Source: Mobula hypostoma
Lineage: Eukaryota
Assembly (NCBI RefSeq): GCF_963921235.1
Contig: NC_086107.1
Location: forward strand, 109,556,001 to 109,620,000
DNA: 64,000 nucleotides
Direction: 5' to 3'
The notes beneath the pieces were generated by a model. The model had not been told where the DNA came from. It made no database searches and was given only the letters and a program-made list of their open reading frames with translations. The first letter of the stretch is position 1. Every line of letters begins with the position of its first letter. Shown here one piece after another: positions 1 through 64,000 of the stretch. A program made the translations under genes and the position numbers.

Positions 1-139
1 GTTTCCACCCTCGGAAGAAGTCTCTGGCTGCTCCTTATCATCTTGTATATCAAGTCGTCGCTCATCCGCCTTCGCTCCAAAGAGGAAATCCCCCGCTCCT
101 TCAAAGCAACACTCAAGCACACAAAGGAGGCTAGGGTGA

Positions 140-1260
140 TGGGGTGGCGTAGTGAGCACAACACTCTACAGTACCAGCGGCCCGGGTTCAATTCCTGCTG
201 CAGCCTTGTGAGGAGTTAGTCATAGTCATAGTCATAGTCATACTTTATTGATCCCGGGGGAAATTGGTTTTCGTTACAGTTGCACCATAAATAATTAAAT
301 AGTAATAAAACCATAAATAATTAAATAGTAATATGTAAATTATGCTAGGAAATAAGTCCAGGACCAGCCTATTGGCTCAGGTTGTCTGACCCTCCAAGGG
401 AGGAGTTGTAAAGTTTGATGGCCACAGGCAGGAATGACTTCCTATGACGCTCTGTGTTGCATCTCGGTGGAATGAGTCTCTGGCTGAATGTACTCCTGTG
501 CCCACCCAGTACATTATGTAGTGGATGGGAGGCATTGACCAAGATGGCATGCAACTTGGACAGCATCCTCTTTTCAGACACCACCGTGAGAGAGACGAGT
601 TCCATCCCCACAACATCACTGGCCTTACGAATGAGTTTGTTGATTCTGCTGGTGTCTGCTACCCTCAGCCTGCTGCCCCAGCACACAACAGCAAACATGA
701 TAGCACTGGCCACCACAGACTCGGAGAACATCCTCAGCATCGTCTGGCAGATGTTAAAGGACCTCAGTCTCCTCAGGAAATAGAGACGGCTCTGACCCTT
801 CTTGTAGACAGCCTCAGTGTTCTTTGACCAGTCCAGTTTATTGTCAATTCGTATCCCCGGGTATTTGTAATCCTCCACCATGTCCACACTGATTCCCTGG
901 ATGGAAATAGGGGTCACCGGTACCTTAGCTCTGCTCAGGTCTACCACCAGCTCCTTAGTCTTTTTCACATTAAGCTGCAGATAATTCTGCTCACACCATG
1001 TGTCAAAGTTTACTACCGTAGCCCTGTACTCAGCCTCATCTCCCTTGCTGATGCATCCAACTATGGCAGAGTCATCCGAAAACTTCTGAAGATGACAAGA
1101 CTCTGTACGTTCTCCCTGTGGCTGGGTGGGTTTCCTCCGGGTGTTCCGGTTTCGCCCACAGCCCAAAGATGCACCGGTTAGTAGGTCAATTGGTCATTGT
1201 AAATTGTCCTGACATTAGGCTTGGGTTAAATTGGGGGTTGCTGAGCAACATGGATCAAAG
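140..1260 (+). mobile_element. tRNA-derived V-SINE (HE1-like) split by the Rex1-like insertion (halves ~140-217 and ~1104-1260)
   Basis: B-box gggttcaattcc; central gggtttcctccgggtgttccggtttc block; halves rejoin as aggagtt|tgtacgtt. Confidence 0.75.
218..1104 (-). mobile_element. 5'-truncated Rex1/Babar-like LINE (RT C-terminus, 3'UTR, (TATGAC)n tail)
   Basis: ORF 369..1166 has FSDDSAIVG...LNVKKTKELVVD...RLYFLRRL; AATAAA plus short tandem tail. Confidence 0.88.
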
Positions 1261-2470
1261 GAGTGGAATGGCTTCAAAGGTTCAAAGGTGCAACTTAATG
1301 TCAGAGAAATGTATACAATATACATCCTGAAATGCGTTTTCTTCACAAACATCCACGGAAACAGAGAAGTGCCCCAGAGAATGAATGACAGTTAAACGTA
1401 AGAACCCCAAAGCACCCTCCCTCATCTCCCCTCCCTCCTGCGCGTAAGCGGCAGCAAGCAACAATCCCCCCTCCCCCCACCGGCAAAAAAAAGCATCAGC
1501 ACCCATCACATAGCACTCAAGCGTGAGCAAAGCAACAGTAAAGACACAGACTAGCAGTTACCCCAACGGTTTCACGTTTCACCTGGCATTCGACTGCTTA
1601 TTCTGCACTGTACCTCAATAAATAAACTCAGCATATCCCCGTCAACTCTTAACAAATTTTCATTGAAGGCGTTCTGTCGGCACACATAGCGGCCTGGTAC
1701 GGCGACTGCCCTGCACGCGACCGCGGGAAACTGCAGGCAGTCACGTTACGCGAGGGTAAATGGAAGCAGGTTTTTTCCCGCTGAGGTTGGGTGGGACTGC
1801 AACCAGAGGTCATGGGCTCAGGGTGAAAGGTCAAATGTTTAAGGGGAACACGAGGGGGGAGCTTCTTTGCTCAGAGCTTGGCAAGAGTGTGGAACGAGCC
1901 GCTGGCACAAGTGGTGCATGCAAGCTCGATTTCAACAGATCAGAGAAGTTTGGATAGGTGCATGGATGGGAGGGCTATGGTCCCGGTGCAGGTCAACGAG
2001 AGTAGACAGTTTAAATATTCCAGCACAGACTAGATGGGCTGAAGGGTCTGTTTCTATGCACTACTTTTCTATGACTTTATGACAGTTGCAGACACAGCTC
2101 AGCACATCACAGAAACCAGCGTCCCCTCCACTGGCTCTATAAAACAGCGAGCAGAATCAGAGACCCTACTCACCCCAGACATTCTCAGTTCTCCCCTCTC
2201 CCGTCAGGCAGAGGATACTAAAGCCTGAGCGCACGTACCACCAGGCTCAAGGACAGCGTCTACCCCACTGTCATCAGACCCTTGAATGGATCTCCTGTAT
2301 GACAAGATGGGCTCTTGGCCTCACAATCTACCTCGTTATGATCTTGCATTTGATCACTTACCTGCACTGCACTTTTTCAGTAGCTGTTCAGAGTTCAAAG
2401 TAAAATTTATTATCAGAGTATTTACATGTCACCACATACAACCCTGAGATTCTTCTTCTGTGGGCATACT

Positions 2471-3310
2471 TAGATTAGATTAGATTAGATTCAATTTTGT
2501 TGTCATTGTGCCAAGTACAGATACAAAGCCAATGAAATGCAGTTAGCATCTGACCAGAAATGCAAAGTATAGTGTTATTTACAAAATAACTACGAATAAA
2601 AAAAGTGCTACAGCACACAAATATAAAAGTACTGAGACAGTACAATATGGATGCAATACTGCTTAGCACTGTGATGAGAGGTTCAGCAGGGTCACAGCCT
2701 CAGGGAAGAAGCTCTTCCTGTGCCTGCTGGTGTGGGAGCGGAGGCTCCTGTAGCACCTACCGGATGGGAGAAGAGTAAAAAGTCCATGGTTAGGGTGAGA
2801 TGCATCCCTGATAATGCTTTTCGCCCTGCCCAGGCAGCGTTTATGGTAGATGTTCTCAATGGTGGGCAACTGGGTGCCGATAATCTGCCGGGCAGTTTTC
2901 ACCACACGCTGGAGTGCTTTGCGGTCTGATACAGGAAAATTGCCATACCACACTGAGATGCAGTTGGTGAGTATGCTCTCAATGGTACAGTGGTAAAAGT
3001 CCGTCAGTATCCTGGGACAGAGGTGAGCTTTCTTGATGCTCCGCAGGAAATAAAGGCACTGTTGCACCTTTTTGATCAGGATGGAGGAGTTCAGGGACCA
3101 GGTGAGATCCTCGGAAATGTGGACACCAAGGAATTTGAAGCTTGATACACACTCCACTACACTTCTGTTGATGTAGATGGGGACGTGAGTGTGACTCCTG
3201 GCATGCCTGAAGCCCACAATGATCTCCTTGGTCCTCTGGGTGTTAAGGGCCAGGTTGTTGTCGGCACACCATGCAGCCAGGTGCTGGACCTCATCCCTGT
3301 GGGCCATCTC
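2471..3310 (-). mobile_element. Rex1/Babar-like LINE 3' fragment, second family, (CTAAT)n tail
   Basis: ORF 2663..3307 WCADNNLALNTQRTKEIIV...FKFLGVHIS...LLPSGR; microsatellite tail. Confidence 0.88.
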
Positions 3311-3594
3311 GTTACCTTTCTAAGTTACACTTTATTCAACATTCTGCTACTGTTTTACCTTTTTCCAGTTCAATGCACTGTGTAATGATTTGATCTGTAT
3401 TAACAATACACAAGACAAGTTTTTCCCTCAGTATATGCGACAACAGTATACAAATTTCAATGTCAAAATGCTGGAGGAACTCAGCAGGTCAGGCAGCATC
3501 TATGGAGGGGAATAAATGGTCAAAGTTTCGGGCTGATATCTTTAATCAGGACTTGATCAAATCCCTTGCATTAAACCAAGCCAAGTCAAGTTTA

Positions 3595-3833
3595 AAAACG
3601 CAGACACGAGGAAATCTACAGATGCTGGAAATTCAAGCAACACACACAAAAAATGCTGGTGAACGCAGCAGGTCAGGCAGCATCTATAGGAAGAGGTACA
3701 GTCGACCTTCTGGGCCGGGACCCTTCATCAGGACTAACTGAAAGAAGAAATAATAAGAGATTTGAAAGTCTTCCTCTTCCTATAGATGCTGCCTGACCTG
3801 CTGTGTTCACCAGCATTTTTTGTGTGTGTTGCT
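3595..3833. mobile_element. Penelope-like LTR fragment with inverted partial copy
   Basis: ~3637-3696 is the reverse complement of ~3772-3833; TSD caagt(c/g)aagttta at 3582-3594 and 3834-3846. Confidence 0.75.
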
Positions 3834-4029
3834 CAAGTGAAGTTTATGGTCATTTAACTATATGCTGGACATGTCTTCTGCCAAATGAGGTGTTTCTCCA
3901 AACCAGGGCGTAAAGTTTCAAAAATTGACTTAATTTATTCCTTACATACTTCACAAACATGAAGAGTAAAAATCTTTACGTTACATCTCCATCTAAATGT
4001 GCAAGGTGCAATCATAGTAACTTATAATA

Positions 4030-5070
4030 ATTTATAATAAATAGAACAGTCAATATAATATAGAGTACATTCAAGTCAGCGTGAGTTTATCCGTCTGATT
4101 GCCTGGTGGAAGAAGCTGTCCCGGAGCCTGTTGGTCCTGGCTTTTATGCTGCGGTACTGTTTCCCGGATGGTAGCAGCTGGAATAGATTATGGTTGGGAT
4201 GGCTTGGGTCCCTAACGATCCTACGGGCCCTTTTTACACACCTGTCCTTGTAAAGGTAAGGGGTGGGAAGTTCAAGGGGGATATTACAGGAAGGTTTTTT
4301 ACTCAGAGAGTGGTTGGTGTGTGGAATGCACTGCCTGAGTCAGTGGTGGAGGCAGATACACTAGTGAAGTTTAAGAGACTACTAGACAGGTATATGGAGG
4401 AATCTAAGGTGGCGGCTTATATGGGAGGCAGGGTTTGAGGGTCGGCACAACATTGTGGGCTGAAGGGCCTGTACTGTGCTGTACTATTCTATGTTCTATG
4501 TTCTATGTTAAATGTCCTGGATCATGGGAAGTTCACATCTACAGATGCACTGGGCTGTCCGCACCACTCTCTGCAGAGTCCTGTGATTGATGGAAGTACA
4601 GTTCCCATACCAAGCAGTGATGCAGCCAGTCAGGATGCTCTCAGTTGTGCCCCTGAAGAAAGTTCTTAGAATTTGGGGGCCCATACCAAACTTCCTCAAC
4701 CAACTGAGGTGAAAGAGGCACTGTTGTGCCTTTTTCACCACACAGCTGGTATGTACAGACCACGAAAGGACCTCGTGTGGATGCCGAGGAACTTAAAGCT
4801 GTTTACCTTCTCAAACGCAGATCCACTGATGTCAATAGGGCATCATTAGCCAGTCTCCATTCCTCCTGTAATCCACAATCAGCTCCTTCGTTTTTGCGAC
4901 ATTGAGGGAGAGGTTGTTTTCTTGACACCACTGTGTCAGAGAGATCACTTCTTCCTGTAGGCCACCTCGTTATTGTTTGAGTTAAAGCCAATCAATGTAG
5001 TGTCATCAGCAAATTTAATTAGCAGATTGGAGCTGTGGTGGCAATACAGTCATGGGTATACGGGGAGTAG
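4030..5070 (-). mobile_element. Decayed Rex1-like LINE interrupted by a + strand CR1 3' end (~4255-4507, (TTCTATG)n tail)
   Basis: ORF 4508..4741 ESILTGCITAWYGN; ORF 4190..4438 FFTQRVVGVWNALP. Confidence 0.8.
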
Positions 5071-5266
5071 AGGAGTAATACACAACACACATAACACACA
5101 ATAATTTATGAAAGGAAGGATGAAATCTACAGTTGGATTACACATAAATAAACAAACTGAAGTGCATAAATTAAATATTGTAAGATACAGAACAGATTAA
5201 CCAGTGACACCTCGAATGCCAGGGGGGAAAGATTGTTTCCCATCTTGACCGTTCTTGATTTTATGC

Positions 5267-6175
5267 ACGCAAACACGGGGAATTCTGCAGATGCTGGAAA
5301 TTCAAGCAACATGCATCAAAGTTACTGGTGAACGCAGCAGGCCAGGCAGCATCTCTAGGAAGAGGTACAGTCGACGTTTCGGGCCGAGACCCTTCGTCAG
5401 GACCAACTGAAAGAAGAGCTAGTAAGAAATTTGAAAGTGGGAAGGGGAGGGAGCGATCCAAAATGATAGGAGAAAACAGGAGGGGGAGGGATGGAGCCAA
5501 GAGCTGGACAGGTGATTGGCAAAGGGGATATGAGAGGATCATGGGACAGGAGGCTCAGGGAGAAAGAAAAGGAGGGGGGATAACCCAGAGCATGGGCAAG
5601 GGGTATAGTGAGAGGGACAGAGGGAGAAAAAGAAGAGAGAGAAAAAGAATGTGTGTATATAAATAAATAACGGATGGGGTACGAGGGGGAGGTGGGGCAT
5701 TAGCGGAAGTTTGAGAAGTCAATGTTCATGCCATCAGGTTGGAGGCTACCCAGACGGAATATAAGGTGTTGTTCCTCCAACCTGAGTGTGGCTTCATCTT
5801 TACAGTAGAGGAGGCCGTGGATAGACATATCAGAATGGGAAAGGGATGTGGAATTAAAATGTGTGGCCACTGGGAGATCCTGCTTTCTCTGGCAGACAGA
5901 GCGTAGGTGTTCAGCAAAGCGGTCTCCCAGTCTGCGTCGGGTCTCCCCAATATATAGAAGGCCATATCAGGAGCACCGGATGCAGTATATCACCCCAGCC
6001 GACTCACAGGTGAAGTGTTGCCTCACCTGGAAGGACTGTCTGGGGTCCTGAATGGTGGTAAGAGAGGAAATGTAAGGGCATGTGTAGCACTTGTTCCACT
6101 TACAAGGATAAGTGCCAGGAGGGAGATTGGTGGGGGGGGATGGGGGGGATGGGGGGGAGACGAATGGACAAGGGA
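5267..6175 (-). mobile_element. Penelope-like element 3' part: GIY-YIG endonuclease remnant plus pseudo-LTR
   Basis: Minus-strand translation FTCESAGVIYCIRCS*YGLLYIGETRRRLGDRFAEHLRSV...EQHLIFRLGSLQPDGMNIDFSNFR* (stop 5700-5702; one internal stop). Confidence 0.9.
5369..5404 (-). ncRNA. Minimal type-I hammerhead ribozyme motif with intact core
   Basis: GGUC-CUGACGA-A-GGGU(CUCG)GCCC-GAAA-CG-UC^GACU; predicted cleavage between 5373 and 5372. Confidence 0.75.
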
Positions 6176-7221
6176 TCAGGATTTCCTATCATAGAGGAGG
6201 CTGGATGGATGGGTGAGATTTTTTAATAATGCTAAGGGCCCCTCATTCACAGCACTCCTGATAAAAGTCCTCGATGGATGGTGGGAAGATCCCTGCAATC
6301 CTCTCAGCCATTCTCACGGTCATTTGTAGGGACTTCCAGTCCGATGGTCGGCTGCTCCCATACAGGATGGAGATGCAACTTGTCAGAACGATTTGGCCTA
6401 AACTCTGGTTCGGCCACACTTGAGTATTGTAATGCAGTTCTGGTTTCCCCAACACTGAGATGTTCCCACAACCTAAGGACTCTTCATTTCATGTTCTCAA
6501 TATTTATTACTTGTTTATTTATCATTATTTTTACTTTTTAGTATCTGCAGAGTTTGTGGTCTTTTGCACATTGGTTGTTTGTCCATCCTGTTGGGTGCGG
6601 TCTTTCACCGATTCTGTTGTTTTTCGCTGTATTTACTGTGAATGCCCACAAGAAAATGAATCTCAGGGTTGTATATAGTGACATATATGTACTTTGATAA
6701 TAAATTTACTTTGAAACAGCGTGTGCAGATTCACTGTTTAGATTCCAATGTTATAACAAAATCCACATCTCTGACAGTTGGCTGTAACGGATGTGGCTAT
6801 AAAGTGCTGGAGACTTGGAATTCTTTCCTTGTGGGTGGGGTAACCTTTCTGTCTACTTGTCTTTCAGTGAAGCGTATCCACCCCCAGCACATGCAGCCTG
6901 GAGACAGCTCTGGGAGTTGTCTTTACGTGCTATAGTTAGGAGGTTTTGCCACCTACTGGTGTGGAGCAGTATCACAGCCATCTTCAACTCTCCTCCACAC
7001 TTCCAATCTCACTGCAGACTGGACAAAATGAATCTGGCAAAGTGTGTGGTGTTTTTCTGATCACAAGTTGGGATCATCTACCCTCTTCTGAACGGTGGCG
7101 CAGTACTGTGGCAATTAGCCCAACGCTGCACCAATCACCAGCCTGGGATACCGCAATACTGTAGCAGTGGCCTAGGCACTTCTGGAGATTCACTTCCTGT
7201 CTCTGCTGTTTTATTAATGTA

Positions 7222-7710
7222 CACTCAGTGGCCTATTTATCAGGTAAACCTTATTAATGCAAATACCTAATCAGCCAATCATGCAGCAGCAACTCAAAGC
7301 ATAAAAGCATGTAGACATGGTCAAGAGGTTCAGTTGTCGTTTAGACCAAACATAAGAATGGGGAAGAAATGTGACTGCGCAATGATTGCTGGTGCCAGAT
7401 GGGGTGGTTTGAGTATTTCAGAAACGGCCAATCTGGGATTCTCACATACAACAGTTTCCAGAGTTTACAGAGAATGGTGCAAAGAAAAAAACATTTAGTA
7501 AACTGCAGTTCTGTGGGTGAAAACGCCTTGTGAATGAATTCAGCTGAGAATGGACAGACCGGTTCAAGCTAACAGGAAGGGAACAGTAACGCAAATAACC
7601 ATGTGTTACAACAGTGGTGCGAAGAAGAGCATCTCTGAACGCACAACACATCAAACCTTGAAGCGGATAGGCTACAGCAGCAGAAGACCATGAACGTACA
7701 CTCAGTGGCC
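7222..7710 (+). mobile_element. Tc1-like deletion derivative (N-terminal HTH remnant)
   Basis: TIR cactcagtggcc..ttat.aggta preceded by TA; same family as the 31458, 51559, 56315 and 59356 copies. Confidence 0.8.
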
Positions 7711-10029
7711 AAGAACTGAAAAGTCGATAGCAAGTGGTAGATCTTTGAGAACCCCCACTGCTCTCTTCTCACTGCTGCATTTGGGAAGGAGGTACAGGAG
7801 CCTCAGGTCCCACGCCACCAGGTTCGGGAACAGTCGCTACCCCTCAAACTATCAGGCTCTTGAACAAGTGTAGACAACTTCACTCACCTCAACACCGAAC
7901 TGAATCCACAGCCTATAGCCTCACTTTCAAGAACTCTATGACTCATGTTGTCAGTATTATTTTGTGATTATTTATGTACCGTTTATTTTTTTTGTATTTG
8001 CACAATAGGCCTTCCTTTGCACATTGGTTGTTGGTTAGCCTTTGGTGTAGTTTGTCATTGATTCCGTAGTATTTCTTTGTTCTACTGTTAATGCCTGCAA
8101 GGAAATGAATCTCAAGGTGGTATATTTGCTTTGATGTCTTGTACTTTGAACACGGAAGGCATTGCACTTGTTTCTTCTACACAAGATGAAGAACTCTGGC
8201 CTTCAGCCCAGTGCGTCAGGCAAAGAGGCAGGTTCAACATTTCTCATCTGGGGCAGACTCAAACTAGAGGGGGCCGATTGGCCTCATCCGTTTCCACCAC
8301 AAAAATATTCCCAATTTTTCAAATTCCAAGTTCTTGGAAACTCATCAACTAATCCCCAATGTTCCCTCTTCTGATACTGCGACCACGAGACCTAGGGTCA
8401 GCATTAGGCCATTCAGCCCACCAAGTCTGCTCCACCATTCTATCACGGCTCCTTTACTATCCCTCTCAACCCCATTCTCCTGCCGTCTTGACAAATCAAG
8501 AGGCTATCAACCTCCACTTAAAACATACCCAATAACTTGGCCTCAACAGCTGTCTGGGGCAGTGAACTCCACCAATTCACCACCTGCTGGTGAGATTCCT
8601 CCTTCAGAACAAGAGTTCACATCCTTTTTTAATGCCATGGACCCTTACCATTAACCGAGGGGTCCGTGGACCTCAGACTGTAGAGCATGGAATACCTTCT
8701 GAAGAATCAGTGATGCAGTCTTTCATTGATTGGTATTATGGTTATTATTCTATTGTTGAATTTATTGAGTATGCCCACAAGAAAATAAATCCCACAGTTG
8801 TATATGTACTTTGAATTTTGAAGGTATAACATTTAGATGGAGGATGGGTTGGAGATATAAATTTTGGATACAACAAAGGAAATGCCATTTGTTTTGTTGA
8901 CATTGAGGAAAAGGTTGTCATAAAACCATGTCACTAAGCCCTCTATCTCCTCCAAGAGGATCACAACACAGGTTCGGGGGTCCAGCTCAGGGCTAACAAC
9001 CCTGACCGGTCAGACAAAATTGTGACAGGAACAGCAATGCAGGATCTTTCTGCATCTGGGCACAATGGTACTGACAGACAGAGATGCAGGACTTTCACAG
9101 CTGTCCTAAACACCAGTAGGGATAACAGGCAACAAAAACAAAAACTTCCCATCTCTTGCTTGTACCCCAACGTTGTTATTTAAGATGCAGACCACTACAG
9201 TGGTATTATCGGGGGAAGAAAAAACTTGTAGATAAATGGTGTAAGTTGAGTGGGACTACAACCAGAGGTCGTGGCTTAAGGGTTAAAGGTGAAAAGTTTA
9301 AAGGGAACATGAAGGGAAACTCCATGAATGTGTGGAATAAGCTGGCACCACAAGTGGTCCATGTGAGCTCAATTTCAACGTTCAAGAGAAATCTGGATAG
9401 GTTTATGTGGTAGGGGTACAGAAGAAGGCGCAGGTTGTTGGGAATAGGCAGCTTAAATGGTTAAACATAGACTAGATGGGCCAAAGGGCCTGTTTTTGTG
9501 CTGTACTTTATGGCTCCAAATTCACGAGGTCACACAGTCGTGTGTGTACAGGGAGCAGAGTTGGGGGGAGGGGGGCTAAGGACATAACCTTGAGGACCAA
9601 TGTTGAGAATAATTGTGATAACAGTGTTGCTGCCCATCCTTACTAACTGCAGTGTGCTGGTGATGTTACATTTCATTTACTGGACTGATAAACTAATATT
9701 CCACAGAACAGAGTTCAAATCCCACTACGGCAAATGAATTTTAAACAGTGCGACAAAACTAGAGGATCGTCTCTTCCTGAAGAGCGTGGAATAATTTCTG
9801 AAGGTATCCTATTCAGATTTAGAACCTTGCCATTGCGACCCACTCCTACTTTCGAGTCCAAATGCACAGAAGTCAAGCTGGAGGGCATTAAACTCTGGGT
9901 CAAGGTCACAACCTGAGGCAGCATCACCCATGAGTCAGAAGCATTGGACTGAGAATCTTCAGCCAAATGTTGTGTTAGGAAGATGACGAACTCGACCAAA
10001 CATCCCCATAACAACCACGAAAACAAGGT

Positions 10030-10035
10030 TTTATT
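10030..10035 (-). terminator. Putative polyadenylation signal
   Basis: Minus strand reads tgtAATAAAaccttgttttcgtggttgttatggggatgtttgg (hexamer followed by a GU/U-rich tract). Confidence 0.6.
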
Positions 10036-11129
10036 ACAAACGTACTTTAATGACTTTGAATGAACATTTACAGTGAGATAGCACACCCAGCTGTGCTGGA
10101 GACAGTCCCTGCTCCAATATAAACACAAAATGTACCCCTAACTGTACATCATAAGCCTAACCTAACAATAGTTAAAGGTGAATGATTAAAAGAGTTCGGG
10201 TGGTCAATGGTGCTGGGGAGAACTGGGAAACAGATGGCGAGGTGGAGTTGAGGAGGTCAGAAAGTCACGTAAGTCCCAAAGCTGGCACCTTCTTGCAATT
10301 TGTGGCCAGCCCTGGGTTAGGCACAAAAGCTACTTTTAACTGCTCGACAGTGAACACAAGTCAATGCTTTACCCCTCCAGTGCCAAAATACTATAGAAGA
10401 CTTGACTGGTACATCCCACCACAAGATGGTGTTCACTTCGGGCAGAAGGTCCCGGACACAGAAGGGAAGCGGACAGAGTTTGATATCTTTATTCCTTTGG
10501 GACTGGGGCTTCCTCTTCTTGACCTTGAACTTTCAACCCTTCAACCAAATCTCTGCAAGACTCCAAGGAGCACCTTCAGGAAAGATACCCTCAAACATCA
10601 CTTTCCAGGGCTGGGAGGTGACACGCCAGCTCTGGTCTGCATTGACTGGTGGAGTATTGCCGAGGAACAGACTGGCATGGTCGAGCAGTGGACTGGCCAA
10701 TCCCAGTGTACAATGGCGCCTATGGTCTGCGGTGAGCATTGCATTCTGGTCTGTGTTGCCCAGTAAAAGGGGGGGGGGGAGAAAAGAATCCCTCATTGTT
10801 ACAACCACATAAATAGCGGGATCCATCTTCTACTTCACCCAAGCACCCAGGACATCCCAAAGCAAACAGAACAGTGAAATGATCAAAATCTTTGGCTATC
10901 AATCATCAAGCATCATGAAATTATGGTAATCGAGCACCCTCAGGACTGTGGAGATGCCAGAATGGATTTATATCCTGCACCCTTACTGTTTGAGATGGTG
11001 TAAATGGAAAACAGGCTCCAAACACCCAACATGTACAGCCCATGCATTCAAGGGAGTGTTTGGGAGACCTCTGCGACAGCTTTGCCATTTCCCTCAGGGG
11101 CCTTCTCCCGGAAGGGATACGTTTGTGAC

Positions 11130-11362
11130 AATACGGTTCGCACCGCACTTTACGGTGCGGACGACCCAGGTTCAATTCCTGCTGCTGCCTGCAAGGAGTT
11201 TGTATATTCTCCTCGTGACCATGTGGGTTTCCTCCAACAGTCCAGGGACGTACTGGTTGGTAGGTTAATTGGTCATTGTAAATTGTCCTGTGATTAGGCC
11301 AAGATTGAATTGGGGGATTGCTCGAAGGGCTGATAGGGCCTATTCCGCGCTGTATCTCAGTA
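11130..11362 (+). mobile_element. V-SINE (HE1-like) copy. Similar copies lie near 25670-25880, 26460-26750, 30000-30275, 33230-33720, 39710-39975, 42500-42740, 49260-49550, 50270-50510 and 57250-57440
   Basis: ggttcaattcc B-box, gggtttcctcc block, ttaattggtcattgtaaattgtcc. Confidence 0.75.
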
Positions 11363-12366
11363 AAATTTGAAAAATATATCATTTCATCTTGGAGAAATCA
11401 GAATAACCGAGCGAAACAGCTGCATTTCAGACTTACGAACTCTTCAGATTACGAGGGATTCTCTGGAGCAGAAGTCTGGCGTAACCTGGGCAGGACAGGT
11501 AATTGGCTTTCCGGTGAGCCCAGAAAGCTTGCGGGAAGTACGGGAATTGGCCAGTGACACAGTGGAGGAGGCCCACTGTTCACCGGGGGAGCGAGCACGG
11601 TGATGGCAGCACCAATCAAGTGGCCTGTTATTCACTGACCAATCAGGAATGGAATTAGCCACACCCAGACATCCCCAACTAGTCACAGGCAAGTCAGCAA
11701 TTGGACAACACTGGAGGGAGACTCGGAACAAAATGTACAACTTGGCAAGAACATGAATCAACAGGGAAGCTCATAAGATGTCAAGATGCTCTGCTAAGGG
11801 GCTGTTAAAGGCTGGAAATGTGGGAATGTAGAAGTTTGCATTGGGACAATTCCACACACACCTCCCCCAGCCTCCTAATCCTGGCCCCTCATGTCAACAT
11901 TCTTGTCTCTGTCGGATGCTAAGGGAGGGAAATGATAATGCGAATGGTCACTGGAGTCTGCACACACACCCAGGGGCAGCCAATGTGAAGCCCAATGCTG
12001 GTGTACAACAGGAGTAGGTTAATTCCGTCCAGGAAGGCAGTTGCAATTAGAAATGGGTACAAAAGGGGGCTTGCAAATCCCAAGGAATGGCACATGAAGG
12101 ATGGGGGCGAGATGGGAAACTGAGAGCTGGAAACATCTGCAGAATCCTGTAATGACCAATGTTGTAGAAAGACATCAGGCACTTGGGTAGCAATTGGCCT
12201 GTCCTGTTTACAGTCTCAACAGGAAATTCTGACCGCAGCTACGGATGGCAGTAGCGGGAGCGGGAATCCCACTTGACAAGCACCAGGAATGACAGAATTC
12301 CGGGACCAGAGGAATGCTATGGTCATGGATCAACACTGTCACCTTAGCCTTTGTCCAGCTCTTCAC

Positions 12367-12571
12367 CACTGTTCCCTCTAAGCTACACGGCCGCACAGTA
12401 ACCACAATGCTTCCATGTACATAGCCGTCGTTGCCGCGCAATTTCATGTAATTTTCTTATACGTAATGTTTTATTAAAGTGCCACGCAGTGTTCAGGCAG
12501 TGTAAAAATTTCCTGCTTAGAGCAACGGTTGGTCCACACAGCTGTTTAAAAATAAATTAGAGAGAATGTTG
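12367..12571. mobile_element. hAT-type MITE
   Basis: Termini cactgttccctctaa / ttagagagaatgttg; 8-bp TSD ctcttcac / ctcctcac. Confidence 0.7.
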
Positions 12572-14075
12572 CTCCTCACCCCTTACTGTAACCAAGCCAG
12601 AGGCCTTCTGTAGCTTTAGAGGCAACTTCAAGTGTCAATCACCCTGGATAACAATTCATTCCCCATTACAATAATCTTCGAGGCAACTTTGCGACAGTGA
12701 CCAGGAGCAGGCACTCTATATCCGGAGAAGTGAAGTTGGTCCAAAAAGGGACTACTTCTCTTGGCACAGGCCTTATCCAACGAGGGAGCAATTGATAGTA
12801 ACCATCCTACTGTCCTGTCAAGCAGAGGTGTTGGGGAACAGGTGCCATCCATTGGGTCATGTGGTTGAACAGTAGAACTCTCCACACTGCCCCAGTCATA
12901 TACCAAACCTGTTAGTGTAACCCCACCTCGACTACACAAGATCATGTGCCGAAATGAAAACAGTTAGTCTTGCCAGGGTCCTCAGCACTAGGGTGGCCAT
13001 AGAGTCACAGAGCTTGGCATCAGGCCCTTCAGCCCATCTGACCCACGCTGACCAAGATTCCCACCTCATCCATTCCCATTTGCCTGCACTTGGCCTACAT
13101 CCCTCTAAACCAGGGGCTCCCTCAACTGGGACCCATTCCACTGAGCAAAAGGTCCATGGACCCCAGACTGGGAACACCCTGCTCTCAGCCGCGTACCTGC
13201 CCAAGTTCCATTTAAAAATTGTTCATGTACCTGCCTCAGCCAGCTCGCTCCATAAACTGACCGCCTTGTGGGCGAAACAAGTTGCCTCTCAAATTCGTAT
13301 TAAATCTCCCCCCCCCCCACCCTAATCTCATGTCCTCTATTCTCGATTCCCCACCAGCCGGGGGGGGGTTTCTTGTCACTTCGATCTGTTGTGCAAAGGA
13401 AGCAGAGACCCACAGCAGCCAATGCCAATGCTTTGTGGGCCTCGTGACCTATTCCTCACTTCCTGAACATCAAGGTCTTGTAGGGTTAACATGCAAAGCC
13501 CCTTTGAGAAAGACAATAAGGTTTAAAGCAACAAGTGACCCGTAGTGTCAATTACAGTAGGACAAAGTTGACCTTGGTACATCTCTCCTCCGACCCCTAA
13601 TACCTTCCCCTAACAGTTACAAAAAAAAAAATCCCCCACCCTCTCCAGCATTCCTGGCTTCATATTCCCAGAGGAATTCCCCTGTATTCCAGCCACTCAG
13701 AAAGGAATAGGTCACTGGAGATATTCCTTATTCCCCACCCACCACCCCCACCCCCCAAACCACCACCACCATCACCCCATAGAAAGAGATGTCTGCTTGG
13801 AAACGGATTGAACCAGTCACCGGGCACGGTCTCCCAAGCAGCAAACGTGGACCCACTCAACAGAGCCACTCGCAGAGTGCCATTGCTGAGCTGGTGGGCA
13901 AGGTGAGGGAGGGTGATCTTTAGCTGTTCCACGATGGTCACTGGGTTCCAGAGGGTGGGGGGGGGAAGTGGGGTGGGGGCGTCGGCAGATGCTGTGGAGG
14001 AAGACAAAAGGAGCGGATGTCCCGAGGCTCCGGCTTGAAGCAAAGCCAACTCGCGCCAAGGGGGCAAAGTCGGGC

Positions 14076-14163
14076 TCACAGGAGGACGCATGGACAACCG
14101 TTAGATTCCCCCTTCGTGGGCTTGGGCTGTGGGCTCGGGGGGCTTTCAAGCTCCTGGAACTTC
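14076..14163 (-). CDS. RRAS: R-Ras terminal coding exon 6 (KFQELESPPSPQPKPTKGESNGCPCVLL*)
   Basis: cccacag acceptor; Pro-rich hypervariable region; C-terminal GCPCVLL as in mammalian R-Ras; TGA at 14076-14078. Confidence 0.95.
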
Positions 14164-15156
14164 CTGTGGGAAGAAATTTTAAAAAAAGATCAAAGCTATA
14201 CAACGTTAGCATTTATTTTGAGAGGTGTAAAATATAAAAGCAAGCATATAAAGCGTTGATTACATCACGCTCAGAGTATCTTGGCCAGATTTGGGCATCA
14301 CATCTGAGAAAGGATGTGTTGGCCCCTTGGAGGTTCACGAGAATGATCCCAGGAATGAAAGGGTTAACATATGAGGTGCATTTGATGGCTCTGGGCCTGT
14401 ACTTGCTGGAATTTAGAAGAATGGCGGGGGTGGGGGGGATCTACTAAATATTGAAAGCCCTGGGTCGGGGGTTCCCAACGTTTTTTTATGACATGCACCC
14501 CTACCATGTCTTCTCCAGAGAGCCATAAAATACAGAAAACCATGAGCAGTTGAGAGATATCCACTCTACCTTCCCCTCCACCACATAAAAAAAACAAACT
14601 CCCAAACCCCCCCAACCCTTCCCTCACACAAAAACCAACAGATTACCCAAACTTTCAGCCTGCCAATCAGCATCAGGAAAAGAATGGGGGAAGAACATGA
14701 AAATCAACATAGAACTTTAGAGGCCACTATGTACTACAGTCCAATCCATAAATCTCAGAATTTCAACGACACCCCCAAGAGCATCAGGATCTATCAGACC
14801 CCTCACCACCGAGAGCATCAGGACCCAGCGGCCCCTCCAAGGCCTCAAGGCACCGAGTTATGCGCGAGGCCGAACAGGGTGCAACTCTGCTCATTGCTGC
14901 AGAGGAGAATGAGGAGGCAATGTTATAGAGGGGTGTAAAATCATGAGGGGCGTAGATAGGGTCAACGCACACACAGTATTCCACCCCCCACCATCCCCCC
15001 CAGAGTTGACGAAGCAAGAACTGGAGGGGATTGGATCAATGTGAGAGAGGAGAGAGCTAAAAGCATCTGGATGGAGGGGCCAACCTTCTCTCCCAGGTGG
15101 TGGTCAGTATATGGCAAGAACTTCCAGAGGAAGTGGTTGAGCAGGGTACATTAACA

Positions 15157-15939
15157 CGGGGGTCCCCAACCTTTTTTGCACTGCGGACCGGTTTAATATT
15201 GACAATATTCTTGCCGACCAGCCGACTGGGTGGGGGGGGGGGAGCGGGGGTGTTCAAGTAGGGTTATACTCACCTCAACATGTCTTTTACAGTTAGGGTT
15301 GCCAACTTCCTCACTCCCAAATAAGGGACAAAAGTAGCAGTCAAATCCCGGGACACTTTACCTCAGGAAAGACTACCATGACCATGAGCCTTGTGCGGGC
15401 ACCTGTGTGCGCTTGTGTGACGTGCACATATATGTGACGTGCACTTGCACATACGTGCCGATTTTTTTTCCCACAAATTGGTTTTGACTTAATCTTCCCG
15501 ACTACACTGTACATACATTATTTCTACTTTATATAGGTTGTGTACTTGTCATATCTGCTTTTACTATATGTTAGTGTTATTTTCAGTTTTATGTGTTATT
15601 TGGTATGATTTGGTAGGTTATTTTTTGGATCTGGGAACACCCAAAAATTTTTCCCATATAAATTAATGGTAATTGCTTCCTCGTTTTACGTCATTTCGGC
15701 ACGAAAGGTTTCATAGGAACGCTCTACCTTAGCGGGGGAAATACGGGACAAGGGCGGTCCCGTATGGAACAGACCAATTTAGCCCAATGTACGGGATGTC
15801 CCGGCAAATACGGGACAGTTGGCAACCCTATGTTCAAGTTCAACAGTGCGTGAGAGGGAATGAGGAAATGTGCAGCTGACTCACATCGTTTCCTCGCGGC
15901 CCGGTAGCACACGCTTTGCGGCCCTGTGGTTGGGGACTG
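15157..15939. mobile_element. hAT (Charlie-like) MITE hosting a nested hAT element
   Basis: 8-bp TSD cattaaca at 15149-15156 and 15940-15947; uninterrupted relative at 22246-22470. Confidence 0.85.
15259..15830. mobile_element. Nested hAT non-autonomous element with TAGGGTT termini and mosaic interior
   Basis: Perfect 8-bp TSD tgttcaag at 15251-15258 and 15831-15838; tagggttgccaact (at ~15294) / agttggcaacccta. Confidence 0.85.
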
Positions 15940-16195
15940 CATTAACACATACAAATGGTAATTGGACAGGTACGTGGATAGAAAAGGATGGAATGTGGGC
16001 AAAAAGCAGGCAAATGGGACTACCTCAGATGGAAACCTTGATCATCATGGGCCGGTTATAGGCCAACAGGCCCACTTCTGTAATGTGTGACCCTTATGGG
16101 CCTAATTGGATCATTTCTCCTTCTGCAACTAACCCACCCTCCCCCGGCACCCAGTAACGTACTGAGACTCACCGTGGAGTGGTTAAAGAGCTTAC

Positions 16196-16314
16196 CGTAT
16201 CGCTCGCACGAGATTGTGGAATGCGTTATCTACGTTCAACCGTATTTTGGCAGAGGCCTCCAGATAGGTTACTTTGAGTTGCCGGGCCAGACTGTCAGAT
16301 TCTTCTTTTGTCAC
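16196..16314 (-). CDS. RRAS: R-Ras coding exon 5 ([41 protein letters not shown]5 SAK)
   Basis: EASAK motif; ttttgcag acceptor, gtaagc donor; 119 bp. Confidence 0.95.
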
Positions 16315-16406
16315 CTGCAAAACCAGCAGTTACTTATCGACTTGATACGTGTCCCCACCTCCTCCCCCCCACCCCCATCAGATCTGCTCGCCCGGGCAAG
16401 ACCAAC

Positions 16407-16515
16407 CTGTCGCTGGTGTTCGAGGTCAGCCTTGTTGCCAATGAGGATCATGGGAAACTCGTCCCTGTCTTTCACGCGCAAAATCTGCCGGTGGAACTTG
16501 CTGATCTCGTCAAAG
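16407..16515 (-). CDS. RRAS: R-Ras coding exon 4 ([37 protein letters not shown]4 NKxD)
   Basis: NKAD motif; ttctgcag acceptor, gttggt donor; 109 bp; phases fit the neighbouring exons. Confidence 0.94.
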
Positions 16516-18049
16516 CTGCAGAAGAAACGGGGGGCAAGGTTTTGATTTGGGATTTGCAACCTGACGGAAGCACAGTGAGGCCCAGAGGTTGTGCGGGAAC
16601 GAAGAACGTAACAACTCAGTACAAGCCTTGTCCGCACACCATGCTGTGCCAAACTTTTAACCCACTCTAAACTCAATCTGAACCTTCGCTCCCACATAGC
16701 CCTCCATTTTTCTATCATTCACATGTCTGTCTAGGAGTCTCTTAAATGTCTCTAATGTATCTGCCTTGTTTCTATCCCTCAACCATCAGGCTCTTGAACA
16801 AAAGAGGATAATTACACTCATCTATTGAGATACTCCCACAACCGATGGTCTCACTTTGAGGACTCTGTCTTGTTATTTCATGGTCTCGTTATTTATCTAT
16901 AGTTGCATTTCAGCAGTTTGGTGTCTTCTATGGTCTTGCTCTTTCACTGATCCTGTTTAGTTACTACTCTTTGCTAAGTATGCCCACAGGAAAAAATCTC
17001 AGGGGTGTATGCAGGGACAATTTTACTTTCAACTTTGGAGGAGGTCCAAGGATTTCCATAGCCCATGTGGACAGGGGATTCTACAGACAACAGGGAGGCT
17101 GTCCAAGATATGTTAATGGGGAGTGGAGTCTCAGAGAGACACTGGAAATTAGTGGGGAGGTATTTCTCGCTAGCTTTCTCTCCTCTAGTCCAAATGCTCC
17201 TCTCTTGTCTCATAGTGCTAATGCACCCAAGGAGGGAATTTGAAACCCCACATATTAGTCAAAGCTCTTGTGGAGGAAGCTCTGATGATGGCTGAACTGG
17301 TAAGCCAATGGGGAAAGTGAATCCAATCCTGTTCTCTCTCCCCAAATTCTGAAGTCCAACACAAAACTGTTGATGACTAGGTGGCATTTGGAGATTCCCC
17401 TGGTGTTCCCGGGAATGCAAGACCGACCTTCAAGGATTCAATCTGACTAGCATCCAGTGGGATTCCAGCTTTCTCTTTGCGTTGCCTTGGAAACAAAGGG
17501 ACCTGACTGTAAGAAAGTGGGGATGGGACAGACATCTGTCTGAGGTCACACTAAATCCTTCTGGAACGAGGTCAATTAGACCTGGGAATCCCAACGGGAA
17601 GCTTGGGTTGAATCCAGAGAGGCACATTGCAGGAGGGAGGATATTCAGCCCATCTTGGTCACACTGGCCCCTTGTCTATCCCATATCCATAAAAATCAGT
17701 CAAGCCATTCACAGGAATGGATTCATGTGCCCGTGTAGGATTTTTATTTTAATATTATACTTCGCTTATTCTCATTTTCATTAATTGGGTACTCTTAATC
17801 TGGAGATGGTCAGTAATCTGTTTAATATTGATTGAGGTATTGTATAGAAGAACATCTCTTTAGAGCAGAGATGAGGAGGAGTTCCTTTTGCCAGAGAGTG
17901 GTGAATCTGTGGAATTCATTGCCATGGGTGGCTGTGAAGGCCAAGTCGCTGGGCATATTTAAAGTGGAGGATGATAGGTTTCTGATCGGTAAGGGTGTCA
18001 AAGGTTACAGAGGGTTTGAGAGGGATAATAAATCAGGCATGATTGAAAG

Positions 18050-18241
18050 GTGGAGAAAACTCGATGGGCTGAATGGCCTAATTGCTCCTATGTCTTATGG
18101 ACTTACAAAGGAGTTGTCAAGCAGACACGATGGGCTGAATGGCCTAAATCAGCTCCTGTGTTTTATGGTCTTATAAAGGAATGGCAGAGCAGACTCGATG
18201 GATTAAATGGTTTTATTCTGCTCCCATATTTTATGGTCTTG
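18050..18241 (+). repeat. Three tandem ~65-bp copies of a CR1 3' terminal segment
   Basis: gatgggctgaatggccta...gctcc...ttatggtctt occurs three times. Confidence 0.75.
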
Positions 18242-18429
18242 TGGCCTGACAGCAGCAGTACCCAAAAGGCCACAGGTCAAAGGGCAGCAAAGTGGACACC
18301 AAATGGATCTATTGACTGGGCTTCCCCCTCCTCTGTGGAACAGGGCACACAACCACCAAGTCACCAGGGGGGAAAACAGACTTTTCTGCACAGAAACACC
18401 ACTGGAATAAGAAAGGCAGAAGATCTTAC

Positions 18430-18532
18430 CTTCCCCGATCGTTGATGGCAAAGACGAGAAGGAAACCCTCGCCTGACCTCATGTACTGTTCCCTCATCGC
18501 ACCAAATTCCTCTTGGCCAGCAGTGTCCAGAA
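18430..18532 (-). CDS. RRAS: R-Ras coding exon 3 ([36 protein letters not shown]3 box/switch II)
   Basis: Translated by hand (not in the ORF track); DTAGQEE motif; cttctcag acceptor, gtaaga donor; 103 bp; FAIND is R-Ras-type. Confidence 0.95.
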
Positions 18533-18784
18533 CTGAGAAGAAAGGTTTCGAAGAGAATGGGGAGAAAGCCTGGGTCAGTGTTGGAGATAGGCATTGTCGA
18601 CAAGGTCAACACATAACGTCTGTCCCAAGAAGATGCTGACAAGGCACCTTCTGGGGCAACTAAATACGAATCAGTAGATCACCAGGCCCCTTCAGAGGGC
18701 AGACACAGGGCGGTGCAGTGGATGGTTTGCTGCTCAATCCATGTTATTGTTTTTTTTTATTCCCAATCCTGTGATAATTTTCTG

Positions 18785-20165
18785 AGAAACTGCATATATT
18801 TCAATGCAAGGAGCATTGTAGGGAAAACCAATGAACTTAGAGCATGGATCAGCATGTGGAATTATGACATTGTAGCCATTAGTGAGACCTGGTTGTAGCA
18901 GGGGCAGGATTCCAGGGTTCCGTTATTTAGGACGTGATAGAGTGGGAGGGATTAAAGGAAAAGGATTGGCATTACCAGTCAGGATTAGCAGTGACCCAGT
19001 CAGGATATACTAGAGAGCTCATCTAGTGAGGCTTCATTAGCAGAAGTGAGGAATAAGTAAGGTATAACCACATTAATGGGATTATATTTTAGAGCACCCA
19101 ACAGTCCAAGAAGCAAATTAATAGAGATCACAGATTGGTGCAAGAAACATGTGGTATGATAGTAGGTGATTTTAACTTTCCACATATTGACTGGGACTCC
19201 CATACCGTAAAAGGCTGGATGGGAAAGAGTTTGTCAAATGTGATCAGGAAAGTTCCCTGAATCAAAACATAGAGGTCCCAACTAGACAGAATGTGATACT
19301 AGATCTCCTGTAGGGAATGAGACAGGGCAGGTGACAGAAGTTTGCGTAGGGGAACAATTTGCATCCAGTGATCATAGTGCATAACAGGTATAAGCAGTCA
19401 GGAAGAAATGAGGTTCTTAATGAGTGTAAGAAATGCAAGAGAAAACTCAAGGAAGTCAGGAGGGCTTAAAAAAGACATGAGGTTTCTCCAGCAGACAAGG
19501 TGAAGGAGAATTCTAATGGCTTCTACAGATATATTAAGAGCAAAAGCAGTAGAACAGAGGGATCTGGGAACATAGGTTCATAATTCCTTGAAAGCGGCGC
19601 TACAGGTTGTTGGGGTTGTCAAGAAAGCTTTTGGCAATTGGCTTTCATAAATTAATGTATTGAGTACAGAAATTGGGATGCTATGTTGAAGTTGTATACT
19701 GTTTGGTGAGGCCTACTTTGGAATATTGTGTCTAGTTTTGGTCACCAGCCTACAAATGTAAATAAGACAAAGAGTGCAAAGAAAATTTCCAAGTTGGGAC
19801 TTGAGGACCTGAGTTATAAAGAAAGATTCAATGGGTTAGAACTTTATTCCCTGGAACATAAAAGACTGAGAAGAGATTTGATATAATTTTGTATACTTCT
19901 GATAGAGTAAATGCAAGCAGGCTTTTTCCACTGAGGTTGGGTGAGACCAGAACTAGAGGTCATAGTTTAAGGGGGAAAGGTGAAAAGTTTAAGGGAGACA
20001 AGAGGGGGAATTTCTTCACTCATGGTGGTGAGAGTGTGGAACAAGCTGCCAGCACAAATAGTGAATGCAGGACCTAATTCAATATTTAAGAGAAATTTGG
20101 ATAGGTTTAGGTCAATGGGATGAGACAGATTAATGGTCAGCACAGACTAGACGGGCTGAAGGGCC
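18785..20165 (+). mobile_element. Degenerate, internally deleted CR1 LINE (APE endonuclease and RT remnants)
   Basis: CIYFNARSIVGK...YDIVAISETWL; CR1 3' end. Confidence 0.85.
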
Positions 20166-20703
20166 AGGGGACCAGGAAGGGATCGGAAGTGAAGGGGAGG
20201 GTCACTGTTGGATCCGGATGTTCCTGCGATCCAGAGGGCCTTCAGAAATTAAGAATCAGGCATAAAACTTGCTGCTGACAATCATTTTATCAAGCTTTAC
20301 AAGAGCCAAAACAGGAGGGAAGAAACTTGAAACCAGGGTATGAGGAACGAGGAAAAAAGTAGTAGTGTGGTCTTCTTGCACAAGACTACTGATAACATAA
20401 AATTCCATTGAAATTCCAACAGATAACAGTCAACCTATCAAATAGCCAGATTTGTGTAATGCGACACTCACCACAGAAACCAAAAAAACTTTCCAGAGAA
20501 ATAGAGACAACTGTAACCACTGAAAACTCAACAAAAAACCGCACAGATCCAGGTGATTGTATAGAAATACAAACAAGCACGAGGAAGTTAAACTACAAGA
20601 AAAATAATGATTCTGTACCACAACCCAACAGCCACCAAATCCTTGGGCAGTTCAGCTGATTGCATTCTTGACTGAGAAAGCAAAACACAGCCCAGCACCC
20701 AAG

Positions 20704-20807
20704 CAACACAGACAAAACGCTGGAGGAACTCAGCAGGCCAGGCAGCATCTATGGAGAGGAGGAAAAAAAGGTACAGTCGACATTTCGGGCCGAGACCCTT
20801 CGGCAGG
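20704..20807 (-). mobile_element. ~105-bp Penelope LTR fragment with hammerhead-like motif
   Basis: TSD acccaag at 20697-20703 and 20808-20814. Confidence 0.7.
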
Positions 20808-21710
20808 ACCCAAGTACTGGGGGAAAGCAACACTGCCCACCAACCCAACTACAACCTGTGCTGTGTCACAGGAGGCTCAACCACACAGAGGTCCATCACT
20901 GACACATCCAGGTAGGCACTGCATTCAGCATTCGGACAGTAATTAGGCAGGTGGGCATCTGTACTCAGGTAACAGAGGAGCCTGCTGACAGCCACATTCT
21001 AGGCCGCAGGAGTACGTGCTGAGGGACGAACTCTGCTATTCAGCCGACTCTGATTCTGTAGTTGTAGTTAGTTAGGAGGAAATAGTGCACAGGAATAGGT
21101 CCTTCAGACGACTGAGCTCATGTCAATCACATACCCATTTATACTAATACTATCCAACCCATTTTATCATAAAGATTAGCTTTATTTGACACGTGCATCT
21201 GAGCATACAGTGGAATGCATCAACGACCAACACAATCTGGAAGTGTGCTGGGGGCAGCCCGCAAGGCGCCAACACAGCATGCCCACAAATAACTAACCCT
21301 CAGCAGTACGTTGGAACGTGGGAGGAATCGCACGCACAGAGAGAGAGAGAGAGATAGAAATCATACAAACGTATTGCACTGTGCAGAGGTCTTTATATAT
21401 AGCGAGGGCACCCAAGACTTTTGCACAGAACTGTATTTGTCAGCATGGAGCAGAGAGCGAGATTGTAAATCCAGCGGGAGCAAAATTTGGGAATAGCAAG
21501 GCTGGAGTGCCGCGGAGGAGTGGGGAGGGGATGTGGGACAGGTGGCAGTGAGGGAGTGTCCGGGGGGGGGGGGGGGATGGCACGAGTGCAGACACACCCA
21601 GCTCTGAGACACCAGGCAAGGTCATTTGATTCCAAACAATCGGTTTAATGATCATTACAGAATGTCTCTCTGGTGCTTCCCTCACCCCTACCCTCTTCCC
21701 AACCATGATT

Positions 21711-23807
21711 CAATTCAAGAGGGCTAAAAGAAGTTGCTCTAGCAGACACGAAGGAGAATTGTGAAGGATTTTTAAGGGCAAAAGAATTGCAAGGGCCAAA
21801 ACTGGTCCTCTGGAAGACCAGATTGGTAATCCATGTGAGGAGCCAACCCAGATGGGGGAGATCTCAAATAAATCTTTTGCATCTATGTTTACTCAGTAAA
21901 CGGTCACAGAGTCGATAGAAGTGAAGCAAAGAGGCATTAACTTCATGGACCCTGTACAGGTTACAGAGAAGGAGGTGTATGTTGTCCTGAGGCAAATCAG
22001 TGTGGATACATCCCCAGGGCCTGACAAGGTCTTCCCTCGGACCCTACAGGAGGCAAGTGCAGTAATTGCCGGGGCCCTAGCAGAGATATTTAAATCGTCC
22101 TTAGCGACGGAGAGGGGTACCAGAGGATTGGAGGTTGGCCATATTGTTCCAATGTTCAAAAAAGGCTCTAAACATAAACCAGAAAATTTTAAGGCCGGTG
22201 AGTCTAACGCAAGTTGTGGTAAAGTTATTGAAAGGTATTCTAAGGCAGGGGTTCCTAACCCTTTTTTGCACCGCGGACCAGTTTAATATGGACAATATTC
22301 TTGCGGACTGGCCGACCCGGGTGGGGCGGGGGGGGGGGTCAAGTTCAACAGTCCGTGACAGAGAATGAGGAAAGGTGCAGCTGACTCATATCATTTCATA
22401 TCGCCAAATCATATCGCTTCCTCACGGTCTGGTAACACATGCTTTGCGGCCCGGTGTTTGGGAACCACTGATCTAAGGGACCGGATATACAAGTATTTGT
22501 CAGATTTGTCTGATTAAGATTTGTCAGCATGGCTTCGTGCATGATAGGTCACGTCTAACCAATCTTATACAGTTTTTCGAGGAAGTTACCAGGAAAGTGG
22601 ATGAAGGCAAGGCGGTGGATGTTGCCCACATGGACTTTTAGCAAGGTATTTGACAATGTCCCACATGGAGGTTGGTCAAAAAGATCTAGTCGCTCGGCAT
22701 TCAAGACGAGGTGGTAGATTGGATTAGGCATCAGCTTTGAGGGAGAAGCCAGAGTTGACGTAGAGGTTGCCTCGCTGACTGGAGGCCTGTGACTAGTGAT
22801 GGGCCACAGGGATCGGTGCTGGGTCCTTTGTTATTTGTCATCTATATCAATGATCTGGATGATAATGTGGTTAACTGGGTAGGCAAATTAGCGAATGACG
22901 CCAAGATTGGGGGTGTAGTGGACAGTGAGGAAGGCCATCGTGGCCTGCAGAGGGATCCACGTCAGCTGGAAAAATGGGCTAAAAAATGGCAGATGGAATT
23001 TAATGCAGGCAAGTGCAAGGTGTTACACTTTGGTATGCCCAAACAGGATAGGTCTTACACAGTGAACGGCAAGGCACTGAGGAGTGTGGTAGAACAAAGG
23101 GATCTGTGAGTACAGGTCCACTATTCACTGTAAGTGGCATCACAGGTAAATAGGATTGTAAAAAAAGCTTTTGGCACGTTGGCCTTCATTAATCAAGGTA
23201 TTGAGTAAAGGGGTTGGGATGTTATTTAGAAGCTGTATGAGACATTGGTGAGGCCCAGTTTGGAGTACTGTGTGCAGATTTGGTCATCTACCTACGGGAG
23301 AGATGTAAACAAGCTTGAAAGAGTACAGAGAAAATTTACAAGGATGTTGCCGGGGTCTGGAGGACCTGAGTTATAAGGAAGGATTGAATAGGTTAGGACT
23401 GTATTCCTCAGAATGTAGAAGGCTGAGAGGGAGATCTGATAGAGGTATAAAAAAAAATTGAGGGGTATAGATAGGGTAAATACAAGCAGGCTTTTTTCCA
23501 CTGAGGTTGGGTGGGACTACAACTAGAGGTCATGGGTCAAGGGTGAAAGGTGAAAAGTATAAGGGGGAACACGAGGAGAAACTTCTTCACTCAGAGGGTG
23601 GTGAGAGTGTGGAACGAGCTGCCAGTGCAGGTGGTGCGTGTCAGCTCGATTTCAACACGCAAGAGAACTTTGGTTTGGTACATGGATGGTAGGGCTATGG
23701 GGGGCTGTGGTCCCAGTGCAGGTCGATGGGAGTAGGCAGCTTAAATGATTCGGCATGGACTAGATGGGCCAAATGATCTATTTCTGTGCCGTACTTCTGT
23801 ACGACTC
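21711..23807 (+). mobile_element. CR1 LINE RT region and 3' end, inserted into a Tc1-TIR MITE (halves ~21375-21710 and ~23808-23990)
   Basis: ORFs SPGPDKVFPRTL and PQGSVLGPLLFVIYINDLD; host halves rejoin at tgattc. Confidence 0.9.
22246..22470. mobile_element. hAT (Charlie-like) MITE inside CR1
   Basis: caggggttcc / ggaaccactg termini; TSD ttctaagg / atctaagg. Confidence 0.85.
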
Positions 23808-24639
23808 TGATTCCCCTCTCCCTGCCCCCTTCCCACTCTCAGTCCACAACAGAGACCCATATCAGAATCAGGTTATCATCACTCACATATGTCATGAAAT
23901 TTGTTTTTTTTTGCGGCAGCAGTACAGTGCAATACATAAAATCACTACTGTACTGGGCAAAAGTCTTGGGCTCCCCAGCTATAAATAAGTGCCTGTGTAT
24001 TACAGACATTGGTGGGAACTCGTCTTCCGATCACTAACAGTACAAAACGTTACACTAACTGCTGCGCTCCCACATCCTTCCCAGATTCCCAGCAGCGCCA
24101 GAGGGTTAACCCCCCCGACAATCCTCGCGCCGTTGAGATGTGGGAGGAGACCCGCGTAGGGAGTGCACAGGCCCGTGACGCACCCACCAGCAACAGCCCT
24201 CACTCAACGCTGCTGTTTAGTGCGCTGACAACCACTGCTATCGCCTGAGGGACGGTAACGGGCTAAAACTGCCTCTTGGCCGTCGGCTACAGCTCAAACG
24301 CAACGTCATTGACCGCAAAGAGCCGGGGGGCATCGCGAGGGAACGCAAACGCCTCACAGAACGGCGAAGATAAACCATTCTGTGCTTTTGTGATAGACAG
24401 AGGGGAAAAAATCCGGTCTGCAGCACATTAAAGTAACTTTTGCTAGCACAGACAAGTTTCAGACGTGGTCTCCATGGTTACAGCTAAGGAAGTTACCCCA
24501 CGCTGACAGAATTAAAATTCCTTCATGGTGAAGATATGCACAGCGCAAGGAGGGAGCCGGAAAAACAGAATCTTTCTTGATGAGTAATAAGACTATTACT
24601 CACTCAGAGGGGCTTGGAAACCAGACCGAGCTCACTGCC

Positions 24640-24905
24640 ACACACGCACACACACACACACACACCCCCATATACACACACGCATGCACCCCTACACACA
24701 CACGCACACCTACTCCTATTACACACGCAGACGCACACCCACCCCTACACATGCACGCACCCCCTCGTAAACACAGACACATGCACATACACCACCCTTT
24801 TTACACAGACTCACACATGGACACACAGAACAAAATGCACATCAATACCCCCTCAATTACACGCTTGGACAGAACTACAGACACCCAATTCCACCACACA
24901 CACAC
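24640..24905. repeat. Degenerate (CA)-rich low-complexity tract
   Basis: Directly visible. Confidence 0.85.
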
Positions 24906-25889
24906 CCCTCCCTCCTCCACTCCAGTCTCCCCAACTTTTTAAATTAAGAGTGCCCAACACTAAATCCAGAAGGGAGAGGTTTCGAATCCCTACCAAACCC
25001 AGTCTGCTAAAAATTCTCTCTACTAAAAATCACAATGATTCCCCAAAGCGCTGTCGCCCTCTCCGGTAACTGACAACTCCAACCCAGGGCCTGGTCTCCA
25101 CGGCTCAGGAACATTCAGGAGCCTGAGCCATGAGGTCATTCACCACAGCTCACCCACACAGGCAGCACGTTCCATGTTAGAACACGAAATCAGAACGGCA
25201 GGCTGCCCGTGTTTCACTTAATCATTCGCAGGCAGGCTCTCACACAGCTTCACAGCCCTCCTCTCTTTTATAAATTAGTGCCTGATTTACAGCTGGACGC
25301 ACCCCATCTGAATACAAATACTGCGCACACGTACACACCCACACACTCGCATCGTCTCCCCCAGCATTGCTCGACGCAGCATCAGAAATAGCAATTAACC
25401 AAGTGTGCCCTGAAATTTATTTTAGAGAGGCAGCTTGGAGCAAGCCTCTCCTGCCCTTTGAGCTACATCGGCCATTATTGTGCTTTTCCGCACCTTGCGC
25501 CACATCGGGGGGCATTTTTTGCTGTTTTCTTAGTAGTTGTCTGGTTTTTTCGACACTCAATCCAGCACGGGCAGAAAGCGTGCAAGGAGCTGCCCAGATT
25601 TGAACCCGGGACCATTCGCCTCACAGTCTGGTGCTGATGCCACTACACCACCGACCGGCCCAAGTTGCCCAGCAACCCCCAGCTTCACCCTAACCTAACC
25701 ACGGGACAATTTTACAATGATCAATTAACCTAACCAGTAGGTCTGAGAGAGGAAACAAGAGTAACCAAAGAAACCCCACACATTCCACAGGGAGGACGTA
25801 CAAATTCCATACGGAGGGCGCGAGAATTAAACAATGAACTTCCACACCCCAAGCTGTAATAACGTCACGCTGACTGCTACACTCCTTAT

Positions 25890-25890
<1 letters not shown>

Positions 25891-25944
<54 letters not shown>
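25891..25944. repeat. (GT)27 microsatellite
   Basis: Directly visible. Confidence 0.97.
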
Positions 25945-25945
<1 letters not shown>

Positions 25946-26996
25946 TGTATCTATGAACTGCAAGGGAAAGAGCTCTCTTAAAAATTAGTGGACTACTTAC
26001 CCTCAGAGAAAGTTAGGCAAGATTACCATTTTATATCATTTGGACCACATTTGCAGATTAGCTGAGTGTCAAAGAGCACCAGTAAAGGTCTTGTTTCCTT
26101 GGTACACCGCACCTTCGTGACTATCTCAGTTCTATGTATTGGTCTGAAAGGGTTCAAGTTGCCCCATAGCTTCACCTCTCTCACTACAGCGTCCGGCCAG
26201 CAAGTCCGCAGGGTTCCATTCCCGTAACCCAAAAGGCTTGCGGGATAGAGATGGAAATGACCCATCTCCAGAAGACGTCCTCAGATCAGTAACTGGTGAA
26301 TCCATCTCCATCCAACCTTCTGGTCAGTCAAACTCTTGTTTGTTCATGCAGGGTCTCCAGAACCCAGGGAGATCTTGTACCTACTGAGATCCCTCAAAAC
26401 TAACACACCACGCATCACCCACTGTCATCCCACTTTGATCCTTCAAATAGCAGCACTCTATGTTAAAGATTAGCTTTATATGTCACGTGCACATTGAAAC
26501 ATGGGGAAATCCAACCAAATCAGCGAGGATTGTGCTGGGCAGCCCGCAACTGTTGGCACGCAACGCAGCGCGGCCACAACTCACCGACCCTAATCGTACA
26601 CGGAATGTGGGAGGAAACCAGAGCACTGGGAGGAAGCCCACATGGGCAAAGAGAGAACATACAAACTCCTCGCAGGCAGCAGCGGGAATTGGGCCGCGAT
26701 CTTACCGCTCTCACTGTAAGCCGCGATGCTAACTGCTAGAGCGTTGCCCTGTCCTCAGGAATTCCCACTACAAATCCTCTTCTGACCTCCCTCTCATGGA
26801 CTGCTTGTCCCACTCCCGTCAGAGAGGAGGCCACGTAGCATCCACACCATAGCAACCAGACTCAAAAACAGTTCCCTTCCCCAAGCAGCAAGGCTGATCG
26901 ACACCTCCACCCACCAACTCCACCACAACTTTATCATTTCCTATCAGTCACCTTATGTACAGACACTCCTGTGCCTAGTTTCACTTAATGGACATA

Positions 26997-27302
26997 GTAA
27001 AGGCATCCGTTAGTCTTGCAAGACCATGGATCTGCGCCTGGAAGGTCTTCACTCTCCAGGGCGCAGGCCTGGGCAAGGTTGTATGGAAGACCAGCAGTTG
27101 CCCATGCTGCAAGTCTCCCCTCTCCACGACACCAATGTTGTCCAAGGGAAGGGCATTAGGACCTAGCTTGGCACCAGTGTCGTCACAGAGCAATGTGTGA
27201 TTAAGTGCCTTGCTCAAGGACACAACATGTTGCCTCGGCTGGGGCTCGAACTCACGACCTTCAGGTCACTAGTCCAATGCCTTAACCACTTGGCCACGTG
27301 CC
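26997..27302 (-). mobile_element. Young tRNA-headed SINE (~305 bp)
   Basis: A-box tggccaagtgg, B-box gttcgagcc; 15-bp TSD cactt(a/t)atggacata at 26982-26996 and 27303-27317. Confidence 0.88.
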
Positions 27303-28746
27303 CACTTTATGGACATACAATCAATGTATTCAACTATCTTACATAGTGTCTGTGTCTTCTTCCGTGCCTCTTTAATTATTGTGTTCTTTATCTTATGTTT
27401 TTTAATGCTGCATTAGATACAGTACAATTATTTCATCTCCTTTACACTTGTGTAATGGAAATGACATTAAACAATCTTGAACTTCTTAGAAGACTCTATA
27501 CTGACTTTGCTAACTGCTTATTTTAATTTCTTTTTATAACATAGTTTTTTTAAATCTATTGCACTGTACTGCTACTGGAAAACTACGAACCTCATGACAG
27601 AGTGTGTCATTGCTGATAAACCTGAATCTGATTCATTCTGGTGTGACTGAGTCAAATTGCACCACTCGAGTCAAGAGTCAAGTGCCTCACGACCTGGCGG
27701 ACTGCGTCGATACCACAATGGGAAGGCAAGCCGCTCGGCCAGGCAACGCGCTTACGCAAGGAGAGACCGAGAAACTGGATTATGTACTACCCAACCTATT
27801 TATACAAGCGAAAGACAGCTTGTGCAGAACTGACAAAAGTTTGCAAGAGTTGAACAGTATCAGGGGAAATGAAGCCTCAAAGTTCTAGATACCCAAGTTC
27901 AACCTGAACCTCTGGTGCCATCTGAGTGGAGTCTGCACGATTCTCCCTATGACACGGAACATAAGTGCGGATCAGCCCACAACATTGTGTCAACTTCCCA
28001 AACTTACTCCAAGATCGGTCTAACACTTCCCTGCCACATAGCCTTCTATATGCCAGCTCACTCTTAAGCTTTAAGAATAAATTGGATAAATACACAGATG
28101 GGAGAAGTCTGGAGGGTTATGGACTGGGTGCGGGTCAATGGGACTAGCTGAATAAAGTTTCGACACAGACTAGAAGGGCCGAATGGCCTGTTTTCTGTGC
28201 TGTAGTGTTCTATGGTTCTATTGTATCTGCCTCAATCACAACTACCCCCCCCCAAAAAAAACGGGGCATTCCATACACCCACCACTCTCCGTCAAAACTT
28301 AACCTCTGACATCCCCCCTTGACTTTCCTCCCAACACCTTAAAATTATGGCTCCCTCACGTTAGCCAAACGAGTCTCTGGCTGCCCACTCTGTCTATGCA
28401 CCTCATCACCTTGAGCATCTCTATCGAGCCACCTCTCATCCTCCTTCACTTCAAAGTGAGACACAGGATTAACAGTCAGCAACGGGATCCTTGACTTCCT
28501 GACCAACAAGCCACAATAATCTAACAAATTTCGAACGGCCTAAATACAGTAGCTGTGGAGAGGATGTTTCCATTAACGGCAGAGTCTAAATCCAGAGAGG
28601 GCACGGCTTCAGAAAAGAAGGACGTCCCCTCAGAGTAGAGATGAGAGGAATTCTTTAGCCAGAGGGTGGTGAATCTGTGGAATTCATTGCCACAGATGAC
28701 CGTGGAGACCAAGTCATTGGGTATATTTAAACTGGAGGTAGAGTGT

Positions 28747-29061
28747 GGGCATGTGGCCAAGTGGTTAAGGCATTGGACTAGCAACCTGAAGGTCGTGAGT
28801 TCGTGAGTTCGAGCCCCAGCCGAGGGAACGTGTTTTGTCCTTGAGCAAGGCCCTTAACCACACATTGCTCTGCAACGATACTGTATGAGTCCTAATGCTC
28901 TTCCCTTGGACAACATTGGTGTCGTGGAGAGGGGAGACTTGCAGCATGGGCAACTACTGGTCTTCCATACAACCTTGCCCAGGCCTGCGCCCTGGAGAGT
29001 GAAGACTTTCCAGGCGCAGATCCACTGTCTCGCAAGACTAACGGATGCTTTTACTTTTTAA
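28747..29061 (+). mobile_element. Second copy of the young tRNA-headed SINE, inside a CR1 3' end
   Basis: Highly similar to the 26997 copy; TSD agagtgt. Confidence 0.88.
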
Positions 29062-30577
29062 AGAGTGTTTTTGATTAGTAAGGACACCAAAGGTCACAGT
29101 GAGAAGGCGGGAGAATGGTGTTGAGAGGGATAATAAATCAGCCGTGATCAAATGGCAGAGCAGACTCGATGGACCGATTGCATTCCCTCTCCGATGGACT
29201 AACTCAATATGGAAATCAGCAGCACCTCTGACACGATCATCTTCAACGCTAGTGCCCCACAAGACACTGTCCTCAGCTCCTCAATGTGTACTCACGACCG
29301 TGCGGCCAGATTCTACTCCATCTTCGTCTACAGGTTTGCAGACGACACCACTGCAGCGGGGCTGGGCCGCAAATAGAGACGAGACGGAGGGCAGGAAGGA
29401 GGCGAGAACACCTCGTGACATGTTGTTGTTGCAACCACCTTTCCCCCAACGTCACGACTTTAGGAAGTGGGGTCAGATCACACACCCTCGGATGCGTCAA
29501 CATTGCTGTGCTGAACACTGCCCAGAGCTTCAAGCTCCGAAGAGTGAAATCACCTTGCTCTGGTCCAACCATGTAGACCATGCGGCCAGAATATTCTTGG
29601 ACCAGAGCAATGCCTTTACTCCCTCAGTAGGCTACAGAAATTTGGCACATCCTCAATGATTCAATGTTTAAAGATGCTCCCGACCATTGATCACATCCAC
29701 AAGAAATGCTATCGTAGGAAAGATCCTCACCACCAGACCATGCTCTCTCCCCACTGCTTCCATCAGGCAGAAGACGACATGAATATAATCCGATAATAAA
29801 CTTGATGCTGAACGTTTTAGAAAACATGCTGTCCGGATGCATTGCAGCTGGTTATGTACTTGTTCTGCCTGAAATTGCAGAAAGTTGTCGACAAAGCTCC
29901 ATCCATCATGAAAACCAGCCTCTGTCTACACTTCCAGCTGCCTCGGGAAACCAGTCAATGAACAGAGATAAAGATAGAGAATTAGGTTTATCTGTCACAT
30001 GTATATCACAATATACAGTGAAATGCGTCATTTGCATAAAAGTCAAATCGGCGAGGACAGCGCTGAGAGCGGCCTGCAAGTGCCGCCGTGCCTCTGGTGC
30101 CCACATTGCAGGCCCACAACTTACCGACCCTAACCCCTGCGCCTTCGGAACATGGGAAGAAACCCAAGTGGTCGTGGGGAGAACGTACAAATTCGTGACA
30201 GGCAGCAGCGGGAATCGAACCCAGATCGGTGATTGAACCCAGATAAAGCGATTGCATTAACTGCTACCGTGCTGCCCTCAGACAGGATGAAAGACCCCAC
30301 CCACCCAGATATTCTCTTTTCAAACCCCATTCCATCGAGAGGAAGCTATAAGCCTTAAAAAAACACACACACACACACACACCAGACTAGAGGCCACCAT
30401 GTACCCTGCTGTTTTAAGAAAATTCAATGAACCGCTTTTCCGATGACCTCAAACTAACTTTCCATCATCCTTGCACCTTATTTCATATCTGCACTACTCT
30501 TTCTGTAACTGGAACACAACACTCAGTGGCTACTCTATCAGGTACACATGCACATTAATGTAATATTCAAACAGCCA

Positions 30578-31457
30578 GTCCAGGCTGTTATAGCCGGGGG
30601 TGGTATTTACAACTCTTCCCTTGGAGGGTCAGACACCCTGAGCCAATAGGCTGGTCCTGGACTTATTTCCTGGCATAATTTACATATTGCTATTTAACTA
30701 TTTATGGTTTTATTACTATTTAATTATTTACAGTGCAACTGTAAAGAAAACCAATTTCCCCCAGGATCAATAAAGTATGACTATGACTAATGGGGATAGG
30801 CTCCCACTACCTATTAAATGTTCCCAATGGAATGCGCCTCAAATATCCTCTGACAGCCAAGTCCAGCTCCTGGCCTTCACGTGTGGCTTTAGCTACTAAG
30901 CCCTGTGGAACCCTTTCTACTGACTGGAGAAGGGGCAAAGATGGGTTGCTGGCACCTCAAAACCAGTCACTTCGGGCAGATGGGGCCTGTCAGACGTGGC
31001 TGGCTGCTCATTGAGAAGGAAAACTCTGATCTCAAACCTCTGCCATATATATTTTTTTAATTCTTCTTGCTTCTCTTCTATTATTTGTATATCTGTGCAC
31101 CTGTAATGCTACTGTGACTATTGATCCCAAAGGAAATTAAAAAGCATCTATCTACCCACTCATGGGGAAGGATTCAGGAGTAAACCCTGAGGGAAAAATC
31201 AAGAGCTGGAGTCCCTAAGGCAATCCTACTTTGAGTTCAACGCTGACGGGCAATTCCCGCAACTCTACTGGTGACGAACTCTATCAGTCTCTGCTATTCT
31301 TTTGGACTCATCAGCCGTGCAGAGAGGGGGAGCCTACTGCATGGGCAACAGCTTGCTGTCTATATCGTACTGCCTTGGCCTGCATACCGTCCTGCAGATC
31401 GCGCAGACACCGAGGATGCAGTATCCATGGCCAATCCCAACCAACAATGGTCCTTGC
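30578..31457 (+). mobile_element. Probable RTE-derived short element with a nested Rex1 3' tail (~30606-30788), inserted into a Tc1 derivative
   Basis: TSD aa(a/t)cagcca at 30569-30577 and 31458-31466; nested tail matches 218-415. Confidence 0.6.
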
Positions 31458-31882
31458 AATCAGCCAATCATATGGCAGCAAATCAATGCATTAAAGCATG
31501 CAGACATGGTCAAGAGGTTCAGTTGTCGTTCAGACCAAACATCAGAATGGGGAAGAAATGTGATCCGAGTGACTCTAACCATGGAGTGATTGTTGGTGCC
31601 AGATGGGGTGGTTTGAGTATCTCAGAAACTGCTGATCTCCTGGGATTTTCAAACACAACAGTCTCAAGAGTTTACAGAGAATGGTGTGAGAAACAAAACA
31701 AAATCCAGTGAGGGGCAGTTCTGTGGGCAAAAATGCCTCATTTTCAGAGGAGAATGGCCAGGCTGGTTCAAGCTGACAGGAAGGGTGACAGCGACTCAAA
31801 TAACCACACGTTACAACAGTGGCGTGCAGAAGAGCATCTCTGAATGCACAACACGTCAAACCTTGAAGTGGATGGGCTACTT
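31458..31882 (+). mobile_element. Tc1-like derivative (left TIR displaced to ~30520)
   Basis: MGKKCD...IVGARWGGLSISETADLLGFSNTTVSRVYREW HTH remnant. Confidence 0.85.
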
Positions 31883-31889
31883 TTGAACA

Positions 31890-32342
31890 GAAATACATTT
31901 ATCAACGTGGAGCGGACAGCAAGTGTGTAAATCCAGCAGGAGCAAGGGATGTCAGGAATGGCAAGGGTGGAGTACCGCGGGAGAGGTGCGGGACGGGTGG
32001 CAGAGGAGTGCCAGACTCGGGGGGCAGGCGGGGTATGGCACAAGTCCAGCCCTGAGACACCAGGCAATAAATTGGTTTACTGATCAGTACAGAACGCCTC
32101 TCTGGTACTTCCCTCTCCCTTTTCCAAATCATGATTCCTCTCTCCCTGCCTCCTTCCCACTCTCAGTCCACAATAGAGACCCGTATCAGAATCTGGTTTA
32201 TCATCACTCACATGTCATGAGATTTGTGAATTTTTTTGTGACAGCAGTACAGTGCAATGCATAAAATTACTACAGTCCTGTGCAAAAGTTTTAGGCACCC
32301 TAGCTATAAATATGTGCCCAAGACTTTTGCATGGTACTGTAT
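31890..32342. mobile_element. Tc1-TIR MITE copy ending in a ~70-bp TIR-TIR palindrome
   Basis: Interior shared with 36698-37235; tacagtcctgtgcaaaagt...gacttttgcatggtactgta. Confidence 0.75.
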
Positions 32343-32382
32343 ATACGTATTGCAATTTTGTGTCTTTTTATATTATAATGTA

Positions 32383-33018
32383 CAGTCGGCCTTCCGTATC
32401 CGCAGGGGATTAGTTCCGGGACCCACTCCCCTCCCGCGGATACCAAAATCCGCGGATGGTCGTCCCTTATATAAAAGCTGAAGAGAGCTGGTAAGAGTGT
32501 TACGAAAAGCGAAAATAGCGTCCAGCGTTTGTTTTGCAGCGAGCCGTTACAGAGGCAGCGCGCACCCCAAGCAGCAAGAGTGCCTTATCTCGGTTTATTT
32601 TGTGCATCTGTTAGCAAGATGGGTCCTAAGGTATCAGAAAAGCCTAAGAGAGCTCGTAAGGGTGTTACGCTTAGCGTAAAACTGGACATAATTAAGCGTT
32701 TCGATCGTGATGAACGAGATAAAGAGATTGTGCGTGCGTTGAACTTGCCTGCGTCCACCATTCGTACTATTTACACGCAGAGAGAAAGAACCTTGAAAGC
32801 TGTCGATGTTACTATTGGTTCTGCTAGTAGCATATCATTCCTGCTTTTACTATATGTTAGTGTTATTTTAGGTTTTGTGTGTTATTTGGTAGGTTTTTTT
32901 TGGGTTCGGCTTACGAAAGGTTTCATTGGAACGCTCTACTTTCGGACAGCGGGGGGTACTTGTACAGTACTTTCGATCCACGGTTGGATTTGAGTCCGCG
33001 GATACGGAGGGCTGACTG
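32383..33018 (+). mobile_element. Tigger/pogo-like deletion derivative retaining a CENP-B/psq-type HTH ORF (ATG 32619)
   Basis: 21-bp TIR cagtc(g/a)gcc(t/c)tccgtatccgc, TA on both sides; MGPK...RKGVTLSVKLDIIKRFD...LNLPASTIRTI. Confidence 0.9.
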
Positions 33019-33712
33019 TATTGCATTGTACTGCTGCCGCAAAACAACAAATTCCATGACGTGCCGGTGATATTGAACCAGATTCTGATGTCATATTCCA
33101 AATGTACAGCGAAATGAAATGGTCACTATCAATGCCAACCATGCTATCCAACGATGCCAATCTCATGTGCCCATGTCAAGTCTGCATCCCCCTACTCCTC
33201 TCCTGTCCGAAATCCATCTAAATGTTACTTACGTAGAGATACAGCACAGTAACAGGTCCTTCCAACCCAACGAGCCCAATGTCGCCCACGTGACCAACCA
33301 ATCTTCTCACCCGTACACCTTTAGGATTTGGGAGGAAACCAGAGCACCCAGAGGAAACCCACATAGTCACAGGGAGAACGCACACACTCTTTCCAGACAG
33401 TCACAGAACTGAATCTGGGTTGTTGGCGTGTAACAGTGTTACACTAACTGCTATGCAAACGTGCCATTTTAATTGTTAATAGATTTATTTATCGATGAAG
33501 GCCTTCTGGGCCTTGCCACTCAGCTATCACCCCATTTAACCCTGGCCTAATCACAGGACAATTTACAATAACCAATTAACCTACCCACCAAGTGGCTCTT
33601 TGGACTGTGGGAGGAAACCAGAGCACTTGGAGGAAACCCACATGGTCACAGGGAGAACGTACAGGAATTGAACCTGGGTCACCAGCACGGTAAAGCGTTG
33701 GGCTGGCCATCA

Positions 33713-34492
<780 letters not shown>

Positions 34493-35680
34493 CAACAATA
34501 AAGTCCCACAGCTTTCCCTGACTGCTTGCCCCCACACCCCCCGCCCCGAGGATTCTAATCCCACCTCACCCGCGTTTCCCAGCTTTTGACATAGTCAATC
34601 AATGAAATACCTACCTCTGCGGCAGTAAGCGTTAAACCATTGCAAAAACTCATCTACTTCAGTGGCAGGAAAATCTACCATCCTTACCTGGTCTGACCTC
34701 AGGGCGACCTCAGACTCCAAAATGGAGCTGGCTCCTAATGGACCTCTGAAACGACCCAAATTATCACCCATGCTGGAAGGGGAGAGGGACTGGCACGACA
34801 AGGGCCGAGCAGGAACACACACAGAATGCTGGAGGGACTCAGCAGGTCGGGCAGCATCCACGGAGGGAGTAGCCAACATTTCGGGCCGAGACTCTTTCTG
34901 CACACCAAGGGATGTGCAGTGCTGGCCACAATATCCAATGACAGACAAAATGGCAGCTCTAATAAAGTTTAGGAAATAGTGGACTATGTCAAGGATCAGA
35001 AAGAGAATTTATAAAAAACCCTCACCAGAAAATGGTTATCACAGGAGAGCCCCACTTTAAATGTATGGATGGAAATTACAATGGACATTTACAAAATGGA
35101 GAGGATAACAGCATCTGTTAATCATAAGTTGGAACAATTTGATTCATACTGGGAAAAATGGTTTAACTACACAAGACCTCATAGTCATAGGCCTGATTTT
35201 ATTCTCACAAGTCAATGACTATGTTGTAAAAAAAAATCACTCCCTACTTTGTACATAGTTTTCTTCTTTTGATTGTTCTTTCTTTCCTCTCCTTTCTATA
35301 AGTGTATACCTCGGATAAATATTATGTGGAGATTTGTGACAAATATATGTACAGTACCTGAAATACATCTTATGGAAATGTTTGTTTGATGAACTTCAAT
35401 AAAAAAATAAATTACAAAAAAAAAGAAAGAATTTATTATCACTGATGTACACTTTGTGGTTACTTTATTAGATACTTCCTGTGCCTAATAAAGTGGGCAC
35501 TGAGAGTGTATGTTCATGATCTTCTGCTGCTGTAGCCCAACCACTTCAGGTTTGATGTGCTGCGTGTTCAGAGATGCTGTTCCGCACGTCACTGTTATAA
35601 TGCATGGGTCATTAGGGTTGCTGTCACCCTCCCGTCTGCTTGAAGCAATCTGACCAACCTCCTCTGCCCTCTCTCATGAG

Positions 35681-36118
35681 CAAACAAGAGAAAATCTGCA
35701 GATGCTGGAAATCACACACACACACACACACAAAATGCTGGAGGTACTCAGCAGGCCAGGCAGCATCCACAGAAAAAGAGTAAACAGTCGAGGTTTCGGG
35801 CCGAGACCCTTCTTCAGGACTGCAGAGAGGAAAAAAAAGATGAGGAGTCAGAATAAGAAGGTGGGGGGAGGGGAGGGGAAGAGGAAGCATAAGGGAATAG
35901 GTGAAACCGGGGGAGAAGAGGTGAAGGGAAGAGCTGGGAAGTCGATTGGTGAAAGAGATACAGGGCTGGAGAAGGGAGAATCTGATAGAGGACAGAAGGC
36001 CATGCGAAGAAAGAAAAGGGGGAGGAGCACCAGAGGGAGGCGATGGGCAGGTAAGGAGATAAGGTGAGGGGGGGAATGGGAATGGTGAAGTAAAGGGGAG
36101 GGGGGTGGCAGATTTTCT
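35681..36118 (-). mobile_element. Penelope pseudo-LTR (hammerhead motif 35785-35822) inserted in a minus-strand Tc1 derivative (~35450-36640)
   Basis: CAGUC-CUGAAGA-AGGGUCUCGGCCC-GAAA-CC-UC-GACUG; purine-rich tract shared with 5267-5700. Confidence 0.8.
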
Positions 36119-36313
36119 CTTCTTTGTAATCCGACTACCACAATGAAGTCTCTTCCAGGGATGCCTACCCTGAAGAAATTTAAATCTTCCCTTCGACGCA
36201 AGTTCAGTGAAACCCTCTTTCACTGCTCCCCCTCTGTGATCTCTGCTGCCCCCCTCGTTATCAAGAACTGCAGCTCACTGGATTTTTTTCTGTTCTTCCT
36301 GCAAACTCTAGAG

Positions 36314-36394
36314 CAGGGGGTTCCCAAGCTGGGGTCCACGGACCCCTTGCTTAATGGTGTAGGTCCATGGCATTAAAATGGCTGGGAACCCCTG
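36314..36394. mobile_element. ~80-bp hAT-Charlie MITE (relatives at ~8612-8680 and ~13111-13181)
   Basis: cagggggttccca / tgggaacccctg; TSD ctctagag / atctggag. Confidence 0.8.
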
Positions 36395-36697
36395 ATCTGG
36401 AGACTGTTGTGTGTGAAAATGCCAGCGATCAGCAGTCTCTGAGATACTCAAACCACCCCGTCTGGCACCAATCATTTCAGTCAAAGTCATTTAGATTACA
36501 TTTCTTCCCCATTCTGATGTTTGGTCTTAACAACTGAACCTCTTGACCATGTCTGCATGCTTTTATGCATCGAGTTGCTGCCAGATGACTGGCTGATTAG
36601 ATATTTGAATTATTGACGTGTACAGGTGTATCTAATAAAGTAGCCTGTCTTGACATTTACCGCAAAGTAACACAGTGCAAAGACAAAAATTATGATA

Positions 36698-37235
36698 CAG
36701 TACTGTGCAAAAATCTTAGGCACATATTATATAGATATATCTATCTCCAGGGTGCCCAACACTTTTGCACAGTACTGTATTTGTCAACATGGAGTGGAGA
36801 GCGAGTCCATAAATCTGGCAGGAGAATAGAATGCTGGGAATGGTGAGGGTGGAGTGATGTGACAGGGGAGTGGGACAGGTGGCACAGAAGGAGTGCCAGG
36901 GTCGAGGGAGGGGGGGTGCTGGCATGGGTGCAGACACACACAGCCCTGAGACACCAGGCAAGGTCATTTGATTCCAAACAATTGGAATATTGGTCATTAC
37001 AGACTGTCTCTCTGGTGCTTCCCTCTCCCTTCCCCTTTTCCCAACCATGATTCCCCCTCCCTGCCCCCTTCCCAGTCTCAATCCACAATAGAGACCCATA
37101 TCAGAATCAGCTTTATCACCACTCACATGTGTCATGATTTTATTTTTGCAGCAGTGCAGTGCAATACATAAAATTACTACAGTCCTGTGCAACAGTCTTG
37201 GACACTGTATACGTGCACCTCAGACTTCTGCAGTG
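36698..37235. mobile_element. Tc1-TIR MITE with a TIR-TIR palindrome at each end
   Basis: cagtactgtgcaaaa...acttttgcacagtactg at 36698-36777; degenerate second pair from 37180. Confidence 0.75.
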
Positions 37236-37884
37236 CAAAAGAGAAATAGAAATACCATCGACAAGATTCACTGGAACAATGCAGCAAGTGCAAGCCCTTC
37301 AGCCCACAATATTGTGCTATCCCTTTAACCTACTCCAAGATCAATTAACCCTTCCCCTCCTGCATAGCTCTCCATTTTCCTTCATCCCTGCGCCCACACA
37401 AGAGTCTCTTAAAGGTTCCTAATGAATCTCCTTCTGTCACCACCCCTGAAAGTGCGTTCCAGAAGCTTGCCACTCTGTGGGGGGGGGAGGGGGGGAACGT
37501 ACCTCTGATATTTCTCCAATCACCTTAAAATTATGGGCCTCCCCCCATATTCTTCCAACAATATACTCTCAGGCTGTGACCGCTGCAGCCAAGGACAAAG
37601 GCCAATTGTTGGCTTCCCCTCAAGTCGTACACGATCCTAGCTTGGAAATACATCCCTGTTCCTTCATCACTGGGTCTAAACCCTCAGAATTAGAATATTC
37701 AAAGTTCAAGTTCAAAGTAAATTCATCACCAAAGTACACGTACGTCACTGTGCACTACCTTGAGATTCATTTTCTTCCAGGCATTCACAGTAGGACAAAG
37801 AAATACAGTAAAAGCTGCACACTAACACTGACGAACAACCAACGTGCAAAAGAAGAGAAACTGCGCAATTTTTTTTAAAAAACC

Positions 37885-38408
37885 GTGGAGCACTGAGAGC
37901 TGTTTTGGGCCCCTTATCTTAAAGGATGTGCTGGCTCTGGAGAGTGTACAAAAGTGTCTCACGAAAACGATTCCAGGAATGAGAGCCTTGTCATATGAAG
38001 AACGTTTGACAGCTCTGGGCCTGTGCTCACTGGAGTCCAGAAGAATGAGGGGTGGCTTCTTGGAAACCTATCAGAATGGTGAAAGACCTCAATAAAGTGG
38101 ACGTGGCGAGAGGATGGTTCCTGTAGTGGGAGAGTCTAAGACAAGAGGACACAACTTCAGAATACAGGGGCATCCTTACAGAACAGAGATGAGGAGGAAT
38201 TTCTTTAGCCAGGAAATGGCGGTCACAGGTGGCTGTGGAGGCCTAGTCTTTACATATGTTTAAGGAAGAGGTTGATATATTCTTGATGGGTCAGGGCATG
38301 AAGGGGTATGGGGGGTGGGGTGCAGAGACTGGGGCTGAGAGGGAAAATGTCAAGAGCAGACTGGGTGGGTCAAATGGCCGAATTCTGCTCCTATATCTTT
38401 TGGTCTTG
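37885..38408 (+). mobile_element. CR1 3' fragment
   Basis: KDVLALESVQ...LSYEERLTALGL. Confidence 0.8.
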
Positions 38409-41400
38409 ATAAGAGATTGTAGCGCATAAAACGCAGAGAAGGTACAGTGTGGGTAGACAATAAGGTGAAAGTCATAACGAGATAGATTAACTCTCTCCCC
38501 AATGGCACGATGGGAATGCCCACAACAGCAGCTCAAGAAGACTGCTCAACATCACCTCCTCTCCTCAGGGGCAATTAGGGGATATTGACTGGACCAGTAA
38601 TGTCACATCCAAAAAAATGAAGTTCTCATCAGCACTTTTCACACTCACGAAATTCCAATGTTTACTGTCAAAGAAGAATACCCGTCTTCTTTGCCCCCCC
38701 TCCCCGAGAGAGGGGGCAGTAGTGCACAGCAAGATCCCAAAACAAAATATCAGGATGCTGCGGGAGATAAACCCCACGGGCTGCGGGGCAAATATCTTGC
38801 CAGCACGCACTGAGGAATCCTTTCTGTACCAGGGACCACGGCACATCATATCTGTATAAAATCGGGCCCGTTGTTTTGGGATTTTTGATGTAATGCCCGC
38901 ATCCAGCAGCCCAAACTCTGGCCCGGATTTCTGGGCTGGATTCTGGACTCTCTCACACATCGAGAGGCAGGAGCAGAACTCTGGCTCAGAATCCTGTTCC
39001 GGTTTTTTAAAAAAAAAATCACCACAGAATTCTCAATCAACCAAGGGGGACCTTCCCGCACACCCCTGCCCATTTTTACCCAACTTAAGGCTATCGGATA
39101 AGATCCATTCTTGCTCAATGCGCACAGAAATCCAAATTAAGACCAAGGATCAGGACTTAAAAGGCAGTTTAAAACGTTGCATGAACATTAACAAAATTAC
39201 TATTAATAACACAGAGTCAACCTAAACATTACTTCAGATTTTCCAATTACAGCCCTGCTGATGACTTGCTTCCTGGCTGTGGACAGTTGCCAAGGTGATG
39301 GGTTTGCCTTCTCATCAATTGGCCATTTCCCCTACAAGGCTGATAATCCAACTGCTCCATGCAGCCGAGCGACTCCCCCCCTCCAGGTCCGGAATTTCAG
39401 ACGCACGGGGGCAGGAACGCTCGTGTCCCAGCAACCGCCATGTCAGGCCAGAATCAATCAACGGGAGGACGCACTTGTGTGAGAGAGGGTAACTAATGAA
39501 TTATCCTCTTGGGGGGAGGACACGAGTGCACACATGGGATCGGGAGGAAGCAGTGCCCTGTAAGTAGGGTGCCATTGTGCCATTGTCACTAGGGACCCTG
39601 CACACCAGGACTGGCCGACACAAGGGGGAGCCGCTGTAAAGGTGGAGGGCGAAAGGATCGAGGGTCAACTTCATTCACCGTAAACACAGGAATTTGCTGT
39701 GGCGGGTTTATTTACCGGGATACGGTGTGGAACTGGTCCTTCTGTCCCTCTGAGCCACACCGCCCAGCATCCCCCAGTTTCACCCCCGCTTAATCGCGGG
39801 ACAATCTACCGCCACCAACCAGCACGTCTTTGGACCGTGGGAGGAAACCGGAGCACCCGGAGGAAACCCACGCATTCCACAGGGATTACGCACACACTCC
39901 TTGCGGGTGACGTCAGAATTGAACTCCAACGCCCTGAGCTGCAATAACGTCATGCTGACCGCCACGCTACCCGTGCATTAGCACGACACACAACAAAAAA
40001 TAAAAATCAACAATTCTAGAAAAACAATTATATTAAAAAAAAGTTACAGGTTCAAGTATGGATATGGAATAAATATACACCAATACCAACATGCATTTAC
40101 AACGTAAACAGCTTTTAAAAAAAGTGTTTACGTTGCAGTGATTAAGGTAATAGATGGGGGGGGGTGTGGGGGCCAACTAGAATGGTTGATCAGATTAACT
40201 GCCCGGGGGAAGAAATTCCAGATGGCGTGAAATTTTTGTTCTTATAGCGCTATTGCACTTTCCAAAACTCGTTGTTTTGGAAAATGCAGCTTGTAGAGTG
40301 GGGAGTGTCCACAAATATTTTTTCCTGCCTGCACAAGTCCTGCCCTGATGGCAGACTGCAGACAATGACCTCTCCAGCTGATCCGACAGTTCGCTGTAGT
40401 TTTTTTTGTACTGCACCCAGCCAGACAGTGACGGCTGACGTGAGGAGGCTGTCTCCGATGGCAGTGGAGAATTGCACCGGCATCTTCTGGGGGACGATGG
40501 AAGTGCAGGTCCCAGGCATCAGCGAGGTGCCCTTTAACACTGTGACGGCACAGCTGGGTGAACTGCTGTATCACCTCTCCAGCAAGACGGACCGGTGCGG
40601 AATTTTCACATCGCCCCTGTGAACACACAACACTCTCCCATGATGATCTGGTTCCCTCCCACATCCCAAAGGTGAGCTGACAGGTCAACTGACCCCTGCA
40701 AGTCAGTGGCAAAAAACAGGACCACAGAGACATGTGGTTTATAATCAAAGTGCAGGTATGTCACAATATGATGGCTGGTTCTTCACTTACACTATCTCGA
40801 GATTCATCTTCTTGCAGGCATTTACAGGAAAATAAAGAAATACAATTGAGTTTACAAAATCTTTATTGGCAGAGTAGACTTGATGGACCAAATGGCCTCA
40901 TTATGCTCCTATATCTTATAGTCTTATTATATTTAAGACTGAGGTTGACAGATTCTTGATTAGTCAGGGCAGAAAAGGGAGAAGGCAGGAGATTGGGGCT
41001 GAGGGGGAAAATGGATCAGCTGTAATGAAATGGTGGGGCAAATTTGATGGGCCAAATGGCCGAATTCTGCTCCTACACCTTAAAAACTATAGGTAAACAA
41101 AGACTGACAAACAACCAAAGTGAAAATGATGACAAATTGTGTAAATAAACCTAAATAAAATATGTGTGGAGAACCTGAGTTGTAGAGTCCTTGAAAGTGA
41201 GTTCTCAGGTTGGCGAATCAATTCAGAGTTGAGGCGAGTGAAGATATCCACACTGGTTCAGGAGCCTGATGCTTGAGAGGTAATAACTGTTGCTGAACCT
41301 GGTGGTGTGGGACCTGAGGCTCCTGTACTTCCTGCCTGATGGCAAGACAACAGAGACACAGAACTGGCTGACTTTTATCAGCACAAATCCAATAACATAA

Positions 41401-41896
41401 CGTCTATCACCATACAAGGATCCCTTGGAAGGGTGGTGGAGCTTGAAAAGATAACTGCAATAATGTATTGTTCTACTACAGAACAGTAAGCACAGGCCAG
41501 GACCCTTAGCCCACTATGGTGTGCCAACTTTTTAACCTAATCAAAGATCAATCCAAGACAGACATAGAACAACACAATGAGGAAAATCTGGTCATCAATG
41601 GTTTCAGGATCCTCTTGTACAAACTGCTCATCGCTCTTCCTACATTACCACATCTACCACATTTCAACAGTACATCATTGCCTATAAAGCACCATGGGGG
41701 AAGTTCAACAAGAAGTTATTGCCTGCAAACCACCTTGGGGAGATCTAGCAAGCATCCTTTCAAATGCTTCTGGCTCAGTTCAGAAGACATAACAGTTTAG
41801 ATTTGTGTTGCGTTTACACAGTGGAGTGGGAGCTCTCCGCACTTTGGCCAATGCTAGGAAAAGAGGAGCCAAAAATTTTAAAATATATATATCACT

Positions 41897-42437
41897 GCAG
41901 TCAATTCCAGCCAATTGGGCCAGCCTCTTAATTAGGACAACTCCTAAAGAATAAAAAGTATCCAGGAAAATAGCCAGGAATCCCTTTGTTTACTTGGGAC
42001 ACTACGCCTCTTAATTTGGAGGGGAGACTGTTGCCAAATAGTTTCTAAGTAGCGTCAGTCACGTGGACTTGTGTGGCCAGCAGACCCTACACTGTGTTTA
42101 GAGCGAACAGTTTTTAAACAGCTTCAGCAGCGTGTGTTTCTGTTCAAAAAACAGTGATTTTTGTCACTGATAGTTGGTGGGAAATAAGCAGCAAGACGAT
42201 TCAGAACTGCTTTGCTCACTGCGGTTTCAAGCATTCAGGCTTGGAGATGCCAGAGACAGCCTGGAGTGAAGATGAAATGATTTCACTACTTCAACAAGTT
42301 AGAAACTACGAAGAATTTGAAGGGTCAACAATCATCCTGAATGTTACACTGAAAGTGAAGGCTTGGAAGATGCAACCATCAAAAGCCTCCTACGAAGGCC
42401 GTCCATTATCTGCAGTGATTTTGTTCATGTACAGTCG
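41897..42437 (+). mobile_element. Tigger-like remnant (transposase C-terminal part)
   Basis: DSWWEISSKTIQNCFAHCGF matches the W..(V/I)...TI.NCF...GF Tigger motif. Confidence 0.7.
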
Positions 42438-43155
42438 ATCAAGAGAACACAGCAGCGCACGCTGGATAGTGGGTTGGTTACAGAGCACGAAACAGGCTCT
42501 TCCGCCCCTTCCAGCCACACCACCCAGCAACCTCGGATTTTAACCTGATCGCAGGACAATTTACAACGACCAACTAATCTACTAACATCTTTAGACTGTG
42601 GGAGGAAACCAGAGCACCCGGAGAAAACCCAGACGTTCCCCAGGGTGGGCGGACAGACTCCTTACAGATGGTGTCAGAATCGAACACCAAACTCCGACGC
42701 CCCCGGACTGTAATAACGCCCCGCCAACCACTACGCCTTTGCGGAAGGAGTCAAGGGACCCAACGCAATGGCACTGAGGCAGAAACGCCAATGTGACAAA
42801 CGAAGAGAAGGGAAGTCCCGAGTCAAAGTAAATTTAGGAGAAGTTTGTCTAGCGAGCCACTCTGTTCACGAGCAGTTGGGATTGAGTAACTAAACTTTGG
42901 CCTTATCATCACTGCCTGTGATCTAAAACAGACATTTTAAAATAACTTCTGCATTTCCTTCCTTTCCAGTCCAGAAGAAGGGTCTTGGCCAGAAACATCA
43001 ACTGTTTATTCTCACTCGTAGATGCTGCCTGATCTGCTGAGCTCCACCCAACACATTGCATAAATTGCTCTGGATTTCCAGCATCTTGTCTCTATGTCTT
43101 GGTTTGTGGAAGCAGTACAGTGAAATACATAAAATTACTAGAATTCTGTGCAAGT

Positions 43156-43157
<2 letters not shown>

Positions 43158-43230
<73 letters not shown>
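43158..43230. repeat. Compound (TA)n(CA)n microsatellite within a MITE TIR spacer
   Basis: Flanked by tgtgcaagtct and caagacttttgca. Confidence 0.9.
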
Positions 43231-43233
<3 letters not shown>

Positions 43234-43879
43234 CAAGACTTTTGCAAGACAGGTGACGCCAGCCATTATCAATACTCTTCAGAGACAGTCTGCCCGGGCG
43301 TCAGTGGTCACATAACCAGGACTTGTGATATGTGACCATCAACCGCCTGCTCCCATGGCTTTATGTGACCCTGCTCGGGATGCGGGGGAGGGTGGGGGGA
43401 GGTGGTTAGAACTCAGCAGGTGCTACACCTCGTCCAAGGGTGACCTGCAGGCTAGCAGAGGGAAGGAGCACCTCACACCTCCTTCAGCAGAGACTCATCT
43501 CCACCCAGCCACCCTCTGCCTGGCTCTCGGACTCTCCAATTTGTTCGACTCCCACGCTGTCCATCAAGGCACTCAGTTCACGAACAGTTGGGTCTGAGCA
43601 ATTAAACATTGGCCTTGCCATCAGTTCCTGTGTTCTGTTAATGAATATTTAAAAATAACTTGCTCTAGCATTTTCCTTTGCATCCAATATCCATAGATGG
43701 ACCACGTTGGGTCTTGTGAAACTTTCTCCTTGCCTCTCTGAGGCCATGTCTGTGGGCAGGGCTTACGATTTAAAGCACAAAGTAATTTCTTTATAAATGT
43801 ACGTCTATGTCACCATGCAGGCATTTACAGGAAAACAAAGAAATACAATAGAATTTATGAAATCCATACATAAATAACC

Positions 43880-44130
43880 GACCCTCCAAGATAGAGGGTT
43901 CAGCTCAGGGCTAACAACCCTGAGTGGTAAAACGATCCTGTAATGGAAACAGCAATGAAGAATCCTTCTACATCTGAGTGTGACGGTATTCCTGAGTCTC
44001 CACTGGGACTTGCATGACTGACAGTAGTGAAAACCAAGAGGAATCTACTGACACGATGAAGAAAGCCCTGAACACCACCAGAGATGGAGGACCTTCATTG
44101 CTGCCCCAAACGTCAGCGGTGTAACGGGCA
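43880..44130 (+). mobile_element. Probable RTE-derived short element (related copy ~8970-9130)
   Basis: Shared cagctcagggctaacaaccctga block; RTE-like 3' end gatggaggaccttcattgctgcc. Confidence 0.5.
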
Positions 44131-44518
44131 AAAGAAAATATAAATAAACTGAAAAACAACCAAATTGAAAAAGATATATTGTGAAAATAAATAAAAATAA
44201 TACTGAGAACACTTGCAAAGGAATAGAAGAAACAAGGTATTTTTCAGATAAGTTCAGGTTTGAAGGGCCAGTCCTCATTCCAAAATGCAGTTTGCTTCAG
44301 TCACTAATTCACACTACCAGCTGGCTACAGGCCCAGCTCATGCATAGTTGTCTTGCCACTGGGATAGGCTCATACACGAGGTTGTGCAAAAGGGAAGTTT
44401 TACAGAGAAACCCCTTTCCTGCCAGCAAGCCCTCATGAACAAGTTCAGCCCACTCCTAGACTGGGTAGACCAGGCTTCAGCAGTCGTAGTGCAGGAACAC
44501 GACCTAATCTACGCCAGC

Positions 44519-44616
44519 AACACACCCACAAAATGCTGGTGGAACACAGCAGGCCAGGCAGCATCTATAGGAAGAAGTACAGTCGTCGTTTCGGGCCGAG
44601 ACCCTTCGTCAGGACT
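44519..44616 (-). mobile_element. ~100-bp Penelope LTR fragment ending at the hammerhead motif
   Basis: TSD-like ac(g/a)ccagc at 44511-44518 and 44619-44626. Confidence 0.7.
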
Positions 44617-45210
44617 CCACACCAGCCTCATTTTATGCCCAGTCCAATCACACAGTCCTCTCTCATCCATGTACCTATCCAAACATCACTCACAGTGTCA
44701 CATCTACCACTTCCATTTCACAGACCTTCTACCCTGAGTGAAGAAGTTCCCCCTCAGATTCCCCTTAAAAAGTTCACCTTTCACCCTTAACCTATGACCT
44801 CTAGCTCTAGTCTCACAAACTTGAGAGGAAAAAAAACTTGCTTACACTTACCTTCTCTACACCCCTCATAATTTTGTATACCTCTTCAAGATCTCCCCTC
44901 AATCTCCTACGCTCCAGGGAGTAAAGTCTGAACTTACTCAACCTTTCCCTGTAACGCTGGTCCTCAAGTCCGTGTAAAATTTCCCTCAATTCTTTTAAAG
45001 ATTAAAACCCACACGTTCACAGGGAGAGCATGCAAACTCCATGCAGACAGTGCCCAAGGCCGCAGTTCCACCAGCCGCGTCACCGTACCACCCAGCTGGG
45101 TAGCACCCTTGCCTTGAGGCCGGGAATTTGGAAGTTCAAGTCTTGCTGCACTCTGCAAAAATCCAAGCCTGCACTCCAATGCCGATGACAAGGGAGTCAA
45201 AGTCAAAGTA

Positions 45211-45364
45211 CAGGTCGACCTTCACTAATCCGGCACCACTGGGACCTGAGGAGTGCCGGATTAGCGAAAATGCCGAATTACAGAAGGATCACATTAAGCA
45301 TAATCAGTGCCGGACTATCGAAGGAACCGGATTACAGGTAGTCGGCTTAGTGAAGGTCGACCTG
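45211..45364. mobile_element. 154-bp Tc1/mariner (Tigger-like) MITE
   Basis: 22-bp TIR caggtcgaccttcactaa(t/g)ccg; TA TSD. Confidence 0.9.
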
Positions 45365-45971
45365 TACATATATTACTAAATACTAGTTTGAGATTCATTT
45401 GTTTTCTTACAGACATTTACAGCAAAATAAGAACAGAATTTATTAAAAACTATACATAAACAAAGACTGACAAACAAGTGCAAAAGATCAATTGTGCAAA
45501 TTTAAAAATACAGTAATACTGAGAACACGAGTTGTGGAGTCCTTGGAAGTGAGTCCACTGGTTGTGGAATCAGTTCAGAGTTGAGGTGAGTGAGGTTATC
45601 CACACTGATGGTTGTAGGGTACTAACGGTCACTGAACCTGGTGGTGTGAGACGCGAGGCTCCTGTACCTCCTGCCCGATGGCAGCAGCGAGAAGATAGCA
45701 TGGCTTGGATGGTGGGGGTCCTTGACGACGGACGCTGCTTTCTTGTGACAGCGCTCTTTGTAAGTGTGTTCAAGAGTGGGGAGGGCTTTGACTGTGATGG
45801 GCGGGCTGTATCCATCACTGTCCGCAGACTTCCCATTCCCGGGCACTGGCGTTTCCATACCAGTTCACTGTGCATCTACAGACGTTGTCGAGGTTTTAGA
45901 TGTCATGCTGAATCTACACAAACTTCTGAGAGAGCAGAGGCACCATCCTGCCTTCTTTGCGATGGCACTTA

Positions 45972-46405
45972 CAGTTCTGTGCAAAAGTCTCAGGCACCCT
46001 AGATTATTCGTTTATTTATTTATTTTATTTATTTTTAATGGTCCTCATGGTACGACCTCCACAGAGCCCTGATCTCAACACTGAGACTGTCTGGGGAGAC
46101 AGAAGCAAGCGAGACAGGTAAAGTCTGAAGAACTGTGGCAAGTCCTCCAAGATGCTTGGAACAACCTACCATCCGATTGACTTATGAAACTGCACAACAG
46201 CGCACTTAAGAGAATCGATGCAGTTCTAAAGGCGAAGGGTTTTCACATCAAATATTGATTTGATTTAGGTTTTTTTTAAAACTGTTCACTGCTCTGAACA
46301 GTATATTTTCTGATATTTAGAAATTTTTCATTTCACTATTTTTGAAAGCATCTTCACTTTACAGAATTCTTATTTTTAACATGTGCTGAAGACTTTTGCG
46401 CAGTA
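45972..46405 (+). mobile_element. Tc1 derivative retaining the catalytic C-terminal motif
   Basis: TIR cagttctgtgcaaaagtct; translation RPPQSPDLNTETVW resembles Tc1 WPPQSPDLNPIE.LW. Confidence 0.75.
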
Positions 46406-47259
46406 AGTGTTGATCCCAGAACAGGTCCTCTGAAAGATGCAGAGTGCTACACCGTCAGAGATTCAGAATCAGAATCGGAATCAGGCTTAATATGGTACGT
46501 CGTGAAGTTTGTTGTCTTTGCATCAGCAGAACAAAACAATAATAGAAAAAAAACTCAATTACAGAACATTACGGTATATAAAATGGTTAAATTAATTAAA
46601 TAGTGCAAAAATAGAAATTAAAAAGAAGTGAGGTAGTATTCCTGTGTTCAATGTCCATTCAGAAATCCGATGGGAGAAGGGAAGAAGCTGTTCCTGAATC
46701 ACAGAGTGTGTGTCTTCAGGCTCCTGTACCTCCTCCCTGATGGTAGCAATGAGAACAAGGCATGACCTGGGTGATGGTGGTCCTTAATGATGGACGCCAC
46801 CTTTTTGAGACACCGCTCCTTGAAGACGTCCTAGATAGGGCAGAGGCTCGTACCCACGATGGAGCCGATTTGCAATAAGAGCTGAACTAAGATTCCTTCT
46901 GCCCATCTCAGATGCATTAAGGACTCCTTTTCCCCCACAGCACAGGGGGCTTCCCCAGAGTTTATCTCCCAATCAATATTTGATTATTTTCATCTCCTCC
47001 ACACCCCCTCACTCCCACCCTCTTGTAACCTGCTGTACACGTTGATTGCTATTTTTCTCCAGTGAAGGTTAAGTTTATTCTCACATGCATATACATTAGG
47101 GACATTGAAGAAACTCTTATATGGGTACATGGATGAAAGAAGAATGGAGGGTATGGGTGGGAGGGGCCATGGAGTAGTTTCAAATGTTGACACAACATTG
47201 TAGCCTGGAGGACCCATACTGTGCTGTGCACCTTATGTGGGGGTTATGGGGTGTGCGGG

Positions 47260-47755
47260 GGGGGGTAACATCTCTGGTGAAGGGGCTTGTCGTGTCCATT
47301 CTGGGGCTGCTCACTCACCTTTGGTCCCCACCGGACCCTCAGCTCTCACCTGTGGCTCCAAGTAGCTGTCTGACTGTGACAGCAGCCACACCCCAGTACA
47401 CCGCTTCAAGAAGCTGGCTAAACCGGGTAGCCGGTAGCTTTCTACCCTGGTGAGATAAGGACATGCCTGTCCTAACGTGTGAAGCCAGCTCCAGCAGACT
47501 GGGCGGACGAGATCCAACAGATAGGAAGGTGGTTCTGCGACGCTCCGTGGAGAGCGAGGGGCGTGACAAAGCACAGAGGACGTCATGGTCATCTGCTGCA
47601 ACCAAGGAAGACCCCAGTTTGTGAGGCTTGTCCGTACCACTGGACCCGGACTTCTGAGATCGAGAGAGTGGAACTGCCCCGGTGAAACGGCTTTTCCTCT
47701 AAAAACTCTCCAGCACAGGTTTCCAGTCATCGTCAGGCACAATGGACAACCAACA
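47260..47755 (+). mobile_element. Probable RTE-derived non-autonomous element
   Basis: tggtgaaggggcttg start resembles RTE/BovB-type 5' ends; non-coding. Confidence 0.45.
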
Positions 47756-48475
47756 CCTCCACATATACGCACAGATGTAATGAAAAGCCTTGTTGTAGCT
47801 GCATCACAGACACATACTGTAGCATCAGGTACACTACAGTCACCAGAAAGCAGGAGAGTGGGGCGGGGGGGGGGCAGGAGATTGGGGTTGAGAAGGGAAA
47901 ATGGATCAGCCATGATGAAATGGCAGAGCAGACTCAATGGGCCGAATGGCCTAATTCTGCTCCTGTATCTTATGAAAGTTGAACAGAAACGGTACACAAT
48001 TTTTTTTAAAACAAGAAAGAGCACAATTAGAACAAAAAAAAATGTGTTGCAGTGCTACAGCCATACTGAGGTAGTGACTAGTTACTCTGGACTATTACAG
48101 CAAGCGTGCCCCTAAATTAGTCACATGATCCTGAAGCGTTTCGGGGCTCTGTGGCCCTGAATGACGTGATGAAGAATTGCAAGGATTTCACTGCAGCTTC
48201 AGTCAGAGATTGGGGGCTTCTCCCAGGAATGCTGGCTCCCAATCTATCTTAATTTCCGGCCTCTGACAGTCCCTGCTAAATGGGTGTCACGTGGGACACA
48301 CCTTTCCTTTCCACAATAATGGGCTCGACTATGACTTCACTTTCCAAAAATGCTCAGGGATGGAGACGTTGACAGGGAAGTCTGAAAAGTTACATGGACA
48401 AATGCCGAACATTCTCTGCATAATCTTCCTCGCGGAGGGAGATCCAATCAACCAGCCAACGTCCCTCCTGTTTGT

Positions 48476-49140
48476 AAACACAAGAGATTCTGCAGATGCT
48501 GGAAATCCAGATTATCACAGTCAAAATGCTGGAGGAACTCAGCAGGCCAGGCAGCAATCTATGACTCTTCATCAGGACTGAAAAGGAAAGGGCTAGACGC
48601 CAGAATAAGAAAGGTGGGGGGGAGGTGTAGGAGGCTAGCTGGAAGGTGATAGGTGAAGCCAGGGGGTGGGAGAGGTTAAGGGTTCAGAAGAAGGTATCTG
48701 ATAGGAGAGGAGAGTGGACCATGGGAGAGAGGGAAGAAGGAGGGGACCCAGGGAGAGGCAATAGACAGGCGAGGAGAAGAGGTAAGAGACCCAAGTGGGG
48801 AATTGAAGAGGAAAGGGGGAGGGGAAAATCAAGAGAAAAAAGTTAACATAAGGAGAAATCGATGTTCACACCATCAGGTTGGAGGCTGCTTAGATGAATT
48901 ACGAGGTGTTGCCCCTCCACCTTGAGACTGGCCTCATTGCGACAGAAAAGGAGGCCATGGACTGACATGTCAGAATAGGAACGGGGATAAGAATTAAATG
49001 TTTGGACAGTGGGAAATCCCACTTTTGGCGGATGGAGCGGAGAATCAGTTCACAACAGCTCTCTGCAACGTAGAGGAGGCCGCACCGGGAGCAGGGGACA
49101 CAACAGATGACCCCAGCGGATCCACAGGTGAAGCACTGCC
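48476..49140 (-). mobile_element. Older Penelope-like copy (GIY-YIG C-terminus plus LTR)
   Basis: Colinear with 5270-6025 (ccatcaggttggaggct, cacaggtgaag). Confidence 0.8.
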
Positions 49141-50560
49141 TCGATACTCACCTGCCACCGCGAAGTGACCGCTTGATCCCAAGCTCTACGCGCTAACCAT
49201 CAGTGCCCTACCACGCCACTGACCGAGCCGCAAGGCGGCGTAACGGCTGATCGCAGTCACTTTGCGGCTCCGACAACCAAAGTTCCAGCCCACGCAGCTG
49301 TACGTACATTCTCCCCGTGACTGCGCGGGTTTCCTCCGGGAGCTTGGATTTCCTCCCATGACTGCGTGGGTTTCCTCTGGGAGCTCTGATTTCCTCCCAC
49401 GTTCCAAAGACGTACCGGTTAGGGTTAGTGAGTCGAGGGCATGTTGCATTGGTTCCAGACACTTGCAGGCTGCCCAGCACAAACCTCACTGATTCGATTT
49501 GCCGCAAACAACGCCCTTCACTGGATGTTTCGAAGCACAGGTGACAAATACTCTCTTAACCCCTGAAACAACCTCGTGATTGCTAGAAGACACAACGGTC
49601 TAGAGCAGGGGGGGACTAAGCAGGTGTTATCAAGGGTGACCTGCAGGCTAGCGGAGGGAAGGAGTGCCTTACACCTCCTTCGTTAGAGATACACCTCCAC
49701 CCCGCCACCCAAGAGTCATAATTACGTCTTAGAAAAATATGTTGACAGGTTTGTGAATAGGAAAGATTTTGAGGGATATGGGATAAATGCAGAGGAGTGG
49801 GACTGGACTAGTCTACAAAGGTTAGCACTGATGAGCCGGAACAAAAGCCCCAGTACTCTGCTGTTTTACATGAAGTTCAAAGTACATTATCAATGTCTAC
49901 AGTATGCAACCCTGAGATTCAACTTCACCGCAGACAACCATGAAAGAAAGAATCACCATGGTATCAAACCCACACCCCCCCACACGCACAAAAAAAAACT
50001 CAAATCACGCAAACAGCAAAGAAAGCAAGAAACGTGAAATATAAAATAACCAAGAGTCCAGGCATATTCAGCTGAGTTCCATCTACCACGCGTCGTTCGT
50101 TATCTGCAGGCCACCCCAACCAAAATCGCATAAAATAGCAAAAAAAAAAGGAATGACCAGAAACACATCATAACGTGAACTACAGAGTCCAATCCACAAG
50201 CCATTATCATTAATGAATAAGGTTGTGCATAATTAGTTAATAACACATGATGTTAATTTGTTACGTATTGATATACAGCACGGATCAAAACATTCCAACC
50301 CTTCGAGCCGCGCTGCCGTGCAATTCCGGATTTAACCCTAGGCTAATCATAGGACAATTTACAACGACCAATTAGCCAACCATCCGGTACATCTTTGGAC
50401 TGTGAGTGGAAATACACACGTTCACAGGGAGAACATACATACTCCTTACAGGCAGATGTGAGAAACGAATCGGGGTCACTGGCCGTACTAACCTCTACAC
50501 GACCGTGTCACCCGGGGGGGTCCCAGGGAATGTGCCAGTATTTACTTATTGAGATACAGT

Positions 50561-50858
50561 GGGCATGTGACCAAGTGGTTAAGGCATTGGACTAGCAACC
50601 TGAAGGTCGTGAGTTCGAGCCCCAGCCGAGGCAGCATGTTGTGTCCTTGAGCAAGGCACTTAACCACACAGTGCTCTGCGACGACACCGGTGCCAAGCTG
50701 TATGGGCCCTAATGCCCTTCCCTTGGACAATATCAGTGGCGTGGAGAGGGGAGACTTGCAGCATGGGCAACTGCTGGTCTTCCATACAACCTTGCCCAGG
50801 CCTGCGCTCTGGAGAGTGAAGACGTTCCAGGCGCTGATCCATGGTCTCGCAAGACTGA
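50561..50858 (+). mobile_element. Third copy of the young tRNA-headed SINE
   Basis: Highly similar to the 26997 and 28747 copies. Confidence 0.88.
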
Positions 50859-51558
50859 AAAGGCCCTTTGAGGCACATCTCCCAGCAACCCGCCCCCCCA
50901 CCCCCCGATTTAACACTAGCCTAATCACGGGACAATTTGCAAGGACCAATTAACCTACCTCCAGTACATCTTTGGACTGTAGGAGGAAACCCACACAGTC
51001 ACGGGGAGAACGCACACACTCATTACAGGCAGTGGCGAGAATAGCACTGTGTTGCTCGTTATGAGGGCGGCCCCCAATCAAAAAAAAAACACGCACGAAA
51101 TAGCAACCAAAAAAGTGAACAGAAACCAGAAACACGTCATAATGTGAACTAGAATCCAATCCACAAGCCATTATTTATTATGAATTAACGTTGTGCATAA
51201 TTAATAACACACAATGCTAATGTCCCATAGACACAAATCAATCCGGTCATCTGTTCCAGTAACTTTGGAAGAATAAATATTGGGTCTAGGATGTCAGAGA
51301 TAACGCACATGCATTTTATTTATGGGACAAACAAGGGATCATATATTATGTATTTAATATTTCTGCAATATTTCAGTAAAATTGCAGCTCTTAGCGTCAA
51401 CAGTTTATGTTTTACAAAAATTCTGTGCGCCATTCAGTGATTTTCAGCCCGAATCACTACGTGAACGTGCGGTGGGTCACACACACTTAGGACTGGCACG
51501 GTACATTTGTCTTCCGACAGCTGCAAAGCTTTGGAACTCTTCTTCCAACAAAGGAAGA

Positions 51559-52118
51559 CAGTGGACACTTTATTAGGTACACCTACTCTTTAATGCAAAA
51601 AACTAATCAGCCAATCATGTGGCAGCAACTCAATGCGTAAAAGCATGCAGACATGGTCAAGAGGTTCAGTTGTTGTCCAGACCAAACATCAGAACGGGGA
51701 AGAAAGGCGATCCAAGTGACTTTGACCGTGGAGTGATTGTTGGTGCCAGAAGGGGTGATGTGAGTACCTCAGAAACTGCTGATCTCCTGGGATTGTCACA
51801 CAAAACCGTCTCTAGAGTTTACAGAGAATGGTGTGAAAAACAAAACAAAAAAAAAATCCAGTGAGTGGCTGCTGTGTGGGTGAAAATGCCTTGTTAATGA
51901 GGGAGGTCAGAGGAGAATGGCCAGGCCGGTTCAAACTGACAGGAAGGTGACAGTAACTCAAATAACCACACGTTACAACAGTGGTGTGCAAGAGAGCATC
52001 TCTGAATGCACATATCGAACCTTGACGTGAATGGGCTACAGCAGCAAAAGACCATGAACATACACTCAGTGGCCACTTGATTAGGTACAGGAGGTACCCA
52101 ATAAAGTGGTACTGAGTG
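51559..52118 (+). mobile_element. Tc1-like derivative with a doubled (hairpin) right TIR
   Basis: HTH remnant ORF 51619..51864; extra left-type TIR from 52063 inverted against the terminal TIR. Confidence 0.85.
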
Positions 52119-52873
52119 TACATGTTTTAAAATACTCTATTTTAAGAACTGTAGACAGATTCATAAGGAAGAGGAGGAAAGTTTGGCGAGTAGCATTGAG
52201 GAAACATGACAAGGCATAATGATAAGAGTGAGATTGAGGGGGATAATGAATCTGCTAAAATGGGATGGCAGAACAGACTTGATGGGCCGAATGGCTTAAT
52301 TCTGCTCTCATGTCTGTGATTTTCTGGTTGAGAGGCAGAGTGCCTACTCCTGCATCCCCTTCCTGTGACATACACATGCATATCATTTACATCAGAGGGA
52401 TTAGCTTCCAGTTCCCTACAACATCTGGCGTACAGCTGACCTGCGCTCCATCTTCAAGCCAGAGGTCCGTGAGCCAGTCTTCATTAGGGAACCGGAGGAG
52501 GAAAAGGTCCACCTTAAATTTAAACTTCTCGGTGTTACCACATCAGAGGATCAGCACACGAGAGCCATCACAAAGAAAACGCAGCAGTGACTCCATTTTC
52601 CTGGAAGTCCGCAGAGATCTGGCAAGTCATCTAAAACTTTGACAAACTTCTGCAGATGGTGCATTGAGAGCATCCTGACTGGTGGCATCATGGCCTGGCA
52701 CGGAAACACCAATGCCCAGGTATGGAAAAATCTAAAAAAGGTGGAGCAAACAGCCCAGTCCGGCACAGGCAAAGCTCTCCCCACCTCTGAGCACATCTAC
52801 AAGCAACGCTGCCACAAGTAAGCAGCATCCATCTTCCAAGACCCCCACTATCCAGGCCGTCAGGAAGGAGTTA

Positions 52874-53384
52874 CGGCTGATTTATACTTCTGCGTCAACT
52901 CGACGCCGTAGATACGGCGTAGCTGCAAACCCTACGTAGTGCCTACATGGATCCCTACGCCGTAGCCTGACGCGCACCTCTCCCAAAATGTAACTACGCG
53001 TCGCGGCAACGCAGACCACAACAGCTGTGATTGGTCCGCTTTGGAGCATCGCATTTCCTCCTACGCTGCAATAGCTTCCCATTGGGCGAGTGAAGGGCAG
53101 GGAAGGAACTCTGGCTGCAATGCTTTCCATAAAGCTTTACCGACCTCCCAAATTATGGAGGACACATTTCGCTTTTACGAAAAAAGACGCTCACTTCTTG
53201 TTTACCCCGAGAAAGACTACCATGACCATGAAGCCTTGCACGGGCAGGTGTGTGCGCATGCGTGACGTGCGCGAATTGCAGAGCGACGCAGACACACCAA
53301 CGCACAAGTATAAATGCTCTCAACGCGCGTAGGCCATTTGTGTAGGTTACAGCGTCGAGTTGACGTAGAAGTATAAATCAGCCT
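52874..53384. mobile_element. PIF/Harbinger-type MITE, CpG-rich (young)
   Basis: 32-bp TIR ggctgatttatacttct(g/a)cgtcaactcgacgc; 3-bp TSD TTA at 52871-52873 and 53385-53387. Confidence 0.88.
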
Positions 53385-53942
53385 TTACAGGAGCCTTGGG
53401 TCCTACACCACCAGGTTCAGGAACAGTTATTACTCTCAACCCCCCAGGTTCCTGATAACTTCACTCAGCTCAACTCTGCACTGACTCAATTCTCAGAACA
53501 TGAATTGTCGAGTCCTTATTTATTTACTTTTTATCTATTCTTTGCACAATTTGTCCTCTTTGGCACATTGGACATTTGTCAGTCTTTGTTATGCATAGTT
53601 TTTCATAAATTCTGACGTATTTCTTCATTTTAAATGCCTGCAAGAAAAAGAATCCCAAGGTAGGCATATACATACCTTGATAATAAATTTATTTTGTACT
53701 GCTGTCCCATGAACCCTGCTCCTGCAGACACAACCTCAAAGAGGCAAGGAGAAAGTATCGCAAGGCGCAGCAGATAGCCCACCTATGGATACTGGATGCA
53801 GAAGAAATTCTAGCAAACGTTATTTATAAATATTCTTTAACAGAACACAGGCAATGACAACAAGGTCCAACTGCTGATCAAATGGGTGATTTGCTGGACA
53901 GCACTGGAGTCAACCGTGTTGGAGAGTCTAGAGTCCGCCAAA

Positions 53943-54388
53943 GGGTGGCGGGGTGGAGATACGTCTCTACCGAAGGAAGTGTGAGGTGCTCCTTCCCTCC
54001 GCCAGCATGCAGGTCACCCTTGGGCAAGGTGTAGCACCTGCTTAGCCCCCGATCAGGGTCATGTGAAACCATGGGAGCAGGTCACACGAGCAGCTGGCGC
54101 TCATCACAAGTCCTAGCCATGCGATCACTGACGCCAGGCAGACAGTCTCTGAAGAGTATTGATGGCCGCTGGGGTCACCCGTCTTGCAAAGACACTGCCC
54201 AGAAGGCGGCGATGGCAAAACACTTCTGTAGAAAAAAATTTGCCAAGAACTATCATGGTCGTGGATAGAGAGAAGAATGAGAACAACAGCATGAAGTGGG
54301 TCTTCCCTGCAGGAAGAGCAGATTAAAGACGATGAAAGACCATAAATCGCCCACGTCATATGGCACAGCGAGCACATGACGACGATGA
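53943..54388 (+). mobile_element. Probable RTE-type SINE (copies at ~43236-43514 and ~49615-49710, minus strand)
   Basis: Three homologous copies beginning GGGTGGC; (GAC/GAT)n tail. Confidence 0.6.
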
Positions 54389-56314
54389 GAGACCAGCAAG
54401 CTCAAATGAGCACGGAAAATTGACTTCTCCCAACCACGGACAATATTTTTTCTGGTGGTTTTGCAGGTACCAGTACAGACATTGGCATTAGGAAGGAATC
54501 CTCAACACCCGTGACTTGCGCTCTTCTCATTTCTACCATCAGGGAAGAGCTGCAGGAGCCTGGAAAAGGCTCTGTGCGCTACTACACGCAGCCGTCAACA
54601 CAGCGCTGAACTGACTGACTCTGTGGCTCCTGGACAGTTTCGGGGACTCTGCAATTTGATGTTTTAATGTTCGGTGTGATATTATTGCTGAGCCTATTGC
54701 TGTTTGCTCGAGTTGTTCGTTTGACGGTCTTTGTTGTGGGTGGTTTTCCTCCAAAACGGGTTCTGTGGTGTTTCTTTGTTTGGTGGCTGCCTGCGGGAAG
54801 ACAGATTTCCGGGCTGTGTACTGCATGACACTGATAACGTACTTCGAAGCTTTGAAGTCGGTGATCAGTGAGTTGGCGAGCATGACGTTCCAGGCCGGGA
54901 ATTCGGGGCCCTGTCATCGGCTAGTCGTCTTAACTGGCTTTCAAATCTGACAGAGCAAGAAATGCAGCCTGCATCACAGTACTACCAGTGAGAGGACGGG
55001 CTTTACATTCGTCAGGGATCAGCCCAGGACCAAGGCCTTCAAAGTAAATTATCAGTTCCACCACAGCCCAAGAATGCACGAAGGAAAATAGGAATGTACT
55101 GTACAAAGGCAGATAGAAAGTAATAAAAAAAAAAAATTATACTGTAGATCAGGCAGATTAAACCTAGAAGCAGCCTGGCTTTAATAGCACAGAACCACAT
55201 CAAACAGGCCTCTGATCCTATAATGAGCAACACTGTCCAACATTATTGCACACAGAAAGTTTTATAATTCAGTCTCTAGGGATTTATAGCATATAAATAC
55301 ACTAATCTGTTTTTTGGGGTTTTGAAACTTCCGGCTTTAATTAACAAGAACCCACGTCTTGTAGATTTTATATAGGAGCGAGTTGCAGGACCAAATGTAG
55401 GCCTCAGGCTTCAATTTCCTGTAGCCTTTTGTCCATTCGTGTAGCCAGTTCCACAATTCAATAACAACAAATCACTGGGATCAATTTCATTATCTCCATT
55501 TGATCCCCAGTCCCTGGGGTCCAAAAAAAAGAGCAGAATTAGGCCATTCGGCCATCTCATTTGTGCCACCATTGCCCCTCCCAATTTTAATGCTAACTCA
55601 TGTCTAGCACAACCTTTTTTCCAATACAAAACCATAAAGCATAGAAGAATTAGGCCATTCAGCCCATTAAGTCCACTCTGCCATTCCATCATGGTGAATT
55701 ATTATCCCTCTCAATCTCGTTCTCCTGCCTTCTCCCTGTAACCTTTAATGCCCTGACTAATCAAGAACACATCAACCTCCTCTTTAAATATACCCAAGGA
55801 CTTGGCCTCCACGGCTGCCAATGGCAATGAATTCCACAGATTCACCACCCTCTGGCTAACGAATAATTCCTCCTCATCGCTGTTCTGAAGGGACATCCTT
55901 GTTTTCTGAGGCTGTGCCCTCTGGCCCTCGACACCCCCACCGTAGGAACCATCCTCTCCACGTCCATCTTGCTCTTCTCACAAGACCATCACTCCATGAT
56001 CCACAGCTCACTTGAGTAGAAATTTCCAAAAGGGTCCAAAGGGGGTTTAAAAAAACTCATCAGTAACTTCTTACTCCATCCCAAATGGAGACATTTTTAG
56101 TCAGAGTCTATGCCACCAGTTCCACTCTCTCTCCAAAGACGAAAGATCCTCACACCATCTAATGTCACCCCATCTTCTTTGCTGGGAGGAACAAAGACAA
56201 CAGAAGGAGTAGGCCGCGCAAGCCTACCTCACCATCCACCGTGACGACTGATACACCTCACACAGGTACACTGGGTGATCACATGATCTACATGCACTGA
56301 ATGGCCATGCTGTT

Positions 56315-56825
56315 CGGTACAGGAGTGAAACCCAGTGTGATCTTCTGTTGCTGAAGCCCATCCACTTCAAGGTTCCACGTGTTTTTCCACACAGAGATGA
56401 CCTCCTGCACACCACTGTTGTAACGTGTGGCTATTTGAGTTACTCTCACCTTCCTGTCAGCTTGAACCAGTCTGTCCATTCCCCTCTGACCTCTCTCATT
56501 AACAAGCCATTTTCGCCCACAGAACTGTCAGTCACGATTTTTTTTTCTTGCTTTTCCCCCCAACACTCTCTGTTAACTCTAGAGACTATCGTGCATGAAA
56601 ATCCCAGGAGACCAGCCGTTTCTGAGATACTCAAACCACCCCATCTGGCATCAACAATCATTAGACAGTCAAAAGTCACTCAGATCACATTTCTCCGCCA
56701 TTCTGATCTTTGGTCTCAACAGGAACTGAACCTCTTGACCACGTCTGCGTGCTTTTATGTATTGAGTTGCTGCCACATGATTGGCTGATAGGATATTTGC
56801 ATTAACCAGGTGAATTCGGCGTATA
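56315..56825 (-). mobile_element. Tc1-like derivative
   Basis: ORF 56446..56679 ARWGGLSISETAGLLGFS. Confidence 0.8.
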
Positions 56826-58094
56826 AGAAGAAAAACTTGTCTTGTATACAGTTGACACAGATCAGATCATTACACAGCGCACTGAGGTAGAACAAGGTAA
56901 AACAATAACAGAATAAAGTGCAACCACAGTGAAAGTGCGATGTGCAGGTAAACAATAGAAGTGCAAGATCATAACGAGGTAGATTGAGGGGTCAAGAGGG
57001 GTCTAGGGAACTCTTAACGAGTTGTAAAACCGCGGGGTAGAGACTGTCCTTGAGCTTAATGACGCACGCTTTCAGGCTTTGGCATCTTCTGCCCGATGGG
57101 AGGGGGAGAAGAGAATGTCCAGGGTAGGCAGGGCCTTCGATTACACAGTCTGCTTTACTGAGGCAACAAAACCGCGCACAGACGTTACATAACAGGACCG
57201 GGTTACTTATTAGTGACCTCTGTCAATTAGTTACTCTTCTCGTTGATGTTGCCGGACCAAGCCTTTCTGGCCCAATGAGGCCGCACCATTGCACCCATGT
57301 GACCAGTTAACCTATGAACCGGAAGGTGGGAGGAAAGCGGAGCACCCAGAGGAAACCTCCGCACGGACACAGAGAGAATGTACAAGCTCCTCACCGACGG
57401 TGGTGGGCATTCAACATGGGTCGCTGGCACTGAAATAGCTGCACGACGGGGCTGAGAAAAACCCTTCCACATGCAGCCAAAGCCAGACAGTTGCTGCTAA
57501 TTCCTGCAGGAGAACTTTCTGCTTTCCCAGAGGGTGATTGAAGCCAACAGCAGAGGTGCTCTAAAGGAGAATCGAGATAAAAACACCTGTTTTAGCCCCT
57601 CACTTTGAAGTGCCTCTATAAATCTCTCCTCAGTTCCAAAGAAAACATCTCCAGACTCCCCTTGTGGCCAAAATTCTCCTGCTCTGACAGCGTTCTCATA
57701 AATCTCCTCCAAATCCCCTCCAGGATCACAGTCAGCAAGTTGCAACAGCCTTTTAAATTCTGCAAGTGGACAATCCAACCAGGTGGAATGCTTGTTCTGT
57801 GTTATTGTATTTGCAAGATTGGCTACCTGCGTGCCCCCAAGGTATCTATCGCTCGCTGCTAGAACAAGTAGATAGGATTCTAGTCAGTTGGCTGTCGAGG
57901 CACATTAGCAAATCGTAGACGCGGGAGATTCTGTGGATCAATGCACACAAAATGCCAGAGGAACTCAGCAGATCAGGCAACATCTCTGGAGAGGAATAAA
58001 CAGTCCACACTTCAGGCCGAGACCCTTCATCAGGGCCGAAAAGGAAGGGGGAAGAAGCCAGAATAAGCAGGTGGGTTGGGGAGGAGTACAAACC

Positions 58095-58712
58095 CAGACA
58101 TCCCACCTCTCCCAGAAGTTCCGGGAGTCTCCTGTATATTGATAGCAGCTCCCTGACGCCCGGAAATTATATCTTGGAAATCGATTTTTTTGAAAGCGAG
58201 CATCCTGATTGGTCTCTCTTCGTACTAAGTGGACCTATCAGTTTTCTCTGTGGGTAGGCTTTTTACAGTCGACCTCAAAAATAATGACAGTGTTGCTCGC
58301 TGCACTGTTTGCAACAGTGACTTTTCTATTGCTCATGGTGGGTTAAGACTGTAAAAGATATGTTGAGGTGAGTTTAACAGGTGTCATTCGTTCATTAGCA
58401 GAGCTAATGTTATTTAAACTAGCTGGCCAGCTGCTAAGGAGCTACTCTATTGATGTCCTACGCGATGAGGCCAAACTCCCTGTAGACTTGCTTAAGGTTG
58501 TAACAGAATAAAAAAAACGACTCCATCAAGCACATATTTTAATGTCACATTTTCTGCATATACCCAACTTGGTTTACAGATTAGACAGAATCACTAAACA
58601 AAGTAGTACATACACCCTTGGAGGTTGATGGGGAGGGGGTGGGGGGTATGGGGTTGCAGAGGGGCGGGGGTGCTACCTCCCTGAAATGAGTTTTTGCAGG
58701 GTGGGATGTCTG
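58095..58712. mobile_element. Non-autonomous DNA transposon inserted in a Penelope LTR
   Basis: Perfect 13-bp TIR cagacatcccacc / ggtgggatgtctg. Confidence 0.8.
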
Positions 58713-59355
58713 CAAGCTGGCAGATGATAGGCGAGACCAGGTGAGGGGAGAGGTGGGGGAAACACCGAAGTGAAAAGCTGGGAGGTGATAGGGATCTTCA
58801 GATTTTGCAGATGCTGGAAATCAAGACCACCACACACAAAATGCTGAAGGAACTCAGGCAGCATCTACAGAGGGAAACAAACTATAGATGTTTTGTGTCA
58901 AGACCTTTCATCAGTTCCTCCAGCATCCTGAGAGAGTCACATCGGCATCCTTCATTAAGGGCCTCAGCCTGCTGCCCCCGCACACAACAGCTAGATTGAG
59001 TAGACAGCCAGAGACTTTACCCAGGGTAGAATTGGCTAATACAAGGGCGCATTATGTTAAGGTGACTGGAGGATTTGGAGGGTGGAGGGAGGTGCCAGAG
59101 GTAAGCTTTTTTTAAAAACACAGAGTGGTAGGTGCATAGAATGCCCTGCCAACGCTAATGGTGGTGGTAGATTCATTAAGGACATTTGAGACCCTGAGAT
59201 AAGCATATGGATTAAAAAAAGTGGGGGGCTAGGTCAGATAGAAGGGTTAGATTAATCTTAAGAGTAGGTTATAAGATTACACATTGTCATGGGCTGCAGG
59301 GTCTGCACTGTGAAGTAATGTTTTACATTCTAAAAAGAACAAATTTCACAACATA

Positions 59356-59882
59356 CTCTCAGTGGCCACTTTATTAGGTACACCTGCACGTTAATGCAAA
59401 TTTCTAATTGGCCAATCATGCGGCAGCAGCACAATGCATAAAAGCACGCAGACACGGTCAAGAGGTTCAGTTGCTGTTCAGACCAAACATCAGAATGAGG
59501 CAAGAAATGTAATCTAAGTGACTTTGACCGTGGAATGATTGCTGGTGCCAGACGGGGTGGTTTGAGTATCTGCTGATTTCCTGTTATTTCATGCAGAACA
59601 GTCTCTAGAGTTTACAGAGAATGGCACGAGAAACAGAAAACATCCAGTGAGCGGCTGTTCTGTGGGTGAAAATGCCTTGTTAATGAGGTCAGAGGAGAAT
59701 GGCCAGACTGGTTCAAGCTGACAGGAAGACGACAGTAACTCAAATAACCACACATTACAACAGTGGTGTGCAGAAGAGCATCTCCGAATTCACAACACGT
59801 CAAACCTTGAAGCGAATGGGCTACAGCAGTAGAAGACCACACCAGGCTCCACTCCTGTGCCTAATAAAGCGGCCAGTGAGTT
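59356..59882 (+). mobile_element. Tc1-like derivative with both single TIRs
   Basis: ctcagtggccactttattaggtacac / gtgcctaataaagcggccagtgag; ORF MARLVQADRK...TLKRMGYSSRRP. Confidence 0.88.
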
Positions 59883-60459
59883 TACAGTGACTATAAACCC
59901 AGTTCTGATGAGAGTTAAACACAACTCCAGACAACTTATCATAAAACAGACTTGAAGGACAAAACTCCTCACTTCCACACTTCAGTGAACCAGACAGCCA
60001 TTTATAAAGTTTTCTCCTCACTGTGGGTGAAGTAAGTTTAACCACCCCACCCCCGCCCCCAGCTTAAGTTCTATTTTATTTACTAACAAAGTTTGAATTA
60101 TGCGAGGATGTGGTTTGAATCCATCTCTGGATTGACAAATTACCAGCTCAGTTATTTAATCGTAGCATCCTCTGTGCAGTTTGGTGGTTTGGACACTCAT
60201 CTCTGGCCTCTGGGATCTAATCACAGACACTTAGCAAGTTGCAATCTCTCAGCAGTTTAACAGCCGCCGTCCCACCCAGGCTCCCAGAACTTACGTCGCA
60301 AGCAATACTGCATTACAGCCTTTATCTTATCACGACCTCGTGATGTCCCCAAGTACGGTACAGACACATGAATCACGTCTGAAGCTTGGCGTGCTAAAAG
60401 GCCACAATGTGGATACAGCAAGATCCCACAGAGGGCGAACAATTCACCCCCGACTGGTT

Positions 60460-61690
60460 AAATGGGGAGGGGCAGGATGGAAACACTGATTCACTTCGGG
60501 AACAAAAATTCAAATCTGAAGGCAGAGTACAGGGTTAACTCCAGAATTCTTAACAGTGTAGAGAAACAGAGCGATCTTGGGAGTCTATGTTCACAGATCT
60601 CTCAAAGTTGCCGTGCAGATTAATAGGGTGGTTAAGAAGGCATATGGTGTGTTGACCTTCACTAATTACGGGATTGAGTGTAAAAGCTGTGAGGTACTGT
60701 TGCAGCTCCATAAAACCTTGGTTTGACCACACTTGGGAGTATTGCGAACAGTTCTGATTGCCTCATTAAAGGATTTGGAAGCTTGAGAGAGAGAATGCAG
60801 TGGCGATTTACCAGGATGCTACCTGGATTAGAGAGTATGTCTTATGAGGGACGGTTGAGTGAGCTGGGCCTTTTCTCTGTGCGGCAGAAGGCCACTTGAC
60901 AGATGCACAAGATAAGAGACACAGATCGAGTGGATAAGCCAGAGACTTTTTCCCAGGTGGTATAATTTATGATTGAGGAAAGCATAAGAATGTCAGAAGT
61001 TAAGATACACACACACACACACACACACACGCACGCACGCACGCGTAGGTGTGTGCTGTGCCAAGCCAGGGTGGTGGTAGAGACAGATACATTAGGGACA
61101 TTTCAGAAACTCTTACATAGACACGTGGATGATAGAAAATAGAAAATTCAAAGTTGAAGGTAAATCTTATTATCAAGGTATATATGCGTCACCATATACA
61201 AGCCCGAGATTCACTCTCCTGCGGGGATACTCAGCAAATCAAGAGAATAGTAACCACAAGTGGATCAATAAAGGATCAAGCAGAGTGCAGAAGACAACAG
61301 ACAATAAATACTTGAAGAACATGAGATAATGAGATAGCAAGTCCTTAAAGTGAGATTATTGGTTGCGGAAACATCTCAATTGATGAGTGTAGTTATCCTC
61401 TTTTGTTCAAGAACCTGATGGTTGAGGGGTAGTAACTGTTCTTGAACTTGGCGGCGTGAGTCCTGAGGCTCTTGTACCTGATGGCAGCAGTGAGAAGAGA
61501 CCTGGGTGGCAAGGATCTCTGATGAAGGATGCGACTTTCCTAGTGTCGTGCAGATGTGCCCAATGGTTGGGAGGGCTTTACCGGTGATGTACTGTGCTAA
61601 GGGAAGGGTCAGGTGGATCTTGGAGTAGGTTAGAAGGTCGGCACAACATTGTGGGCCGAAGGGCCTGTACTGTGCAGTAATGTTCTATGT
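60460..61690 (+). mobile_element. Fragmented CR1 3' region with nested Rex1-type tail and (CA)n
   Basis: CR1 RT C-terminal nucleotide motifs and the gggccgaagggcctgtactgtg terminus. Confidence 0.7.
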
Positions 61691-63151
61691 CATAGCAACA
61701 GCAAAAGTAACTTCAATAGTATCACACGGTTGTTAACATCTACAACCAGACAGGAGGACCCTGTCGCTGCCCATGGATCTTGCAGCCCTTCAGATATTGA
61801 CATGCAAGGATGGCAACAGAGCAGCTGTGTTAGCAGAATTCGGCATTCCATCTTAAAATTTACATCACTGTGCCCACTCCAAAATCTGAGGGACAGAACA
61901 GGATTGTGGATTCAAATTACACAATGAACACATTTCCTTTAACTGAAAGGGAAAACCTTCTGAGATCTCGGACTGATCCCACAAGCTTTCAGATTTGAGG
62001 GAAAGAGTGATACAATGGTGTTATTGTCGTCAAATACATCGAGAATCAGTGGAATGCCATTCCATACCACCCAAACACAAGCATCCAAGGACAGACCACT
62101 CCAAAGACAAGTGTATCACAAGACATGGGAGAAGAATTAGGCCACTTGGCCCAACAGGTCTGCTCCACCATTCGATCATGGCTGATTTATTATCCTTCTT
62201 GACCCCGATCTCCCCATAAACTTTGACACCCCTGATTAACCAAGAACCTATCAACCTCCATTTTAAATATACTCAATGACCCGGTCTCCACAGCCGTCTG
62301 TGGCAAATAATTCCACAAATTCACCACGCTCTGGCTAAAGAATTTCCTCCTCGTCCCTGTTCTAAGAGGGGTGGGCCACTTTTCTGAGGCTGTGTCCTCT
62401 GGTCCTGGACTCCCCCACTATAGGAAACATCCTCTCCACATCCACTCCATCCAGGCCTTTCAAGTTTCGATAGGTTTTCGTGAGAACCAGCCCCCACCCC
62501 ACACCTGTTCTTCTAAACTCCAGCAAGCACAGGCCCAGAGCCAATAGAACACGCCTCGTACATTAACCCTTTCATTCCCAGGATCATTCTTGTCAACCCC
62601 CTCTGGACCCTCTCCAATGCCAGCGGATCCTTTCTTAGGTAAAGGGCTAAAATAAAAGGACCCGCCACCCAGGCCATTCTCTCTTCTCGCTGCTGCCATC
62701 AGGAAGATGGCACAAGAGCCTCAGGACTTGCACCACCAGGTTCAGGATCAGTTATTACCCCTCAACCATTAGGGTCCTGAACCAGAGGGGATAACCTCAT
62801 CATTAAAATGTTCCCACAACCTACGTACTTACTTTCAAGGATTCTTCATCCCATGTTCTCGATATTTATTTCTTTCTTTTTGTATTTGCAGAGTCTCCTG
62901 TCTTTTGCAGACTGGGTGAATGCTCAGTTGATGTGGTCTTTCATTGATTCTATTATGGACTTACTGAGTATGCCCGCAAGAACAAAAATCACAGGGCTGT
63001 ATATGGTGACATGTATGCACTTCGAATTTTTTGAAATGCATACTCCAAATTCTCGCTCCTCTCAAAATTAATACTAAAATTGCATTTGCCTTCCTGACCA
63101 CCAACTCAACCTGCAAGCTAACGTTTAGGGAATCCTGCAGGCGGACTCCCA

Positions 63152-63724
63152 ACACGCACAGAATGCTGGTGGAACGCAGCAGGCTAGGCAGCATCTATAG
63201 GAAGAGGTACAGTTGAGATGAAGCTATACTCAGGTTGAAGGAACAGCACCTCATATTCCGTCTGGGTAGCCTCCAACCTGATGGCATGAACATTGACTTC
63301 TCTAACTTCCGTTAATGCCCCTCCTCCCCTTCTTACCCCATCCCTAATTTATTATTTATTTTCTCTCTCTTTCCCTCTCGCAATAACTCCTTGCCTGTTC
63401 TCCATCTTCTTCTGGTGCTCCCCTCCCCCTTTCTTTCTTCCAAGGCCTTCCGTCCCATAATACTCCCCCTTCTCCAGCCTTGTATCCCAGCTCTTGGCTC
63501 CATCCCTCCCCCTCCTGTCTTCTCCTATCATTTCAGATCTCCCTCTCACCCTCCCACTTTCAAATCTCTTACTATCTCCTTTCAGTTAGCCCTGACGAAG
63601 AGCCTCGGCCCGAAACGTCGACTGTACCTCTCCCCATCGATGCTGCCTGGCCTGCTGTGTTCCACCAGCATTTTGTGTGTGTCTTGCTTGAATTTCCAGC
63701 ATCTGCAGATTTCCTCGTGTTTGA
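63152..63724 (+). mobile_element. Penelope-like insertion with 5' inverted LTR piece, inside a minus-strand CR1
   Basis: TSD ggactccca at 63143-63151 and 63725-63733; GIY-YIG tail EQHLIFRLGSLQPDGMNIDFSNFR*; hammerhead core 63588-63624. Confidence 0.9.
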
Positions 63725-64000
63725 GGACTCCCAGGGCCATTTGCGCCTCTGAATTTGCTCCCCATTTAGAAAATAGTCTGCACTTTTATTCCCTACCAAA
63801 GTGCATGACCGCGAACTTCCCTACACAGTATTCCATCGGCCACTTCTTTGTCTTTTCTCCAAACCTGCCCAATATTGAGGAAGTATGAAAGGACAGAGCA
63901 TAATGCAGAATGGAGCGTTACAATTTTAGAGAAAGCACGGGACAGGTAGACGATAAGGTGCAAGGGCCGCAATGAGATAGACCGAGGGTTCACCTTTAAT

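What the first reader, a model, noticed from the sequence alone, without database searches (positions are those of the whole stretch)
5369..5404. Family of about 12 minimal hammerhead ribozyme motifs carried by Penelope-like LTRs
Seen: a ~36-nt consensus (A/G)GUC-CUGANGA-A-GGGU(CUCG)GCCC-GAAA-CG-UC^GACU recurs at ~3520, 3700, 5369, 20776, 34068, 34355, 35785, 42967, 44580, 58001 and 63588, with partial copies at ~34875, 48560 and 58890. It contains the whole hammerhead core, an extra A after A9, stem I and stem II. Stem III is reduced to the palindrome ACGU. The 5369 copy has an intact core and lies downstream of a GIY-YIG ORF. Known: Penelope-like elements encode minimal type-I hammerheads that can cleave as dimers. 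Inferred: this is an abundant elasmobranch ribozyme-bearing PLE family that an ORF scan cannot see; whether this family has been described is unknown to me.
Basis: partly seen in the sequence, partly recalled or inferred. Interest (0 to 1): 0.8.

Follow-up and report, generated by a model that had tools for sequence, protein, structure and literature searches.

The report
Hammerhead ribozyme motifs in Penelope-like retroelements
The repeated 36-base motif is a real minimal hammerhead ribozyme motif carried near the 3' end of a very abundant Penelope-like retrotransposon, a pairing already described for fishes, amphibians and reptiles, so this is a new example of a known thing.

Summary
Observation confirmed. 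On the minus strand, 5405..5368 reads helix I / CUGACGA / A / GGGUCUCGGCCC / GAAA / CG / UC^GACUG. That is a complete type-I hammerhead core with stem III reduced to the palindrome ACGU and the cut at 5373|5372. Only this copy is fully intact; 2 more keep the core.

The motif lies 296 nt after the stop of a GIY-YIG ORF, in a 5'-truncated Penelope-like element (6175..5268, minus strand). Full-length tandem copies elsewhere in the 3.48-Gb genome show RT + CX4CXXC linker + GIY-YIG, then the hammerhead, then a ~100-nt 3' segment, then the next ORF. The unit is 3,512 nt.

Exact 31-mers of the motif number 7,580 with C11.1 and 43,114 with U11.1. Subfamilies with unalignable flanks share the hammerhead block.

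This matches the "min-HHR" of metazoan PLEs (Cervera & de la Peña 2014), so it is a new member of a known kind. No cleavage or RNA evidence could be obtained, Rfam models do not detect it, and covariation is weak.

Three points remain unexplained:
- The dominant, ORF-intact subfamily has a G10.1·U11.1 wobble.
- The 5' ends of copies pile up at the ribozyme's 5' edge, not at the cut site.
- A splice-acceptor-like tract abuts helix I.

The parts
5268..6175 (-). 5'-truncated copy of a Penelope-like element: last ~460 nt of the ORF, 3' UTR, hammerhead, 3'-terminal segment
   Evidence: 911 nt aligned at 90.2% identity to L026 2549-3447, a tandem full-length copy elsewhere in the genome
5700..5966 (-). 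Remnant of the C-terminal GIY-YIG endonuclease ORF (...YIGETRRRLGDRFAEH...LGSLQPDGMNIDFSNFR*)
   Evidence: ORF list. Pfam GIY-YIG is weak on this fragment (14 bits). On the full-length relative it scores 33.3 bits against a cut-off of 22.6.
5406..5699 (-). C/T-rich 3' UTR, the upstream part of the pseudo-LTR. It ends in a polypyrimidine tract + CAG just 5' of helix I.
   Evidence: Alignments
5368..5405 (-). Intact minimal type-I hammerhead motif. Helix I: 5405-5401 pairs with 5372-5368. CUGACGA: 5400-5394. Unpaired A: 5393. Helix II hairpin: 5392-5381. GAAA: 5380-5377. CG: 5376-5375. U16.1 and C17: 5374-5373. Predicted cut: 5373|5372.
   Evidence: Sequence; pattern matches; descriptor; pair counts
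5268..5367 (-). 3'-terminal segment after the ribozyme. It contains GATGCTGCCTGGCCTGCTG and ends ...GTGTTTGCG, which is the 3' boundary of insertions.
   Evidence: Alignments. The 19-mer occurs 171,977 times in the genome and 0 times in the control.
3517..3553 (-). Decayed copy (CTGATTA; helix II lost)
3599..3768 (-). Short copy. The motif is at 3698-3734 with GAAA changed to AGAA. It lies head to head with the inverted partial 3' segment at 3773-3833 (+).
20700..20809 (-). Short copy; motif at 20773-20809 with A6 changed to C and stem III reading AUGU
34067..34103 (-). B-type copy with a broken core (GGCTCCAAAT)
34355..34483 (+). B-type copy; motif at 34356-34392 with A6 changed to G and stem III reading ACCU
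34861..34909 (-). Partial, decayed copy
35680..35821 (-). B-type copy; motif at 35784-35820. The core is intact, helix I has 6 bp, and stem III reads ACCU (not palindromic).
42955..43086 (+). B-type decayed copy (CAGAAGA, CCAGAAAC, ACATC)
44516..44616 (-). Short copy that begins at the 5' edge of the motif; U16.1 changed to A (GAC in place of GUC)
48476..49142 (-). Diverged PLE fragment: an endonuclease-coding part (49142-48852, 69.6% identity), only the 5' half of the motif, and the 3' segment (48562-48476)
57961..58037 (-). B-type copy with a broken core (GAAG, GUG)
58887..58918 (-). Old decayed copy
63208..63723 (+). 5'-truncated copy (76.6% identity). The motif is at 63589-63625 with an intact core, ACGU, and mismatches in helices I and II. 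An inverted partial 3' segment lies at 63164-63216 (-).

Best explanation
[quoted passage not shown] Shown: each unit of the element is an ORF (reverse transcriptase, CX4CXXC linker, GIY-YIG endonuclease), then ~300 nt of C/T-rich UTR, then the 37-nt hammerhead, then a ~100-nt 3' segment where insertions end. In tandem copies the next ORF starts ~35 nt further on, so the hammerhead sits in the pseudo-LTR. The window holds 5'-truncated and decayed insertions of at least two subfamilies. Inferred from published work on other PLEs: a single copy cannot form stem III. Two copies pair through ACGU to build a double hammerhead that cuts after GUC, leaving 2',3'-cyclic phosphate and 5'-OH ends. The likely helpers are the element's own protein or other factors. 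The likely outcome is processing of multimeric or read-through transcripts. I put about 0.9 on the identity (a PLE min-HHR motif) and about even odds that cleavage happens in vivo and matters for the element.
For: Sequence of the focal copy: full core, unpaired A between A9 and G10.1, a G10.1-C11.1 pair, a 4-bp helix II, a 5-bp helix I, and an ACGU palindrome. These are the four unsought features that Cervera & de la Peña 2014 give for PLE min-HHRs. Chance is excluded by the shuffles.
Context: a GIY-YIG ORF lies upstream. Tandem full-length copies have 935-1003-aa open frames and an HHR-to-HHR spacing of 3,512 nt. Inverted 5'-truncated partners occur, as is typical of PLEs (Craig et al. 2021, passages).
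Genome counts: 7,580 and 43,114 exact 31-mers, with 0 in the reversed controls.
Constraint above copy level: subfamilies A, B and D have different sequence on both sides of the motif but the same core and helices. Contigs of three coded organisms (runs X5, X9, X19) match the A-type reference only over 3311-3347, which is the hammerhead, and run on unlike on both sides (table 7).
Sampled copies: of 85 copies found through the 3' segment, 59 have a complete motif and 33 of those 59 have an intact core. The 85 exclude 9 copies that had been chosen by the HHR itself and include ORF-chosen loci. 90.8% of helix cells are paired, against 15-47% when the partner is slid.
Published activity: an Anolis PLE hammerhead cleaves in vitro only with the element's protein, with a C3/G8 rescue control (Frangieh et al. 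2024, main text).
Against: No cleavage, RNA-end or expression data exist for this family. No Rfam hammerhead model matches at gathering score or at E<=10, either on the whole window or on 5340-5430 alone. Covariation is weak: 3 of 9 pairs have a two-sided change, reached by 101 of 500 shuffles, and most variation is one-sided. Thermodynamic folding gives no support. The monomer z-score is 0.21 and its MFE pairs GACG of the core with CGUC. The double hammerhead scores -15.3 kcal/mol against a dimer MFE of -33.9. The most prolific subfamily, which includes the ORF-intact copies, has U at 11.1, giving a G.U wobble in place of the conserved G10.1-C11.1 pair. In 42 unselected A-type copies the 5' ends cluster at the motif's 5' edge (15 of 42), not at the cut site. 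In Anolis, hammerhead mutants did not affect insertion in vitro and no RNA-seq ends were found at the cut site. PLE clades without hammerheads also proliferate (Craig et al. 2021).
Confidence: 0.8

Rival explanations
1. The block is kept as a structural or protein-binding RNA element of the PLE, not as a working self-cleaver. [quoted passage not shown] Its hammerhead core would be an inherited form with little or no catalysis.
For: 15 of 42 unselected A-type copies have their 5' end within 3302-3322, at the motif's 5' edge. Many head-to-head pairs meet there. Only 6 of 42 end between 3326 and 3350, around the cut. The dominant subfamily carries G10.1.U11.1: 43,114 exact copies against 7,580. 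In vitro activity of metazoan min-HHRs is low, and insertion does not depend on the hammerhead in Anolis.
Against: Every core base needed for catalysis is kept in the majority sequence of all subfamilies seen, although five CpGs make the motif decay fast. A mere binding site would not need CUGANGA, GAAA, UH and a palindrome together. The G.U wobble still closes helix II. The Anolis PLE hammerhead does cleave, with proper mutant controls.
Confidence: 0.2
2. Most copies are not PLE fragments. They are a separate non-autonomous, retrozyme- or SINE-like element (hammerhead plus ~100-nt 3' segment, ~135 nt) mobilised in trans by the PLE, possibly through small circular RNAs.
For: The 3' segment is far more numerous (171,977 exact 19-mers) than ORF-bearing copies. 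Many copies begin at the hammerhead. A 2026 preprint derives vertebrate non-LTR retrozymes from PLE pseudo-LTRs and reports them in its one chondrichthyan (abstract and Results read).
Against: Short copies are identical in sequence to the matching part of the long ones. The 5' ends form a continuum from the ORF to the 3' segment, as with ordinary 5' truncation. No head-to-tail array of short units was seen in the window or loci. Direct neighbours were 460-500 nt or 3.5 kb apart. The 19-mer has no CpG, whereas the 31-mer has five, so the count gap is partly decay.
Confidence: 0.15
3. Chance resemblance to a hammerhead within a repeat.
For: A repeat family counts as one ancestral event, so copy number alone proves nothing. 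Rfam does not recognise the motif.
Against: The motif matches 11 fixed core bases plus two helices, the bulged base and the palindrome. It lies at the place where all canonical PLEs carry hammerheads. The descriptor gives 0.005 hits per shuffled window. The block is shared by subfamilies with unlike flanks.
Confidence: 0.01

Closest known systems
min-HHRs of metazoan Penelope-like elements (Cervera & de la Peña 2014, Mol Biol Evol; PMC4209133, main text read)
   Same: Type-I topology, short helix I (4-5 bp), an unpaired base between A9 and G10.1, stem III reduced to a palindrome so that only a dimer can be active, location in both pseudo-LTRs, thousands of dispersed and mostly truncated copies, and pairs on opposite strands close together.
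   Different: Helix II here has 4 bp with a 4-nt loop, whereas Schistosoma has 7-8 bp. The dominant subfamily has G10.1.U11.1 where that paper stresses a conserved G10.1-C11.1. Copy number is higher than the ~4,000 (coelacanth) and ~9,000 (Xenopus) quoted there. No cartilaginous fish appears in that paper's main text; its supplements were not read.
Hammerhead of the Anolis Poseidon element PAc (Frangieh et al. 2024, Mob DNA; PMC11167929, main text read)
   Same: The hammerhead lies at the junction of pseudo-LTR and ORF. Insertions end about 100 nt downstream of the ribozyme, at an internal start site of reverse transcription. Elements are in tandem.
   Different: In PAc the ORF starts inside helix II and reverse transcription starts 111-118 nt into the ORF. 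Here insertions end ~35 nt before the ATG. PAc belongs to Penelope/Poseidon, which lacks the linker zinc finger. This element has CX4CXXC, so its endonuclease is Neptune-type (motif read; definition from Craig et al. 2021). No phylogeny was made.
Animal non-LTR retrozymes (Cervera & de la Peña 2020; Li, Clavereau & Pollet, bioRxiv 2026)
   Same: Type-I hammerheads with a weak stem III, linked to PLE pseudo-LTRs, non-coding short copies.
   Different: Retrozymes are head-to-tail arrays of short units that give circular RNAs. Here copies are dispersed or head to head, and the tandem unit is the 3.5-kb coding element. For the 2020 paper I saw only the search listing and abstract.
Canonical type-I hammerheads (Schistosoma Sm-alpha, newt satellite 2; Rfam Hammerhead_1, family name recalled)
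   Same: Same catalytic core and open helix I; the newt and viroid forms also act as double hammerheads.
   Different: No loop-loop contacts between helices I and II, no stem III hairpin, and no match to any Rfam model at E<=10.

Membership tests
Hammerhead ribozyme, minimal type-I form of PLEs | Catalytic core C3-U4-G5-A6-N7-G8-A9 ... G12-A13-A14 ... A15.1/U16.1-H17 | tested here: met
   5400-5394 CUGACGA, 5380-5377 GAAA, 5374-5373 UC. 33 of 59 complete sampled copies keep it.
Hammerhead ribozyme, minimal type-I form of PLEs | Helix I closing the motif (open end) and a helix II hairpin | tested here: met
   Helix I has 5 pairs including 2 G.U; helix II has 4 pairs. 87.2% and 95.3% of cells are paired in 59 copies.
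Hammerhead ribozyme, minimal type-I form of PLEs | G10.1-C11.1 pair | tested here: inconclusive
   Met in the window copy at 5369-5404 and in 7,580 exact genomic copies. It is replaced by G.U in 43,114 exact copies and in the ORF-intact subfamily.
Hammerhead ribozyme, minimal type-I form of PLEs | Unpaired base between A9 and G10.1; palindromic 15.x-16.x in place of a stem III hairpin | tested here: met
   A at 5393 is invariant in 59 of 59 copies. ACGU is present together with an intact core and intact helices in 19 of 59 copies.
Hammerhead ribozyme, minimal type-I form of PLEs | Compensatory changes in the helices | tested here: inconclusive
   3 of 9 pairs have a two-sided change (5 cells), reached by 101 of 500 shuffles. 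The changes are mainly U.G to C-G and G-C to G.U. All sequences come from one genome and one family.
Hammerhead ribozyme, minimal type-I form of PLEs | Match to a curated hammerhead covariance model | tested here: not met
   No Rfam hit at gathering score or at E<=10. This is expected for a motif without a stem III hairpin.
Hammerhead ribozyme, minimal type-I form of PLEs | Site-specific self-cleavage after H17 | not testable with these tools
   No RNA reads were available.
Penelope-like element, endonuclease-bearing (Neptune-type endonuclease) | [quoted passage not shown] | tested here: met
   GIY-YIG scores 33.3 bits (cut-off 22.6) at residues 906-981. RVT_1 scores 24.4 bits, below its cut-off of 29.6. 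1,704 relatives have E<=1e-10, and most of the 120 listed carry PF00078.
Penelope-like element, endonuclease-bearing (Neptune-type endonuclease) | Cysteines between GIY and YIG (CCHH finger), and a CX2-5CxxC finger in the linker (Neptune/Nematis, absent in Penelope/Poseidon) | tested here: met
   ...YPCKRNKCYTCPY... and VIYCVRCSRCGLLYIGET... in the translation. Definitions are from Craig et al. 2021. No tree was built, so the clade is inferred.
Penelope-like element, endonuclease-bearing (Neptune-type endonuclease) | Pseudo-LTRs from tandem copies, and inverted 5'-truncated partners | tested here: met
   L026 holds a tandem pair. There are 8 head-to-head pairs among 85 sampled copies, and window pairs at 3599-3833 and 63164-63723.
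Non-LTR retrozyme | Head-to-tail arrays of short non-coding units, each with a hammerhead, giving circular RNA | tested here: not met
   No such array is present in the window or in ~330 kb of loci. Arrays were not searched genome-wide, and circular RNA is not testable here.

The most novel reading that the evidence does not exclude
In this family the hammerhead fold marks where the template RNA or the cDNA ends, rather than working mainly by cutting. The subfamily with intact ORFs fixed a G10.1.U11.1 wobble in place of the near-universal G10.1-C11.1 pair and still reached more than 43,000 exact copies. More than a third of unselected copies, and the arms of head-to-head pairs, end within ~10 nt of the ribozyme's 5' edge and not at the cut site. 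A conserved polypyrimidine-CAG tract abuts helix I in every subfamily. Together these would point to a role of the ribozyme region in defining the 5' end of the transcript (promoter, splice acceptor or reverse-transcription stop), with cleavage dispensable.
Probability: 0.15. Interest if true: 0.6.

Novelty: new member of a known kind. Interest (0 to 1): 0.3.

Why it matters
It adds a cartilaginous-fish-type genome to the hosts in which PLE hammerheads are massively amplified: about 50,000 exact-core copies and about 172,000 3' segments in 3.5 Gb. Rfam-based annotation misses all of them. Because the family is young (open 935-aa frames) and has subfamilies that differ at 11.1, it offers a natural test of whether catalysis matters for PLE spread, a question the literature leaves open. 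It does not change what is known about the kind of element.

Tried and rejected
- Rfam at gathering score and at E<=10 gave no hammerhead match.
- Single-strand folding and cofolding: the hammerhead and the double hammerhead are not the minimum-energy structures, and the z-score is 0.21. This is uninformative for a small ribozyme. My first dimer bracket string was wrongly nested and was redone.
- RNA evidence: no RNA holder is listed. The four runs laid are contigs of unknown kind, so starts, ends, strand and splicing cannot be read. Their depth step after 3447 was not used as evidence.
- Joints to 3311 from several upstream places (table 5) are 'between: not known'. They fit subfamily replacement of the UTR, not splicing, so I rejected them as intron evidence.
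- Copy-level test of 'core better kept than flanks': non-CpG core bases match in 95.7% of cells and non-CpG stem bases in 96.1%, while CpG positions match in 85-90%. Decay after insertion and five CpGs confound this test, so subfamily comparison was used instead.
- Lünse, Weinberg & Breaker (RNA Biol) is not held. I saw only what a 2019 review says of it.
- Earlier findings of this scan: nothing.
A 50-kb sample and tail-anchored loci were used instead. Loci of the B-type tail could not be cut out, so subfamilies B and D rest on few copies.
- A fuzzy regex script timed out.

Full report
**What is there.** Read on the minus strand, 5405..5368 is UGGUC-CUGACGA-A-GGGUCUCGGCCC-GAAA-CG-UC^GACUG. It holds every conserved base of the hammerhead core. 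Helix I has 5 pairs (5405-5401 with 5372-5368, two of them G.U). One unpaired A follows A9. Helix II has 4 pairs and a CUCG loop. In place of a stem III hairpin there are the four bases ACGU, which are their own reverse complement.

**Recurrence in the window.**
- The 31-mer with up to 3 mismatches occurs 6 times, against 0 in 100 shuffles.
- A looser core pattern occurs 8 times, against a shuffle mean of 0.29.
- A strict descriptor of my own finds 2 instances, against a mean of 0.005 in 200 dinucleotide shuffles.
- Most copies are decayed. Of 10 window copies with a complete alignable motif, 3 keep the core, and only the copy at 5369-5404 also keeps both helices and the palindrome.

**The carrier.** The motif lies 296 nt after the stop of an ORF remnant that ends ...YIGETRRRLGDRFAEH...LGSLQPDGMNIDFSNFR (5700..5966, minus strand). 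The whole stretch 6175..5268 aligns over 911 nt at 90.2% identity to a longer copy elsewhere in the genome.

The window's genome is 3.48 Gb in 200 contigs. A protein fragment of the element has 134,397 first-look candidates, and several places have open frames of 933-935 aa.

Locus L026 holds two units in tandem:
- an open frame of 1,003 aa ending at 3010;
- the hammerhead at 3312-3348;
- the end of the region shared by insertions at about 3447;
- the next ATG at about 3481;
- the next hammerhead 3,512 nt after the first.

On that frame Pfam gives GIY-YIG at 33.3 bits (cut-off 22.6) and RVT_1 at 24.4 bits, below its cut-off of 29.6. The translation shows CKRNKCYTC before the nuclease, and cysteines between GIY and YIG. 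By the definitions quoted in Craig et al. 2021 (passages), this is the Neptune/Nematis type of PLE endonuclease. I made no tree.

A database search found 1,704 relatives at E<=1e-10. The best named ones are two uncharacterised proteins of a bamboo shark at 72% and 68% identity. Next come sea urchin, molluscs, a coral and a turtle at about 50%.

**Abundance and subfamilies.**
- The form with U at 11.1 has 43,114.
- With the 18-nt prefix of the subfamily that includes the ORF-intact copies, the counts are 22,350 (U) against 1,742 (C).
- Of the 11 loci found through the protein (L014-L024), 10 have a motif downstream of the ORF, and all 10 have U. L014 showed no 3' segment within the locus.
- A CpG-free 19-mer of the 3' segment occurs 171,977 times. 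A B-type 31-mer of that segment occurs 11,056 times.

In the window and the loci at least three flank types exist. Type A has ...CTCTTCYTTCAGTTA before the motif and ACCTCTTCC after it. Type B has ...CCTTCCTTTCCA before and TTATTCCTCTCC after. Type D has ...CTTCTTTCTTCA before and ATCGTTTCC after, and its loop II reads UCCG. The hammerhead itself is the same in all three.

Independently, contigs of three coded organisms from three studies (runs X5, X9, X19) match the A-type reference only from 3311 to 3347 and run on unlike on both sides. There are 38, 3 and 15 loose ends before 3311, and 51, 5 and 13 behind 3347 (table 7). The 3' segment (GATGCTGCCTGRCCTGCTG...) is kept as well.

**Copy-level numbers.** I collected 94 copies through the 3' segment (up to 3 substitutions) in the window and in all loci. 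I dropped the 9 copies that had been chosen by the hammerhead itself. Of the remaining 85, 59 have a complete motif, 12 a partial one and 14 none. These 85 include loci chosen by the ORF.

Of the 59 complete motifs, 33 keep the core, 21 also keep all helix pairs, and 19 also keep ACGU. Non-CpG core positions match in 95.7% of cells and non-CpG stem positions in 96.1%. CpG positions match in 85-90%. Essential G8 and G12 both sit in CpGs, so the motif decays faster than CpG-free flanks. For that reason a copy-level comparison cannot show selection.

**Structure tests.** On the 59 copies, 90.8% of helix cells are standard pairs, against 15-47% when partners are slid. Because the structure was derived from these sequences, this contrast is biased in the structure's favour. 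Real covariation is scarce: 3 of 9 pairs have a two-sided change, reached by 101 of 500 shuffles. The frequent changes are one-sided (outer helix I U.G to C-G in type B; G-C to G.U at 10.1-11.1).

Rfam finds no hammerhead at any threshold tried. Folding energies do not favour the hammerhead or the double hammerhead. Support therefore rests on the motif match, its context and the literature, not on covariation or energy.

**Comparison with what is known.** Cervera & de la Peña 2014 (whole main text read) describe exactly this kind of motif. They report minimal type-I hammerheads in both pseudo-LTRs of all PLEs examined. Their features are a short helix I, a base between 9 and 10.1, G10.1-C11.1 and palindromic 15.2-16.2. 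The motifs are thought to act as dimers, are poorly active in vitro, and occur in thousands of mostly solitary copies in fishes, coelacanth, Xenopus and reptiles. A 2019 review (passages) summarises the dimer evidence of Lünse et al.; that paper is not held.

Frangieh et al. 2024 (main text) show for an Anolis PLE that:
- reverse transcription starts inside the RNA about 100 nt downstream of the hammerhead;
- the ribozyme cleaves only with the element's protein;
- core mutants do not change insertion in vitro;
- no RNA-seq ends lie at the cut site.

Craig et al. 2021 (passages) note that hammerheads are universal in canonical PLEs but absent from the prolific Naiads, and that their function is unclear. 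PLEs are reported in elephant shark and whale shark genomes (passages).

Hammerheads of cartilaginous fishes were not found in my searches. 'hammerhead ribozyme' + 'Penelope' + 'shark' gave one paper, in which 'shark' refers only to the shape. So the kind is known, and this family is a new member.

**How it most likely works.** Shown here are the anatomy and the conservation. The rest is inferred from the cited work. The pseudo-LTR is transcribed as part of multimeric or read-through RNA. Two hammerhead copies pair through ACGU and exchange helix I strands to form a double hammerhead. Each then cuts after GUC, probably aided by the element's protein. I give the identity about 0.9 and a real role of cleavage about even odds.

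**What does not fit neatly.**
1. The most successful subfamily has a G.U wobble at 10.1-11.1.
2. Among 42 A-type copies from sets not chosen by hammerhead or ORF, 5' ends fall as follows: 15 at 3302-3322, 7 at 3244-3279, 6 at 3326-3350 and 14 further upstream. The motif starts at 3312 and the cut is at 3342|3343. Many of the 15 are arms of head-to-head pairs, and exact motifs on opposite strands lie 39-74 nt apart in the genome listing. Cleaved RNA is therefore not the usual template. [quoted passage not shown]
3. A polypyrimidine tract plus CAG abuts helix I in every subfamily. This resembles the intron end that maps to helix I in Drosophila virilis Penelope.

None of these three points could be tested without RNA data.

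**Verdict.** Interest is modest. The three oddities above are the only leads beyond the known.

Noticed in passing
Genome-wide; L014-L026: The dominant subfamily, which includes the copies with open 935-aa frames, carries U at position 11.1 (G10.1.U11.1). There are 43,114 exact 31-mers with U against 7,580 with C.
   Followed up: partly
L026 3302-3322 equivalents; window 44616, 3768/3773; loci L033, L040, L041, L044, L048, L027: 5' ends of short copies and of head-to-head pairs cluster at the 5' edge of the hammerhead (15 of 42 unselected A-type copies), not at the predicted cut site.
   Followed up: partly
Window 5406-5420 (-), 35822-35840 (-), 34335-34355 (+); the same place in all loci: A polypyrimidine tract followed by CAG lies directly 5' of helix I in every subfamily and looks like a 3' splice site. 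No RNA data were available to test it.
   Followed up: no
Window 369-1193 (-), 2663-3319 (-), 4076-4339 (-), 4508-4792 (-), 6243-6488 (-): Several ORF remnants of non-LTR (LINE-type) reverse transcriptase C-terminal regions (for example ...FSDDSAIVG...LNVKKTKELVVD...) surround the PLE copy, so the window is a mosaic of retroelement fragments.
   Followed up: no
Window 52058-52123 (-) and 35445-35511 (+): Two ~67-nt perfect-stem hairpins match Rfam mir-9256 weakly (35.5 and 27.2 bits; gathering score 80). They are probably a short inverted-repeat element present in two or more copies.
   Followed up: no
Window 43141-43228: A (TG)n/(TA)n microsatellite directly follows the decayed copy at 42955-43086. 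It gives spurious weak matches to mir-297, mir-466 and mir-1277.
   Followed up: no
L026 6836 and 7335; G000:C1:5927975 and 5928435: Direct neighbours of hammerheads lie 460-500 nt apart, which is about one pseudo-LTR length. This suggests insertion of truncated copies into or next to an existing pseudo-LTR.
   Followed up: no
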